In this document: positions 1 to 64,000 of the stretch, piece by piece
Numbering within the stretch: position 1 is the first letter of the stretch
How the letters are laid out: each line of letters opens with the position of its first letter
Made by a program: the position numbers and the translations under genes
Notes under the pieces: generated by a model
What the model saw: the letters and a program-made list of their open reading frames with translations, nothing else
What the model was told of the DNA's origin: nothing
Database searches by the model: none
NCBI RefSeq assembly: GCF_963921235.1
Contig: NC_086104.1
Span: 121,396,001-121,460,000 of the forward strand
Source of the DNA: Mobula hypostoma
Lineage: Eukaryota
Direction of reading: 5' to 3'
DNA: 64,000 nucleotides

Positions 1-717
1 AAATGGAGGGAGTTCAGGTGGAAAAACTTGATAAGATATTTTATTACACCCTCTCAGAAATCCCATTATGATAATAACCCCCCTGTTTGCTGGAGAAATT
101 GTAGAAATCAAAATGCAAACAATTATCATATTTTCAGGGAATGCCCCGTTATAAAAGACTATTGGATTTGGATACATAATGCCCTACAAGACAGCTTTAA
201 ATGTGAAATACCCTTAGAGAGTAAGACCATATATTTTGGGTATATACCTCAAGAATGGTTGAAAAGAGATTAATATTTAATGAATAGACTGCTGGTGGCT
301 GGTAAAAAGACCCTTACCAGGAAATGGTTATCACAGGAGAGCCCAACTTTAAATGTATGTATGGAAATTACAATGGACATTTACAAAATGGAGAAGATAA
401 CAGCATCGGTTCATCATAAATTGGAACAATTTTATTCATACTGGAAAAAACGGTTTAACTACGTAACACCTGATTTTATTCTCACAAGTCAATGAATATG
501 TTGTAAAAAAAAGATCACTCCCTAATCTGTACATAGTTTTCTCCTTTCGATTGTTCTTTCTTTCCTCTCCTTTTTTATAAGTGTATACCTCAGATAAATA
601 TTATGTGGAGATTTGTGACAAATATGGTATCATATATATGTACATTATCTGAAATACATCTTATGGAATTGTTTGTTTGATGATGAAATTCAATAAAAAT
701 AAATTACCAAAAAAAAC
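1..717 (+). mobile_element. 3' end of an L1-type LINE (ORF2 C-terminal Cys/His region with stops, 3' UTR, AATAAA, A-tail)
   Basis: ORFs 28-273 and 280-495 read CWRNC..NYHIFRECP..YW..KKTLTRKWL..W, typical of the L1 ORF2 C-terminus. They are followed by aataaa (~692) and an A-run at 711-717. Confidence 0.75.
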
Positions 718-796
718 GCTGAACAAGAAATGGAATCGGAAAGCGGGAACTGGGGGCAGCTAGTGGGGAAAGAGGGCAGTGGGATCGGAGACTCAC

Positions 797-1156
797 CTCG
801 TACCAGGAGCACGGTCCCGTTCCCTCGGAGCAGCAGCCGCCGGTCGGGAAGGTGAACGGACGCCAGGCAGCGGTAGGTGTTAGAGTGGCTCGGGCGGAGG
901 TGCCGGACTTGGAGGGAGAGTCCCGTGCCGATCTCACTCTCAGGTAGGGCGTCTTCCCGCTGGGTTTCCTGTGGGGGCGGGTAGACGACACGTTCTTCTT
1001 CCCCCTCCTCCGTCCCGCCGATCACCCAATAAGGGTAGATTATCACCCGGGGCTCCGTCAGCCCCAGAACTTCGCAGTGCAGCGTCACGTTGGAGCCACT
1101 CGGGACCTCCAACCTCCGAGGCCACTGGGACACGTAGAGGGTGGCGAGCGAGATGT
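797..1156 (-). CDS. Ig V-domain exon with J-like GNGT motif (NKp30/CD28-family-like), left inverted paralog
   Basis: On the - strand: acceptor tgtgttacag|AC and donor CGAG|gtgagt. The exon is 360 nt, phase 1-1 and open. It carries LHC (B-strand Cys), PYW, TYRC and RGNGTVLLV. Confidence 0.9.
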
Positions 1157-1680
1157 CTGTAACACAGTGAGGGAGGAAGAATGGTGAGGGAGCGCCTGTA
1201 GTGCATTGGAGAGAGGTGGTGAGGGAGCGTCTGTATCTCAGGGAGGGAGGGAGTGTAGTGAGAGAGCGCCGTAATACAAGGAGTGAGGGAGAGAATAGTA
1301 AAAGATTGTGTACATAGGGAAGTGGATTAGAGGGCAGAGAGTAAACGTGGAGTGATATCAAACTGCCAGGAAAGAGTTAAACATTATTCGTCCTTGGTAT
1401 GTGCTAAAATAAAAAGGAAGTCTGCCAGACAACATGGTGTTAACCCAGAGTGGAACTGATTTGAGGAAGTTGAATGAGTACAAGTCTCCAGCCTGGAGAG
1501 TAGATCATGATGAATACAAGTTTGTGTCGGGAAGGCGAGGCCTTTAGCCAGGTACCAAACAGTGACCCATCAGGGAGAGTTCTAGGGTAAGAGTTCTGTT
1601 AGAGTTTTAAAGGGATACTGTAAGGGAGTAAGTACGGGTAAATCTCTGTGTAAGTGCGGAGAGTTTTCCATCAGACCACG

Positions 1681-3456
1681 TTAAACTAGAGTTTCAGGGG
1701 AGGGAACCAGAGTGTTAGAGCAGATAGTGAGGTGGAGGAGGATAAAAGTCATGCGAGAACTGCAAGTATAGTGCATGGAGTAAAGCCAGATCTAACATAT
1801 AAACATGCTTTGAGGAAAGAGAAACAGAATAAAGGGTGTAAAGGTAGTAAGGTAGAAGGGCTAAAGTGCGTGTACTTCAATGCAAGAAGCATCAGGAACA
1901 AAGGTGATGAACTGAGAGCTTGGAAACATGCATTGAATTATGATGTCGTCGTCTTTACTAGACTTGGCTGGCACCAGGGCAGGAATGGATTCTCAATATT
2001 CCTGGATTTCAGTGCTTTCAATGCAATGGGGTGGGGAGGGGGCGGGAATGGGAGGCAGGGTGACATTAATGGTCAGGGATACTATTACAGGTACAGAAAG
2101 GGTGGGTAATGTAGCAGATCCTCTTTTGAGTCAGTATTGGTTGAAGTCAGGAACAGGAAGGGAGCAGTTACTCTATTGGGAGTATTCTATAGGCCCCCTG
2201 GTAGCAGCAGAGATACCGAGAAGCAGATTGGGAGGCAGATTTTGGAAAGGTGCAAAAATAACAGGGTTGTTATCATGGGTGACTCTAACTTCTCTAATAT
2301 TGATTGGCACCTGATTAGTTCCAGTGGTTTAGACGGGGCAGAGTTTGTTAAGTGCGTCCAGGATGGATTCCTGTCACAGTATGTGGACAGGCCGACCAGG
2401 GGGAATGCCATACTAGATCTAGTACTAGGTAATGAACAGTGTCAGGTCACAGATCTCTCAGTGGGTGAGCATCTGGGGGACAGTGACCACTGCTCCCTGG
2501 CCTTTAAAATTAACATGGGAAAGAATAGAATCAGAGAGGACAGGAAAATCTTTAATCAGGGAAGTGCTAATTATGAGGCTATAAGGTTAGAACTTGCGGG
2601 TGTGAATTGGCATGATGTTTTTGCAGGGAAATGTACTATGGACATGTGGTCGATGTTTAGAGATCTCATGCAGGATGTTAGGGATAAATTTGTCCCGGTG
2701 AGGAAGATAAAGAATGGTAGAGTGAAGGAACCATGGGTGACAAGTGAAGTGGAGAATCTAGTCAGGTGGAAGAAGGTAGCATTCATGAGGTTTAGGAAGC
2801 AAGGGTCAGATGGGTCTATTGAGAAATATAGGGTAGAAAGAAAGGAGCTTAAGAAGGGGCTGAGGAGAGCAAGAAGGGGGCATGAGAAGGCGTTGGCGAG
2901 TAGGGTAAAGGAAAACCACGAAGCATTCTTCAATTATGTGAAGAACAAATGGATGACAAAAGTGAAGGTAGGACTGATTAGAGATAAAGGTGGGAAGATG
3001 TGCCTGGAGGCTATGGAAGTGAGCGAGGTCCTCAATGAATACTTCTCTTTGGTATTCACCAATGAGAGGGAACTTGATGATGATGAGGACAATATGAGTG
3101 AGGTTGATGTTCTGGAGCATGTTGATATTAAGGGAGAGGAGGTGTTGGAGTTGTTAAAATACATTAGGATGGATAAATCCCCGGAGCCTGACGGAATATT
3201 CTCCAGGTTGCTCCACGAGGCGAGGGAAGAGATTGCTGAGCCTCTGGCTAGGATGTTTATGTCTTCGTTGTCCATGGGAATGGTACCGGAGGATTGGAGG
3301 GAGGCGAATGTTGTCCCCGTGTTCAAAAAAGTTAAAAGAGATAGTCCGAGGAATTATAGACCAGTGAGCTATACGTCTGTGGTGGGAAAGCTGTTGGAAA
3401 AGATTCTTAGAGATAGGATCTATGGGTATTTAGAGAATCATGGTCTGATCAGGGAC
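1681..3456 (+). mobile_element. CR1 LINE fragment (end of ORF1, APE endonuclease, N-terminal RT) inside intron 1 of the left receptor paralog
   Basis: Motifs CVYFNARSIRNK, GVFYRPP, MGDSNF, LDLVL, SDH, KSPEPDGI and NYRPVS in the ORF track. Truncated at both ends. Confidence 0.92.
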
Positions 3457-3515
3457 TCTATCACTCTATGGGGAATGGGTCCCACAAACACAGACTCTTT
3501 CTGTCATTTTCTCCA

Positions 3516-3519
<4 letters not shown>

Positions 3520-3598
<79 letters not shown>
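3520..3598. repeat. Compound (CT)n(CA)n microsatellite
   Basis: Directly visible. It explains the SLSLSHTHTH tails in the ORF track. Confidence 0.98.
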
Positions 3599-3601
<3 letters not shown>

Positions 3602-3666
3602 CTTTCTGTCTCTTTCTCCATCACACACATACATACACGTGTCCCGAGCAGTAAGGAGGTTCTTAC

Positions 3667-3712
3667 CCAACAGAAGGAGGAGCAAGATCAGTTTTCGAAG
3701 CTGCGCCCTCAT
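3667..3712 (-). CDS. Leader (signal peptide) exon of the left V-domain receptor paralog: MRAQLRKLILLLLLL
   Basis: ATG at 3712, 15 codons plus 1 nt, then gtaaga donor. Phase 1 matches the V exon at 797-1156 (G|AC = Asp, giving DISLA-TLYVSQW). Confidence 0.85.
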
Positions 3713-3829
3713 CGCCCAAAGTATTTTCAATTAACACAACTCTGAGGGCGCAAAAAGAAATATCTTAGCACAGTTTTGCCGGGCCGAAGGGACATAATAC
3801 CTTGCTGTAGTGAAATGATCTGGATGGAC

Positions 3830-4475
3830 ATGTATTTCTGAACAAATTTCCCTGTCTTTGGTGAAATACCAAATCTCATCAAACTCCTAATGAAATATAT
3901 ATACCACTGCATCTTTGTAATTGCATCGATATGCTGGGCCCAGTCTAGATCCTCAGAGATATTGACACCCAGGAACTTGAAATTGTTTACTCTTTCTTCT
4001 TCTGATCCGTCTGTGATGACTGATGTGTGTCCCCTTGTCTTACCCTTTCTGAAGTCTTTCTGAGATTGAGTGCAAGGTTGTTGCTGTGACACGACACAAC
4101 AAGCTGATACACCTTGTTCCTGTACGCCCTCTCGTCACCATCTGCGATTCTGCCAACAATAGTTGTACCATCTGCAAATTTATAGGTGGCATTTGAACTG
4201 TGAGGGTGTAGAGAGAGTAGAGCAGTGGGCTAAGGACACGTCCCGGAGGGGCGCCGGTGTTGTCAGCGAGGTGGAAATGCTATTTCCGATTCAGACAGAC
4301 TGTGGTCTCCAGTTCAGTAAGTCGAGGATCCAGTTGCAGAGGGAGGTACAGAGGCCCTGGTTCTGCAGCTTATTGATCAGAACTGGAGGACAGATTGTGT
4401 TAATTGTTGAGCTGTAGTCAATAATCAGCATCCTGTCATAGGCATTTGTATTGTCCACGTTATCCAAGGCCGTGT
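3830..4475 (-). mobile_element. Decayed Rex1/Babar-like LINE RT fragment
   Basis: Translation FKFLGVNISEDLDWAQHIDAITK..YFIRSL and the sequence 'cacacggccttggataacgtggacaatacaaatgcc', resembling this clade's RT. Confidence 0.65.
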
Positions 4476-4839
4476 GAAGAGTCTTTCAGATCGCATCCGC
4501 CGTAGACCTTCCTCAACCCGTCCCTTTCCAATCTACGTTTCTCTCTCTCTCTCTCTCTTTCTCTCATTTTTCTGCCCTTTGGTTTTTCTCTCTCGTTTCC
4601 AATCTCGGGCTCTCGTTCCCCTACTACCCCAAGATATTTTTCCAGCCCACACTCCCTCCTTATATATTTCCCTCTCTCTTCTTCACCCCATCCTCCTCCT
4701 CTTCACTTTTCTCCTCCTCACACTGCTCCTCTCTCTCTGCTCCCTCGCTCTCCCTGCACCCCCACTCACATCCCCCACCTCCGCCTGGTGTCATCTACAC
4801 CACATCCTGTTCACCACGTCTCCCCCTCTGCTGTGTTTC

Positions 4840-5160
4840 GCTGTGACTAATTCACTGACCGCACACTGGCAGGCCAGTTCCGTCCGCAGTACAGTAACTG
4901 TGTGTGGTGTGGACTCTGTGACAACACTCTCACCCGATTTGCTTCAGCGCTACCGGGTCTCAGCGGCACTACATGATCCCGGGCACCGGAAGATGGCCCG
5001 CCAGTTATACAAACGGGAACGGGAACCTCTTTCTCCTGAGTTACCTCACTGGTCGTGCGGCCCTCACTTGCCCTATCTCCTCACCGCCCCTCCCGCTGTG
5101 GTTCCTCAGCCGAGGAGTTCAAACTGATCTCCACCGAGAATCGCCATCTTTATGATTCAA
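4840..5160 (+). promoter_or_regulatory. CpG-rich promoter-like cassette (ACTACAnnnTCCC, CCGGAAG/ETS, AAGATGG/YY1, GC box); inverted copy at about 41690-42010
   Basis: Clustered motifs in 'gcggcactacatgatcccgggcaccggaagatggcc' and 'cgccatctt'. High CpG density in a CpG-poor background. Confidence 0.35.
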
Positions 5161-6064
5161 ATCAGAGTGACAAGACACAGAGAGAGGGAAAGAGCAAGAG
5201 CGAGAGTGATGAAGAGAAAGAGGGAGGGAGATGGGGTCATGGAGATGTGGGGAGACAGAAAGAAGTGGTTAGGGTTAATGGAGACGGAGAGACAGGCAGA
5301 TACTCATAGAGCTCCGGGCCGCCATCAGCTCCTCACCCGCCCCCTGCTCATAGGCTGTCCACTGAGTTCAGTCAGCGCCTCCGACCTGTCGCTCCCTTCC
5401 CCACCAGGCGAGCTCTCCTCTTCGGTTGGGACCAGCCGTTCGCACTGGAACTGCTTTCCTCTCGGGGTCGAGCGCTGGCGCTCCGGACGCCCGATACAGG
5501 AGGAGCAGCGGCCGCTCAGCCGGGACAGGAAGGTGCGGCAGCGAAAATCAGGTCCCCTTTCACTGTCTGACGTCCTGTCCGGGGGCCGGACTGTACCTGA
5601 CAGTCCGGAAACTCATAACACCGTTCCATCGGATGTGGGGGGCGGGTGGAATAGCCGCCCTGAGGCGGACCGAGGGAGAAGACTTGAAGAGGGAACGTCA
5701 CGGAATAAGCGGCGAGGAGTGAGAAAGGGACGGGACACAACGGCCACTGCATCCCTTTCATTTACCCTCTTCCCCTATTCCTCATCGCTACAAATCTTTC
5801 CTTCACCCCTCCCGACTCCTTCCACCCGAAGCCCGCACCCTCCCCATTCTGCCCCCCACACAGACAATGGTGCGAGAAACACAACACATCCAGTAAATGG
5901 CAGTTTTATTGGTGAAACCGCCTTGTTAATGAGAGGTCAGACTGGTTCAAGCTGACGGGTTGGGGACAGTAACTCAAACAATCACGCGATACAACAGTGT
6001 GTGCAAAAGCCCCCCTGAATGCCCAACACATCGAACCTTGAACTGGATGACGCAGGTCACGAGC

Positions 6065-6296
6065 ACACGGTCAGTGGCCACTTTATTAGGTACAGGGGTT
6101 CCAGAAGTGCTGTGGGAACAAACTAAAGTTAACGTCCTGACGAAGGGTCTCAGCGGAGATATCAAAAATTGATTAATTTCCCTTCTTGACTGTTGACTCT
6201 GCCTGCTTTAATGCGTTGAGTTCGTGCCACATGATTGACCGATTAGATATTTTCATCACCAAGTCGGTGGAGCTAATAAAGTGGCCACTGAGTGCA
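6065..6296. mobile_element. Tc1/mariner-like MITE
   Basis: Terminal inverted repeats cagtggccactttatt (~6072) and aataaagtggccactg (~6275). Confidence 0.7.
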
Positions 6297-6868
6297 CTAA
6301 TGTCCTGTACTGTTGCAAGAACTCATCTTTGGGACATTTATACCCGGGTTAGGTCCGCCATGACAACTTACAGATAACGGCAATGAATTTGACATTAGAT
6401 TTTTGAATTTAATAAGCTTATCCTCGAGTCTGGTAGGACCAGTTTCAAACTTTAGTATCTTCTGCCTGACGAGAGCGGGGAGAAGAGAGAATGTCCCGTG
6501 TAGGAATGCTCTTTAATACTGTTGGCTGCTCCTCCCATTCTTGCGGGGCCTTGGACACGGTATAGGGGGCTCCGAGTTGCAGTGGGGACATGAGTGAGAG
6601 ATTGAGAGAAGATTTGGCAAACAGACCCGAAGTATCCCCAGTAGTGTCCAAGCCTGAAGGGTTTAGGTGAGGGGGTACGGAGGTCTCGGAGGATTAGGAA
6701 ACTCCCAGATAGGTTGACCTATGTAGCGCCTGAGGGACAGGGCATAAGGTCTACTGTTCGGGGAGCAATGTTTCTGTTTGTACCCGGATTGGGTTCTTGT
6801 GCCTGCAGGAAGGGTTGGCGAGTTATTTAGAAGTCATGAGGACATGACTAAATTTGGTGGGGGGAGAG

Positions 6869-7529
6869 TGTAATGGGTTTCTTCTTTTATGTTACTGCTA
6901 AGGCTAATAAAATGGCTTCGTTGTTATGTTATAATAAAATGGTTTCTCTGTGATGTTAACTGCTGAGACAGTGGTTCTCTATAGCAGCTTGTTTTGGGTC
7001 ATAATTACTGATAACGAGAACTGTATTCATTTGCTAACCAATTGGGATAGATGTCATTCTTTCTTGTGTGTCTATAAGCTATTGTTTTCACGGGCATTGG
7101 GCAGAAGGCGCGATGGGGACAGAGAGAGGAGACGTGATGCTGTAAGCTGGGCGAAGGAACGGACCCCAAGCAGGAGTCCGAGGCCCAGTGTCTTCGGCGA
7201 TGAGAGGAGACACAGACAAACTCGAGTAGAGTGTTTGGTTGATCACCGAGGGTTGTCCCATTCGTGGGTTGGCGGAGTTTGGAGGACATCGACTGGAGAA
7301 AGGGGGACCCGGTTCTGTAAGAGCTCCAACGATGTGCACTGCACACAAACTGGATAATAATAATGTCTCCTTTAAAAAAAACAGTTAAACAGTTCTTATT
7401 TTGTTCCTTTACTATCTACATAGTCAAAGTAAGAGTTATAAAGTGTAATCATTTAATCGCATATGGTGTACTGTCTGTTATTTGGCGTGGTGGGATACAT
7501 CACACAGCATCTACACAAACTTGATGACA
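6869..7529 (+). mobile_element. Gypsy-type LTR (same family as 55209-55806 and 61569-62601)
   Basis: TG...CA termini. Preceded by polypurine tract ggggggagag and followed by PBS-like cagtttggcgggg. Near-identical to the other two copies. Confidence 0.75.
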
Positions 7530-8238
7530 CAGTTTGGCGGGGACCAAGGCCACTCCTCCTAGGCGAAAGTGAGCTGAGCGAGCCTGAGGCTTACCAGGGG
7601 GCTACATATATTCCAGTCCTCTCAAAATGAATGCTAACATTGCATTTGCTTTCCTCACCTCTTGACTCAACCTATAAGTTAATGTTTAGGGAATCGTGCA
7701 TGAGGACACCCAAGTCCATTTGCATCTTAGATTTTTGAATTCTCTCCCCATTTAGAAAATGGTAATTTCTTAGACCGTTCTCCTAATCAGTACAAGTCTT
7801 CAGTCTCCCTGCTACTTCAATTCTATCTGCCCCTCCACCCATCTTTATATCATTGTGAAACTGGAGCACAAATCCACTAATTCCGTCATCCAAATGATTT
7901 ACATACAACGTGCAAAGAAACGCTCCCTAAAACAACTGGCACAGACCACTAGAGACTGGCAGCTTTAATTCCCACTCTTTGCCTCCTTCCAATAGCTAAT
8001 GCTGTATTCATGCTCGTTCTTTTCCTGTCATACCATGGATTCTTATCACTTATCTTATCTTAACATGTGCAGCACCTTGTCAAAGGCCCTCTGAAAATCC
8101 AAGCACAACATCCACAGGTTATCCTTTGTCTATCCTGCTTGGTATTTCCTCAAAGAATCCCAAGAGATCTGTCATGCTAGGCTTTCCCTCAAGCAAACAT
8201 ATGCTGACTGTGGCCTGTTTGATCATGTGCCTCTGAGT

Positions 8239-9570
8239 TGTCATGGTCCAATCCGTGAAGTCCGCTTTCCAGTTCACGGTCCGGTCCATGGACTCAGGAC
8301 TCTGGGTCTTGCAGCTGTCCCTTGTTTTGGTTGGGTTATTCATAGGAACCTAATTCCCATCTTGGGGCTTGGAATATAAGTAGCCTTGGGGTCGAGTGTG
8401 GGCTGCTGGTTTGTGTTGTCAAGATCCCCTGGGAGAAACCTGCCGGAGGATGGCTAGAGTGGCCACTTGCCATCTTCAGGTCGTGTTGGACATCTGTCGC
8501 TTCATGGAGCCTTGATGTCAGTAGTTGGAGCTGTCTTTGCTGTATGGATTCCGCTGTTTCCTGGGCCAGCTGAGTGGCCATCAGCCACTCCAAGTGAGGT
8601 AGGGATCTGGCCTTTTCTGTAGCCAGCCGAGGTTGCTGGCCGTAACTGCGACTCGGAGCAACCCCTATGCAGAGATGGAACTGTCTGTTGTGCATCGGTG
8701 TTTGTCTCTTGTCCTTGCCTCCAGAGGGTAAGTCAGGCAGTTCAGCTGTTGCCCTGTGGGGCATTTGTCTTGTCTTGTCCTCGCATCCGTGGGGTAAGTC
8801 AGGCCGTTCTGCCATTACCTGACGGATGGACCTGTCCCACCTTGGTACGGAGATAAAGTTGATAAAGTTGAGTCCCCACTTTTTGAAGGGTAAGTCCCAG
8901 CTCTATGTTGATGTACAGTTCCCAGTCTCTGATCCCCAGCCTCTGAGTTACCAGCCTCCAGCCTCAAGCCTCAGACTCCAGAACCTAGCCTCAAGCCTCA
9001 GGACCCAAGACCCCAGCCTCAGCACCCAAGACCCACGATCCCAGCTTCAACCCTCCAGCCTCAGGACCCAAGACCCACGACCCCAGCCTCCAGCCTCAAG
9101 CCTCAAGCCTCAGGACCAAAGACCCAGGACCCCAGCCTCAATCCTCAAGCCTCAGGACCCAAGACCCACGACCCCAGTCTCAAGCCTCAGGACCCAAGAC
9201 CCACGACCCCAGCCTCAAGCCTCAGGACCCAAGACCCACGACCCCAGCCTCAAGCCTCAAGCCACAGGACCCCAGACCCATGACCCCAGCCTCAAGCCTC
9301 AAGCCTCAGGACCAAACACCCATGAACCAAGCCTCAAGCTTCAAGCCTCAGGACCTAAGATCCACGACCCCAGCCTCAAGCCTCAGGACCCAAGACCCAA
9401 GACCCACGACCCCAGCCTTAATCCTCAAGCCTCAAGCCTCAGGACCCAAGAGCCACGACCCCAGCCTCAAGCCTCAGGACCCAAGACCCATGACCCCAGC
9501 CTCAAGCCTCAAGCCTCAAGACACAGGACCCAAGACCCACGACCCCAGCCTTAATCCTCAAGCCTCAAGC
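8239..9570 (+). mobile_element. Truncated solo LTR-like element with CCTCAAG-based minisatellite, inserted in a CR1 fragment
   Basis: Starts tgtcatgg at the same CR1 junction as the complete copy at 56512-58630. Tandem 'cctcaagcctcaggacccaagacccacgaccccag' units span about 8960-9570. Confidence 0.7.
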
Positions 9571-10532
9571 CTTTCCGACAATACCGTGCGGTGATTGTTG
9601 AAGTGGGGTTCCCGGTGCAGGAGTCGTGTTGTGGTGAGGTGTGCAGGCGTGGGGTGGGGGTGGGGGTGGGGGGAAGAGCCTGTGTAGCAAAACAGCTGAT
9701 CTGACGCCGGTGGATCTACCTGGAACGCGACCTGTCACTACCGAAGGAAGCGGGGTTTGAGTTAGGAACTGGACCGTCGGGAGGAATAGTGACAGAAAGT
9801 GTCGGGGCAAAACACACAAAATGCTGGAAGATCTCAGCAGGCAGCATATATGGAAGTGAATAAACATTCGATGTTTGGGGCCGAGAGCCTTGCTTTCCAG
9901 TCCTGCTGAAGGGTCTCTGCCCCAAATATCGAATGTTTACTCTTTTCTATAGATGCTATCTGGCCTGCTGAGTTCCTCCGCATTTTGTGTGGTTGCTTGG
10001 AGTTCCAGTTTCTGCAGGTTTTCTCGACTTAGTAAAACGTGTGAACGACAGAAAGTTAACGACACTTGTAAAGCTAATCGTAAGAATCGCCAAACATGCG
10101 ATAAACTACAAAAACATGATAGTGAAAAAATAATCTAAAAAGCAAATTTTTGCATGAACCGTAAGGTGTTCAGTATAGATATGAAGTTTCGCTTGGGTGG
10201 ATGCTCAGCTTGTGCAGAACGCCTCGGGGAATGGAACATTCAATGCCACTGTACGTATAGCCTACATTAGAATAAGGAACTACTTTACGTTAGATAATGC
10301 ATGTGTTGAGTTATACTTGTGCGTATGGAGTACGCCGTAGGGCTGATTACTTTTGTGTAGCCCTATGCCGTAGCGAGCATGCGTAGTTGTGTCTGCGTCG
10401 CTCTGAATACTCGCAATCCGCGTAGGTCACTTGCAAATACAAAATAATCTGCAGATGCTGTAAAAGATCAAAGCAACTCTTTCAGTATGCTGGATGAACT
10501 CAGCAGGTCGGGCAGCATCAATCAAAACGATG

Positions 10533-10568
10533 AGTCGATGTTTCGGGCTGGAACCCTTCGTCAGGACT
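10533..10568 (-). ncRNA. Minimal hammerhead ribozyme motif in the Penelope terminus (slightly degenerate)
   Basis: - strand reads AGUC-CUGACGA-AGGGUUCCAGCCC-GAAAC-AUC-GACU. Core and stems I/II are present, but the stem III palindrome is imperfect (ACAU). Confidence 0.55.
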
Positions 10569-10591
10569 GAAGAATGAAAGATGGGGAAGGA

Positions 10592-11036
10592 TTTAGTCAT
10601 AGTCATAGTCATACTTTTTTAATCCCGGGGGAAATCGGTTTTCGTTACAGTTGCTCCATAAATAATAAATAGTAATAGAACCATAAATAGTTAAATAGTA
10701 ATATGTAAATTATGCCAGTAAATTATGAAATAAATCCAGGACCAGCCTATTGGCTCAGGGTATCTGACCCTCCAAGGGAGGAGTTGTAAAGTTTGATGGC
10801 CACAGGCAGGAATGACTTCCTATGACGCTCTGTGTTGCATCTCGGTGGAATAAGCCTCTGGCTGAATGTACTCCTGTGCCCAAACAGTACATTATGTAGT
10901 GGATGGGAGACATTGACCAAGATGGCATGCAGCTTGGACAGCGTCCTCTTTTCAGACACCGCTGTCAGAGAGTCCATTTCCATCCCCACAACATCACTGG
11001 CCTTACGAATGAGTTTGTTGATTCTGTTGGTATATG
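10592..11036 (-). mobile_element. Rex1/L2-like LINE 3' fragment nested inside the Penelope element
   Basis: (tagtca)n tail at about 10592-10612. ORF 10747-10989 reads SHPLH..RLIPPRCNTERHRKSFLPVAIKLYN, a typical 3' end. Confidence 0.65.
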
Positions 11037-13318
11037 AAGAATGCTTGTAGCGTCATTTGAGAGACCAGTAATTTGAAAGACAAAGGGGTGGGGAGGGGAA
11101 GCAATGACGTCATAGCCCTGAAAACAATGGGTGGTAGAAGAAGGAGGCGGAACCATGAGGGAGTTGGGAGAGGGGGTAGAGTGAAATAGGGATAGAGGAA
11201 GGGAGGGGGAGGGAATTACCAGAAGTTGGAGAATTCTATGTTCATACCAAGGGGCTGGAGACTACCTAGACGGTATATGAGGTGTTGCTCCTCCAGTCTG
11301 AGTTTAGCCTCATCATGGCAGTAGAGGAGGCCATGTATGGACATATCTGAATGGGAATCGGAAGCAGAGTTGAAGTGGGTGGCTGCCGGGAGATCCTGTC
11401 TGTTGTGGCGGACAGAGTGGAGATGCTCGACGAAGCGGTCCCCCAATCTGCGTCGGGTTTCACCGATGTAGAGGAGGCCACACCGGGAGTACCGGATGCA
11501 ATAGATGACCCCAACAGACTCACAAGTGAAGTGTTGCCTCACCTGGAAGGACTGTTCGGGGCCCTGAATCATTGCAAGAGATGAAGTGTAGGGACAGGTG
11601 TAGCACTTACGCTTACAGGGATAAATGCCGGGTGGGAGATCAGTGGGGATGGACGTGTGGATAAGGGAGTCGTGGAGGGACCGATCCCTGCGAAAAGTGG
11701 AGAGGGGTGGAGAGGGAAGGATGTGCTTAGTGGTGGGGTCCTGTTGAAGGTGGCGGAAGTTGCAGAGGATAATGTGCTGGATCTGGAGGCTGGTGGAGTG
11801 GTATGTAAGGACAAGGGGAACACTGACCCTGTTGTGGTTGCGAGAGGATGGGGTGAGGGCCGAAGTGCGGGAAATGGAGGAGATGCGAGTGAGGGCATCA
11901 TTGATGACGGTAGAAGGGAAACCACGATCCTTAAAGAAAGAGGACATTTGAGATGTCCTGGAATGGAAGGCCTCATCCTCGGAGCAGATGCGGCGGAGAT
12001 AGAGGAACTGGGAATAGGGAATGGCATTTTTGCATGTGGTGGGGTGGGAAGAGGTATAGTCGAGGTAGTTATGAGATTCAATGGGCTTGTAGAAGATGTC
12101 AGTGGACAGTCTGTCTCCAGAGATGGAGACCAAGACATCGAGAAAGGGGAGAGAAGTGTCCGAGATAGACCAAGTGAATTTGAGGGCTGGGTGGAAGTTT
12201 GAAGTAAAGTCGGTGAAATTGACGAGCTCAGCATGGGTGCAGGAAGCAGCACCAATGTAGTCGTTAATGTACCAAAGGAAAAGTTAGGGAGCAGTACCAG
12301 AATAGGTCTGGAGTACAGACTGTTCCACATAACCAACGAAGAGGCAGGCGTAGCTGGGTCCCATGCAAGTTCTTATAGCTACACCCTTAGTCTGAAGAAA
12401 GTGGGAAGAGCCAAAAGAGAAGTTATTAAGTGTGAGAACCAGTTCTGCCAACCGAAGGAGGGTAATGGTGGTGGGGAACTGGTGAGGTCTATTATCCAGG
12501 AAGTAGCGGAGGGTTTTGAGGCCTTCTTGATGGGGAATGGAGGTGTATAGGGATTGGAAATTCATAGTAAAAATGTAGCAGTTGGGACCAGGGAATTGGA
12601 AGTTATTGAAGAGATGGAGGGCATGGGATGTTTCCTGGATGTAGGTGGGGAGGGACTGAACTATGGGTGACAAAATGGAGTCCAGGTAGGCAGATACAAG
12701 TTCGGTGGGGCAGGAGCAGGCAGAAACTATGGGTCTACTGGGACAGTCAGGCTTGTGGATCTTGGGGAGGAGGTAAAACCGAGCAGTGCGGGGTGTGGGA
12801 ATTCTGAGTTTAGTGGCTGAGGATGGAAGGTCTCCTGAGTTGATAAGGGCGGTGATGGTGCGGGAGACAATGGTTTGATGTTTTCTGGTGGGGTCCTGTT
12901 CCAGGGGTAAGTAAGAGGAGGTGTCAGAGAGCTGCCGTTTTGCCTCAGTGCGGTAGAGGTCCATCCGCCAGACTACTACGGCACCACCTTTGTCAGCAGG
13001 TTTGATGGTGAGGGTGGGATTAGTGCGGAGAGAGTGGAGGGCAGTGTGTTCAGAGGGAGTGAGGTTGGAACAGGAGAGAAGAGTGGTGAAGTTGAGACGG
13101 TTGATGTCTCGGCACCAGTTGGAGATGAAGAGATCGAGTTCAGGTAGGAGGCCCGGGCGGGGTGTCCAGGAGGAGGAGGAGGGTTGAAGACAGGAGAAGG
13201 GGTCATCTATAGCGGGAGGGGAATCCTTGCCAAAGAAGTAGGCTCGGAGATGTAGGCGACGGAAGAAGAGTTCAGTGCCATGGTGGGTACGGTATGATAG
13301 GTATGGTAGGTCACTTGC

Positions 13319-13690
13319 GTAGGCTACCGCGTCGAGTTAACGCAGAAGTATAATCATTCACCACCAAAGCGCTAGTTGGCTGTGGGGTTTCTATGCCACT
13401 GTGAGTTTCTTCGTGAGGGCAAGGAAATGCATTTCAAATATTATCGGATGTCGGCAGGTAGAGTTGATGATTTGGTTCGTCGTCTCCGACCATTTATTTC
13501 GCGTCAGGGTACAGACATGATGGAGAAAAGCAACTGGAAATGCATAGGAGGAAATGCGATGCTACCAAGCGGACCAATATCAATTGTTGTGGTCTGTGTC
13601 GCCACGACGCGTGATTGCGAGGTGCACATCACCCTACGGCGTACATTTGACGCTGAAGTATAAATTGGGCTTAAGGCGCATATTGCTATG
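13319..13690 (+). mobile_element. PIF/Harbinger-like transposase N-terminal remnant (5' part at about 10100-10434)
   Basis: ORF 13376-13663 contains [19 protein letters not shown], resembling the Harbinger F..YFRMS motif. Confidence 0.55.
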
Positions 13691-13692
13691 TG

Positions 13693-16600
13693 TGTGTGTG
13701 TGTCAAGTTCGGACTATAGCAGTAAAGAACCATGAAACTTAGTTCCCATCTCCAGTGTTTTTATTAATAACATAGTTATGTAAATAGGCCACATACACAA
13801 CAAATTGGTGATGAGAATTATGAACCTACATCTTATCAGAACGCTGTGTTTTAGTTGATAAGGTCACGTACCCCGTGACGGGAATAAAGAACCAGCAGAG
13901 ATGAAAAACACTTTGGAGTCCAGTATTGCTATTAACTAATAATATTTATTAGTAACTACACAATACAGTAATATAAATGTAAATAAATCAAACAGGTTAG
14001 CAATGATTATACAGAATAATATATAATATGCAAGTATATCAGTAAGTGTGGAAATATATGTATGAAAAACCAAGCTTCTTTAAGTCTAGGGGTAAAAAGA
14101 TACGCTCTTATGATGATGAGTAAAGTTCAGTTCAGTTCAGTTTGTGGTATTTCGTTGAGTAGTGATGGGAAGAGAGAGAGAGAGAGAGAGATTTGAGTCT
14201 TCAGGTGAGCTGATGCAGTCGATCTTCTCGTTGTCCTTCGAAATCCTTTAAAAGTCACCGACTGTGACTTTAACAAAGGGGACCGGTTTTCTGTGGTGGA
14301 GCTATCCCCCAGGCGAGGGTGGACACATGGACAACTCCCCACCAGTCAACCCCTTTCTTTTCCACTGCAAGAGCAATGGATCAATCTGCCTGATTGATTC
14401 TCCAAAACCCACTTTTTCTTCGGGCACAACAATGCTTATTCAGTGTCCAGAACATGTGTCTGAGGTCTATCATCTGACCTCCTATTTTACCTTCCCGTGC
14501 TGAGCATCAACTGTCACTCAAATAACTCCTCCTTCCTCTCTCTGTGAAGAAAATGCAAGCAGGCAAAAGTCCTTGAAGAAGTATCAACAACCTGCCGAAA
14601 ATCATAACATCAATTGTCAATTTAATAACGCCCTCAGTCACCATAGCAACTTATGAGCTGCTTGGTGCTATCTCCACTTTAGCAGAAATCCAAAAGTTAA
14701 CGAGTTCTTTCTCGTGCCTTAAAGTGACAGTATAACAGTCAGTCTTTGTCTCTCTCTCTTCAAAACAAGATATCGATGTTAAATATCTCTCTCTCTCTTT
14801 TCAAAAGCACAGTTAATAGGGGTAATTGAGCACAGTTCAAAGGGGTAATTCAGGACCCCGTCACAATAATGACACTCGGAAAAGAGAGAGAAGGGAGATG
14901 AAAAGGAGTGACACACACATCCAGACGGAGTGCGCTCGTTGCGCTAGCAAAAAGGACATGTGAGTCAAGTGAAACGTGCAATGACGTGTCCCTGAAATGT
15001 GTAAAGAAAACAAGGAAAAATGGGCTAAATTATCATAACAAAGATGGCGATGATTGGAGTCATTACAGTATTTGATAGTGGCATTGAAAACTGGGTAACT
15101 TACATTGAAAAAGTGGAGTTATATTGTGATGCTAACAGTGTTAATGATGAAAAGAAAGCCAGCGTCTTACTCAGTGTTATGGGAGCAAAAACATTGGGGC
15201 TGCTGTGGAGCTTGTCAACCCCTGAGAAGCCAGCTGACAAAACGTTCAAGCAAATAGTAGACACTCTCAAAACAGCATTCAAACCCCAAACCACTGGTAA
15301 ATATTGTTGAAAGATTTAAATTTCACAAACGGAATCAGAGCAAAAATTAAAGCATTTCTGAATATTGTGCTGAGTTGTGCAAATTATCAGAACATTAACA
15401 GTTTGGAGCTGGTCTATCGGACACATTGAGGGACAGGTTAGTGTGTGGCCTGCACTGTGAAACCATACAGAAGAACCTCCTGTGTGAAAAAGACCTTACA
15501 TTAGAGAATGCGCTGAACATTGCAATATCACTGGAAATAGCAACAAAAATCTCTGGAATATGCTGCAAGTAAAATGTCACTGAACAGAAATGAAGGGAAG
15601 AAATGTTACCGCTGTGGGAGCATGTCACATGACACAGAGGACTGCTAGTTTAAAAACAAAGAATGCAGAAACTGTGCTAAACAGGGCCATATTGGCAGAG
15701 TATGCAAAGCTAGTAAACAGCAGAAAAAGGACAAAGTACAGAGAAACAAGAAACCCCAGAAAGGGAAACACAACAGTACACAAAATGAAGGAAAGCAGAT
15801 CTGATGAAAATGACTCAGACAAAAGTGAATTGTCTTGTCTGCAACTTCACAGTGTGAAAGAGACAGATGATCGAAGAGTAATATGGATCACTCCACAAGT
15901 GACAGGCACGAGACTGAAAATGGAGTTGGACACAGGCTCAGCTTTAACAGTGATCTTTGCACACGACTACAAATGACTGCCTCTCACATACCTCTGCAAC
16001 AAATGAAACTACTGCTAAAGACTTACACAGGACAGGGAGTGTGTCCCAAAGGTAAAATTAAAATGACAGTGACCTACAGAGACAAAACACAGCAGCTGAA
16101 CCTCTATGTACTGAAAACTGGAGGACAACCATTGCTGGGACGTGAATGGCTCAGGAAAATCCAGTTGGATTGGTACACCATCAAGGCACTAGATGTGTCA
16201 ACAAAGGAGGGCAGCAAGGCTACATCTGAGAGACTGTCACAAATACTTGCTGACTCTGAGGAAGTTTTCATGACAGGAACAGGAACACTTCAGGGCATGA
16301 AGGCAAAGACTGAGATTGAGGAAAATGCATGTCCAAAATTTCACAAAGCCAGACCAGTGCCATCTGCAATCCATCCACAGTAGAGGCAGAGCTGAAAAAT
16401 CTGGAGCAGACTGGGGTCCTGCCAAAGGTGAGTTAGAGTGAATGGGCCACGCTTATTGTTCCAGTGATGAAGAAAACCTCCAGCACAAAACCAGGAAAAC
16501 CAAGCAAGATGCGCATATGTGGAGACTTTAAAGTGACTGTTAATCCAGTTCTCCGCACAGTACAGTATCCTCTACCTTGTATTGAGGACATCTTTGCTTC

Positions 16601-18963
16601 TCTCTCAGGAAGGGAACATTTCACAAAAATCAATTTGGCCCAGGCTTATCTCCATACGAAAATCGATGAAGCATCTAAGAAATGGCTGAAATAAATGCAC
16701 ACAAAGGACTTTATCAGTACAATAAGTTGCTGTTTGGGATAGCATCAGCTCCTGCAATCTGGCAAAGGGCAATGGACCAGGTTCTTCAGGGGATTCCAGG
16801 GACCAGTGTTACCTAGATGACATCATTGTCACCAGCAAAGATGATGACGAACATCTTTCTAAACTTGAACAAGTGCTCACCAGGTTATGAGAATATGGGC
16901 TCAGAGCTAATCAACAGAAATGTGAGTTTTTCAGAAAGGAAATCTCATACTGTGGGCATGTGATCAACAAGGATGGCTGACACGTGTCTCAAAACAAGAG
17001 AGAAGTGGTGCTTAGGCACCGTCACCTGAAAATGTGTCGCAGCTGAGAGCATATCTTGGACTAGTGAACTGTTACCACAAGTTCTTGCCTAACCTATCCA
17101 CAGTCCTACACCCACTAAATGTACTATTACAGACAGGGACACGATGGAAGTGGACTGAGAGCTGTGAGAGAGCGTTTGAAGAAACTAAAATACTCATAAC
17201 TTCAGAAGGGGTGCTCGCACACTTTGACCCCTCTTTACCAATCCGACTGGCTTGTGATGCCTCACCCCATGGGATAGGAGCTGTGTTATCGCACAAGTTT
17301 CCAGATGGCTCAGAAAGACTTTGCCTCGAGAATGCTAACTTCAGCTGAACGCAACTACGTACAGATTGACAGAGAGGCCCTAAGCCTCATGTGGGGATTC
17401 AAGAAATTCCATCACTACCTGTATGGTCAAAAGTTTACCCTGTTGACTGACCATCAGCCTCTCGTGTCAATCTTCAACCCAAGAAAAGGCGTTCCAGTGA
17501 TGACACAGTGATGACAGTGATGATTGAACACAAGGGGACCAAGCAACATGGCAACGCAGATGGCTTGTCATGTTTACCACTACTGACTTCGGTGATAACT
17601 ACACAAATGGATTCAGCAGAGGTCTTTCACACAACAATAGGTGAACAAACAGCCTCATTGAAAGAGAAACACGCAATGACCGTATGTTGTCAAAAGTGTA
17701 TGACATCACAGTAAAGGGATGGCCAGCACGTGGAAACACTGTTTCCAGACTTCTCAGCAAGGAAGGAGCAGTTGTCAGTGTGTCGGGGAACAGTAATGTG
17801 TGGTTAAATGAAGACAATCACATAGGAAAATACCATTACAGTTCTGAGGGCCATGTTCGCCAGGAATGGCATACCAGAACAAATCTGCACAGACAATGGA
17901 TGACAATTTGTCTCTGAAGAATTCCAAAGTTTTGTGAAGAACAATGGAATCAAGCACTTTACATCTGCTCCTTACCATCCATCCACAAATGGCTTGGCAG
18001 AAAGATTTGTGCAGACATTCAAGAAAGCCGTCAAGGCAAGGGACAGCGAAAATCAATCACTGCAACACAAGATACACAACTTCATCCTTGCCTATCATAA
18101 TGCAGTACATGCAACCACTAATCAGACTCCAGCGATGATGTTTCTGAACAGGAACCTGAGATCCCGCATAGATCTTCTCCAACCAGATGTACGGCGTGAT
18201 GTGGAGAACAGACAGTTCAAACACTTGAACGCTAAGTCAACATGGAGCTTCAGTGAGGGACAGTCAGTTCTTGCACGTGATTACTCGACTGAAAAGTGGC
18301 AGCCGGGTACAATTTCCGCCATAGACAGGCCACTGATGTATGCAGTGGAGGTGGGAGAGAACGTATGGAGACGTCATGTGGACCAAATCCTGGATGCTCA
18401 GGTGAAAAACACAACACCTCGCCCAGAATCCCCTGACATAGAAGCAACACTCCTGATGTGACCACATCAGCCTCATCTACAGATAAGCCTGTCATCAGTG
18501 CTGATGTACCAGTGGAGACTCATTCCCCAAAGCAAACGTTTCAGGACAGACGTTACCCGGAGAGGCAGAGAAGGCCTCACCAGAGACTTGAGCTATAAAT
18601 GAGTCTTAGACCAAAAGTAAAAAGTTAAAAAAAAGCTTGTTATAATTTGATATTATTAAGTTACTTTGTTATAATTTGTAAACAAATGGTAGGCATTTAT
18701 ATGTTAAGGGTAAACATATTTGCTTAGCATAGTGCCCCAGATTTTAAAAAAACATTTAAAATAAAAGGGGAGGAGTGTACCGTATAGCTTACATTATAAT
18801 AAGTGACTACTTTATGTTTTACTAACGTGTTGTTGCATGCGCTATTAGGCGAGTATTGATCTGTTGTGTGTGTCAAGTTCGGACTTTACCAGTAAAGAAC
18901 CATGAAACTTAATTCCTGTCTGCAGCGTTTTTATTAATAACATAGTTGTGTAAACAGGCCACA
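13693..18963 (+). mobile_element. Decayed Ty3/Gypsy LTR retrotransposon (gag, protease, RT, RNase H, integrase)
   Basis: gag from 15044 (NWVTYIEKVELYC), protease MELDTGS, RT RICGDFKVTVN and YLDD, RNase [15 protein letters not shown], integrase HPSTNGLAERFVQTFK. Matching LTR segments at about 13693-13802 and 18776-18963, with PPT aaaaggggaggag. Many stops and frameshifts. Confidence 0.92.
13862..14865 (-). mobile_element. Solo LTR nested in the Gypsy leader
   Basis: Termini (g)gtcacg...gtcaca (TG..CA on - strand) with a 4-bp TSD ATAA at 13858-13861 and 14866-14869. Confidence 0.65.
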
Positions 18964-20423
18964 TGAGAATTACAAGACTTCGGGAACAGCGACACCGAGG
19001 AAGTATGGAATGGACACGATATGGACTCTGCAGGAGCCCCTAGCAGCTCACATGAGAATGACAGTGATGAAACAAAAAGATTGTCAACTATGTCAGATGA
19101 AACTATTGCTAATTAATTTATTGACAAGCTAGTGGCAGATCGATCAACTATTGCTCATTCACCTGCTGAAGGATGAACCTCTGATTCTCAAAGAACAACT
19201 GAAAGTTGACAATGTGTTCTGTCCTCCATTAAGTATCTGATACAGCTGTACTAAATTGTCAATGAGAAACAAATGATAAGTCTTAATTCAAGAACAGGAG
19301 ACTGACAGCATCATATTAGTTATTACTCTGCCAAAGATTTGATCCTATTCACTGAAGGTTCCTCAGTAATTCAAAGGGTTTCAAATGCCTGTTACTGGAA
19401 CGGAGGGTTTGATCAGGTAACATGAAGGGTGAATACCTGTACCTGGGGAGCAGTAAAGCTGTATGTATGGAATTGATCAATCTCAGTTCTCCCTGTCTGC
19501 TGAACAGTACTTATTGGGTATGTGATTACCAGACCTACCCCTGTTCCCCTAGTAGGAGGGGAGGAGAGAGCCGTGTCCCCGGAAGGCCAGCTATATCTTC
19601 CTTACAAAGTGCCCCACATGTGATATTTGGCAGCACTACCTCACCAGCCTCTGTTCCAGCACCAGAGGTCAATAAGATCCAGAGATTCTGATCAATTGGT
19701 CCATATCCCTGTTCATGTATATATCTAAGAGCCTTTTAAACACTCGTCATATCAAATTCAACCGGCACATTCCAGGAATTCACCATGAATGAAAACCTGC
19801 CTCGCACATCCCCTTTCAACCAAATTTATAGCTGCATTCCTCCTAGTGTTAGCCATTACAATCCCAAGGAAAAGATGGCGGCTGTCCATGCCTCTGGTAA
19901 TGTCATAAGATGTCCCCTCACTCTCAAACGCTCCACAAACAACCCCGTCAAACAGTGCAGCCACATTCTAGATTCCTCTGTACATCAACAGTGTTAATGG
20001 TCTGGCCTTTAACCGTGCACTGTCCCTTTACATTTGATCTCACAAACTCCAACACCTCAATTTGTCAGGACTGGACTTCATTGACTATCATCTGTGAACA
20101 CATTGACCCATACATCCAGCAGAAATTGTAGTACAGAAACCCTGCAGAACACCTCCAGTATTCCAACTGGAAGTCATTGACACCTGATCAATCACTATCC
20201 TGTCTTCTAAATCCAAACAGCCAACTTCTGATTCACAGCCAACTCACTGTTGATCCACGTATCTTAATCTGGATGAGCTTCCCATCAGGGATGTTGTCAT
20301 AGACCTTGTAGACAACATCCACAGCTCGACCTTCATCAATCACCCTTGTCACCTCTTCAAAAAATTCAATCAAGTCAAAAGAATCACACGACTTACTATA
20401 CACAATTCAGCCATGGTTTTCCA

Positions 20424-20446
20424 ATGAATACTAACCCAAAGGAACA
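20424..20446 (+). CDS. Putative exon 1 of an uncharacterised IgSF gene (MNTNPKEQ)
   Basis: ATG..CA|gtaaga donor, phase 2, matching exon 2. The Kozak context is weak and a more distant first exon cannot be excluded. Confidence 0.4.
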
Positions 20447-20548
20447 GTAAGAGCAGACAGTTGGACAGTTTCAGCTGTTCATGACTATCTGAGGTGGGAT
20501 CAGATTCTGCGGAGTTCACTCCTCACTTCAACCTATCTTTCTCCTCAG

Positions 20549-20595
20549 GTCCATCGCAGTCTGTGTGTGGCTGTTCATGGTCGTATCGGCTGCTC
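20549..20595 (+). CDS. IgSF gene signal-peptide exon (SIAVCVWLFMVVSAA)
   Basis: ctttctcctcag|G acceptor and CTC|gtaagt donor. Hydrophobic, ends in phase 1. Confidence 0.8.
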
Positions 20596-20887
20596 GTAAG
20601 TACAGCATAGCATAGAGAGAGAATCATTCTGTGTCTGATCCCTGTGATAGGACAGTGTGCAGGGAACTGCATTTCATCAGACCCATGGAGTGGGCAATGG
20701 GACATTGCAGAGGGAGTTTCACCCTGTATCTGGTTCCAGTATGGTATTATGGGGCAGTAGGGAGAGGGAGAGATTCATTGTTTGTCTGACCCTGAGGCTG
20801 TGATAGGGCAGTGTATAGGGAACCACTCTATGAAGGGGAGGAAGACCTCCCTCTGAACCCACTGACTAGATGCTCCTCTCCTGACAG

Positions 20888-21136
20888 GTGAACAGAGCCC
20901 CTGTAAGTTCATTCCAAACACCATCTCCCTCAGCTGTCCCTGCACGATATCCTGGTCCCAGATCCTGTGGCTTCACAACCTCCGACAGTTCCAGGATAAC
21001 TGCACCAGAGGCAAAGGCAACGAACTCCACTGTCAGATTGCCAGCCAGGCCAGGGTGGAAGCTGACAGAGTCACCCTGAACTACACCCGGGTTATCCCTG
21101 GCACCGTCTACTGTGAGATCTCCAGCAACACATCAG
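20888..21136 (+). CDS. IgSF gene Ig-like domain exon (83 codons)
   Basis: ctcctgacag|GT...CAG|gtaagt, phase 1-1, open. Motifs ISLSC, ILWLHN and TVYC, plus extra Cys. This frame is absent from the ORF track. Confidence 0.85.
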
Positions 21137-22059
21137 GTAAGTGCCAATGGGAGAGAGAGTACCGTGAGGGTCTGATACTCCAGACTGCCACCATTCCGAT
21201 GTTTATTCTCTCCGTGCCATTAGAGCAAGACTCTAGTTTCTAGATTCAGAACAGTACAACACACGAACAGGCACTTTGGCCCAAAATACTTTGTCAAATC
21301 GATTAAACCAGTAATTAACTCAGAACTAAATAACTCTCTTCTGCCTGCCCGATGGCCACGTGGCTCCAGTCTCTGCCTGATGGTCCATATCCCTTCCCAG
21401 TCACATCAGCTTCTAATAGGTTCCTTCACGTCTTAATCATATTAGAAATCAGAATTAGTTTATTGTGTCATGTGTACCAAGATAGTGAAAAGCTTGTCTT
21501 GCTCACTGTCCATACAGATCAGATCATTACACAATAGAACAAGGTTAAATAATGACAGGAAGCAGAAAAAAGTGTAGCAGCAACAGAGAAAGTGCAGTAC
21601 AGGTAAACGATAAGGTGATTGATGATAATCTATCTACCTATCATGACGAGGGTCATGGATGGGGTGAATACACATAGCCTTTCTCTCATGGTTATGCGGA
21701 GTTTTAAGCAGCATTTTCACCCAGAAGAAGGTCCATACATGGAATGAGCAGCCAGTTTGGTGCCGGTTACAATAACAACATTTAAAAGTCACACAGAAAG
21801 GTACATGGATGGGAAAGGTTTCAGAATGAATACAAGCCAATGGGACTGGCTCTGTTGGTTTGTCCCCAAAGGGCATGTTTCTATGGAGTGTGATTGTGTC
21901 ACTGAGTCCTGGGACAGACCAGCTCTGTGGGACAGGCTCACCCCTTGCTCCCTTTGCACCGAGCTCACCGCTCCTCCCCACAGGACTCATCCGACCTCGG
22001 AGAAGCGCGGATCGAAGGACAGCAGCTGGGCTCTGAGATGTACCTGCTGTGTTTTGAAG

Positions 22060-22206
22060 GTGTGGAGTGTCCCAGGCAGAGGACACAAGTAGACCAGTTG
22101 TCTATCCCACCACAGACAACATCTCGGAAGCCAGTATCCACTGAGACAGACGGAAGACAGGTGCAGGACAGAATTACGAGTGCACATGAGAAGATAGTAA
22201 TTGCAG
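22060..22206 (+). CDS. IgSF gene stalk exon plus start of TM (GVECPRQRTQ...EKIVIAG)
   Basis: gttttgaag|GT acceptor and GCAG|gtgaat donor. Phase 1-1, S/T/P-rich. Confidence 0.7.
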
Positions 22207-23073
22207 GTGAATTTCCACAGATTTAACAGTTTCTGAATGGTGAAATTCCTCATCATAATTCCAAAGTGACTTCCCTTTATCCCATCACAAACAGGAGAAA
22301 AGCTGCAGATGCTGGATATCCAAGCAGTGCACACAACATATTGGAGGAACTCGGCAGGCCAGACACCACCAATGGAAAAGAGTATGTCATTCAGGATGAA
22401 GGATCTCGGCCTGAAACATTGACTGTTTACTGTTTTACATAAATGTTGCCTGGCCTGCTGAGCTCCCCCAGCATTTTGTGTGTGTCCTTTATCCTGTTGC
22501 TGTTTCCTCGGATTCTGATGGAAATGTCCTCCCTGTGTCCACTCTATCCAGGACTTTCTGTATCCAGGAGGCTTCAATGAGACCCCCTTCCCTCATCATT
22601 CAGAACTCCCAGGAACATCAAACACTTCTCAGGAGTTATTGTGAACTTCTGGACTGACCCCCCGAATGGCACCTTTCATTCAAAGTAACTAGAAACACAC
22701 TGACCAACACAATATTCCAAATGCAGCCTCACCAATGTCTTGCACAACTGCAATGTAATGTTCCAGCTTCTATACTCAGTGACTTGACTGATGAAAGCCA
22801 GTGTGCCAAACACCTTCTTCACCATCCTGTCTACTGGTGACACCATGCCTACAGAACCCTGTACTTGCGATTTAGAAAGGGTTTGGAGAGATACAAAAGG
22901 CAGTGAAGATGGGGAGTAAGTGGGAGTATGGGATGGATGGAGGTACAGCCGGGATGGGTGTGGATGGTGATGCAGCCATGGGAGTGGGGAGGAGGATGGG
23001 TATCAGACTTTCCCATATCAATCGAGTATGTTTCTGGTCAAACCAGTCTAATTGTAACATTTCCATTCTACAG

Positions 23074-23119
23074 GGGTGGTGGGAGTCAGTGTGCTGGTTG
23101 TCCTGGTTGTCGTTCTGTG
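23074..23119 (+). CDS. IgSF gene transmembrane exon (GVVGVSVLVVLVVVLW)
   Basis: ccattctacag|GG...TG|gtaagt. Continues IVIAG into an uncharged TM helix. Confidence 0.85.
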
Positions 23120-23287
23120 GTAAGTAACCTTGTTGCTTCCTGGGGTAGCCTAGTGTTCAGCTCTCTCAACTGCGGCATCCTCGCTCGCCGTCCCTCCGGT
23201 GCCCCACCTCGCTCACTGTCTCCGTGACCCATCTCTGTCACTCAGTGAACAGACTCTCAGTGACCTTCCCCTCTGTTGTACCTCCAG

Positions 23288-23471
23288 GAAACAACGTCAT
23301 AAAATGTGTCCAAGATTGTTGGCCCGAATGGAGATGCAGAGGGTGCCAATGCACAGGGAGATCCCCACTATCAGCAATGTCGATACCTCAAGCAGTAGGT
23401 CCATCAGGTCTCCCCTCAGCCTCCGATACTCCAGAGGAATCTGCTCCAACCCATCCAATCATTCCACGTGA
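23288..23471 (+). CDS. IgSF gene cytoplasmic exon (KQRHKMCPRLLARM...NHST*)
   Basis: gtacctccag|G acceptor in phase 2 gives a basic stop-transfer cluster directly after the TM. TGA ends at 23471. Confidence 0.75.
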
Positions 23472-24316
23472 CTAAAGCCCCCACCACCTGATCCCGACAA
23501 CATCACAGGGTATCTCCTCGGCTCTCCCTCCAATGTGAGGCCAGCCTTCCTGTAGTGCAGTCAGCTGAAAACACAGTGATTGAAGTGCAGTCTGACCAGT
23601 ATCTTGTCGAGTTCTAACATAACATCCTAACTTTTACATTGCATACCCTGATCCCAGGGGTCTCTGTAATTGTATCCCACGGACTCTCTGTTCCACACCC
23701 CCAGTGCCCCATCATTAATTGTGGATGTTCTTCCTGAATTTGACTTGCCAGAATACATCACCTTGTCCTCATTTGTATTAAACTCCATCTGCCTCTCTCT
23801 GCCCAACTTTCCACCCGATCTGAATCCAAGCCAACCTTGTCAATTCTTATAGTTACCTCTTTAAAAAAACTTGTGGAGGGGAGGAATTCCCCTGTGCAAG
23901 GATGAGCTGAAAGGCCTGTATCTGTGCTGTATATTTCTGTGACATTCCAGGCCAACCTATTCCGGGTTGGAATTGACGGTTGTTTGTCTCCCAGGGGTCC
24001 AATGTATGGGGGGTGGGGGAGAAATGCTGGACCCCTGGGTGTACGTGCATCCCTGGGTCATCAATATAAACCCTGGCATAGGAGTCCTCGATATCAAAGA
24101 TCTTACTAAAGTGTATGTAGATAACATCTACCTCACTGCCCTTATCAATCCTTTTACCACCTTAAAAAAACTCAGGCAAATTAGATTGACAGGATGAGCT
24201 ACAAAGATGAGCTGAAGTGCCTGTATCTGGAAAATTCCGTGACTTTCCCAGCCAAAAGCCAGTCAGATCCATGGTTGTCCCTTGTAAATAGCACATCTCC
24301 CAGGATGTGCCATGTA

Positions 24317-25728
24317 CAATTTTCTCTCTAATTTTTAGTAGTCAGTGTGTGCAAAAATCTTACGTTGTGCAAATTTTTTTCCTGTGACAAAAGTATGTGT
24401 GCACTGAATGCACACATGGCATAGTTTATGTAGGTTTACTAAATATTTGACATAAAACGGCACAGAATAACAACAAAATCACATACGTATTTAAGTCACT
24501 CAGTTATTTTTTTCTCCCTCCTGTCTTTGGCATTTACCCATTCTTTGTAAATTCTATCAAGACTGATGGAAATTCTATCCAATTGATAGCTTTTGACTCT
24601 CATTAACATACCCAAATGACATTCCCTAAACGGTTTCTCAGCTTCTTTTTGAGTTGATTCATTAAGCTAAAACCTCGCCCACAGTCCGCGCTAGACGCAA
24701 GAAAGGTTCCCCCAGCATGTACCAACTGTGCAAGGTCACAAAACTGTTCATTTTGAAGTCCAAATGTCACCATTTGAGCAAAGTTTGAAATCAGTTTGGA
24801 TTTAATTTTTTCTTGCATGGAAAATTTGAAGTCATTAAACTGTCTAACTATTACAGTATTTTCAGCTGGTAAATCCCAATATTTTATACATAAGGCATTA
24901 ACTTGTTCATCGCTAAATGTGAAGTCACAATCAGCAATTGCAGAGAAATCAAAAGCTGACCATTCTTGTACCTCACCTTCAGGAAACCTGTCTTCTATAG
25001 AACACAAAGACAATTTATAGAAGTCAGCAGCGAACTTGTATCTACTGTGGCATTTTCTTCATGTTGTTCGCTTAGCAAAACTCTAACTTTGTCACCCCAC
25101 AAAACATTGTCCCCTAGATACTGCTTTCTTATCTTGTTAATTTTGCCTCTGTCTTTAAGAACTTTGATCTCCTCTGGGTTGGATGGTTTTTGCTCTCACT
25201 CATCTGTACTCAACCATAACACGCGTAGCACTCCTGTAACAGGTTGTTTCTCGTAGCTGAACGTTCATGACCTCATGAGCTTTCAGTGTAGCAATTTCTA
25301 CTATTAAGCCATTCAACTTTTAAAAAAAATTGCAGTTCTTTTGCACTTCACGCACTTCACCTCTTTTGAATTCGACATAGTGAAATAATTTTTTTTCAAT
25401 AAGAACTTAGTAAGCTATCTGCAGGATTTGAAACAGATCTTTGTAAGCTTTACGATATAAACACTGTCCGCCAAACATGGCTGCCAACGTGATGCAGCTG
25501 TACAAACCGGAACAGGAAAGGTGAGGTGACGTAAATTTGTGAGGTGCATTGTGGTATTTGAAAAAGCGACTAACTAGTTAACAGAAACAGTGAGCTAAAA
25601 GATTATTTTTAATAAGTATAGTTATTAATTACTACATTATTTTAGGTAACTAAACTTTTGTGTGCACATTAATTTCCTTTGTGCGCTGGTTGAAAAATGT
25701 GTGCGTGCACAGCTTAGAGGCAACATAG
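24317..25728 (-). mobile_element. hAT DNA transposon deletion derivative
   Basis: ORF 24603-25013 carries the hAT dimerisation motif SSADCGRGFSLMNQLK..LRNRL. Imperfect TIRs. 8-bp TSD gccatgta / gccatgtg. Confidence 0.85.
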
Positions 25729-27959
25729 GCCATGTGTAAGGGAATCTGCAGACCCCTGGGTGAGCATACACCTCTGTGTCAGCTCTGCAAACCCAGGGGT
25801 GGGATTTGCACACAGTCCGGGATCTCCTGGAAGTAATTCCTACCTCTTTCCCAAATCTGTGGGAATGACGAAGGTAGTTTTCTGGAATGTGAACAGAAGC
25901 TACTCCTGGTGTGAGAGGGATCAGAGTTATAAGTATGAATTTTAATATTTATGGTTATAAATTATTCTTGTATTTATGACAATACATTATTAAATTAAAG
26001 TATTCAGCCTGGACTGAATATTATTTTTTGATCACACATGCCCAAATGGAGAATAATCTTCTACAGCGAACTCTCTCGTGTGCCATTGTAATTTTGAGCA
26101 GAGTTTATGATTGATTACTTTGTAACAATAAATATGTACTTTTTCCTTAAAGGATGTCCCACTGTTTATTGACATGTATTCACTGTTTCACTATTAATAG
26201 AAGTATAACAGGCAGATTGCCATTGACAATTCTGTCCCGTCTCGAAATCAGAAGGATGTTGTCCCAATGCCGTTCGTGCACTGCTGCAGGTTTAGAATAA
26301 ATCAGAGTGCGGCGTAGCACCTTCCAGTTTCAGCAATTCTCGAAGTACAACAGGAGGAATGCATGAAGTGGCGGGCAGTGAACAAGGGGAGAGTAAAAGT
26401 AAAAGCGTGGTGAGGGAGCACCTACAACACAGGGAAGGAGTTTGATCAGTCAGCTCAATCACACGTGCACACACACACACTCTCTACTTTCTTACATTTA
26501 GACCATAATAGATAGGGACAGGATAAGGAACTCAACCCATTGAGTCTACTCTACCATTCCATCAAGGCAGAACACACCACCTTGTCCTCCTTTGTATTAA
26601 ACTCCATCTCCCTCTCTCTGCACAACTTTCCATCTGATCTGTATCCGAGCCAATCTTCCTCACTCTCCACAATACCATCAACTTGTCTTTGCCACAAACT
26701 GACCAATTATGTCTTCAACATTCACAACTCAGTTGTTATCATATCACACGAGTTACCCTTTGATACATCACAGAGTAACGGACATCAATCAGAACTGCAA
26801 CCTCCCAACTCTACCATCAACTTCTGATCACCAGCTAATGTTGGATCCAATTAACCAGCTTACCTTGGACCTCAAGAGCCTCTGGACCAGCTCTCCCTAT
26901 CAAAGGTCTAACCAAAGTGTATGTAGGTAACATCTACCTCACTGTTGTTGTCAATCCTTACAGTTACCTCCTTAAAAGATTTTGTGGGAGGGGTTGAATT
27001 CTCCTGTGCAAGGAGGAGCTGAAGGGCCTGTAAAGTTCTGTGACATTCCAGGTCAACCAATTACCGTTTGGAATTGATGGTCGTTAGTCTACCAGGCATC
27101 CAATGTATGGGGGAACTTCTGGACCCCTGGGTGCATGTGCGTCCCTGGGTCAGTTATGTAAAACCTGGCTTCCAGGCATTCAACTTCATATACTAAGAAT
27201 GGGCTTTTCACGCAATCCACAATCTCATAGGAGTAATTCCTGCCTTTCCACACATCTCTCAAAGGATTGGATGTGGGAATGACAAAGTCTGCTTCCTGGG
27301 ATGTGAACACCAACTATCCCTCCCTGCTGCGAGAGGGATCAGTGTTGTAAATATTTCTTGTAGTTATGGCAATATATTATTGTTATATTGAAGTGTTCGG
27401 CTCAGAGTGAGGGAGTGGGGGATGGAGATTGGAAATGTAATCCGGAAAAGATGGAAACATTCAGCAGGTCAGGCAGTATCTGTAGGAGCTCTTGTACGAG
27501 TCTTGTGACTTCGCGATCTTCCAATGAGCACATTGCGGCCCTGATTGTGTACCTGCACCCGATTTTCTCTGTAACTCTAACACTATTATGTATTCTGTTT
27601 CCCATTTGCACTGCCCTGATGAGCTGATGTAGACATGATCTTTCAGGACAGGACAGCACACAAATTAAAGCTCCTCACTGTTCCTCAGTACAAGTGAGAA
27701 TAATAAAGCAATTATCAAAATGCAGAAGTGGGTAAATTGTAAATTCTGTTTGTGGAACTGCGGGGGGGAGTGGGGGTGGAGGATGTCTCTGATGGGATAA
27801 AACCGGGGTAACCACAGGGAGAAGGTGCTGACAAGCTCACCGAGTGATTGGGAGCAGTTAGGGAGTGAGAACAGACAGGAGACCATACGTCACAGGTTTA
27901 CAAACACCTAATCTACAGACACCCTCATGCTGTTCAAATAAGTTTGCACATATCACCAA

Positions 27960-28990
27960 ATATGGTGAGGTAATGGGCAATGAAGGGTGTTATCTCACGT
28001 GATAGTGGGTTCCAGATGACTGGGAACTGAATCAAGGAACTGCAGATGGAGTTTAACTCAGGGAAGTGAAACACATGTTTGTGTAGGGGAATACTTTGCA
28101 TCTAGTGATCACAATGCCATTAATTTCAAGGTATTTATGGAAAAGGATAAGTCTGGTCCTGGGGATGACATTCCAAATTGGAGAAAGGGTGATTTAGATG
28201 TACAATATCAGAAAGATCTAGCAAGTGTGGATTTGGATAAGGTATTTTCTGGCAAAGGTAACATGGTAAGGGGGAGGCCTTCAAATCTGAAATTTTCAGA
28301 GGACAAAGCTTGTATTTGCTAGTCAGAATAAAAGGCAAGATGAACAGGTTTCTGGAACCTTGCTTTGAGAGAGATTGCTGTCCTGGTTAAGGAAAAAAGG
28401 AGGTGCATCGCAGATAGGAACAAATGAGGTAGTTGAGTTGGAGGAATGCAGAACACTAAAGAAAGAAATCAGGAGGGCTAAAAGAAGGCATGAGCTTGGA
28501 ATAACAGACAAGGTGAAGGAGCAAAATGATTGCAAGGCAGAAAATTTGCCCTCTGGAAGATCAGAATGTTCATCAAGGCTTGGAGCCAAAAGAAAGAGGG
28601 GAGATCTTAACTGGACGTTTTGCATATGAATTCAGTCAGGAGATCGACAGAGTCGATGGGAGAGAGGTGGTGGATTCTGTGCACGTTACAGAGCAGGAGG
28701 TGCTTGTTGTCCTGAGGCAAGTCAGGGTGGACAGATCCCCAGGGCCTGACAAGGTGTCCCTTTGAAAAGCAGGTGCAAAAATTGCAGGGGCCCTAGCAGA
28801 GATATTTAGAGCAAGTGAGGTAGCCGGTGATTGGAGAATAGCTAATGTTGCTCTGCTGTTTCAGGAAGACTCTGTGAATAATCCAGGAAATTATAGGCCA
28901 GTGAGTCTGACATTAATGGTGGACAAGTTATGATAAGGTATTATCGGGACTGGATGATTGAGTATTTGGATTGACATGGACAGATTAGGG
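27960..28990 (+). mobile_element. Heavily decayed CR1 ORF2 fragments
   Basis: Remnants such as LKKEIRRAKRRHE, RSPGPDKV and 'aattataggccagtgagtctgac'. Confidence 0.7.
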
Positions 28991-31900
28991 ACAGTCAACA
29001 AAGAGGGATATAACCAGGAAAAAGGAGCAAAATGGTGAGGTAGACCATGGGTTCATAGACCATTCAGAAATCTGATGGTAAACTGGAAGTTGTACTAAAA
29101 AGGTATTGTTTAAATTTTTATTTAGATATAAAGCACAGTGACAGGCCCTTCCAACTGGACAAACCTGCACTGTGCGTTACTCCGTACAAATCTGTCCCTT
29201 TTGGAATGTGGGAGGAAACTAGAAACCTGAGCACCCGTCGGATCCCATGCGGTGACAGGGAGAACATACATCTCCTTAAGAGACGGTGGTGGGAATCGAA
29301 CCTGGGTCGCTGGCTCTGTAATAGTGACCTGCTACCCGTTATGCTACTGTGCTGTCCATGATGAGTGAGTGTCCTCAGTCTCCGGTACCTCCTCCCTCAC
29401 AGCAGTAATGAGAAGAGGGTGTGGTGAGCAAAGCGACTTAGACCATAAGACAGAGGAACCAATTTGGTCATTCGGTCCATCACGTCTGTTCCGCCATTTG
29501 ACGGTGGTTGATCCATTTCCCTCTCAACTCCATTTACTTGCCTTCTTCCCATAATCTTTCATGCCCTGACTCATCAATAAACTATGAACCTCCGCCTTAA
29601 ATACACCCCGGCCTCTACAGCCACATGCAGCAATAAATTTCACGGATTCATCACGCCATGGCTAAAGAAATTCCTCCAGACCTCCTTTAAAAATGAGCAG
29701 CTAAGGATGTGTACTCTGGTCCCAGACTCCCTCACTGCAGGAACCATCCTCTCCACATCCACTCTATCTGGGCCTTTCAACATTCGATAGAACTCAATGA
29801 GATCCCCCCTCATTCTTTTGAATTCCATTGAGTACATGACCAGAGCCGTCAAATGCTCCTCCTAAGATAGGCCTTTACTTACGGGGATAATTATCATGAT
29901 CCATCTCCAATGTCAGCACATCTCAGATTTTTGAATTCTCTCCCCATTTAGAAAATAGTAATTTCTTTGCCCATTCTGTGAATCAGTGCAGGTCTTCTGC
30001 AGTCACCCTGCTTCCTCAATTCTATCTGCCCCTCCACCCATCTGTATATCATTCGCAAACTAGGGCACAAAATCACCAATTCCATCATCCAAATTATTTA
30101 CCAGCCAGAGACTCTGGTTTCTAGACTTAGAACAGTACAGCATAGGAATAGGCACTTTGGCCCAAAATACTTCAGATTGATTGAACCAGTAATGAAACCC
30201 ATAACTGAACGGATCTCTCCTGACTGCACATGGTCCAAATCCCTCCATTCTCTGCACAATCACATCAGTTTCTAAGAAGTTCCTGAATATCTTAATCATA
30301 TCAGAAATCAGAATTGGTTTATTGTGTCATGTGTACCGAGAGAGTGAAAAGCTTGTCTTGCACACTGTTCATACAGATCAGATCACTACACAATAGAACA
30401 AGGTAAAATAATGACAGGAAGCAGAAATAAGTGTAGCAGCGACAGTGAGAGTGCAGTGCAGGTGAACGATAAAGTGCAGGATCATAATGAGACCCAGACA
30501 ATCTACTGCACCGAGGAACCACACAACAGTCTGAGAAGAGAAGGGCAGAAGCTGACTTTGAGTCTGGTGGTACGTCTGTCAGATTTCTGTGTCTCTGACT
30601 TATGGGAGGGGATGGAAAGAGACTGTCTGGGGTGGCTGGAATCTTTAACACAAGTGATTCAGCAGATACTGGAAATCCAGAGCAATTCTCACAGAATGCC
30701 AAAGGAAGTCAGCAAGTCAGGCGTCATATGTAAATCATTAAACCGTCGAAGTTTCGGTACTTCCACAGGACTGAAAGGGAAGAGGAAAGAACTAAATGGT
30801 CGGGGCGTGGGGGGGGGCGGGAGGGAGAGGAGATCTAGACAGAGGTGAGGGGTGAAGGCCGGTGTTTGGGAAAGGGAAAGGGCTGGGGAAGAGGGAATCT
30901 GTTGTGAATGGAGAATGGATCATGGGAGAAAGGGAAGAAAGGCACGTGGGTGAGGTGGGGGACAGATCAGGTGAAGAGGTAGAGATCAGAGTGGGGAATA
31001 GAGGAATCTGTCGTTTGTCTGTACAGCTGTCGAGCAGCCAGCATAATCAGTCCATGGATGGGAGGATGGTTTCTGTGATATGTCGAGCTGTGTCTACAGA
31101 TTACTACAGTTTCATCTGATCCTGTACAGAGCATCTGCCGTACCAAATGTGAAGGGTACGTACAGGATGTTTTCAGTGATGTCTTAATAGATTGGTAAGG
31201 GTCAACAGAGTAATTTATTTTGCCTCCTGAGGAAGTAAAGGTTCCCACCAGCACCACAACTTGGTTCATTGCTAAGTGCAGTCTTTGTAGTCCCATATGG
31301 CAGGTGTTCTTTGTCTTCATACTTCATGGCTCATGGGCAGGTTGGCCCAGAAATAATGCTGTGGGGCGTCTACGCGCAGTGAGATCTCACTATCAGCAGA
31401 GGACGGGAGGGTCAGCCTTATCCCACTCAACAGAAATCAGGACCCATCCAACCCTGAGCATTCTCTCCTCTCCCACCTCCTGTCAGGCAGAATATACAAA
31501 CATTTGAAATTCATCCGACCAGACTCAAGGACAACGCCTGTCCCACCAGGACCAAACCTCTCGGACCCAAGAAGATGAACTCGTGATCTGTGTCTTGGTA
31601 CATGTGACAATTGGAAGCCTCTGGAAACAGGCAGCAGACACAAGGTGCTTATTAAATGGCAAGGAGGGGTGGTATCTCTGATGGGGCAAAAACAGGGTGC
31701 CCATGGGGAGAAGATGCAGATGGGGTCACCAAGTGAATGGGAGCAGGTAGAGAGTGAGAACAGAGCCCCAGATTTACAAAACCCAGAAAGTCATAACGTA
31801 ATTAAATCCAAAAGTCTGATGTCAAGCTAATTATTGTTGTCTCTCAGATTGTCACAGCAGCCACACCTCAGGTATAAATGTCACCAAAATAGCTTTTCCC

Positions 31901-32299
31901 AGCTGCAATACAGTACAGTAAGTTTGCATTCAGCAAGTTAACTACAGTTGTTGGTTACTGTAAATAAGGAATCAGCCAATCATGTATCAGCAACTCAATG
32001 CATAAAGTTCTGCAGACTCAAGAGTTTGAGATGTTGTTCAGACCAGACATCAGAATGGGGAAGAACAAAGTGGCAGCTGTGTGTAGTTTGCATGCTCGCA
32101 TTTAAACAAAATAAACACAACAGCTATTATATACAATTTCTTGTTAATTTTAAATACACAAGTTCTTCAGAGCAACACTGACAAAAATGCTGGGCAAATC
32201 AACAAGACAGGCAACATCAATGGAGGGAATAAACAGTCAACATTGAAGGTTTCACCCGGGATCCTTCATCAGGATATTAATTTTAGTTTGTAAACTTTG

Positions 32300-33540
32300 G
32301 AAACCCGACCTTCCAAACAGCAGGGAGTCTGCAAAAGGACTTGGACAGATTGGGAGAATGGGCAAAGAAGTGACAGATGGAATTTAGTGCATGGAGATGC
32401 ATTTCCATGGACTTTGGAAGAAGGATAAAGATGTAGACTATTTACTAAACAGGGAGAAAATTTAAAAATCAGGAACCAAGGGGCTTAGGAGATCATGCAG
32501 GATTCCCTGAAGATTGCTTCTGTGTGTTGGAAGGCAAATGCAATGTTAGCATTCATTTTTGGGAGGACTAGAATATAACAGCAAGGCTGTAATGCTGAGA
32601 ATTTATAAGGCATTGGTCAGACTGGGGTATTGTGAGCAGTTTTGGGCCTCTTATCAAAGAAAAGATTAGCTGCCATTGAAAAGGTTCAGAAGAGGGTCAC
32701 GATAATGAATTTGTGAACTAATGGGTTAAAGAATGAGGGGCATTGAATGGTTATGGTCCTGGACTTGCTGGAGTTTAGAGGAATGGAGGAGGGAGGGGAG
32801 GAATATTGAAAGGCCTACACAAGAGGGCACAGCCTCAGAAGAGAAGGGCATCCATTTGAAACAGAACTGAGAAGGGATTTCTTTAGCCAGAATCTGTGGA
32901 ATTCACTGCCATGGGTGGCTGTGGATGCCAGGTCATTGCGTATGCCTAAAGCAGAGGTTGATGCCTTCTTGGTTCAGGCATCAAAGGTTACAAGAGAAGG
33001 TGGGAGAATGGGTTCAGAGGGATAACAAATCAGCCATGATGAAACAGTGGAGCAGACACGATGGGCCAAGAGGCCTAACACGCTCCTATGCCTTATGGGA
33101 TCCAGGAGGAGACAGTGGGCTGGATTTAGAACGGCTCAGTGGTAGGAAGCAGTGTGTGATGGTCAAGGGTTGCTTGTCGAACTGGGGGCCTGTGTCCAGT
33201 GGAATTCCACGGGGTTAGTGCTGGGTCCTTTGCTGTCTCTAAGTCATATAAATGATTTGGATGTGAAATAGGACACAAGTGATAGGAACTTTGCAGACGA
33301 CAGTGAAACAGGTACTGTTTTGGGAGATCAGACAAGGGTTGAACTTGTACAATGAATGGTAGGGTCCCTGGGGAGTGCAATGGAATAGAGGGACCTCCAA
33401 GTACGAGTAGAGTTCACTGAGAGCGGAGTCACACGTAGACAGGGTGGGAAGGAAGAGCTTGGCTCGCTGCTCTCCATTAGCCAGGGCGCTGAGTACAGGA
33501 GTTGGGGTTGTAATGCAGTTTACATATGACGTTGGTGAGG
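32300..33540 (+). mobile_element. Decayed CR1 RT and 3' fragments
   Basis: CR1-type 'gacttggacagattgggagaatgggc' and 'ccacggggttagtgctgggtcc' segments. Confidence 0.6.
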
Positions 33541-34380
33541 ACTCGGTTACAGTCCTGTTTTGGTTTTGTTTTGCAGTTTTGGTTCCTCTTTTCGGACAAA
33601 TGACTCTTCCCCAATGGAGGGGGTGAAGAAAACTCCCCATAGGGGCGGTGAGAAAGGAGACGCGCGAACTGTCAACAACGCCTTGTTCTGCATTATTATT
33701 TAGAGATCTTAAGCCTTTGCATTTCACCTTTATAAAGAAACCTGATTCTGATCCGCAGGCAACAGGCAAAACCCTGCGCCTCATACTGTCTCAGCTCCGG
33801 GGTAATTCACCCCTGGGTCCCGCCTTCCTGAGGGTGATTCTACCCCTGATTCTGTCCACTCGTAATGCCGGCCTGGCCTGACCCAAGCCCACCTCCCGCT
33901 GCTCGCCACTGATCGTACGGTTCCCGAGTTCCTCTGTCGGAATGTTTCCACAAACCCAACTCCTCCGATTCTGGGGCATGTACCTGTAGTGGGATGATAC
34001 TGTGCACTCGTCCCGCTTGATCGCAGCTAATGTCCGGGGACGGGTTTGGATCCAGCCGCTTCTTCCCTCGGCCGGGAGACATTTTCCGCAGTTCCTGTTC
34101 CAACGCAGAGGGAGAGACCGCTGTAATTCCGAGATGGGACAGCGGGCGGAGCAAGATCAAAACCCCAGCTCCGCAGGCGGACGGGACTCGTCACAGGAGG
34201 ACCCTCACTGGGGTCGAGTCCGTGTCGGTGTCTCTGTCTCCGTCTCCGTCTCCCATCTCCATACGTAACCCTAACTGGGGAACGAGTCTGTCTCTCACAC
34301 AGAGCAATTGTCCCCCACCCACTCCTCCCGCTACCCTACATCTTGAATCACTGGAAGTGTCCGACCCAGAACGGGCATTC

Positions 34381-37300
34381 CATACAACCATAGAACATTA
34401 CAGCACATAAACAGGCTTTTTGGTCCTTCTTGGCTACGCCGAACTATTTTTCTGCCTAGTCCCACTGACCTGCACCTGGACCATATCCCCCCATACACCT
34501 CTCGTCCATGTACCTGTCCAAGTTTTTCTGAAATGTTAAAAGTGATCCCGTATTTACCACTTCATCTGGCAGCTCATTCCATACTCCCACCACTCTCTGT
34601 GTGAAGAAGCCGCCCCCCCATGTTCCCTTTAAACTTTTCCCCCTTCACCCTTAACCGATTTCCTCTGTTTTTTCCTCCCCTAGCCTCAGTGGAAAAAGCC
34701 TGCTTGCATTCACTCTATCTATACTCATCATAATTTTATATACCTCTATCAAATTTCCCCTCAAGTTTCTCAAGTCCCGGCAACATCCTTGTAAACCTCC
34801 TCTGTACTCTTTCAACCTTATTAATATCCTTCCTGTAATTTGGTGACCAAAACTGAACACAATACTCGAGGTTTGGCCTTACCAATGCCTTATACAACCT
34901 TATCATAACGTAACATTCCAACTCTTATACTCAATACCTTGATTAATAAAGGCCAATGTACCAAAAGCTCTCTTTAGGACTCTGTATTCCCAGATCCCTC
35001 TGTTCTACTGCACTCCTCAGTGCCCTACCATTTACCTTGTATGTTCTACCTTGGTTTGTCCTTCCAAAGTGCAATACCTCACACTTTTCTGTATTAAACT
35101 CCATCTCCCATGTTTCAGTCCATTTTCCAGCTGGTCGAAATCCCTCTGCAAACTTTTAAAACCTTCCTCACTGTCCACTACACCACCAATCTTTCTATCA
35201 TCAGCGAATATGCTGATCCAATTTACCAATCATCCACATCATTGAGATAGATGACAAATAACAATGGACCCAGCACTGATCCCTGTGGCACACCACGAGT
35301 TACAGGCCTCCACTCAGAGAAACAATCCTCCACTACCACTCTCTGTCTTAATCCATTGAGCCAATGTCTAATCCAATTTACTACCTCTCCATGTATACCC
35401 AGTGACTGAATCTTCCTAACTAACATCCCATGCGGGACCTTGTCAAAGGCCTTACTGAAGTCCATATAGACAACATCCACTGCCTTCCCTTCATCCACTT
35501 TCCTAGTAACCTCCTTGAAAAACTCCAATAGATTGGTTAAACATGGCCTACCATGCACAAAGCCATGTTGACTCTCCCTAATAAGTCCCTGTCTATCCAA
35601 CTACTTGTAGATCTTATCTCTTAGTACTCCTTCCAATAATTTACCTACTACCGACGTCAAACTTACTGATGTATAATTTCCCAGATTACTTTTAGAGCCT
35701 TTTCTAAATAACGGAAGAACATGAGCTATCCTCCAATCCTTCGGCACCTCACCCGTAGATACCGATATTTTAAATATATCTGCCAGGGCTCCTGCAATTT
35801 CAACACTAGTCTCCTTCAAGGTCCGAAGGAATACCCTGTCAAGTCCTGGGGATTTATTTACTCTGATTTGCCACAAGATAGCAAGCACTTCCTCCTCCTC
35901 AATCTGTATTGGTTCCATGACCTCACTACCTGTTTGCCCTATTTCCATTGACTCCATGCCAGTTTCCTTAGTAAATGCAGACACAAAAAACCCATTTAAG
36001 ATCTCCCCCATTTCTTTTGGTTCCATAGATAGCCGACCACTCTGATCATCAAGAGGACAAACTTTATCCCTTACTATCCTTTTGCTCTTAATATACCTGT
36101 AGAAGCTCTTTGGATTATTCTTCACCTTGACTGCCAAAGCAACCTTATGTCTTCTTTTAGCCCTCCTGATTTCTTTCTTAAGTTTTTTATTGCACTTTTT
36201 ATACTCCTCAAGCACCTTATTTACTCCCTGTTTTCTATACATGCCATACATCGTTCTCTTCTTCTTTATCAGAGCTCCAATATCACTTGAGAACCAAGGT
36301 TCCTTATTCTTATTCACTTTGCCTTTAATCCTGACAGGAACATACAAACTCTGCACTCTCAAAATTTCTCCTTTGAAGGCCTCCCACTTACCAATCACAT
36401 CCTTGGCAGAGAACAACCTGTCCCAATCCACGCTTTTTAGATCCTTTCTCATTTCTTCAAACTTGGCCCTTTTCCAGTTTAGAACCTCAACCCGAGGCCC
36501 AGATCTACCTTTATCCATGATCAAGTTGAAACTAATGGTGAAACTAATTGATCATTGGAACCAAAGTGTTCCCCTACACACACTTCTGTCACCTGTCCTA
36601 AATCATTTCCAAATAGGAGATCTAATATTGTATCCTCTCTAGCTGGTACCTTTACATATTGATTTAGAAAACTTTCCTGAACAGATTTTACAAACTCTAA
36701 CCCATCTAGACCTTTAACAGTATGGGAATCCCAATCAATATGTGGAAAATTAAAATCCCCTACTATCACAACTTTATGTTTCCTGCAGTTGTCTGCTATC
36801 TCTCTGCAGATTTGCTCCTCCAATTCTCGTTGACTATTGGGTGGTCTATAATACAACCCCATTAATGTGGTCATACCTTTCCTGTTTCTCAACTCCACCC
36901 ATATGGCCTCGGTAGACAAGCTCTCTAATCTGTTCTGCCTGAGCACTGCTGTAACATTTTCCCTGACTAGCAATGCCACCCCCCACCCCTCATTCCTCTG
37001 CCTCTCTCACGTCTGAAACTTCGGAATTCTGGAACATTAAGCTGCCAGTCCTGCCCCTCCTGAAGCCAAGTTTCACTAATGGCTATAATGTCGTAATTCC
37101 ATGTGTCAATCCATGCCCTCAGCTCATCAGCCTTCCCCACCATACTCCTTGCATTGAAATAGACACTCCTCAGAAGATTATTACCACCAGACACAACCCT
37201 TCTCTTTGTGACTTTGCATGAATTTTTAACGTCATTTATATTCACCCCCACTCCATTATTTGCTCTGGCACTCTGGTTCCCATTCCCCTGCAAATCTAGT

Positions 37301-37700
37301 TTAAACCTACCCCAAAAGCAGTAACAAACCTCCCTGCAAGGATATTGGTCCCCTTGTAGTTCAGGTGTAACCCGTCTCTCTTGTACAGGTCCCACCTGCC
37401 CCAGAAGAGGTCCCAATGATCCTGAAATCTGAAACCCTGCCACCTACACCAGTTCCTCAGCCACGTGTTCATCTGCCAGAGCATCCTATTCTTACCCTCA
37501 CTGGCAGGTGGCACAGGTAGCAATCCTGAGATTACCACCCTCGAGGTCCTGCTTTTCAACTTCCTACCAAGCTCTCTATACTCACTCTTCAGGACCTCCT
37601 CACTCTTTCTTCTTATGTCATTGGTACCGATGTGTACCATGACATCTGGCTGATCACCCTCCCACTTCAAAATGCTGTGCACATGATCAGAGACATCCGA
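34381..37700 (-). mobile_element. CR1 LINE, 5'-truncated and internally deleted (ORF1 SGNH esterase, EN, RT, 3' tail)
   Basis: ORF1 VMVHIGTND..VVISGLLPV. EN VYFNARS and GDFNF. RT VYMDFSKAFDKVPH and GVPQGSVLGP. 3' microsatellite tail near 34381. Confidence 0.92.
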
Positions 37701-37744
37701 TCTGCCTCCACACCCACTGCCGTTCCCACTCACATTCTTTAAGA

Positions 37745-38900
37745 ATGCGTTTTGCACATTCTCTAAGAATTGAGTTTGCTGCAGTCAGGTCAACTCCAGT
37801 TTCAGCTTTACTGGTTGAAATGGGACAATTACCCTTGCAGTTGTGGAGGATGAAGTTGTTGTTGACATACTGGGCTAACTTGAGGGGGCAGAGGAATGAT
37901 CACCCCGTTAAAAGTTTGCTGGAAGGCTGTTGGGAACATCACAAGAAGAGAGTTTGCAGTTTCCGTTGGCTGCGTTCTCATCAGGCTAGGAATATGGGTT
38001 TGTTGGATTATGTAATTTGTCCCACTGTATGTTTTTCGGTAACCCCATCATGGTTTTTCCCCAATGGCTTTAGTTAATTATAGGTTGAATATTTTAATGA
38101 AATCCAAGGTTCCTGAAATGCCCGAGAGTCTGTGCGTTCATCAGTGTGTTAGAGAGAATTATTGTGATCTGTTAACCATTTTTACTGATGGATCGAAAGA
38201 TAATATAACGGGAAATAACCGTGTGCTGTGTTTGTGCCTGAATTACAGGTAACAATGAAGAAATGCCTTACTAACTATATATCAGTGTATACTGCAGAAC
38301 TGGTTGCCATCGTTCTAGGCTTACAGTAAGTGGAGGAAATTGTCCTTACAAAGTTATAATTTTTTAAGATTCTTTTTCTGTTTAGGGTAGTTTTAAAGCA
38401 GTTTATTTTAGCAGTAGGTCAGATTTACTGCTGGAATCTCTTCAAACTTTATTTCACCTTTGAAGTATTGGTCTACATATCTCTTCTTATGGGTTCCTGC
38501 ACATAGAGGTGTTGAGGGGGATGAGCGAGTTGATTGTTTGACCAAAAGAGCTGTTAAAAGTTCATCTGTGGATATAGTCCGTCCATGAAGCAAATCAGAA
38601 GCTAAGGGGTTGGTGGGGATAAGATTAGGGGATGATGGCAGGATTTGTGGGATAATGGGAATAAGGAGAGAGACCTTTATAGAATACATGAAACTGTTGG
38701 ATTGACGGGAGAAGGAGGTAAGACAAGAAGTGAAGGAATTATATTGACTCGACTTAGAATTGGGCATAAGTCAGGTGCGGGTATCTAATGTATGGGAAAG
38801 TAGGGTAAGGGATTTTCGAGGCGATATAAAAGGTGTAATTAGAGAGAGAAGGAGAAAGAAAAAAGTTTGTTGTCATTCTGTGGATCAGCTCATACAGTGG
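37745..38900 (+). mobile_element. I/Nimb-clade LINE 3' fragment with RNase H remnant
   Basis: STPVSALLVEMGQLPLQL and IFTDGSK motifs. Confidence 0.65.
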
Positions 38901-41900
38901 ATGAAAAGTATTTCAGTAATGCTTCATTACATGCTTTATAGAACTAACAAATTGTTCTTCCTTTTTGCGTCGGACGGTATTCATTGCTGTTTCCTCAGCG
39001 ATTGCCTTTTTTACGAGGTCGAGTTAATAACTCGGAGCTCAACACAGCACGGATAGAAAGGCTGGAAAGAGCCGGCCGATTTCGAACCAGATACCTTTTG
39101 GGGTTGAAGTCCGGTGCTGATGCCACTAAACCACCGGCCGGTGTTATACGTGTACAATGTCTCATTTGTTTACTAATGTCATTTGCTACATCAGAAAAGA
39201 ACATAAGAGAGAAGGGGTGGTCAGGGAGGGTCAGAGAGAGGGGAGGAGCGGGGGCATTACGAAGCATGGCAACGAATGCGTAGGCAGAGACGGGGGAAAG
39301 GATATGATGGAGAGTCTGAAAAGGGTAGGAGGGTGAAGGGAGAGGGGAAAGGAGCAAGAGGATAGAGGGCGCGGGGAAAGGGGGCAGGAGCACAGCGAGG
39401 GTGAAAAGGGTAGGAGGGCGAAGGGAAAGGGGGAAAGGGGCATTAGGACAGAGGGCCAGGTAATGTGAGAGGGGTCAGAGAGGAGTTCGGGGAAAGAGTG
39501 GCAGAGCTGGGAAGGTAGAAGGGGAAATTTTTGTTTTTATTTTTTATTTATTTCGAGATACGACACAGAAGCTGTCCAAGGAGTCGCTCCGCTCTGTAAT
39601 CCACCTATTTAACCATCGCCGAATGACAGGACAATTTATAATGACCTATTAACCTATATCTTTGGACTGAGGGAGGAACCATGAGTGCCTGGGGAAACCC
39701 ACACTCTCATGGGAAGGATGTACAAACGTCTCACAGACAACGTTGGAATTGAACTCTGAATTCCGACGCCTAGAGCTAGTAGCTGCGCTATGGCAATGTT
39801 TCGTCTTGTGAGGAGAACAGATGTCGGCATCCTTCTTGGCCACAGGGTGTATGTGTTTCGACCAGGACAATTGGTGATGCTGACTTATGGGAACCTGAAG
39901 CTCTCAACTATCTCCACTTCAGCAGGGACAGGGACGTGTACTATGCCTGCTTCCTAGAGTCAATGCCCAGCTGTTCCCCAGCTGTATCGGTGACTGGCCA
40001 GGGAGAAAAGATGTTTACTGATGCATCACAGTAGTCATTTAGTAAGCTTGAGAGACCAGGCACAATAAAGGTCCTGGAGCTTTACGGAGCAGAGAACAGG
40101 CCCTTCGGCGCAAATTATCATGTCGACTGAGTTGTGTTCCTGGATTCGTCCCGTTTCACTGCCTTCGGCCCACGTCCCTCTAAACCTTTCCTCATTATGT
40201 TCAAAACAACGATGAGGTACACCCCCCCACCCCCCGCCAGCCCTCTTCGCTCCAAAGAAAACACACCCGTTCTGCCATACATAACTCAAAACCTCCAGTC
40301 CTGGTAACATCCTCATAAATCTTTCCTGCATCATCTCCGGATTAATTACATCCTTCCTATTGCTGGGTCAGCAGAACTCACACAATTCTCCCAGTACGGT
40401 CTCAGCAATGTCTTGTACAACTGTAACATGACGTCTCACCTCCTGTACTCAGTTCCCCGACGCATGACGACTGGTGTGCCAAACACCTTCACCGCCCAGT
40501 TTATCAGTGAATTACAATCTTATACCACTAGTCTCTGTCTGCAACGCTTAACAGTTCACACTTTAAGACTTGGCCTTGTTTAAAACTTCAATTATCCAGC
40601 GGACTGTGGAACGATTTTAATTTCAAAAATAAACCTTATTCATAATAGAATACTGTACATATTATGCAAATTTCGTGTCATTCGGTTGATCCAGTAGTTT
40701 GAACCATGGCACCGTTACCACTTACGCTCAGCGGACGCCTCATCAGGAACCCCTGTACCTAATAAAGTGGCCACTGACCGTGTGCTCGTGACCTGCGTCA
40801 TCCACTTCAAGGTTCGATGTGTTGGGCATTCAGGGGGGCTTTTGCACACACTGTTGTATCGCGTGATTGTTTGAGTTACTGTCCCCAACCCGTCAGCTTG
40901 AACCAGTCTGACCTCTCATTAACAAGGCGGGTTCACCAATAGAACTGCCATTTACTGGATGTGTTGTGTTTCTCGCACCATTGTCTGTGTGGGGGGCAGA
41001 ATGGGGAGGGTAGGGCTTCGGGTGGAGGGAATCGGGAGGGGTGAAGGAAGGCTTTGTAGCGATGAGGAATAGGGGAAGAGGGTAAATGAAAGGGATGCAG
41101 TGGCCGTTGTGTTCCGTCCCTTTCTCACTCCTCGCCGCTTATTCCGTGACGTTCCCTCTTCAAGTCTTCTCCCTCGGTCCGCCTCAGGGCGGCTATTCCA
41201 CCCGCCCCCCACTTCCGATGGAACTGTGTTGTGAGTTTCCGGACGGTCAGGTACAGTCCGGCCCCCGGACAGGACGTCAGACAGTGAAAGGGGACCTGAC
41301 TTTCGCTGCCGCACCTTCCTGTCCCGGCTGAGCGGCAGCTGCTCCTCTCGTGTCGGGTGTCCGGAGCGCCAGCGCTCGACCCCGAGAGGAAAGCAGTTCC
41401 AGTGGGATCGGCTGGTCCCAACCGAAGAGGAGAGCTCGCCTGGCTGGGAAGGGAGCGACAGATCGGAGGCGCTGACTGAACTCAATGGACAGCCTATGAG
41501 CAGGTGGAGTGTGAGGAGGTGATGGCGGCCCAGAGCTCTATGAGTATCTGCCTGTCTGTCCGTCTCCATTAACCCTAACCACTTCTTTCTGTCTCCCCAC
41601 ATCTCCATGACCCCATCTCCTTCCCTCTTTCTCTTCATCGCTCTCGCCCTTGCTCTTTTCCTCTCTCTGTGTCTTGTCTCCCTGATTTGAATCACAAAGA
41701 TGGCGATTCTCGGTGCAGATCAGTTTGAACTCCTCGGCTGAGGAACCACAGCGGGAGGGGCGGTGAGGAGATAGGGCAAGTGAGGAATCGCACGACCAGT
41801 GAGGTAACTCAGGAGAAAGAGGTTCCCGTTCCCATTTGTATAACTGGCGGGCCATCTTCCGGTGCCCGGGATCATGTAGTGCCGCTGAGACCCGGTAGCG

Positions 41901-42679
41901 CTGAAGCAAATCGGGTGAGAGTGTTGTCACAGAGTCCGCACCACACACAGTTACTGTACTGCGGACGGAACTGGCCTGCCAGTGTGCGGTCAGTGAATTA
42001 GTCACAGCGAAACACAGCAGAGGGGGAGACGTGGTGAACAGGATGTGGTGTAGATGACACCAGGCGGAGGTGGGGGATGTGAGTGGGGGTGCAGGGAGAG
42101 CGAGGGAGCAGAGAGAGAGCAGCAGTGTGAGGAGGAGAAAAGTGAAGAGGAGGAGGATGGGGTGAAGAAGAGAGAGGGAAATATATAAGGAGGGAGTGTG
42201 GGCTGGAAAAATATCTTGGGGTAGTAGGGGAACGAGAGCCCGAGATTGGAAACGAGAGAGAAAAACAAAAGGGCAGAAAAATGAGAGAAAGAGAGAGAAA
42301 GAGAGAAACGTAGATTGGAAAGGGACGGGTTGAGGAAGGTCTACGGCGGATGCGATCTGAAAGACTCTTCACACGGCCTTGGATTACGTGGACAATACAA
42401 ATACCTGACAGGATGCTGGTCTCTGTTGGAAGAACGGCCGATCTGCTGCCTGTCGTATTGGGGCTAGCCCATTGGGCGCAGAGGGAGAGAGGGAGGGAGT
42501 TGAGAGGACTGTGTGGTAAATGGAGCCGGCGTGTATATGGGAGATAGTAATGTCATGGCTACGGATAGAAGGTTTGGGTAGGGGATCACGGGGAGAGTTG
42601 GGGACGGTTATTGTCCAGAGGTTGCCAGTCTTTGGACCCCGTCACCCTCCGCACCTTCCCCTCCATCCCGGTGTTTCAG

Positions 42680-42953
42680 ATGCTCCCTCACTACCCTCTC
42701 CCTCACCACAAGCTCGTTAGGGACTCCGAGTAGCTCCTACGTGAGAGTCCACAGCGATGTTCGGGGAATGATGGACCTACGGGCTTTGATCTACTCCTAA
42801 TCGTTTAGTTTATCCGTGAGAGATCCCGACTGGGTGCAGCCTTCACTGAAACTGAGATTGGCTCCGGGACTCCCTCCACTTCGCCTTCTCCCACCGAGCC
42901 ACTCTAACACCGACCACTGACTGGCGTCCCGAATGGCAGCCGCTGCTCCGAGG
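42680..42953 (+). pseudogene. Degenerate fourth V exon of the same receptor family
   Basis: Nucleotide match to 45161-45520 (e.g. ccgagtagctcctacgtga; gagattggctccgggactc; ccgagccactctaacacc; ctggcgtcc; gctgctccgagg). Cys codons are lost (TGC>AGC; TGC>TGA at 42918-42920), and there are deletions. Confidence 0.8.
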
Positions 42954-43024
42954 TTTCAGCAGAATTCCGGTAATCCACAACCAGTTGTTCAGGGCCCTGA
43001 TGCTTCAAGATACCCGTTTCTCGC

Positions 43025-43315
43025 TCCGTTTGAACCCAGCGAGGTCCATTTCCCGCTCCTTTTTCAACCCACCACGACCCCGTTTTCCGCTCCCTTTAAC
43101 CCCACAGGGATCAGTTTCTCCCTGTCGTTAAACCGACCGGGACCCGCTTCCCGCTCCATTAACGCACAGTTTGTTCCTCTCTTCAAATACACCGAAACCA
43201 TTTCCTGCTCTCTTTAACCCACAGGGACCATTTGCTCGCTCCCTTTAAACCCACTGGACCCGTTTGCCGCTCCCTTTAAAACCACAGGGACACAATTTGT
43301 TGCTCCCTTTAAACT
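43025..43315. repeat. Imperfect ~30-bp tandem repeat (gggacc..ttt.cgctccctttaa.ccac)
   Basis: About 8-9 diverged units visible directly after the pseudo-V exon. Confidence 0.7.
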
Positions 43316-44137
43316 GAACTAATTCAATATATAAATAATATTCTCTGCGTGAAAGATCATTTCAATGTGCTGTGCCAGGCAGCCCACTGGGCAGTTTCGC
43401 CACTTAGGATGCCCACAATTTACTAAGATTGCTTTCAAGACCAGAGTTATTTGTCATATGGACGTGGAAATAGACAGTGAAATGGGTTGGTTGCATCGAT
43501 GACCAACACATTGCCAGGATTGTACTGGGCCCACAAATGTCTCCATGCCTCCCGTGCCAACATAGCCTGTGCAAAACTGACTAATCTGTACCCGTACGCC
43601 TTTGGAATTTGGGAGGAAACCGGAGCACCCAGAAACCCAAATGTTTGGGTAGCGACGGGAATCGAACCCGGATTATTCTCGAAATGACGTCTTCCTGCAG
43701 AGTTAAGGTTGTTTATCAAACAATTTTGGTGTAGTATGATCAAATTCGTAGAGAGATTGTAGATGACAGGTTTGCAAAGGGGGGTTTTCAGTTCTGTGCC
43801 AAATTTCAGCAACGTTGGACAGAGGAAACAAGCAGTGTGTGTGTGTGGGGGTGGGGGGCGTGGGGGGAGGGGGTTGCACATCAGTCCTTGGAGACCTGAT
43901 GTACAGATTCGAGCAGGTCCACAGCTCCCTGAATGAGACAACGTGTGCATGGGGTGGTGAAAATATGGAACTGGTAAGTTGGTTTATCATTGTCACAGTG
44001 AAAAACTTTGTTCTGCACGTCAGTCCAGATCATTTCACTACAGCAAGGTATTTCGTCCCTTCGTCCGCCGACACTTGCTAAGGTGTTTCTTTATGCGTCC
44101 TCAGAGCTGTGTTAATTGAAAATAGTTTGACTGTGCG

Positions 44138-44186
44138 ATGATGAGGGCGCAGCTCCGAAAACTGATCTTGCTCCTTCTTCTTCTGG
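44138..44186 (+). CDS. Leader exon of the V-V-TM(K) receptor (MMRAQLRKLILLLLLL)
   Basis: ATG at 44138, 16 codons plus G, then gtaaga donor at 44187. Phase 1. Confidence 0.87.
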
Positions 44187-44199
44187 GTAAGAGAACCTC

Positions 44200-44334
44200 N
44201 NNNNNNNNNNNNNNNNNNNNNNNNNNNNNNNNNNNNNNNNNNNNNNNNNNNNNNNNNNNNNNNNNNNNNNNNNNNNNNNNNNNNNNNNNNNNNNNNNNNN
44301 NNNNNNNNNNNNNNNNNNNNNNNNNNNNNNNNNN
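44200..44334. other. Assembly gap (135 N)
   Basis: N run. It lies at the position homologous to the (CT)n(CA)n microsatellite of the left paralog. Confidence 1.
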
Positions 44335-45160
44335 CTGTGTCTGTGGGGTCCGTTCCCCATAGAATGACAGTATGCATGAAGGGGCGGAGTGTTGGGAAGA
44401 ATTTCCGTCGTTTGGGGGTGAAAGAGTTAGGCTGTCAATGTAGAGAAGAAGAAGTGATATGTGTTGTTGACAGGGGAATGTCATGGATTCGGGAAAGGTC
44501 ATTGGTTACGGGGAGAGGTGCTGGTTGATATTGGGCAGAGGCTGCCTGACTTTGAGCTGTTTTGGACGCCGCATCCGGGTCACTCTCTGACCCGCTCCGC
44601 TCCCTCCCGGTGATACAGACGCTCCCTCATCACACTTGTCTCTATCTTCCCCAACTCTTACCATTATCACTGGTCGTAACGTGGTCTGACGGAAAATTCT
44701 CCCCACTTGCACAAAGATTTACCCGTATTTACACCCTTCAATATCCCTTTAAAACTCTAACATAAGTCATACCCCAGAACTCTCCCTGATGGGTCACTGT
44801 TAGGTATCTGGACAATGGCCTCGCCTTCCCCACACAAACTTGTATTAATCACGATCTACTCTCCAGGCTGGAGACTAGTACTCATTCAACTTCCTCAAAT
44901 CGGTTCCACTCCGGGTTAACCGTTGTCTGTTGTCTGGCAGACTTCCTTTTTATTTAGCACATACCAAGGACGAATCATGTTTAACTCTATCCTTACAATT
45001 TGAGATCGCTCCACGTTTACTCTCTGCCCCTCCCAACCTCTACCCTCGCTACTCTCTCCCTGTCTCCTTGTGTTACAGACGCGCCCTCTCCACTCTCTCT
45101 CTGTACCACTCTCCATGTGTTACGGACGCTCCCTCACTATTCTCTCTCACTGTGTTACAG

Positions 45161-45520
45161 ACAACTCCCTCGCCACCCTCCACGTGTCCCAGTGGCCTCG
45201 GAGGTTGGAGGTCCCGAGTGGCTCCAACGTGACGCTGCACTGCGAAGTTCTGGGGCTGACGGAGCCCCGGGTGATCATCTACCCTTATTGGGTGATCGGC
45301 GGGACGGAGGAGCGAGAAGAGGAACGTGTCATCTACCCGCCCCCACAGGAAACCCGGCCGGAAGACGCCCTACCTGAGAGTGAGATCGGCACGGGACTCT
45401 CCCTCCAACTCCGGCACCTCCGCCCGAGCCACTCCAACACCTACCGCTGCCTGGCGTCCGTTCATCTTCCCGACCGGCGGCTGCTGCTCCGAGGGAACGG
45501 GACCGTGCTCCTGGTACGAG
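45161..45520 (+). CDS. Ig V exon 1 (V1) of NKp30/CD28-like receptor
   Basis: tgtgttacag|AC...CGAG|gtgagt, 360 nt, phase 1-1. Canonical C/W/C, with RGNGTVLLV. Confidence 0.92.
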
Positions 45521-46701
45521 GTGAGTCGCCGGTCCCACTACCCTCGTTCCCCACTAGCTGCCCCCAGTTTCCCGCTTCCCTCCTGGGATCCGATCCCATA
45601 TCATGTTCAGTTTTAATATATATAATTTTCCTGACTTGCTGGGTTAGATCCTAGTCTCTAACCGGGTCACGGGTAGTGTATCTGTGTATCTTTGGATAAA
45701 TTGTGGAAATCTGAGGGAATGAGGGAGCTGGAGAATTGTTGTAGGAGAGAAGGAGGAGGGGACGCCTGAGGAGGAGAGGGAAATGTCACGGATACGGATG
45801 GAATGGGAGGAGGGATATGGGGAGAAGTGGGAGGGTTAAGCAGACTTTGCTCGATTTGGGGCTGTGTTTGCCGAACGATAATTGTTTAAAATGTCGTTCT
45901 GTGGTCTTTCCTGATGCAGCAATAAGCATTCCGGTCTATATTTGCAAACAAAGGGGACAACTGTACACATGTTAAACGACAATAAATTGTTTTACTAGGG
46001 TTATATAAACATGCAATGCAAAAAGGAAAACGAAGGGTTTATGATGTCGCCAAAAACAAACACTTCTCGTCCACTGAACGAACTGATCTGCAGATGCCGG
46101 AAGGAATCACAGATACCACAAACTTTCAGTTCTTTCCCTCTCTCTCTCTCTCTCTCACTGGACGTAATTGTCTCTATCTTCGCTAACTCTTACCATTATC
46201 ACTGGTCGTAACGTGGTCTGATGGAAAATTCTCCCCACTTGCACAAAGATTACCCGTATCTGCACCCTTCAATATCCCTTTAAAACTCTAACAGAACTCA
46301 TACCCCAGAGCTCTCCCTGATGGGTCACTGTTTGGTACCTGAACAAAGGCCTCGCCTTCCCCACACAAACTTGTATTAATCCATGATCTACTCTCCAGGC
46401 TGGTGACTTGTACTCATTCAACTTCCTCAAATCAGTTCCACTCCGGGTTAACACCATGTTCTCTGGCGGACTTCCTTTTTATTTTGGCACATACCAAGGA
46501 CGAATCATGTTTAACTCTTTCCTTACAGTTTGAGATCACTCCACGTTTAATCTCTGCCCCTCCCATCCTCTTTCTCTGTACAGACGCTCCTTTACTACTC
46601 CCCCCTCCCTGTGTTGCAGACGCTCCCTCACTACTCTCTCCACTTCTCTCCATGTGTTACAGACGCTCCCTCACCATTCTCCCTCTCTCACTGTGTTACA
46701 G

Positions 46702-47061
46702 ACATCTCGCTCGCCACCCTCTCCGTGTCCCAGTGGCCTCGGAGGTTGGAGGTCCCGAGTGGCTCCAACGTGACGCTGCACTGCGAAGTTCTGGGGCTGC
46801 CGGAGCCCCAGGTGATAATCTACCCCTATTGGGTGGTCGGCGGGACAGAGGACGAGGGAGAGGAACGTGTCGTCTATCCGACTCCCGAGGGATCCCGGCA
46901 GCAAGATGCTCTCCCTGAGTGTGAGATCGGCACGGGACTCTCCCTCCAACTCCGGCACCTCCGACCGAGCCACTCCAACACCTACCGCTGCCTGGCGTCC
47001 GTTCATCTTCCCGACCGGCAGCTGCTGCTCCGAGGGAACGGGACCGTGGTCCTGGTACGAG
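46702..47061 (+). CDS. Ig V exon 2 (V2) of NKp30/CD28-like receptor
   Basis: Same splice context and length as V1. Diverged C'-D region and an extra Cys (PECEIG). Confidence 0.92.
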
Positions 47062-47313
47062 GTGAGTCGCCGATATCTCTCCCCTCGTTCACTTTTCACC
47101 GCCGCCTACATGATTCCTCCTGGGACTGGATCGCAGGTCCATTTCTGTTATTTCATATATAACCCCTCCCCCAGAACGCTTGGATTGGATCCCAGCCTGT
47201 AACCCACTCCCAGCAATGTTATTCTCTATATAAACCCCTGAACCCTCAGAATACAACCCATCCCTAGCTCGCCTCGGTAAACCGTCTCACTCTGAACTCC
47301 GATTTACTCTCAG

Positions 47314-47468
47314 GTTCTCCTCGGGAGCCACTGCCTTTTTACATCCTGCTCGTCCTGAAGACGCTCGCACTCCTAGTCCTGACCACCGTGTACCGGCTCC
47401 CAAAGAGCAACAGCGAACCCGCGCACCGAGCGCCCCCTGGCGGTCGTTCCGTAAAGTGCGGACTCTGA
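47314..47468 (+). CDS. Transmembrane/short cytoplasmic exon with an intramembrane Lys (GSPREPLPFYILLVLKTLALLVLTTVYRLPK...KCGL*)
   Basis: gatttactctcag|GT acceptor in phase 1. Open to TGA at 47466-47468. This frame is absent from the ORF track. Confidence 0.87.
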
Positions 47469-48629
47469 GGCGACAGGGACAGCGGAGAAAAAGCCCCATC
47501 ACTGCTGGCGGACCCAGGACACTTCCTGAAGTACCTCCTCTTGCAGCCTGGACTGTGCCAGCAACCAGCTTTCTCCCACCGACACCTCACTGTCAGGAGA
47601 GACCAACAAATTTCCGACAGACCAAAGGACGTCCTTCATCGACCCGATGATCTTCTAGTAGAACTTGATGCCCGTCTGTGTGTGACCTGGGAAATAGTCT
47701 GTTTCTCAGAGAATCCTTCGTTTCACAGCTGATGGGGATTAACCCGATCACAGCCGTCCCGAAGGTAACGTGTTGTGGTAATGATAGAGGAAGGTTCCTA
47801 CCGGGAGGAACATTTTCAGCTCAGCCTAGCGATGTCTTTGTGCTTGTTACTGCGATCAGGCGATGCGGCGTTCTGCCGTTTGCTCAGCGATTCACCCCAC
47901 GGCCTCTCGTTCTTAAATTCATAGTGAATGCTTTCATTAGTGTTCGATTACACTCCTTAATACCAATAGGATCGTTGTCACTCATGTTCACTACTACAGT
48001 AATTAAGGAGCTTCCTCACCCAACCCGGCCCCTCCCTCTCCAGTAGTGAAGGCCCTTCCTCATCCTGCCCTGCGGTGCCTGAACCCGGCTTCAGCGCCTC
48101 CATTAGCACGGTGTCTTGTCGCCATTCGGCAGCTCCCATCCACGGACATCTCGATGATCAATGAGGTCGGGCGGATCAAAGGCGCCTTTCACCGAGTTGA
48201 TGATCTGCCGGCTGCGCTTGATGTCCGTTTCTTTGTCTGTCCCTGCGAACAGCCCGGAGATGAGAGAGTCCTCTGTCACGCAACTGCTCGGGATGAACAA
48301 TGAAACACGACTTCTCACCTTTCTCACCTCTCCACATCATTCACTGCAGACCCTGCCGCCGCAAACACCTCCCGTCAATCAATGCATTCCGGGTTCTTTC
48401 CTGCAGCGTCGTCTGATCCATCCATCTGATTGGCTATACATCTGTGACTGACAGCGGCTGGTTCGTTCCCGGAGAAACACTCGCAACGCGCTGGAGGAAC
48501 TCATCAAGTCGGGCAGCATCCGTGGAAAGGATCAGTCAATGTTCCGGCCCGAAACGTTGACTGATGCTTTCCACGAATGCTGCCCGACCTGCTGAGTTCC
48601 TCCAACGTGTCGTGCGTGTTGTAATAACA

Positions 48630-49240
48630 TTTCAGTATTGATTAAAGAAGGTAATACGATTGTTACTGAAACAGAGAAGGTTGAGTTACTGACTTGGTCA
48701 TTTGCTGCAATTCATAATCAAGATTATTTAGGTGAAGAGGCTAAACAATGTAGAGATAAGATTCTAAGTGAATACCCTGATATGTTAAAAGTTAGCTACA
48801 GCAATGATAGTATTAGAGATGTAGAGTTTTCTTTGTGTGAATTTATGAAAGCTATTAATAGTACAGGTCAGACGGCTCCAGGAACGGATGATGGAAAACA
48901 TCACTCTGGGGTGTGCAGGCGTTTTCATTATTACGAAACAGTTGAACACATTCTTCTGCAATGTGAAGCATACAAGGTGAAAGAAAGCAATGCAGGCTGC
49001 ACTACTAGCTTTGGGGGTTGACAGTTTTCATTAAAATACTTTTCTAAGTTATGGAAGTGACTTTAATTTAATTCACAATATTGTCTTCCATGATTTGAAA
49101 TCTATAGGTCTTCTCGGGTAATTTAGTTTTCAGTTGATAAAGAGCTAGGAGGGATGTTATTTCCCAACACTCTACACCACACTGCAGTCCCGTTGGTGGC
49201 AGTCAAGCACATTTAAGTTGAACTGCCAACTGCCATAAAA
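48630..49240 (+). mobile_element. Internally deleted I/Nimb-like LINE (RT start fused to C-terminal CCHC) with 3' end
   Basis: TAPGTD joined to C..ETVEHILLQC, followed by a typical 3' terminus and simple-repeat tail. Confidence 0.6.
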
Positions 49241-49859
49241 AGGAAGAAGGAGGAGGATAATAATAATAATAGAACCATAGAACACCACAACACAGAAACC
49301 AGGCCCTTCTGCCCTTCTAGTCTGTGCCAAAAATTTATTCCGCTAGTCCCAATAACCTGCACCCAGTCCATAATCCTCCAGACCTCTCCCATCCATGTAT
49401 CTATCCAATTTATTCTTAAAGCTTTAGAGTGAATCCGCATTTACCACGTCAGATGGCAGCTCGTTCCACACTCCCACCACTCTCTGAGTGAAGAAGTTCC
49501 CCCTAATGTTCCCCCTAAACCTTTCCCCTTTCACCTTAAAGCCATGTCCTCTCGTATTTATCTCTCCTAATCTAAGTGGAAATAGCCTACTCGCATAACA
49601 ATATTAATAGACCGCCATGGCGGAGCTCAGTCTGACGGTACAGAGTCCTGTGATGAGGAAGCGCCCCTGAACCAGGAGGGAACGCTGCTGGGAGTGCCGA
49701 AAGAGAGTCCCTCGGTAGTGGAGCGTGTGGGGATCAGGTAGAAAGCAGCGCTGGGTCAGAGAACAAGTAACACAGGGCCGATGAGGGAGCGTCTGTTGGT
49801 GAGCGGGATGAGGGAGAGGAAAATGGAGTAAAATCCGGTCGCATTTCGAGGGTTTTTTT

Positions 49860-50340
49860 CATACAAAATATCTTTATTACAAATTCAGTGTTATATATAC
49901 AAAACAGTGACTAACACAATTACTTCACTACTAATAGACAATACACATTAAACCAAAATGTTTCCATCTCTATCAATGATGGCAATTACCACCCCGCGGA
50001 GCCCAACGGTCCCGGAACGCCTTCATGGTCACCGTGGACTGCCCGTGTTCCTTCTTAATATTTACCCGAGCAAGAACATACTCCCTAAGCATTTCTAGGC
50101 AGTCTACCCGGGAAGCAGCCCACGCAGATACGCAAAAAGGGGCTGCAGCCTCACATATTCCATGTACATGTGGTAGACGGTCTGCTCCAGCCCGCAGAAG
50201 TGACATGCGACTGGGAGATCCGGGAACAAACTAAAGAATTTATTACAAGGCACCGCTCTATGCAGCAGCCTCCACCCCAGATCCCCAAGGTGCTTGGGAA
50301 GAACTCCCTCATAAACGGACTTCCATTGGGGACCCCCCTC
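49860..50340 (-). mobile_element. Tx1/L1-like LINE 3' fragment
   Basis: REYVLARV..KEH..FRDRWAP motif and a T-rich (A-tail) end near 49853. Confidence 0.6.
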
Positions 50341-52596
50341 ACCTCGGGTTGACTCTCTTGAACAGCGTGACGTTGTCCTCTGTCACAGGGTCACTGGGTG
50401 ACTCAGGGATCCGTATGTCTGTAGTTCTATTCTCCCTTTCAAACCGTGCATAAAAGGCGTTGAGTACGCCTGGGAGTGAAACATCACCGCCATTCATGTT
50501 CTAAAGTTTCGCTTTCTAGGAAGCAATGGCCTGTAAACCCTGTCACTACTGATTCGCATCCGAGTTCGCCTCCAACCTCGTTCAGAATTTTCCCTTAGCT
50601 CTTGAAATAGCCCTCTGCAAGTCCTACCTGGTTTTCTTGTCCGGACCTGGGTGGCCAGACTTGCATGCCACAGATCTAGCCCTTAGCGGAGGATGGACCT
50701 CCTGGTTCATCCACGGCTTCTGATTTTGTATGTGAACACACACTGAGCCACATGCGTTTTAATGAAGTCAGTGACAGCAGTGGTGTACTCATTCTGAGTC
50801 GAAGATGAATCCCTGAAGACAGTCCTGTCCGCTGTTTCAAAGCAGTCCTGTAGGAGCTCCTGCACCTCCCTTGACCGTACCTGCTTGGTCCTCACTACTG
50901 GTGCTGCAGTCTTCGGTCTCTCTCTATACTCAGGAAGAAGAAGTACAGACAGGTGATCAAACTTTCCAAAGAGTGGACGTGGGATGTCACAGTAAGTGCT
51001 CTCGATGGTGGTGTAACTGTGTGCTGTTTAAAGACTGTTTCAAGCTGGCCTTATTAAAATCCCCAAAACGATGTGGATGACATCAGGATGCGCTGTTTCA
51101 TGCCTGTTGATTACATCACTCAGTTCGTCTAGAGCCTGTTTTACACCGGCCTGAGATGGGATGTACACCGTTACCGAGAATGTACCCTTTGCTTAACAAA
51201 ATCAAAATAAATGCTAAGTTTTCAATCTTCATTCTAAATATTCATAGTATGCATATTACAAAAGAAAACACACATTTTATCCACTGATGTCTATTCCAGA
51301 CACTCTGATTCTCGTAGCTCGCTGGACTATACTTCCTCCCATCCTGTCACTTGCAAAAATGCCGCCCCTTCTCTCAATTCCTCTGTCTCCACTGCATCTG
51401 CTCTCAGGATGAGGCTTTTCATTCTAGAACGAAGGAGATGTCCTACTTCTTCAAAGAAAGAGGCCTCCCTCCTTCCACCCTCAACACCGCCCTCATCCGC
51501 TTCTCTTCTATTTCATGTACATCTGCTTTCAGCCCGGCCTCCGAGCAGCCTACCAGGGATACGGCTCCTCTTGTTGTCACCTACTACCCCAGCAGCCTCT
51601 GTGTCCAGCACATAATTTCCCTGAGGGGTGCAGTAGAACAAAGGGATCTGGGAATACAGGTCCACAATTTATCGAAAGTGCTGTCACAGGTGGTTCGGGT
51701 CATGAAGAAATCATTTGGGACACTAGCCTTCATAGATCAAATAACAGGGGATGTGATATTTTGTTGAAGTAGTATAAGACATTGGTGAGGCCTAATTTGG
51801 AGTACGGGGTGCTGGGTTGACGAAAATTTACAAGGGTGTTGCTGGACCTGAGTTATAAGGAAAGACTGAACACGTCAGAACTTTATTCCGTAGTGCATAA
51901 AGGGAGCATAACAGTGAGATAGTGTTCATGGGTTCACAGAATGTTCTGAAATCTGATGGTGAAGAGTATAAAGCTGTTCTGAAACTGTTGCTAAATTTTT
52001 ATATAAAAGTAAAGCACGGTAACAGCCCCTTGCAACCCAACAAACCTGCTCTGCTCAATTACACCGTGTGAACAATTCATTGGAATGTGGGAGGAAACCC
52101 GACAATCCAGAGGAAACTCAAGCGGTGACAGGGAGACCGTACCAAGCTACAAGGCTGGGGAACTGGAATGAGAGTTTGATGTTCCAGGGTTTCAATGTTT
52201 TAGCAAAGATACAGAGGAGATTAAGGGTGGGAAGGGAAGGGAGCTGCACGGTTAATCAGGGACTATATCACAGCCTCCCTCAGAGAGCACATAATGCAGG
52301 GGGAGGTGATACAGGACCTGGTGTTGGCCACGTGACTGACATTCCCACGGGAGAATTGGTCAGGGAACAGTGACAAGTCCGGTCAAGATGGTGCCACTGA
52401 ACAACGCTTTTTTGATATTCCATGAAACAGCTCAATTCGTTTCTTCAATGTTTGCTTTTTATCTTAAATGTGTTCCTGGGGCGTTCTTGTTCCTTGATGT
52501 TCTTGTTGCTGTTTGCGTGATATTTTTTTCAGATGCGGCGGGGTGGGGGGGGAGTTGGTGGTTGGTGACTGTGTTGCCGTTGCATGCTATTCGTTT

Positions 52597-52600
<4 letters not shown>

Positions 52601-52646
<46 letters not shown>
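52601..52646. repeat. (TG)n microsatellite
   Basis: Directly visible. Confidence 0.97.
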
Positions 52647-53668
52647 GGGTAGGGGGAAGGGTTTGACGCTCTTTCCATTTACATGATTTGTTTTTCTGCG
52701 TGGCGGGGTTCGATGTTGCCATTTGCGTGATGTTTTTTGCAGGGAGTTTGACGACTCCCATGGGTTTCTTTGTTCTGTGCAGAAGACGAATCCCAGAGCT
52801 GTACAGTGCATCCATACTTTGATGGTGAACCTTTGATGATAGCTCTCGATAAGGGTAAGTACGGATCATGTGAGAGAGTATTAAGTCAGAGCACATCAAA
52901 TTACGAAACGATCAGGCAGGATCGAGGGAGAGTCAGCTGCGAACAGTAGCTCTAAGACAAGTCCACATCTGACATGAAGAGGGTGTTTAAAGACCAACTG
53001 CACAGAGTACTGGACAGGTTTGTACCTGTAAGGGGGACAAGGAAGGCAAGGTGAAGGAATCTTCGATGTTGAGAGAGATGGTGAATTTAGTCAAGAAGGA
53101 AAAGGAAATGTAGCTAATGCTTACAAATGTAGAATCATACAGAAAATGAGAATTATAAAGAAACAGAAAAGAACTCGAGGGGAATTAGAAAAACCAGGAG
53201 CGACTGTGAAATACCTCTGGCAAGTTGGTGAGAATCCAAGGCACTCTACTCATCCAGACGATCAAGAGCAGAGTGTAAAAGGGAGAGGGTAGGATCACTC
53301 ACGGGTTAAGGAGGGAACATGTGTTTGGAGGTGGACGATGTGGACAACGTCCTAAATGAGTAACTTACATCAGTATTTACCAATAAATGAGATTAATGTG
53401 GACTGAGCCAATTTAATTCATCCTGAGATATAGAGGAGGAGGTAGTGTTGGGTTGTTTGAAGAACATTAAGGGCGGTTAAGTCCCCAGGCAGGACGTAAA
53501 CAAAAATGTCAGGGCCATGGAGAATTTTATAGATCAGACAGACCAATATGCAATTTATAACAAAATAAACAATGACACTTGTAGAAGTTCAGAATCAGAT
53601 AAAGTTTATTATCACTGATATATGTTATGAAATTTGTTGTTTCCAGTCCGTGGCTCAGGGGAAAGTTA

Positions 53669-53967
53669 CAGTGCCTGTAAAAAGTACTCACCCCACTTGG
53701 AAGTTTTCATGTTTTATTGTTTTACATCATCAAATCACAGGGGACTTAATTTGGCTTTTTTGACGCTGATCATGAGACAAGAACACTTTCATGTCAAAGT
53801 GAAAACAGATCTCTACAAAGTGATCTACATGAATTCCAAATATAAAACACACAGTAATTGATTGCATAAGACACCCCCTTCAAGTCAGTATTTAGTAGAT
53901 GCACCTTTGTCACCAATTACATGTGCGGGGGCGGGGGGGGGGTGTTGAGTACTTTTTATAGACACTG
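53669..53967. mobile_element. Tc1-like MITE (inverted copy at 63494-63797)
   Basis: TIRs cagtgcct.taaaaagtactca / tgagtactttttatagacactg, with TA on the left flank. Confidence 0.75.
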
Positions 53968-54734
53968 TGTATAAACGGCAATAAATAAATTGTACAAAAT
54001 TGGAGCAAATTAGTAAAGTAATGTTCATAGGTTGCAGACCATTCCGAAATCTGATGGTGAACTGGTGGAAGTTGTTCTGAAAATGCTTTAGAGAAATTTT
54101 ATTGAGATATGAAGCGGAGTAACAGGCCCTTCCAAATGGACAAACCTGCAGTGCTTGTTACTCTCTACAAAATCTGTCTCTTTTGAAATGCGGGAGGAGA
54201 CCAGAAACCTGAGCACCCGTCGGATCCCATGCGGTGACGGGGAGAACATACATCTCCTTACAGATGGTGGTGGGAATCGAACCTGGGTCGCTGGCTCTGT
54301 AATAGTGACCTGCTACCCGTTATGCTACTGTGCTGTCCATGATGAGTGTGTGTCCTCAGTCTTCCGTACCTCCTCCCTCACAGCAGTAATGAGAAGAGGG
54401 CGTGGTGAGCAAGGCGATTTAGACAATAAGACAGAAGAACAAATTAGGCCATTCAGTCTATAACGTCTGCTCTGCCATTTGATCGTGGTTGATCCATTTC
54501 CCTCTCAACTCCTTTTTCTTGAATTCTTCCCATAACCTTTCACATCCTGACTTATCAATAATCTATGAACCAACACCTTACATACACACAATGACCTGGC
54601 CTCCATAGATTCATCACCCTCTGGCTAAAGAAATTCAAACAACAGGAATTCTGCAGATGCTGGAAATTCAAGCAACATACATCAAAGTTGCTGGTGAACG
54701 CAACAGGCCAAGCAGCATCTGTAGGAAGAGGTGC

Positions 54735-54770
54735 AGTCGACGTTTCAGGCCGAGACCCTTCGTCAGGACT
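54735..54770 (-). ncRNA. Minimal type I hammerhead ribozyme motif in a Penelope terminal fragment
   Basis: - strand reads AGUC-CUGACGA-AGGGUCUCGGCCU-GAAAC-GUC-GACU. Intact core, stem I, stem II, palindromic ACGU stem III and a GUC cleavage triplet. Confidence 0.72.
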
Positions 54771-55208
54771 AACTGAAGGAAGAGTGAGTAAGGGATTTGA
54801 AAGCTGGAGGGGGAGGGGGAGATGCAAAATGATAGGAGAAGACAGGAGGGGGAGGGATAGAGCCGAGAGCAGGACAGGTGATAAGCAAAAGGGGATACGA
54901 GAGGATCATGGGACAGGAGGTCTGGGAAGAAAGACAAGGCGGGGGGGGGGGGGTTGACCCAGAGGATGGGCAAGAGTATATTCAGAGATTTCCTTTAACA
55001 ATGGACATCTGAGATTGTGTCCTCTGGTCCTAGACTCCCTTACTACAGGAAACATCCTCTCCACATCTACTGTATCTGGGCGTTTCAACATTTGATAGGA
55101 TTCAATAAGATCCTTTCTCAGATAAGGAGCCCAAAATTGCTCTGAATCCTCCAAGTGAAGCTTTACCTGTGCCTTAGAAAGCCTCAGCATTATATCCTTG
55201 TTTTTATA

Positions 55209-55806
55209 TGTAAGGGGTTTATTTTATGTTACTGATAAGGCTGATGAAATGGCTTCTTTGTTATGTTATAATAAAATGTCTTCTCTGTGATGTTAACTGC
55301 TGAGATAGTGCTTCTCTATAGCAGCATGTTTGGGTTATAATTACTGATAACGAGAATTGTATTCATTTGCTAACCAATTGAGATAGATGTTATTCTTTCT
55401 TGGGTGTCTATAAGCTATTGTTTTAGAGGGTTCTGGGCAGAAGGCGGATGGGGACAGAGAGAGGAGACGCGATGCTGTAAGCTGGGCGACGGAACAAACT
55501 CCGAGCGTTTTGTCCATCACCGAGGGTGGTTTCAATCGTGGGTCGGCAGAGTTCGGAGGACATCGATTGGAGGAAGGGGGACCCGGTTCTGTACGAGCTC
55601 CAACGATGTGTGCACAAACTGGTTAATAATAATGGCGCCTTTTTCTTTTTTTTAAAAACAGTTAAACAGTTCTTATTTTGTTCCTTTGCTATCTACATAG
55701 TGAAAGTAAGAGTTATAAAGTGTAATCAATTAATCGCATATGGTGTACTGTCTGTTATTTGGCGTGGTGGGATACATCACACAGCATCTACACAAACTTG
55801 ATTACA
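55209..55806 (+). mobile_element. Gypsy-type LTR with truncated leader
   Basis: tgtaagggg...gattaca followed by PBS-like sequence. Same downstream breakpoint as the 6869 copy. Confidence 0.75.
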
Positions 55807-56511
55807 CAGTTTGGCGGGGACGAAGGCCACTCCCCATAGATGAAAGCGAGCTGAGCGAGCCTGAGGCTTACCAGGGGGCTACATATATTTCAGTCCTCTC
55901 AAAATGAATGCTAACATTGCATTTGCCTTCCTCACCTCTGATTCAACCTATAAGTTAATGTTTAGGGAATCGTGCATGAGGACACCCAAGTCCATTTGCA
56001 TCTTAGATTTTTGAATTCTCTCCCCATTTAGAAAATAGTAATTTCTTAGACCATTCTCCTAATCAGTACAAGTCTTCAGTCTCCCTGCTACTTCAATTCT
56101 ATCTGCCCCTTCACCCTTCTTTGTACCATTGTCAAACTGGGGCACAGAACCAATTCTGTCATCCAAATGATTTATATACAACGGACAAAGAAACGTTCTC
56201 TAAAACAACTTGTGTAGAGCACTAGAGACAGGCAGCTTTAATTCCCACTCTTTGCCTCCTTCCAATAGCCAATGCTGTATCCATGCTAGTTCTTTTCCTG
56301 TCATACCATGGATTCTTATCTCTTATCTTATCTTAACATGTGCAGCACCTTGTCAAAGGCCCTCTGAAAATCCAAGCACAACATCCACTGATTTTCCTTT
56401 GTCTATCCTGCTTCGTATTTCCTCAAAGAATTCCAACAGATCTGTCATGCCAGGATTTCCCTCAAGCAAACATATGCTGACTGTGTCCTGTTTGATCATG
56501 TCCCTCCAAGT

Positions 56512-58630
56512 TGTCATGGTCCGATCCGTGAAGTCCGCTTTCCGGTTCACGGTCCAGTCCATGGACTTCGGACTCCGGGTTTTTCCAGCTGTCCCTTGTT
56601 TTGGTTGGGTTATTCATAGGCACCTGATTCCCATCTTGGGGCTTGGAATATAAGTAGCCATGGGGTCGAGTGTGGGCTGCTGGTTTGTCTTGTCAAGATC
56701 CCCTCGGAACAACCTGCTGGAGGAAGGCTAGAGCGGCCACTTGCCATCTTTAGGCCACGTTGGGGAACCATCCCCTCATGGATCCTTGCTGTCGGTAGTT
56801 GGAGCTGTCTTTGTGTTATGGATTCGGCCGTTTCCCGGGCCAGCTGAGTGGCCGTCAGCCACTCCAAGCAAGGTAGGGATCCAGCTGTTTCTGTAGCCAG
56901 CCGAGGTTGCTGGCCGTAACTGCGACTCGGAACAACCCCAATGTAGAGATGGAACTGCCTGTCGTTCTTTGGTGTTTGTCTCTTCTTGTCCTCGCATCCG
57001 TGGGGTAAGTTAGGCCGTTCTGCTGTTACCCTGCGGGAGGATATGCCTTGTCTTGTCTTTGCCTCTGTTGGGTAAGTCCGGTCGTTCTGCCGTTACCAGA
57101 CAGATGGACCTGGTATGAAGATTAACTTGTCCCCACTTTTTGAAGAATAAGTCCAGGCTCTATGTTGATGTACAGTTCCCACTCTGTCTCTGAGCTTCCA
57201 GCCTCTGAGTTACCAGCCTCTGGCCTCAAGCCTCAGGACCCAAGATCCCAGCCTCAAGCCTCAGAACCCAAGACCCCAGCCTCAAGACATCAAGACCACA
57301 GCCTCAAGCCTCAGGACCCAAGGCCCATGACCCCAGCCTCAACCCTCAGGACCCAAGACCCACGACCGCAGACTCAAGCCACAACAGCCAGGACCCACGA
57401 CCCTATCCTCAAGCCCTAAGCCTCAAGCCTCAGGATCCGAGGCCCACGACCCCAGCCTCAAGCCTCAAGCCTCAGGACGGAAGACCCACGACTCCAGCCT
57501 CAAGCCTCAAGCCTCAAGCCGCAGGACCCAAGAGCCACGACCCCAGCTTCAAGCCTCAAGCCTCAAGCCACAGGACCCAAGAGCCACGACCCCAGTCTCA
57601 AGCCTCAAGTCTCAAACCTCAGGATCCAAGACCCACGACCCCAGTCCCCAGCCTCAAGCCTCAAGCTTCAGGACCCATGAGCCACGACCCTAGCCTCAAG
57701 CCTCAGAACCCGAGAGCCTCAACCCCAGCCTCAAGCCTCAAGCCTCAGGACAGAAGACCCACAATCCCAGCCTCAAGGCTCAAGCCTCAAGCCTGAGGAC
57801 CCAAGACCCACGACCCCAGCCTCAAGCCTTAAGCCTCAGGACCCAAGATCCACGACCCCAGCCTCAGACCTCAAGCCACACGACCCAAGAGCCACGACCC
57901 CAGCCTGAAGCCACAGAGCCAGGACCCACGACCCTCGCCTCAAGCCTCAAGCCTCAGGACCCAAGAGCCACGACCCCTGCCTCAAACCTCAAGCCTCAAG
58001 CATCAGGACCCAAGAGCCAAGACCCCAGCTTCAAGCCTCAAGCCTCAGGACTCAAGACCCACGACCCCAGCCTCAAGCCTCAAGCCTCAGGACCCAAGAC
58101 CCACGACACCAGCCTCAAGCCTGAAGCCTCAAGCCTCACGACCCAAGAGCCACGACCCCGGCCTCAAGCCACAAGCGTCAGGACCCATGAGCCACGACCC
58201 CAGCCTCAAGCCTCAGGACGCAAGAGCCAAGAACCCAGCCTCAAGCCTCAAGAGCCACAACCCCAGTTTTAAGCCTCAAGGGTCACGACCCAGCCACGTC
58301 CTGTCCTGTAGCCATGTCATGTCCTTGCTTAGTTCTGGGGTCCGACCCCGAGGCATGACCCAGGTTCTGGGTCCTTGTACAGTCTCTGGCTCGGAGTCCA
58401 AGCACAGGCTCCTAGTTCATGTTTCCTAGCCCTGGTCCCGCTTTCCTGAGCCCAGGCTCCTAGTTCATAGTTCCTTGTCCGGGTTCCCTGTCTAGTCCAT
58501 GTCCTAGCCCAAGTTTGCGTTCTTGTCCCTGCTCCTTGTGTGACGTCCCTACTCTAGTCAAGTCCTGTTCCTAGTACTTCCGCATCTGTGTCTTGCATTT
58601 GGGTCCGTTCCCAGTGCCCACCTTGTGACA
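56512..58630 (+). mobile_element. Solo LTR-like element with ~1.1-kb CCTCAAG minisatellite, inserted in CR1
   Basis: TGTCA...TGACA termini and a 5-bp TSD caagt/catgt. Tandem units span about 57220-58290. Confidence 0.72.
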
Positions 58631-60819
58631 CATGTACCCTGAAGCTCTGCCTTATTAACGGACTCCAACATCTTCCCAACTAACAAAGCTGTCTAACTGG
58701 CCTACAACTTCCTTTCTTCTTACCCTCCCGTTCCCTTCTTGAAGAGTGGAGTGAAAATTTCAATTTTCCAGTCCTCTGGAACCATACAGAATCTAGTGAT
58801 TCTGGAAAGATCATTACTGCTGCCTCCACGATCTCTTCAGCTACAACTTCCTGAACCCCAGAGTGTAGTCCATCTGATCCAGGTGGCTTATCTACCTTCA
58901 GAGCATTCAGCTTCCCAAGCACATATTCCCCCGTGATAACGACTGCACTCTGTTCTCCCCTCTGACACTCTGAAGCCTCCAGCGTACTGTTAGTTCCTTC
59001 CACGGTGAGGACTATTGCAAAATACCTATTCAGTTGGTCCTCTATTTCCTTGTTTCACCACCCCCCTCCACCACTGCCTCCCCAATGTCATTTTTCAGTG
59101 GTCACTTTCTAGTCTTGCCTCTTTTACTCTTTATATAACTGTAAAAAAATTGGTATCTTTGATATTATTGGCCAGCTTACCTTCATACTTCATATTTTCC
59201 TTCCTTGTGGCTGTTGTAGTTGCCTTCTGTTGGATTTTAAAAATTTCCCAGTCCCATTTTGCCAGTGAGTTTCACCTCACAGGACCTTAAGAGAAACATA
59301 TTTGGACATAGATAGTGACTGGTTGATCGGGTAACAGACAGCAGCCAATAGAAAGAAGTTGGGGTCAAGCGGACTAGGCTTTTTGGAGTAGGAATGTGGA
59401 GATGCGATCGGGGGTCAGCAGGCTCCGGCATGAAGAGGCTGAGTAAGTGGCCCAGGGGTGGGGCGTGGCAGCAGAGAGAAGTGAGAAGTCGCAGGTAAGA
59501 ACAGTCGTAAAATGTTTTATTTTGCTGTTGACCTTTGGCATTTTTTTCAGTGCAGGATTACAGGATGGTAGTGTTGGATTAGTGTGTAACAATGTTCTTT
59601 TTCTTCTAGTTTGCTTATAATGTTTATATAAGCACCTGTATGAGTTATTGTTCATTGAATTTTCGGTAACAGTAGTATAGCCTGAATCTGTACTTTTGCA
59701 GAAGTTTCTTTGCAGTCTGTGTCATGCAATTGAACCTGACCAGTTGATAGGTAACTCCTTATTAGTGGAATGTCTTATTAACTCTCTAGTCTGAGTTAAT
59801 CTTGCTAAAAATTACAACTTCTTTGGTCTTTGTTCATCTTTCTTTGTTCTTCCTTCTCTCCCTTCCTTGCAGTCAATTAAGCTGTTAACCGTTAATTTTG
59901 TTTTTGATATCAACACCTAATTAACGGCTGTAATTGCAGATTCCAGAGGAAGTTCACAAGAATGATCCCAGAGATGAAAGTGTTACTTATTGAGGAGCAT
60001 TTGATGATTCTGGGCCTGTACTCGATGGAGTTTAGAAGAATGAGGGGGCATTTCACTGAAGCGTTTCAGATGTTGAAAGTCTGAGATAGAGTGGACATAC
60101 AGAGGATGTTTCCTACAGTGGAGTCTACGACCAGAGGGCACAGTCTCAGAATACAAGGATGCCCTTTAGAACAGAGATGAGGAGGAATTTATTCGGAAGA
60201 TGGTGAATCTGTGAAAATTTATGGCTAAGTCATTGAGTTATTGCTGTGTGGGACAGATCCTTGATTAGGAAGGGTACCAAAGATTACAGGGAGAAGGCAG
60301 GCGAATGCAGTTTTGAGAGAAAATAAATCTGTCATGATGGAATGGCAGAGGGGACCCGATAGACAGAGAGAACTAATTCTGCCCCTATGTTTGTGTGTTG
60401 ATATTTTTATTCATTTATTTCTGTCTGTTATCTGTTTGTTTATTGATTGTTAAGATACAGCGTGGAATTGCCCTTCCAGCCCTTCGAGTCACGTGGCCCA
60501 ACAATCTATACCTGGGGTTTGGACTGCCTCAGGGTTCTGGTTTAACCCCTTTTAAGTGACCCCAGCAGTGAGTGGGCATCTCCCCTCCTCCCTCCCTGCA
60601 TCCCTGCCTTACCCCCACTCCTTTCTTGTCTCTGTGCTGCTGGGCACTTGGACAACAGAAGGTAAAGAAGCAGAATGAGGCCATTCGGCCCTTTGAGTCT
60701 GTTCTGCCATTTAACTGTGAATTTCTCCCAACTCTCAGCTCCCTTTTATATGTTTCCTCTCACCTTAAACATGTCTCCTTGATTCCCCAACTCTGGCGGA
60801 ATACACTGCAAGCAAATTA

Positions 60820-61500
60820 GCTGCCCCCGCCCGCCCCCCCAGCCAGAGAAGATACACTGAAAGCTTTTCCCCAATCTCCTGACACAGGTATGGAAAACCC
60901 CCCAGGTGCTGCATTTTGCTTCCAGTCGAACCAAACGCATTTCCCCCGCTTTCAGATAACTGGCAGCTGTCACTAAGGGGTAATTGACCCTGACAGTTCT
61001 AACACCGTCACCAGCCCGCCTACCCAAACTTTCAACCAATCCCTGTCGCTCTCCCTCAACCGAGCACTGCCACTCGTGTAACAACTGAGAGACCCGTTCC
61101 GCCCACGTCTCGTATGCCTCCGCCCCTTTAGGGGTGGACATTATCCCAAAAACCAGGCGGAGCCTGCTATAGCTGGAACATTTAGTCGCAGACACTACCT
61201 CCGAATCAGACCACTCTTTCCTCTCTCTCCTAACCGTATGAACAGCCCATGGCCCCGCCTCACCCGGGGCACCAATAGACATTGGCAGTTCCACCACCAT
61301 CTCGTCAGCGCTAGTGTGAACCCGAACAAAGACCTCCGGGGTACCAACAGCCACCCCACCCAACACGCATGCAGTAATAACCGGCAATCCCACAGAGCTA
61401 CACTACCCTTCCGCCCTCGCAGCAGGCATAACTTAAACAGGCCGATCACACAGCTTCCACAGAATCCGAACCCCGACCATGGCCCCCACCATGTAGACCC
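60820..61500 (-). mobile_element. PNMA/Ma-like Gypsy gag, frameshifted, downstream of the LTR at 61569-62601
   Basis: [33 protein letters not shown] matches the PNMA-family gag capsid signature. Confidence 0.75.
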
Positions 61501-61653
61501 CTGGTAAGCCTCAGCCTCGCTCAGCTCGCTTTCGTCTAGGGGGAGCAGCCTTCGGCCCCTCCAAACTGTGTAATCAAGTTTGTGTAGATGCTGTGTGATG
61601 TATCCTACCACGCCAAATAACAGACAGTACACCATATGCGATTAAATGATTAC

Positions 61654-61831
61654 GGGGTGTGTGGGGTGTCAGGGATGGGTAGCACCTCTGGTGGGGGAAC
61701 ATGGCGATTAGTCCACCTTTGGTCCCCACCTGGAACTCAGCTCTCACCTGTGGCTCCCTGTAGCTGTTTGCATGCAACAGCGGCCACACCCCGGGCAACG
61801 GCTTCGACAAGCCGGCTAAACCAGGTGAGGG
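61654..61831 (+). ncRNA. Predicted HDV-like self-cleaving ribozyme at the 5' end of the insertion
   Basis: P1 ggggtgt (61654-60 or 61663-69) / acacccc (61786-92). P2 ctctcacctg (61741-50) / caggtgaggg (61822-31). P3 ggc/gcc. P1.1 cc/gg. Then GCAA, P4 cggctt/aagccg, and J4/2 G-C61816-TAA. Confidence 0.72.
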
Positions 61832-62170
61832 TAGCCGACGGGTCTCAAACCCTCGATGAGGTAGGGAGTTGTCTACCCCAGCATGTGAAGACAGACTCCG
61901 GCGGATTGAGCGGACGAGACCAATGGAAGATCCAACAGTCAAGAAGGCGGTCTCTGCAAGCTTCGTGGAACGTATAGAGCAGGACAAGACACAGAAGACG
62001 TCCTGGTCATCCACTGCGCCTAGTCCCATCTCCAGCCGTCTCGACTCTGTCTTGCCACTGGATCCAGATGGGAATTGGGAAGAGAGAGTGAGGCTGACGC
62101 TGCGCAACTCTCCCTCACTTAAATCCAAATCACGCACTAGTCTCGACACAGTGGCGACGATGGACGAACC
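61654..62170 (+). mobile_element. Non-autonomous retroelement (probably RTE-derived) with a 10-bp TSD
   Basis: aaatgattac is duplicated at 61644-61653 and 62171-62180. The empty site is intact in the paralogous LTRs. No RT ORF. Confidence 0.75.
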
Positions 62171-64000
62171 AAATGATTACACTTTATAACTCTTACTTTG
62201 ACTATGTAGATTGTAAAGGAACAAAATAAGAACTGTTTAACTATTTCAAAAAGAAGAAAACGGCGCCATTATTATAAACCAGTTCGTGCACACATCGTTG
62301 GAGCTCTTACAGAACCGGGTCCGTCTTCCTCCAGTCGATGACCTCCGAACTCTGCCGACCCACAAATGGGACCACCCTCGGTGATCGACCAAACGCTTTA
62401 CTCGAGTCTGTCCTCGTCTCCTCTCCTCGCCGAAGACCCTGGGCCTCGGACTCCCGCTCGGGGCCCGTTCCGTCTCCCAGCTTACAGCATCGCGTCTCCT
62501 CTCTCTGTCCCCATTCGCCTTCAGCCAAAGCCCTCTAAGACAATAGCTCACAGACACCATTATTAGCCTTAGCAGTAACATAAAAGAAGAACCCCCTTAC
62601 ATATAAAAACAAGGATATAATTCTCAGGCTTTCTAAGGCACTGGTAAAGTTTCACTTGGAGTATTCAGAGCAATTTTGGGCTCCTTATCTGAGAAAGGAT
62701 CTTATTGAATCCTATCAAATGTTGAAACGATACAGTGGATGTGGAGAGGATGTTTCTTGTAGTTAGGAAGTCTAGAACCAGAGGACACAACCTCAGATGT
62801 CAACTGTTAAAGGAAATCATGATGAACTTCTTTAGCCAGAGGGTGATGAATCTATGGAGGCCAGGTCATTGTGTGTATGTAAGGTGTTGGTTCATAGATT
62901 ATTGATAAGTCAGGATGTGAAAGGTTATGGGAAGAATTCAAGAAAAAGGAGTTGAGAGGGAAATGGATCAACCACGATCAAATGGCAGAGCAGACGTTAT
63001 AGACTGAATGGCCTAATTTGTTCCTCTGTCTTATTGTCTAAATCGCCTTGCTCACCACGCCCTCTTCTCAATACTGTCATCAGGGAGGAGGCACCGGAGA
63101 CTGGGAACGCACTCTCATCATGGACAGCATGGTAGCATATCAGATAGCAGGTCACTCTTACAGAGCCAGCGACCCAGGTTCGATTCCCAGCACCGTCTGC
63201 AAGGACTGTGTATGTTCTCACCATCACCACATGGCATCCGACGGGTGCTCAGGTTTCTGGTTTCCTCCCGCATTTCAAAAGACACAGATTTTGCAGGGAG
63301 TAACAAGCAGTGCAGGTTTGCCCATTTGGAAGGGCCTGTTACTCTGCTTCATATCTCAATAATAGTTTTTCTAAAGTATTTTCAGAACAACTTCCACCAG
63401 TTCACCATCAGATTTCTGAATGGTCTGTGACCTATGAACACTACCTCACTGATTTGCTCTAATTTGCACAATTTATTTTTTGCCCTTTATATACAGTGTC
63501 TATAAAAAGCACTCACCCCACTGCACCCCGCCCCCCGCACATGTAATTGGTGACAAAGGTGCATCTACTAAATACTGACTTGAAGGGGGTGAATTCTTAT
63601 GCGGTCAATTACTGTGTGTTTTATATTTGGAATTCATGTAGATCACTTTGTAGAGATCTGTTTTCACTTTGACATGAAAGAGTCCTTTTCTCATGATCAG
63701 CGTCAAAAAAGCCAAATTAAGTCCCCTCCGATTTGATTATGTAAAACAATAAAACATGAAAACCTCCAAGTAGGGTGAGTACTTTTTATAGGCACTCTAA
63801 CTTTCCCCTGAACCACTGATTGGAAACAACAAATTTCACAACATATATCAGTGATAATAAACTTTATCTGATTCTGAACTTCTACAAGTGTCATTGTTTA
63901 TTTTGATATAAATTGCATATTGGTCTGTCTGATCTATAAAATACTCCATGGCCCTGACATTTTTGTCTACGTCCCGCCCTGGGGACTTAACCGCCCTTAA

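Follow-up and report, generated by a model that had tools for sequence, protein, structure and literature searches.

Antibody-type immunity reaches back to cartilaginous fish, the oldest lineage that has it, and the non-rearranging V-domain receptor clusters of these animals have been used to reconstruct the origins of antigen receptors. Several described molecules come close to the product considered here. VpreB is a soluble protein whose V-like domain ends after strand F, without the J-encoded G strand, although V-set models recognise it and the canonical Trp is kept. Members of the NKp30 (NCR3) family have a VJ-type V-set domain with a GxGT motif and, in activating forms, a charged TM. CD28, CTLA-4 and ICOS are covalent homodimers with a single IgV domain, and CD8 alpha/beta combine a V-like domain with a long stalk, a dimer Cys at the stalk base and a Lck-binding CxC motif in the tail. 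According to a survey of the CD28 family, its chondrichthyan members have a P-[PL]-P (PPP) motif in the FG loop, GxG after strand F, YxxxxT in the TM and a tyrosine motif in the tail, and the CD28-like genes of cartilaginous fish form a separate three-gene cluster (PMC11599192).

The window analysed here (64,000 nucleotides of Mobula hypostoma, contig NC_086104.1, positions 121,396,001 to 121,460,000 of the forward strand) contains what is very likely one copy of a multigene family, so far batoid-only, for small Ig-like type I membrane glycoproteins. The initial annotation had proposed a six-exon gene, and its arithmetic was reproduced when recomputed from the window sequence: AG/GT at all exon borders (Table 1), a spliced length of 696 nt coding for 231 amino acids, and phases 2,1,1,1,2. 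The type I membrane layout was also recovered, with a leader, one Cys-rich beta-sandwich domain, a stalk, a TM and a tail, the hydrophobicity peaking at about residues 152-170 of the 231-aa product. The mature ectodomain has the seven Cys (residues 29, 40, 42, 62, 72, 99 and 110) and the three sequons (N61, N88 and N104) that had been counted, and the TM is indeed uncharged and the tail free of ITIM or ITAM. The odd number of Cys holds for the window copy but not for the whole family, since an additional Cys (CC) marks one subfamily and the stalk Cys is missing in some members.

Table 1. Features of the window copy, with the evidence for each (positions are those of the window)
Feature	Position	Strand	Evidence or remark
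Exon 1 of the initial annotation, MNTNPKEQ, phase 2	20424..20446	+	doubtful; may be a newly gained start codon or may be chance
Exon 2, hydrophobic core of the signal peptide (SIAVCVWLFMVVSAA), ends in phase 1	20549..20595	+	acceptor and donor kept in L017, L018, L020 and L030
Exon 3, Cys-rich beta-sandwich (V-like), phase 1-1, 6 Cys, 3 sequons	20888..21136	+	paralogues, splice sites, AlphaFold, contigs
3' part of intron 3, start of the homogenised 3' module	21628..22074	+	blastn against L021-L026
Exon 4, Pro/Ser/Thr-rich stalk opening with an unpaired Cys (VECPRQ), phase 1-1	22060..22206	+	homologous to paralogue stalk exons and RefSeq proteins of four species
Exon 5, uncharged TM (VVGVSVLVVLVVVLW)	23074..23119	+	93% identical to the TM exon of RefSeq P0005; holds the hydrophobicity maximum
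Exon 6, cytoplasmic tail	23288..23471	+	frame and repeat comparison

The view that the gene has no recognisable orthologue proved wrong. About 16 copies of the family are found at C22:121.16-121.77 Mb, within ~0.6 Mb of the M. hypostoma chromosome, with no convincing copy elsewhere, and leader, stalk and tail exons adjoin many of the paralogous copies. A profile search of 1.84 billion representatives returned 11 true relatives, all of them batoid "uncharacterized proteins". The RefSeq models of the family are LOC134350231 and LOC134350892 of M. hypostoma, XP_072123318/9 of M. birostris, LOC132385339/41/55 of Hypanus sabinus, several proteins of Hemitrygon akajei and LOC127587166 of Pristis pectinata; LOC134350231 X2 and the Hypanus model LOC132385341 are examples of intact members. 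All of these RefSeq relatives are unnamed and lack both a Pfam domain and a described function, and we found no description of a LOC134350231-like batoid family in the literature. The RefSeq models of five batoid species have a common exon order (leader, domain, stalk, TM, tail) and common phases; in Hypanus both are identical to those of the window model, down to the exon and phase of the TM. The window copy conforms to the family domain pattern (C-x10-CPC ... D-x-C-x-x-G-x-G-x-x-L-x-C ... L-x-Y ... YCEI), with matches to the family profile at E 1e-20 to 1e-42. The domain is 35-91% identical to that of the batoid models, and the conserved Cys, the stalk with its CPRQRT..D.LS.PP motif, the TM and the phasing of the exons agree as well, whereas their first exon (of the MA[VF]C..LQ..TFR type) is missing in the window copy, whose tail is frameshifted in its own way. 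Judged by these alignments, the window gene is a further paralogue of the batoid RefSeq models, and the family is real, unnamed and seen so far only in batoids (sawfish and stingray-type rays).

Evidence for splicing came from contigs of the runs X1, X2 and X17, which are probably RNA and not M. hypostoma's own, each run containing fewer than half of the sampled words, whether of the whole stretch or of exon 3. Over exon 3, contigs of X2 and X1 with a depth of 108-452 stop at 20885 and 21136, while intron contigs have a depth of 4-5. A contig of X17 matches 20547-20594, with unlike sequence before it, and beyond the joint carries 31 letters equal to the start of exon 3 of L015; exon 2 is therefore spliced here to the exon 3 of a paralogue of L015 type. 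The peptide of exon 2 is also present in the RefSeq proteins P0002, P0005 and P0007. No RNA-type contig was found over exon 4 at a likeness of at least 93%, and none covered 20424-20446 as an exon. With paralogues, RefSeq models and RNA-type contigs taken together, the proposed gene stands in its exons 2-6, whose support is far above chance level and which, by sequence comparison, are the right homologues in the window copy, but not in its exon 1.

This exon 1 is 23 nt long, with a weak Kozak context (C at -3), and its ATG and GT donor are found in the window copy only; the paralogues L017, L018 and L020 have ATT and, in place of the GTAAGA donor, TTTCAG. On sequence grounds its support is no better than chance, and the first exon proposed at the outset amounts to a copy-specific ATG and donor, the family's true first exon being elsewhere. 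In the paralogues, the annotated first exon is a different sequence located 1.3-1.6 kb upstream of exon 2. Searches by blastn with the upstream regions of L020 and L017, by motif scans and by tblastn with eight N-termini detected no family-type exon 1 in the window, and no canonical exon 1 was found anywhere in the window's 20 kb upstream of the gene. A weak first-exon look-alike at 19386-19417 (MPVTGTEGLI followed by GT) was dropped, having no alignment to L017 or L020. The other end of the gene is altered too. The frame of exon 6 is off by 1 nt after REIP (~23363-23366) relative to the frame conserved in stingrays, and the conserved tail (PLSA..IPQA..PSGLPSASDTPEESAP..) sits in another frame of the window, at 23365-23472. 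From ~23397 on, exon 6 derives from a dispersed repeat, 23397-23442 and 23491-23620 matching many chromosomes.

Since no family-type first exon is recognisable and the tail is out of the conserved frame, the window copy is either a variant gene with a new start or a young pseudogene, and its functionality is uncertain; it may not work. We give the pseudogene somewhat less than an even chance. In that case its promoter and first coding exon would be gone, perhaps via the retroelement-rich upstream region, and a 1-nt frameshift would have hit the tail, with decay yet to reach the remaining exons. Consistent with this, not only is the canonical exon 1 missing, but homology to L017 stops at 19999, with retroelement ORFs at ~15000-18500. 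Two database searches returned no protein from the window copy, which is apparently unannotated, although M. hypostoma has annotations for its paralogues L020 and L021, and other copies are plainly broken (L015 by a TGA, L012 and L013 by frameshifts, L021 by stops in the tail). However, in the window copy the frames of exons 2-6 are all open, none of their GT-AG sites is damaged and no conserved Cys has been lost, and a usable in-frame ATG with a donor 100 nt upstream of exon 2 gives a plausible signal peptide. The annotated Mobula paralogues have also lost the conserved tail, owing to a stop codon, so its loss is tolerated in Mobula.

The domain encoded by exon 3 has 15 paralogous copies on the same chromosome, with 34-86% amino acid identity, conserved splice sites and nearly all of them open. 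AlphaFold predicted a beta-sandwich with strands A to F (pLDDT 84), confidently in one of five models of the exon alone; with the stalk included the G strand was still missing, and pLDDT fell below 50 from residue 92, the stalk of exon 4 being predicted as disordered. The exon ends 7 residues past the F-strand Cys, and a G strand with a J-like motif (FGxG/GxGT) is not present. The Cys of LSC (C16) and TVYC (C75) lie 59 residues apart on the predicted strands B and F, as in V-set domains, where the two are ~55-75 residues apart with an F-strand motif ..G.(V/I)YC; C16 is invariant and C75 is found in 11 of 13 copies. The C-strand Trp, expected in a V-set domain ~11-14 residues after the B-strand Cys, is not conserved, W27 of the window copy being replaced mostly by H, Q, R or Y in the paralogues and other species. 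A single phase 1-1 domain exon after a split leader is V-set-like, and it is the same in Hypanus and the paralogues.

Database comparisons of this domain were less clear. The Pfam Ig models (V-set, ig, I-set, Ig_2/3) did not match exon 3 at E up to 10, and the eight full-length relatives had no Ig or other Pfam domain at E up to 1; the three larger exon peptides and these relatives gave sub-threshold matches only, such as Adeno_E3 at E 0.001. A PDB sequence profile search found nothing, and a match to the Ig repeats of a teleost FcRL5-like protein was weak (E 3e-6, with an hhalign probability of only 9.7%). The top shape matches in PDB and Swiss-Prot were V domains, namely CD28 (TM 0.64), ICOS, CTLA-4, nanobodies and CD8, yet all of them were weak (TM 0.45-0.64, Z of at most 5.2, Foldseek E 0.1-0.5 and none better than 0.1). 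Shape searches of AFDB clusters and the Atlas returned generic beta-sandwiches only, and ESM features were nearest to Ig clusters. Prediction of the domain as a two-copy homodimer left the chain unfolded (pLDDT 30) and counts neither way. The Ig assignment of the domain is weakly supported: the B/F Cys and the phase 1-1 exon speak for it, the V-like shape matches point the same way but are weak, and the lack of a Pfam match, a conserved Trp and a predicted G strand speaks against it. As modelled, the domain comes closest to an Ig V domain that ends with strand F, with the B-F Cys pair and two further pairs.

In this reading each gene of the family starts with two leader exons, after which come one exon each for domain, stalk, TM and tail. 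The domain exon (phase 1-1) encodes a compact Cys-rich sandwich, V-like as far as strand F, with neither a conserved Trp nor a J-like G strand; the Pro/Ser/Thr-rich stalk exon (phase 1-1) opens with a free Cys in most members; and an uncharged TM exon precedes a short tail exon whose end was taken over from a transposable element. We infer that the products act as surface binding molecules without signalling motifs of their own, and that copies with six domain Cys plus the stalk Cys probably form dimers through the latter.

The window copy is flanked by NKp30-like V-exon genes, as the initial annotation had stated in raising the possibility of a linked ligand or co-receptor. The family products could accordingly be ligands or partners of the linked NKp30-like receptors (compare B7H6 and NKp30), or their G-less V-like domain could be completed in trans (compare VpreB and lambda5), an idea to which the flanking genes, the rapid evolution of close paralogues and a G strand unpredicted even with the stalk all lend something. 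Both families also share chromosomal linkage, a type I arrangement of leader, V domain and TM, and phase-1 domain exons. However, the NKp30-like sub-cluster occupies 121.367-121.470 Mb and the other 15 family copies lie outside it; therefore, the two families were not duplicated as pairs. The NKp30-like neighbours are true V-set proteins (Pfam E ~1e-7) with the GxGT J-like motif, which is absent from the window product, as is any charge in its TM, and a profile comparison between the family and the neighbouring V domain detected no similarity. As for VpreB, the predicted lack of a G strand is shared, but the window family is without a known strand-donating partner. No tested feature supports the proposed link, and we regard a ligand or partner role as improbable. 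Just as improbable, in our estimate, is a bolder version in which these surface proteins would form a new class, with a V-like domain cut short after strand F (three disulfides, a free stalk Cys and no G strand). Its fold would be completed or stabilised only by pairing, as a covalent homodimer or with a strand lent by another protein of the cluster, and the proteins would serve as fast-evolving ligands or decoys for ray NKp30-like receptors.

A divergent member of the CD28/CTLA-4/ICOS or CD8 family is very unlikely. The layout is common to them (one V-like domain, a Cys just after it, a TM and a short tail), and ICOS, CTLA-4, CD28 and CD8 alpha were the top shape matches, the VIA list including CD8 alpha from chicken and catshark (Z 4.2-4.9), but these matches are not significant (E of at least 0.1, Z of at most 5.2) and no Pfam V-set or ICOS V-set match was obtained. 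Moreover, P-[P/L]-P, GxG, YxxxxT and the tail tyrosine motif, listed in the CD28 survey (PMC11599192), were all absent from the 231-aa product and its relatives, the G strand is lacking, and the genomic setting is not that of the separate three-gene CD28-like cluster. CD8 resembles the window family in carrying its V-like domain on a long, probably O-glycosylated stalk that is rich in Pro, Thr and Ser and has a dimer Cys; nevertheless, the Cys of the window family is at the top of the stalk and not at its base, and the CxC tail motif, sequence similarity and the G strand are missing. A chance assembly of open frames and splice-like sites could account for exon 1 alone and is practically out of the question for the six-exon frame, being refuted for exons 2-6 by the paralogues, the homologues in five species with the same phases and the RNA-type contigs.

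The reading of the locus as one copy of a batoid family thus describes a group of small membrane proteins that has grown to ~16 copies beside NKp30-like genes, with a domain that escapes every curated Ig model. The public gene set lacks most family copies, including the one in the window. Provided that they are produced, the proteins would be candidate lineage-specific immune ligands or receptors, and they would illustrate from nature how small a V domain can become. The family products seem to be diversifying quickly, like immune receptor or ligand families.

Between close paralogues dN/dS was 0.9-3.3, values near 1 also fitting relaxed constraint, and against the distant L010 it was 0.34-0.5. 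Variability showed no significant excess in loops compared with strands (p=0.17). Exon 4 is in phase 1-1, so that skipping it keeps the frame, and there are RefSeq isoforms without the stalk (P0001 versus P0019, and P0002). An alternative acceptor at ~21984, before exon 4, was rejected, as the sequence there runs into a stop in the required phase. The 3' part of intron 3, spanned in X1 and X2 by paralogue-type contigs with a depth of 44-56, has 92-93% identity to paralogues whose Ig exons reach only ~52-55%; gene conversion has made the 3' halves of the copies alike. Compared with the RefSeq models, the window copy is a composite: its 5' half belongs to subfamily A, and its 3' half shows 89-93% identity to genes of subfamily B.

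A six-frame search of the Mobula hypostoma genome with the 82-aa peptide of exon 3, the Cys-rich Ig-like exon of the proposed gene, found 15 more copies of this domain, all within 121.16-121.77 Mb of C22, the chromosome on which the window spans 121,396,001-121,460,000; matches outside this interval were insignificant. Identities range from 34 to 86%, nearly all copies are open, and many are flanked by leader, stalk and tail exons in unchanged order, with the exon-3 acceptor (..tctcctgacag/GT) and donor (TCA G/gtaagtg) kept in nearly every copy. Visible damage was found in L015 (a TGA), L012 and L013 (frameshifts) and the tail of L021 (stops). Against 1.84 billion representative proteins, a profile made from 13 copies of exon 3 retrieved only 11 true relatives (E 1e-19 to 1e-42), each named "uncharacterized protein", from M. 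hypostoma, M. birostris, Hypanus sabinus, Hemitrygon akajei and the sawfish Pristis pectinata. No relatives from sharks, skates or chimaeras were found in this protein search, which is weak evidence of absence because even in Mobula the majority of copies lack annotation. Two paralogues are annotated in M. hypostoma, LOC134350231 (L020) and LOC134350892 (L021). The window copy appears to be unannotated, and word-based database searches with a length range covering its size returned no protein for it.

The initial annotation recognized no orthologue, a view that the 15 paralogues and the batoid RefSeq relatives of common design overturn. When the RefSeq proteins P0005 and P0017 were mapped on L020 and on the Hypanus locus L032, respectively, both showed an identical design, with an Ig-like exon of phase 1-1, a stalk exon of phase 1-1, a transmembrane (TM) exon ending in phase 2 and a tail exon. 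Judged by sequence comparison, exons 2-6 of the window copy are homologues of these exons. We found no description of the family in the literature searched. We class it as an IgSF-like family of receptors whose domain is atypical, and the nearest relatives of the window copy are unnamed RefSeq models. One of these, P0016 (H. sabinus LOC132385355, 367 aa), contains two complete family units in the order domain-stalk-TM, then leader-domain-stalk-TM-tail, and probably represents two tandem genes fused by read-through. Two unnamed ENA proteins, P0014 and P0015, matched the profile weakly with tandem repeats (YLHSWGCAYQD.C.LGEG..LQ), and their likeness to the D-x-C-x-x-G-x-G part of the domain is probably due to chance.

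Scripted joining of the six proposed exons reproduced the 696-nt coding sequence, the phases (2,1,1,1,2), the 231-aa product and the AG/GT bounds. The seven Cys of the mature ectodomain and the three N-x-S/T sequons were recounted from the translation, the hydrophobicity maximum (residues 152-170) contains no charged residue, as claimed for the TM segment, and neither ITIM nor ITAM occurs in the product. With its hydrophobic N-terminus, the predicted product is shown by its translation to be a secretory-pathway type I protein.

Exons of the window copy, NKp30-like V exons and annotated paralogues (window coordinates unless C22 is given)
Feature	Position	Strand	Remarks
Exon 1, initial model	20424-20446	+	AG/GT edges; plain intron in paralogues
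Exon 2, leader	20549-20595	+	AG/GT edges; homologous exon in relatives
Exon 3, Ig-like	20888-21136	+	AG/GT edges; homologous exon in relatives
Exon 4, stalk	22060-22206	+	AG/GT edges; homologous exon in relatives
Exon 5, TM	23074-23119	+	AG/GT edges; homologous exon in relatives
Exon 6, tail	23288-23471	+	homologous exon in relatives
NKp30-like VJ-type V exon	786-1130	-	Pfam V-set E 1e-7, GNGT J-like motif
NKp30-like VJ-type V exon	45187-45531	+	Pfam V-set E 1e-7, GNGT J-like motif
NKp30-like VJ-type V exon	46728-47072	+	Pfam V-set E 1e-7, GNGT J-like motif
L020	C22:121.3128-121.3228 Mb		annotated paralogue, V*MEM stop
L021	C22:121.1529-121.1629 Mb		annotated paralogue, V*MEM stop

The proposed exon 1 finds no support in the paralogues, in which it is plain intron, its ATG being ATT and its GTAAGA donor TTTCAG. 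The first coding exon of the paralogues (MAVCAVLQLDTFR in L020, MAFCTILQSNTFR in L017) precedes exon 2 by 1.3-1.6 kb, and neither its counterpart nor any other family N-terminus was found anywhere within the 64-kb window. The in-frame sequence ahead of exon 2 is interrupted by stops and offers no ATG, so the window copy needs either the new start of the initial model or an unknown exon. Homology to L017 stops at 19999, and retroelement open frames (gag/pol/integrase-like, approximately 15029-18458, +) lie upstream of the gene; hence, an insertion or rearrangement there may have taken away the first exon. The window copy is an apparently unannotated, possibly defective member of the family.

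The 3' end differs as well. The stingray proteins share a tail end (..REIPLSAV.IPQAA.PSGLPSASDTPEESAPT.PITPHD) that is present in the window at 23365-23472, but in another frame, because one extra base after REIP makes the model end in 35 different residues. L020 and L021 retain the old frame but stop before MEM, so that they also lack the conserved end and may represent a common tail-less variant; the window has CGA (Arg) at this stop position. Segments 23397-23442 and 23491-23620 have dozens of matches across many chromosomes; the tail end was therefore taken over from a dispersed repeat, before the split of stingrays and devil rays. The 5' half of the copy (20403-21236) is nearest to L017 and L019 (85%), while 21628-23476 shares 89-93% identity with L021-L026, copies with Ig exons just 52-55% identical to that of the window at the protein level; the 3' modules are therefore homogenized by gene conversion or unequal exchange. 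Within intron 3, 21628-22074 is 92-93% identical in paralogues with approximately 52-55% identical Ig exons. Paralogue-type contigs of 655 and 1185 nt (depth 44-56) include this stretch; intron retention, an alternative exon and a gene-conversion tract are the candidate explanations.

Pfam detected no domain in exon 3 or in eight full-length relatives, and a PDB sequence search gave no match. The alignment has six conserved Cys (C5, C16, C18, C38, C48 and C75, with an additional Cys adjoining C48 in one subfamily) and the motifs D-x-C, G-x-G, L-x-Y and YCEI. One of five AlphaFold models of the alignment was confident (pLDDT 84), with nine strands fitting A, A', B, C, C', C'', D, E and F; adding the stalk and using 22 sequences left the strands unchanged, with no G strand and disorder from the stalk Cys on. 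The best structural matches (Foldseek against PDB and Swiss-Prot, VIA-align against 48,161 chains) were mostly V domains, namely, CD28 (TM 0.64), ICOS, CTLA-4, nanobodies, CD8 alpha and nectin-2 D1, but weak (E 0.1-0.5, Z <=5.2). AFDB clusters and an Atlas shape search returned only generic sandwiches, ESM features were nearest to Ig clusters (0.88-0.90), and a profile match to the Ig repeats of a teleost FcRL5-like protein (E 3e-6) had an hhalign probability of just 9.7%. Of the "Cys-rich Ig domain" of the initial annotation, the cysteines are confirmed and the Ig assignment is weakly supported: strands A-F are predicted, but there is no Pfam match and no predicted G strand, and the strand-C Trp expected of Ig domains is not conserved across the family. 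From the structural evidence, together with the exon phases (1-1), a split leader and a position inside an IgSF cluster, we regard it with moderate confidence as a degenerate Ig domain of V-like type that stops after strand F.

Among named designs, CD28/CTLA-4/ICOS and CD8 come nearest, with VpreB as the analogy for the lack of a G strand. The CD28 family was rejected, as its motifs are absent here (PMC11599192). The product would be a glycosylated surface molecule on a mucin-like stalk, and copies with six domain Cys plus a stalk Cys would have one unpaired Cys, probably forming disulfide-linked dimers. With neither a signaling motif nor a charge in the TM, it would work through binding (ligand, decoy or co-receptor) instead of signaling by itself. 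In stingrays, the conserved acidic end rich in Ser/Thr (SASDTPEES) resembles a casein-kinase-type acidic cluster that could direct trafficking; the window copy has it out of frame.

Pairwise Nei-Gojobori dN/dS of exon 3 was 0.9-3.3 between close paralogues, single pairs not being significant, with the window and L004 at 3.3 (17.5 nonsynonymous versus 1.5 synonymous changes), and 0.34-0.51 against the distant L010. These substitution patterns fit long-term constraint with recent diversification or relaxation. No concentration of variability in the predicted loops was detected (p=0.17).

None of the sequencing runs searched contained half or more of the words sampled from the 64-kb stretch or from exon 3 alone. 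Contigs of four sequencing runs from other organisms (X1, X2, X10 and X17), presumed to be RNA, were aligned to 19500-24300. In X2 and X1, exon-3 contigs reach a depth of 108-452 and flanking-intron contigs 4-5; one exon-3 contig begins at 20885 and one stops exactly at 21136. They differ from the window at N37T, G41D and G71R, the residues of M. birostris P0002, and so derive from the gene of a close relative. An X17 contig follows exon 2 up to 20594, continues with 31 unlike letters and then resumes in exon 3. Since these letters are the exact start of L015 exon 3, the contig shows a family member in which exon 2 joins exon 3 at the predicted splice sites. No contig covered exon 4 at >=93% likeness in the four runs; stalk-less RefSeq isoforms exist (P0001 versus P0019, and P0002), and skipping of exon 4 preserves the frame. 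The window copy belongs to a family that is conserved and expanded, and whose members are transcribed in relatives, the runs being presumed RNA. Just upstream of the proposed exon 1, 20200-20380 is a fragment of another dispersed repeat in which contigs from all four runs end at 20307, which accounts for the apparent RNA depth in bin 20305-20465. In intron 4, 22237-22558 is a SINE-like interspersed repeat with a summed contig depth of approximately 4,000-42,000 in X2, X1 and X10 and a depth of 535-2,777 in X17, and numerous loose ends at 22395, 22429 and 22485; it belongs to a strongly transcribed repeat family of rays and is no part of the gene.

NKp30-like V exons gave 13 matches (approximately 11 distinct), confined to C22:121.367-121.470 Mb. 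The window copy is the sole Cys-rich family member inside this sub-cluster, which argues that the two families were not duplicated as pairs. NKp30 membership was rejected, there being no J motif and no profile similarity to the neighboring NKp30-like V domain. An assembly gap of 135 N (44200-44334) lies just before the neighboring gene with two V domains.

Follow-up and report, generated by a model that had tools for sequence, protein, structure and literature searches.

What kind of receptor is encoded by a fish gene in which two nearly identical V domains, each already fused to a J-like strand in the germline, stand in a row above a lysine-bearing membrane anchor? The question is raised by LOC134350235 of the lesser devil ray, Mobula hypostoma, which lies in the 64-kb stretch of DNA analyzed here (hereafter, the window). 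A first-pass annotation had proposed a complete leader-V1-V2-transmembrane(Lys)-short tail gene with affinities to NKp30 (NCR3). We consider it probable, taking the explanation as a whole and including its function, that LOC134350235 codes for a type I membrane glycoprotein and that the gene is intact, with its transcripts spliced.

Gene structure and transcripts

The gene comprises four exons. These are listed with the assembly gap that lies between the first two:

44138-44186, plus strand: exon 1, 49 nt, ending in phase 1; start codon and hydrophobic core of the signal peptide
44200-44334, no strand: run of N (assembly gap) within intron 1, 13 nt past the exon 1 donor
45161-45520, plus strand: V1 exon; end of the signal peptide (DNSLA), then a complete V-set domain
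46702-47061, plus strand: V2 exon; second complete V-set domain, with 85% amino acid identity to V1
47314-47468, plus strand: exon 4; 8-residue stalk, transmembrane (TM) helix, 24-residue tail, and stop codon

When recomputed from the sequence, all introns were GT..AG, all exon junctions were phase 1, and the spliced ORF was 924 nt (307 amino acids), as had been claimed. The translation is letter-for-letter that of RefSeq XP_062911315.1, 'uncharacterized protein LOC134350235' (P0031). The public RefSeq annotation thus already carries this gene, without a name, and tandem-V receptor chains have precedents (see below); the novelty assigned to it by the first-pass annotation was overstated.

Exon 1 ends in the donor CTGG|gtaagag and encodes an N-terminus identical to that of the RefSeq model. 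In the V1 domain the Cys-Trp-Cys core is accompanied by two N-glycosylation sequons, and the J-like G strand reads RGNGTVLLV (45490-45516); V2 ends in the corresponding strand RGNGTVVLV (47031-47057) and has an extra Cys codon at 46920-46922. The hydropathy peak places the TM helix at residues 265-283 (47337-47393), with Lys272 encoded at 47358-47360. The tail contains no tyrosine motif, nor any tyrosine past the membrane border. Exon structure, hydropathy, and tail sequence therefore bear out the proposed order of leader, V1, V2, TM helix with lysine, and short tail lacking a signalling motif.

Transcription was examined in five RNA runs, with contigs accepted at 98% likeness or more; contigs were short, and the paralogues are 85-96% identical. 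The V1-to-V2 joint (45520|46702) was present in contigs from three runs (X1, X2, and X4), and a 223-nt X1 contig spans it with 0 mismatches. V1 was covered at 99% or more by X1 contigs (45213-45409, and 45380-45518 joined to V2), and V2 by exact contigs with joints on both sides. Three runs (X2, X4, and X6) yielded the V2-to-TM joint (47061|47314), with one X2 contig covering 47312-47600 joined to V2; the 3'UTR reaches at least 47600. No contig at 98% or more covered an intron in any run. Because both joints occur in RNA and the introns are uncovered, the two-V transcript is real, and the outcome that the first-pass annotation had named as fatal to its proposal, that both V exons never occur in one transcript, did not materialize. 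No contig at 98% or more covered exon 1, and no single molecule spanning leader, V1, V2, and TM was seen among the contigs. The sole leader-to-V joint, in an X4 contig, derives from the paralogue LOC134350234 (it encodes one Met fewer), so the leader-V1 link of LOC134350235 is supported by the RefSeq model, by colinearity, and by the splice seen in the paralogue.

Each V exon is 360 nt long and symmetrical in phase (1-1), and a transcript that skipped either would stay in frame. They might thus be cassette or mutually exclusive exons, most molecules carrying a single V and the two-V form being minor or an annotation product. This seems very improbable, however, given the V1-to-V2 joint and the absence of any leader-to-V2 or V1-to-TM joint in the five runs, even with min_share 1 (contigs drop rare variants).

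The window also contains relatives of the gene. The inverted paralogue and the decayed V exon reported by the first-pass annotation are both real:

797-1156, minus strand: first V exon of the inverted paralogue LOC134350234, with 96% nucleotide and 94% amino acid identity to V1
3656-3832, minus strand: leader-exon region of the inverted paralogue, 83% identical to 44016-44199
42683-42953, plus strand: pseudo-V (decayed V exon), ~1.2 kb upstream of the start codon

LOC134350234 extends beyond the start of the window, and 797-1156 matches the first V of its RefSeq protein (P0027). The pseudo-V gives colinear blastn matches to V1 (65% and 73% nucleotide identity, E 4e-16) and carries stops and a deletion.

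The N run lies inside intron 1, and no codon or reading frame of LOC134350235 therefore crosses it; the frame is set by the junction of exons 1 and 2. Both flanks of the gap have matches in the inverted paralogue, at 3832-3656 and 3493-3458 of the minus strand within its intron 1, where they keep order and orientation ~160 nt apart. As judged from the paralogue, this colinearity fits an intact intron 1 close to its estimated size, although there is a slight chance that the gap conceals an additional exon.

A gap 1 kb upstream, in a repetitive family, invites the suspicion that the V-V arrangement is an assembly artefact, produced by mis-joining of paralogues or alleles. This is scarcely credible: the two units differ at ~9% of sites, RNA contigs with 0 mismatches join the V1-specific 3' end to the V2-specific 5' end, and gene models from Mobula birostris, Hemitrygon akajei, and Hypanus sabinus have this two-V build as well. 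On the V1-to-V2 RNA joints and the divergence of the units, we rejected both an assembly artefact and splicing that picks one V exon.

V domains, their duplication, and the elasmobranch family

Both domains exceeded the Pfam gathering cut-offs for V-set (PF07686; 32.4 bits for V1 and 30.5 for V2, cut-off 26) and for Ig_3 (34.6 and 35.7, cut-off 30), with E values of 1e-7 to 1e-8. C27, W43, and C96 are invariant in the V domains, and the ~69 residues between the cysteines are the spacing of a V-set domain. The first-pass annotation was right that a J-like RGNGT.(L/V)LV end lies inside each V exon: it occupies the 3' end of V1 and of V2, in the same 360-nt exon as the V part, and aligns to lambda and TCR-alpha chains in their J region. 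Taken with this strand, the full domains found their best PDB matches in TCR-alpha and Ig light-chain V-J (E 1e-7 to 1e-9), which were likewise the top Foldseek matches of the V domain. The W-Y-x-Q motif of antigen-receptor V domains is absent, and YWVIGG stands in its place. AlphaFold gave a single-V model of moderate confidence (pLDDT 67); that of the full-length protein (pLDDT 39) was unusable for V-V packing. Word-indexed protein searches with V1 and with the homologous catshark protein returned only the queries themselves.

Rearranging receptors have V and J segments flanked by recombination signals (RSS), followed by C1 exons. LOC134350235 has no separate V and J segments; the J-like strand directly adjoins the V part within a single exon, and V2 is followed by an exon for stalk, TM helix, and tail. 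By sequence, V1 and V2 are non-rearranging VJ-type domains, a kind of IgSF domain also found in NKp30, CD8, SIRP, CD79, NITR, and PRARP (PMC11599192).

Each V exon forms, with intron sequence before it, one copy of a 1.54-kb tandem duplication (~91% nucleotide and 85% amino acid identity), whose intron parts are as follows:

44636-45160, plus strand: intron part of duplication unit 1, ~90% identical to 46168-46701
46168-46701, plus strand: intron part of duplication unit 2, with an in-frame alternative acceptor (AG at 46661-46662)

The second V would thus have arisen by tandem duplication of this unit. Short repeats of a '...tgttacag acgctccctc...' motif stand at the end of the unit 1 intron, whose upstream pseudo-acceptor is dead (GG, 35 nt from the exon). 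The alternative acceptor in unit 2 would add 39 nt (13 residues) of linker; its use was not seen in the RNA contigs. The dN/dS between the V copies is 0.4-0.6, indicating that they are still under constraint, and the C'-C'' region (residues 45-67) holds 11 of the 18 differences between V1 and V2 (p about 2e-5). Since the V exon is 360 nt long and phase 1-1, each added copy stays in frame, and the number of V domains in the family can vary like the folds of an accordion.

Such variation is evident among the relatives. The M. hypostoma cluster consists of three genes, LOC134350233-235; the two neighbours of LOC134350235 have 2 V domains and, as RefSeq models, 5. The expanding family put forward by the first-pass annotation is therefore supported, with V number differing between genes, but it is a contracting one as well. 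All relatives are unnamed, in M. birostris, H. akajei, H. sabinus, and the catshark S. torazame (scyTo_0013999, P0002). The catshark gene has one V domain, stingray genes have 2-3, and those of the devil ray have 2 and 5 (RefSeq models). The LOC134350235 protein is 95% identical to its manta orthologue (P0036) and 85-87% identical to stingray proteins. The one-V catshark protein, whose gene has no called neighbours within 10 kb, is 41% identical in V and keeps both the stalk and the TM lysine; despite this drift in V, the motif PRE..PLP.Y.L...K...VY..KS..P of the stalk and TM helix is invariant between ray and catshark. A tree of individual V domains was almost unresolved, with only two supported pairs (V2 of devil ray LOC134350235 with V4 of LOC134350234, and Hypanus V1 with V2). 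With the common leader, the V sequence, and the stalk/TM motif PRE..PLP.Y.L...K, LOC134350235 belongs on these shared features to a small, undescribed shark-and-ray receptor family. Its build of 1 to 5 chained V domains plus a lysine anchor was found only in unnamed RefSeq models, with no description in the literature searched.

Relation to NKp30

The likeness to NKp30 drawn by the first-pass annotation holds for build. In the sequence and fold searches no specific affinity to NKp30 was detected, the V domains of TCR-alpha, Ig light chains, and SIRP coming at least as close. NKp30 has a GNGT-containing G strand, as V1 and V2 do here. Save for V number, its build is alike: NKp30 is a type I receptor whose non-rearranging VJ-type V occupies one exon, with a short stalk, a TM helix that holds a basic residue, and a short motif-less tail (PMC6514059). 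The last two features are present in LOC134350235 as K272, within helix 265-283, and a short tail free of ITAM and ITIM. The gene could accordingly be a true NCR3, a divergent elasmobranch subtype with a duplicated V exon, a B7H6-type ligand, and a CD3-zeta or FcR-gamma adaptor. The catshark homologue has exactly the one-V build, human and macaque NCR3 appeared in the Foldseek Swiss-Prot list at ranks 11, 17, and 23 with 23-24% identity (among the higher values in that list), and eight divergent NCR3 subtypes have been reported in sharks (Kinlein 2021, as cited in PMC12227049 and PMC10450919).

We nevertheless regard this identity as rather doubtful. NKp30 was not among the best 60 PDB sequence matches or the best 50 PDB Foldseek matches, and it was absent from the 24 significant HMMER matches among 1.84 billion representatives and from the nearest ESM Atlas clusters; a short J-region query of the PDB did not retrieve it either. 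Its ectodomain has one V, whereas two V exons are spliced together in the RNA of LOC134350235 and up to five are modelled in the family, and in mammals its TM residue is Arg rather than Lys. No MHC-linked marker lies within the 64-kb window, where family copies and transposon ORFs were among the genes found.

A bolder alternative would make these genes a separate elasmobranch-wide lineage of germline-joined VJ receptors, with V domains that resemble TCR-alpha and Ig light-chain V-J more closely than NKp30 does, and a surviving relative of the non-rearranging antigen-receptor precursor beside UrIg and UrIg2. The tandem V domains of rays, with a linker of 0 or 13 residues set by alternative acceptors, would then pair within or between chains as an antigen-receptor-like combining site. 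We think this quite unlikely. The reading that we favor is of an elasmobranch family that is NKp30-like in build, of which LOC134350235 would be a member.

Proposed function and comparison with known receptors

The signal peptide would probably be cleaved after DNSLA, leaving an ectodomain of two VJ-type V domains arranged head to tail with only ~5 linker residues, after which would come the 8-residue stalk, a 19-residue TM helix whose eighth residue is lysine, and the 24-residue tail. Receptors with a basic TM residue and a motif-less tail couple to CD3-zeta or FcR-gamma (Arg, in NKp30 and NKp46) or to DAP12 (Lys, in NKp44; PMC6514059). We infer an activating nature only from the TM lysine and the motif-less tail. 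On the predicted scheme, the receptor would sit on leukocytes, where its V domains would bind a putative ligand, and signals would arise when the lysine pairs with an Asp in the TM helix of an ITAM adaptor such as those of the DAP12, FcR-gamma, or CD3-zeta type, by analogy to NKp44, NKp30, SIRP-beta, and activating KIR. Additional V copies would not form a new combining site; their effect would be on reach and valency.

For the sister gene LOC134350233 there are also models with an uncharged hydrophobic end (P0032) and with a soluble end that results from intron retention (P0035), forms that would suit an adhesion, decoy, or co-receptor molecule whose TM lysine serves assembly or retention with another partner. 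This alternative is unlikely for LOC134350235: catshark and rays share the lysine and the motif around it without change, even though V has drifted to 41% identity, the pattern of an adaptor-coupled receptor. One RNA contig does carry an uncharged hydrophobic end after a V2-type exon; this end was sought in the 64-kb window, where it was absent, and it matches the alternative last exon of LOC134350233. The uncharged-end forms of that gene indicate that signalling through lysine is not the sole output of the family. Retention of intron 3 in LOC134350235 itself was rejected, there being no coverage at 98% or more and a read-through that would stop after 33 codons.

Among DAP12-coupled receptors, SIRP-beta, NKp44, and activating KIR share the TM lysine and minimal tail, and the SIRP V is also VJ-type (2jjv in the PDB, and SIRP-delta and SIRP-beta-2 in Swiss-Prot, were among the matches). 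Their ectodomains differ: SIRP is V-C1-C1, NKp44 has one V on a long stalk, and KIR domains are C2-type, whereas here there are repeated V domains only. TCR-alpha and Ig light chains differ in that the V and J-like parts are here germline-fused, with no recombination-signal split and no C domain; moreover, R takes the place of F/W at the start of the J-like motif, and the C strand lacks W-Y-x-Q.

Teleost NITR and skate MDIR are likewise clustered, fast-evolving genes with activating forms that bear a charged TM residue and with modular gain and loss of Ig exons. They are set apart by their descriptions, NITR being V plus I domain receptors of bony fish and MDIR domains being of the CD300/TREM/pIgR type. 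Skate MDIR are mentioned in PMC3031540. Shark NAR-TCR delta (PMC12227049), marsupial TCR-mu, and JAML are also membrane-anchored chains with two successive V-type domains, and JAML was among the PDB search matches of the V domain. In all three the two V domains are dissimilar, whereas here they are near-identical copies of one exon whose number varies between genes; in NAR-TCR and TCR-mu, unlike LOC134350235, they are also rearranged and followed by a C domain.

The discovery value of the locus is limited, in that its gene model was already public and we infer its function. No living lineage with antibody- and TCR-based immunity is older than the cartilaginous fish, and the domain that the RAG transposon once split may have been of the single-exon VJ kind. 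Together, the results describe a transcript-supported shark-and-ray family in which one to five (as modelled) near-identical VJ domains stand on a conserved lysine-bearing anchor. This family would offer a natural system for examining how exon-level 'accordion' duplication may tune the reach or valency of an innate receptor, and which ITAM adaptors paired with TM lysines in early jawed vertebrates.

Gene structure and transcription

The two-V gene, LOC134350235, comprises four exons, in which V1 and V2 denote the first and second V exon or domain:

44138-44186, + strand, exon 1 (49 nt)
45161-45520, + strand, V1 exon (360 nt)
46702-47061, + strand, V2 exon (360 nt)
47314-47468, + strand, exon 4, encoding stalk, transmembrane (TM) segment and tail (155 nt)

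Assembling these exons from the window DNA reproduced exactly the phase-1, 924-nt, 307-aa model proposed in the first-pass annotation: every intron is GT..AG, every junction is phase 1, and the exons sum to 924 nt (307 codons plus a stop).

To follow expression, RNA-library contigs from several runs were aligned to 44000-47600 at likeness thresholds of 90% and 98%. At 90%, the V1-to-V2 joint (45520|46702) was found in 4 of 4 runs and the V2-to-TM joint (47061|47314) in three; at 98%, the former persisted in runs X1, X2 and X4 and the latter in X2, X4 and X6. One 223-nt contig from X1 runs, with 0 mismatches, from V1-specific 3′ sequence (139 nt) into V2-specific 5′ sequence (84 nt). Introns had zero RNA coverage at 98% likeness. 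No leader-to-V2 or V1-to-TM joint occurred among these contigs, which are short and drop rare forms, making minor isoforms possible. Given the V1-to-V2 joints and the absence of joints bypassing either V, both V exons occur together in transcripts, as first supposed, and the spliced mRNA encodes V1-V2-stalk-TM(Lys)-short tail. A 37-nt stretch of intron 3 (47174-47210) also attracted contigs from several runs at 90-95% likeness; intron retention was rejected as the source of these matches, since the contig flanks are unrelated and the stretch is a dispersed repeat expressed elsewhere.

The model is weakest at the leader-V1 link, as no RNA contig covers exon 1 at ≥98% likeness. The window's sole N run (44200-44334) starts 13 nt past the exon-1 donor and therefore lies within intron 1, crossed by no reading frame. 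Its flanks are matched inside the first intron of the inverted paralogue, LOC134350234 (3832-3656 and 3493-3458, minus strand), with order and orientation kept and a spacing of ~160 nt, consistent with an ordinary intron close to the estimated size. A paralogue transcript (X4 contig) is spliced from leader to V at the same position as in the LOC134350235 model; it is one Met codon short and differs at two of the last five leader bases, matching LOC134350234. The link is thus supported by colinearity, an identical RefSeq model and the paralogue splice.

Anatomy and affinities of the encoded protein

V1 and V2 each exceed the Pfam cut-offs for V-set and Ig_3, and each contains a Cys27-Trp43-Cys96 core, a Y-x-C motif and a pair of N-glycosylation sequons (NVT and NGT). 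The J-like strand originally described, RGNGT.(L/V)LV, indeed closes both domains and aligns to the TCR-alpha and lambda-chain J region. D(N/I)SLA opens each V exon; in V2 it is the sole linker between domains, and in V1 the signal peptide likely ends with it. Both copies are strikingly acidic at residues 47-56 (e.g. 45301-45330; GGTEEREEER / GGTEDEGEER), in the domain's most variable part. An additional Cys in V2, presumably unpaired (residue 210; 46920-46922), recurs in V4 of LOC134350234; this residue is Ser in manta orthologues and in paralogue or other-species contigs (T>A at 46920). In rays the Arg/Asp salt-bridge positions usual in V domains are altered; a one-V cloudy catshark relative keeps them.

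In exon 4, an 8-residue stalk leads into a hydrophobic segment (265-283; Kyte-Doolittle maximum 2.09) whose eighth residue is Lys272, followed by a 24-residue tail devoid of tyrosine motifs, bearing out the proposed TM Lys and motif-free tail. Rays and catshark share the stalk/TM motif PRE..PLP.Y.L...K....VY..KS..P unchanged despite V identity of just 41%, which argues that the TM lysine is functional. Transcripts of organism B, another species among the RNA sources and probably manta, keep this Lys. In run X3 they carry variants at 47361 and 47369, with Thr273 replaced by Ala beside the TM Lys, that match Mobula birostris RefSeq proteins.

By sequence, the best solved-structure matches were TCR-alpha and Ig light-chain V-J domains (E = 3e-3 for a single query; 1e-7 to 1e-9 for a family profile and the catshark query). 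With an AlphaFold model of one V domain (moderate, pLDDT 67), Foldseek placed TCR V-alpha first in both Swiss-Prot and PDB, interleaved SIRP, CD7, VISTA, CD79a, PD-1 and CD8-beta, and ranked NCR3 11, 17 and 23 in Swiss-Prot (23-24% identity). In the ESM Atlas, the catshark protein had generic one-V receptors as neighbours. These mixed matches point to a typical VJ-type V domain, with a specific kinship to NKp30 possible; 'NKp30-like' is a label that we infer.

Relatives and genomic setting

Among 1.84 billion representative proteins, a full HMMER search returned only two clearly related clusters, a multi-V red stingray protein and the 175-aa catshark protein; weaker matches were TCR/Ig-type V arrays only. 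The stingray protein as query retrieved a protein of 307 aa identical, letter for letter, to the LOC134350235 translation (XP_062911315.1, 'uncharacterized protein LOC134350235 [Mobula hypostoma]'). The gene is therefore already in public annotation, unnamed, as are all relatives found in RefSeq. Mobula birostris has orthologues of 306 aa and 307 aa, the latter 95% identical; genes in Hemitrygon akajei carry two or three V domains and one in Hypanus sabinus carries two. A third gene of the cluster, LOC134350233, encodes two V domains and is modelled with three isoforms. An X6 contig runs from a V2-type exon end (47061) into 28 nt encoding the start of an uncharged hydrophobic C-terminus, the ending of LOC134350233 isoform X3; no exon for it is present in the window. 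Besides the Lys-bearing form, the family thus produces one with no Lys and almost no tail, which might be GPI-anchored or non-signalling.

The inverted paralogue and pseudo-V noted earlier are both present, the latter as a decayed V exon. The window's other long ORFs are transposon remains, and no MHC marker lies within its 64 kb.

Other features of the window
797-1156, - strand, first V exon of LOC134350234 (632 aa, five V as modelled)
2137-3654, + strand, 505-aa ORF with endonuclease-reverse-transcriptase domain (LINE-type insertion), inside intron 1 of LOC134350234
~3494-3655, long dinucleotide microsatellite following the LINE-type ORF
11216-12133, - strand, transposon-derived ORF, weak GIY-YIG match (Penelope-like)
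17934-18461, + strand, transposon-derived ORF, integrase core
42683-42953, decayed V exon
60746-61393, - strand, transposon-derived ORF, PNMA/gag-like domain

Origin of the second V and a possible mode of action

V1 and V2 lie within a 1.54-kb direct repeat that takes in ~525 nt of the intron upstream, and the intron parts of the two units are ~90% identical. The two exons show 32 differences over 357 sites (dS 0.136, dN 0.081, dN/dS 0.60); the duplication is moderately old, and purifying selection on it is relaxed. Of the 18 amino-acid differences, 11 lie within residues 45-67, the C'-C'' region (hypergeometric p ~2e-5). A tree built from 14 V domains has almost no resolution, yielding neither an order of duplications nor a role for gene conversion. 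At 46661-46701, an in-frame AG acceptor 39 nt 5′ of V2 would add a 13-aa linker, APSPFSLSHCVTD, closely matching linkers of Hemitrygon and Hypanus RefSeq isoforms; its V1 counterpart is dead (GG, 35 nt), and no RNA contig was spliced at the acceptor before V2.

NKp30 and NKp46 pair a TM Arg with CD3-zeta/FcR-gamma, and NKp44 pairs a Lys with DAP12 (PMC6514059). By analogy, the LOC134350235 receptor would lack signalling capacity of its own and Lys272 would pair with an Asp-bearing ITAM adaptor, through which ligand binding would deliver an activating signal; 'activating' is likewise a label that we infer.

Tandem-V chains are already known (NAR-TCR, TCR-mu, JAML), as are modular innate IgSF families. 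The observation on LOC134350235 is confirmed and its structural interpretation supported. The V exon is symmetrical (phase 1-1, length a multiple of 3), which allows whole V domains to be gained or lost in frame; unequal crossing-over may have added or removed them in this way, leaving genes with between 1 and 5-6 V domains. Near-identical V repeats with almost no linker, for which the full-length AlphaFold model failed (pLDDT 39), would more plausibly behave as a rod altering reach and valency than as a paired combining site.
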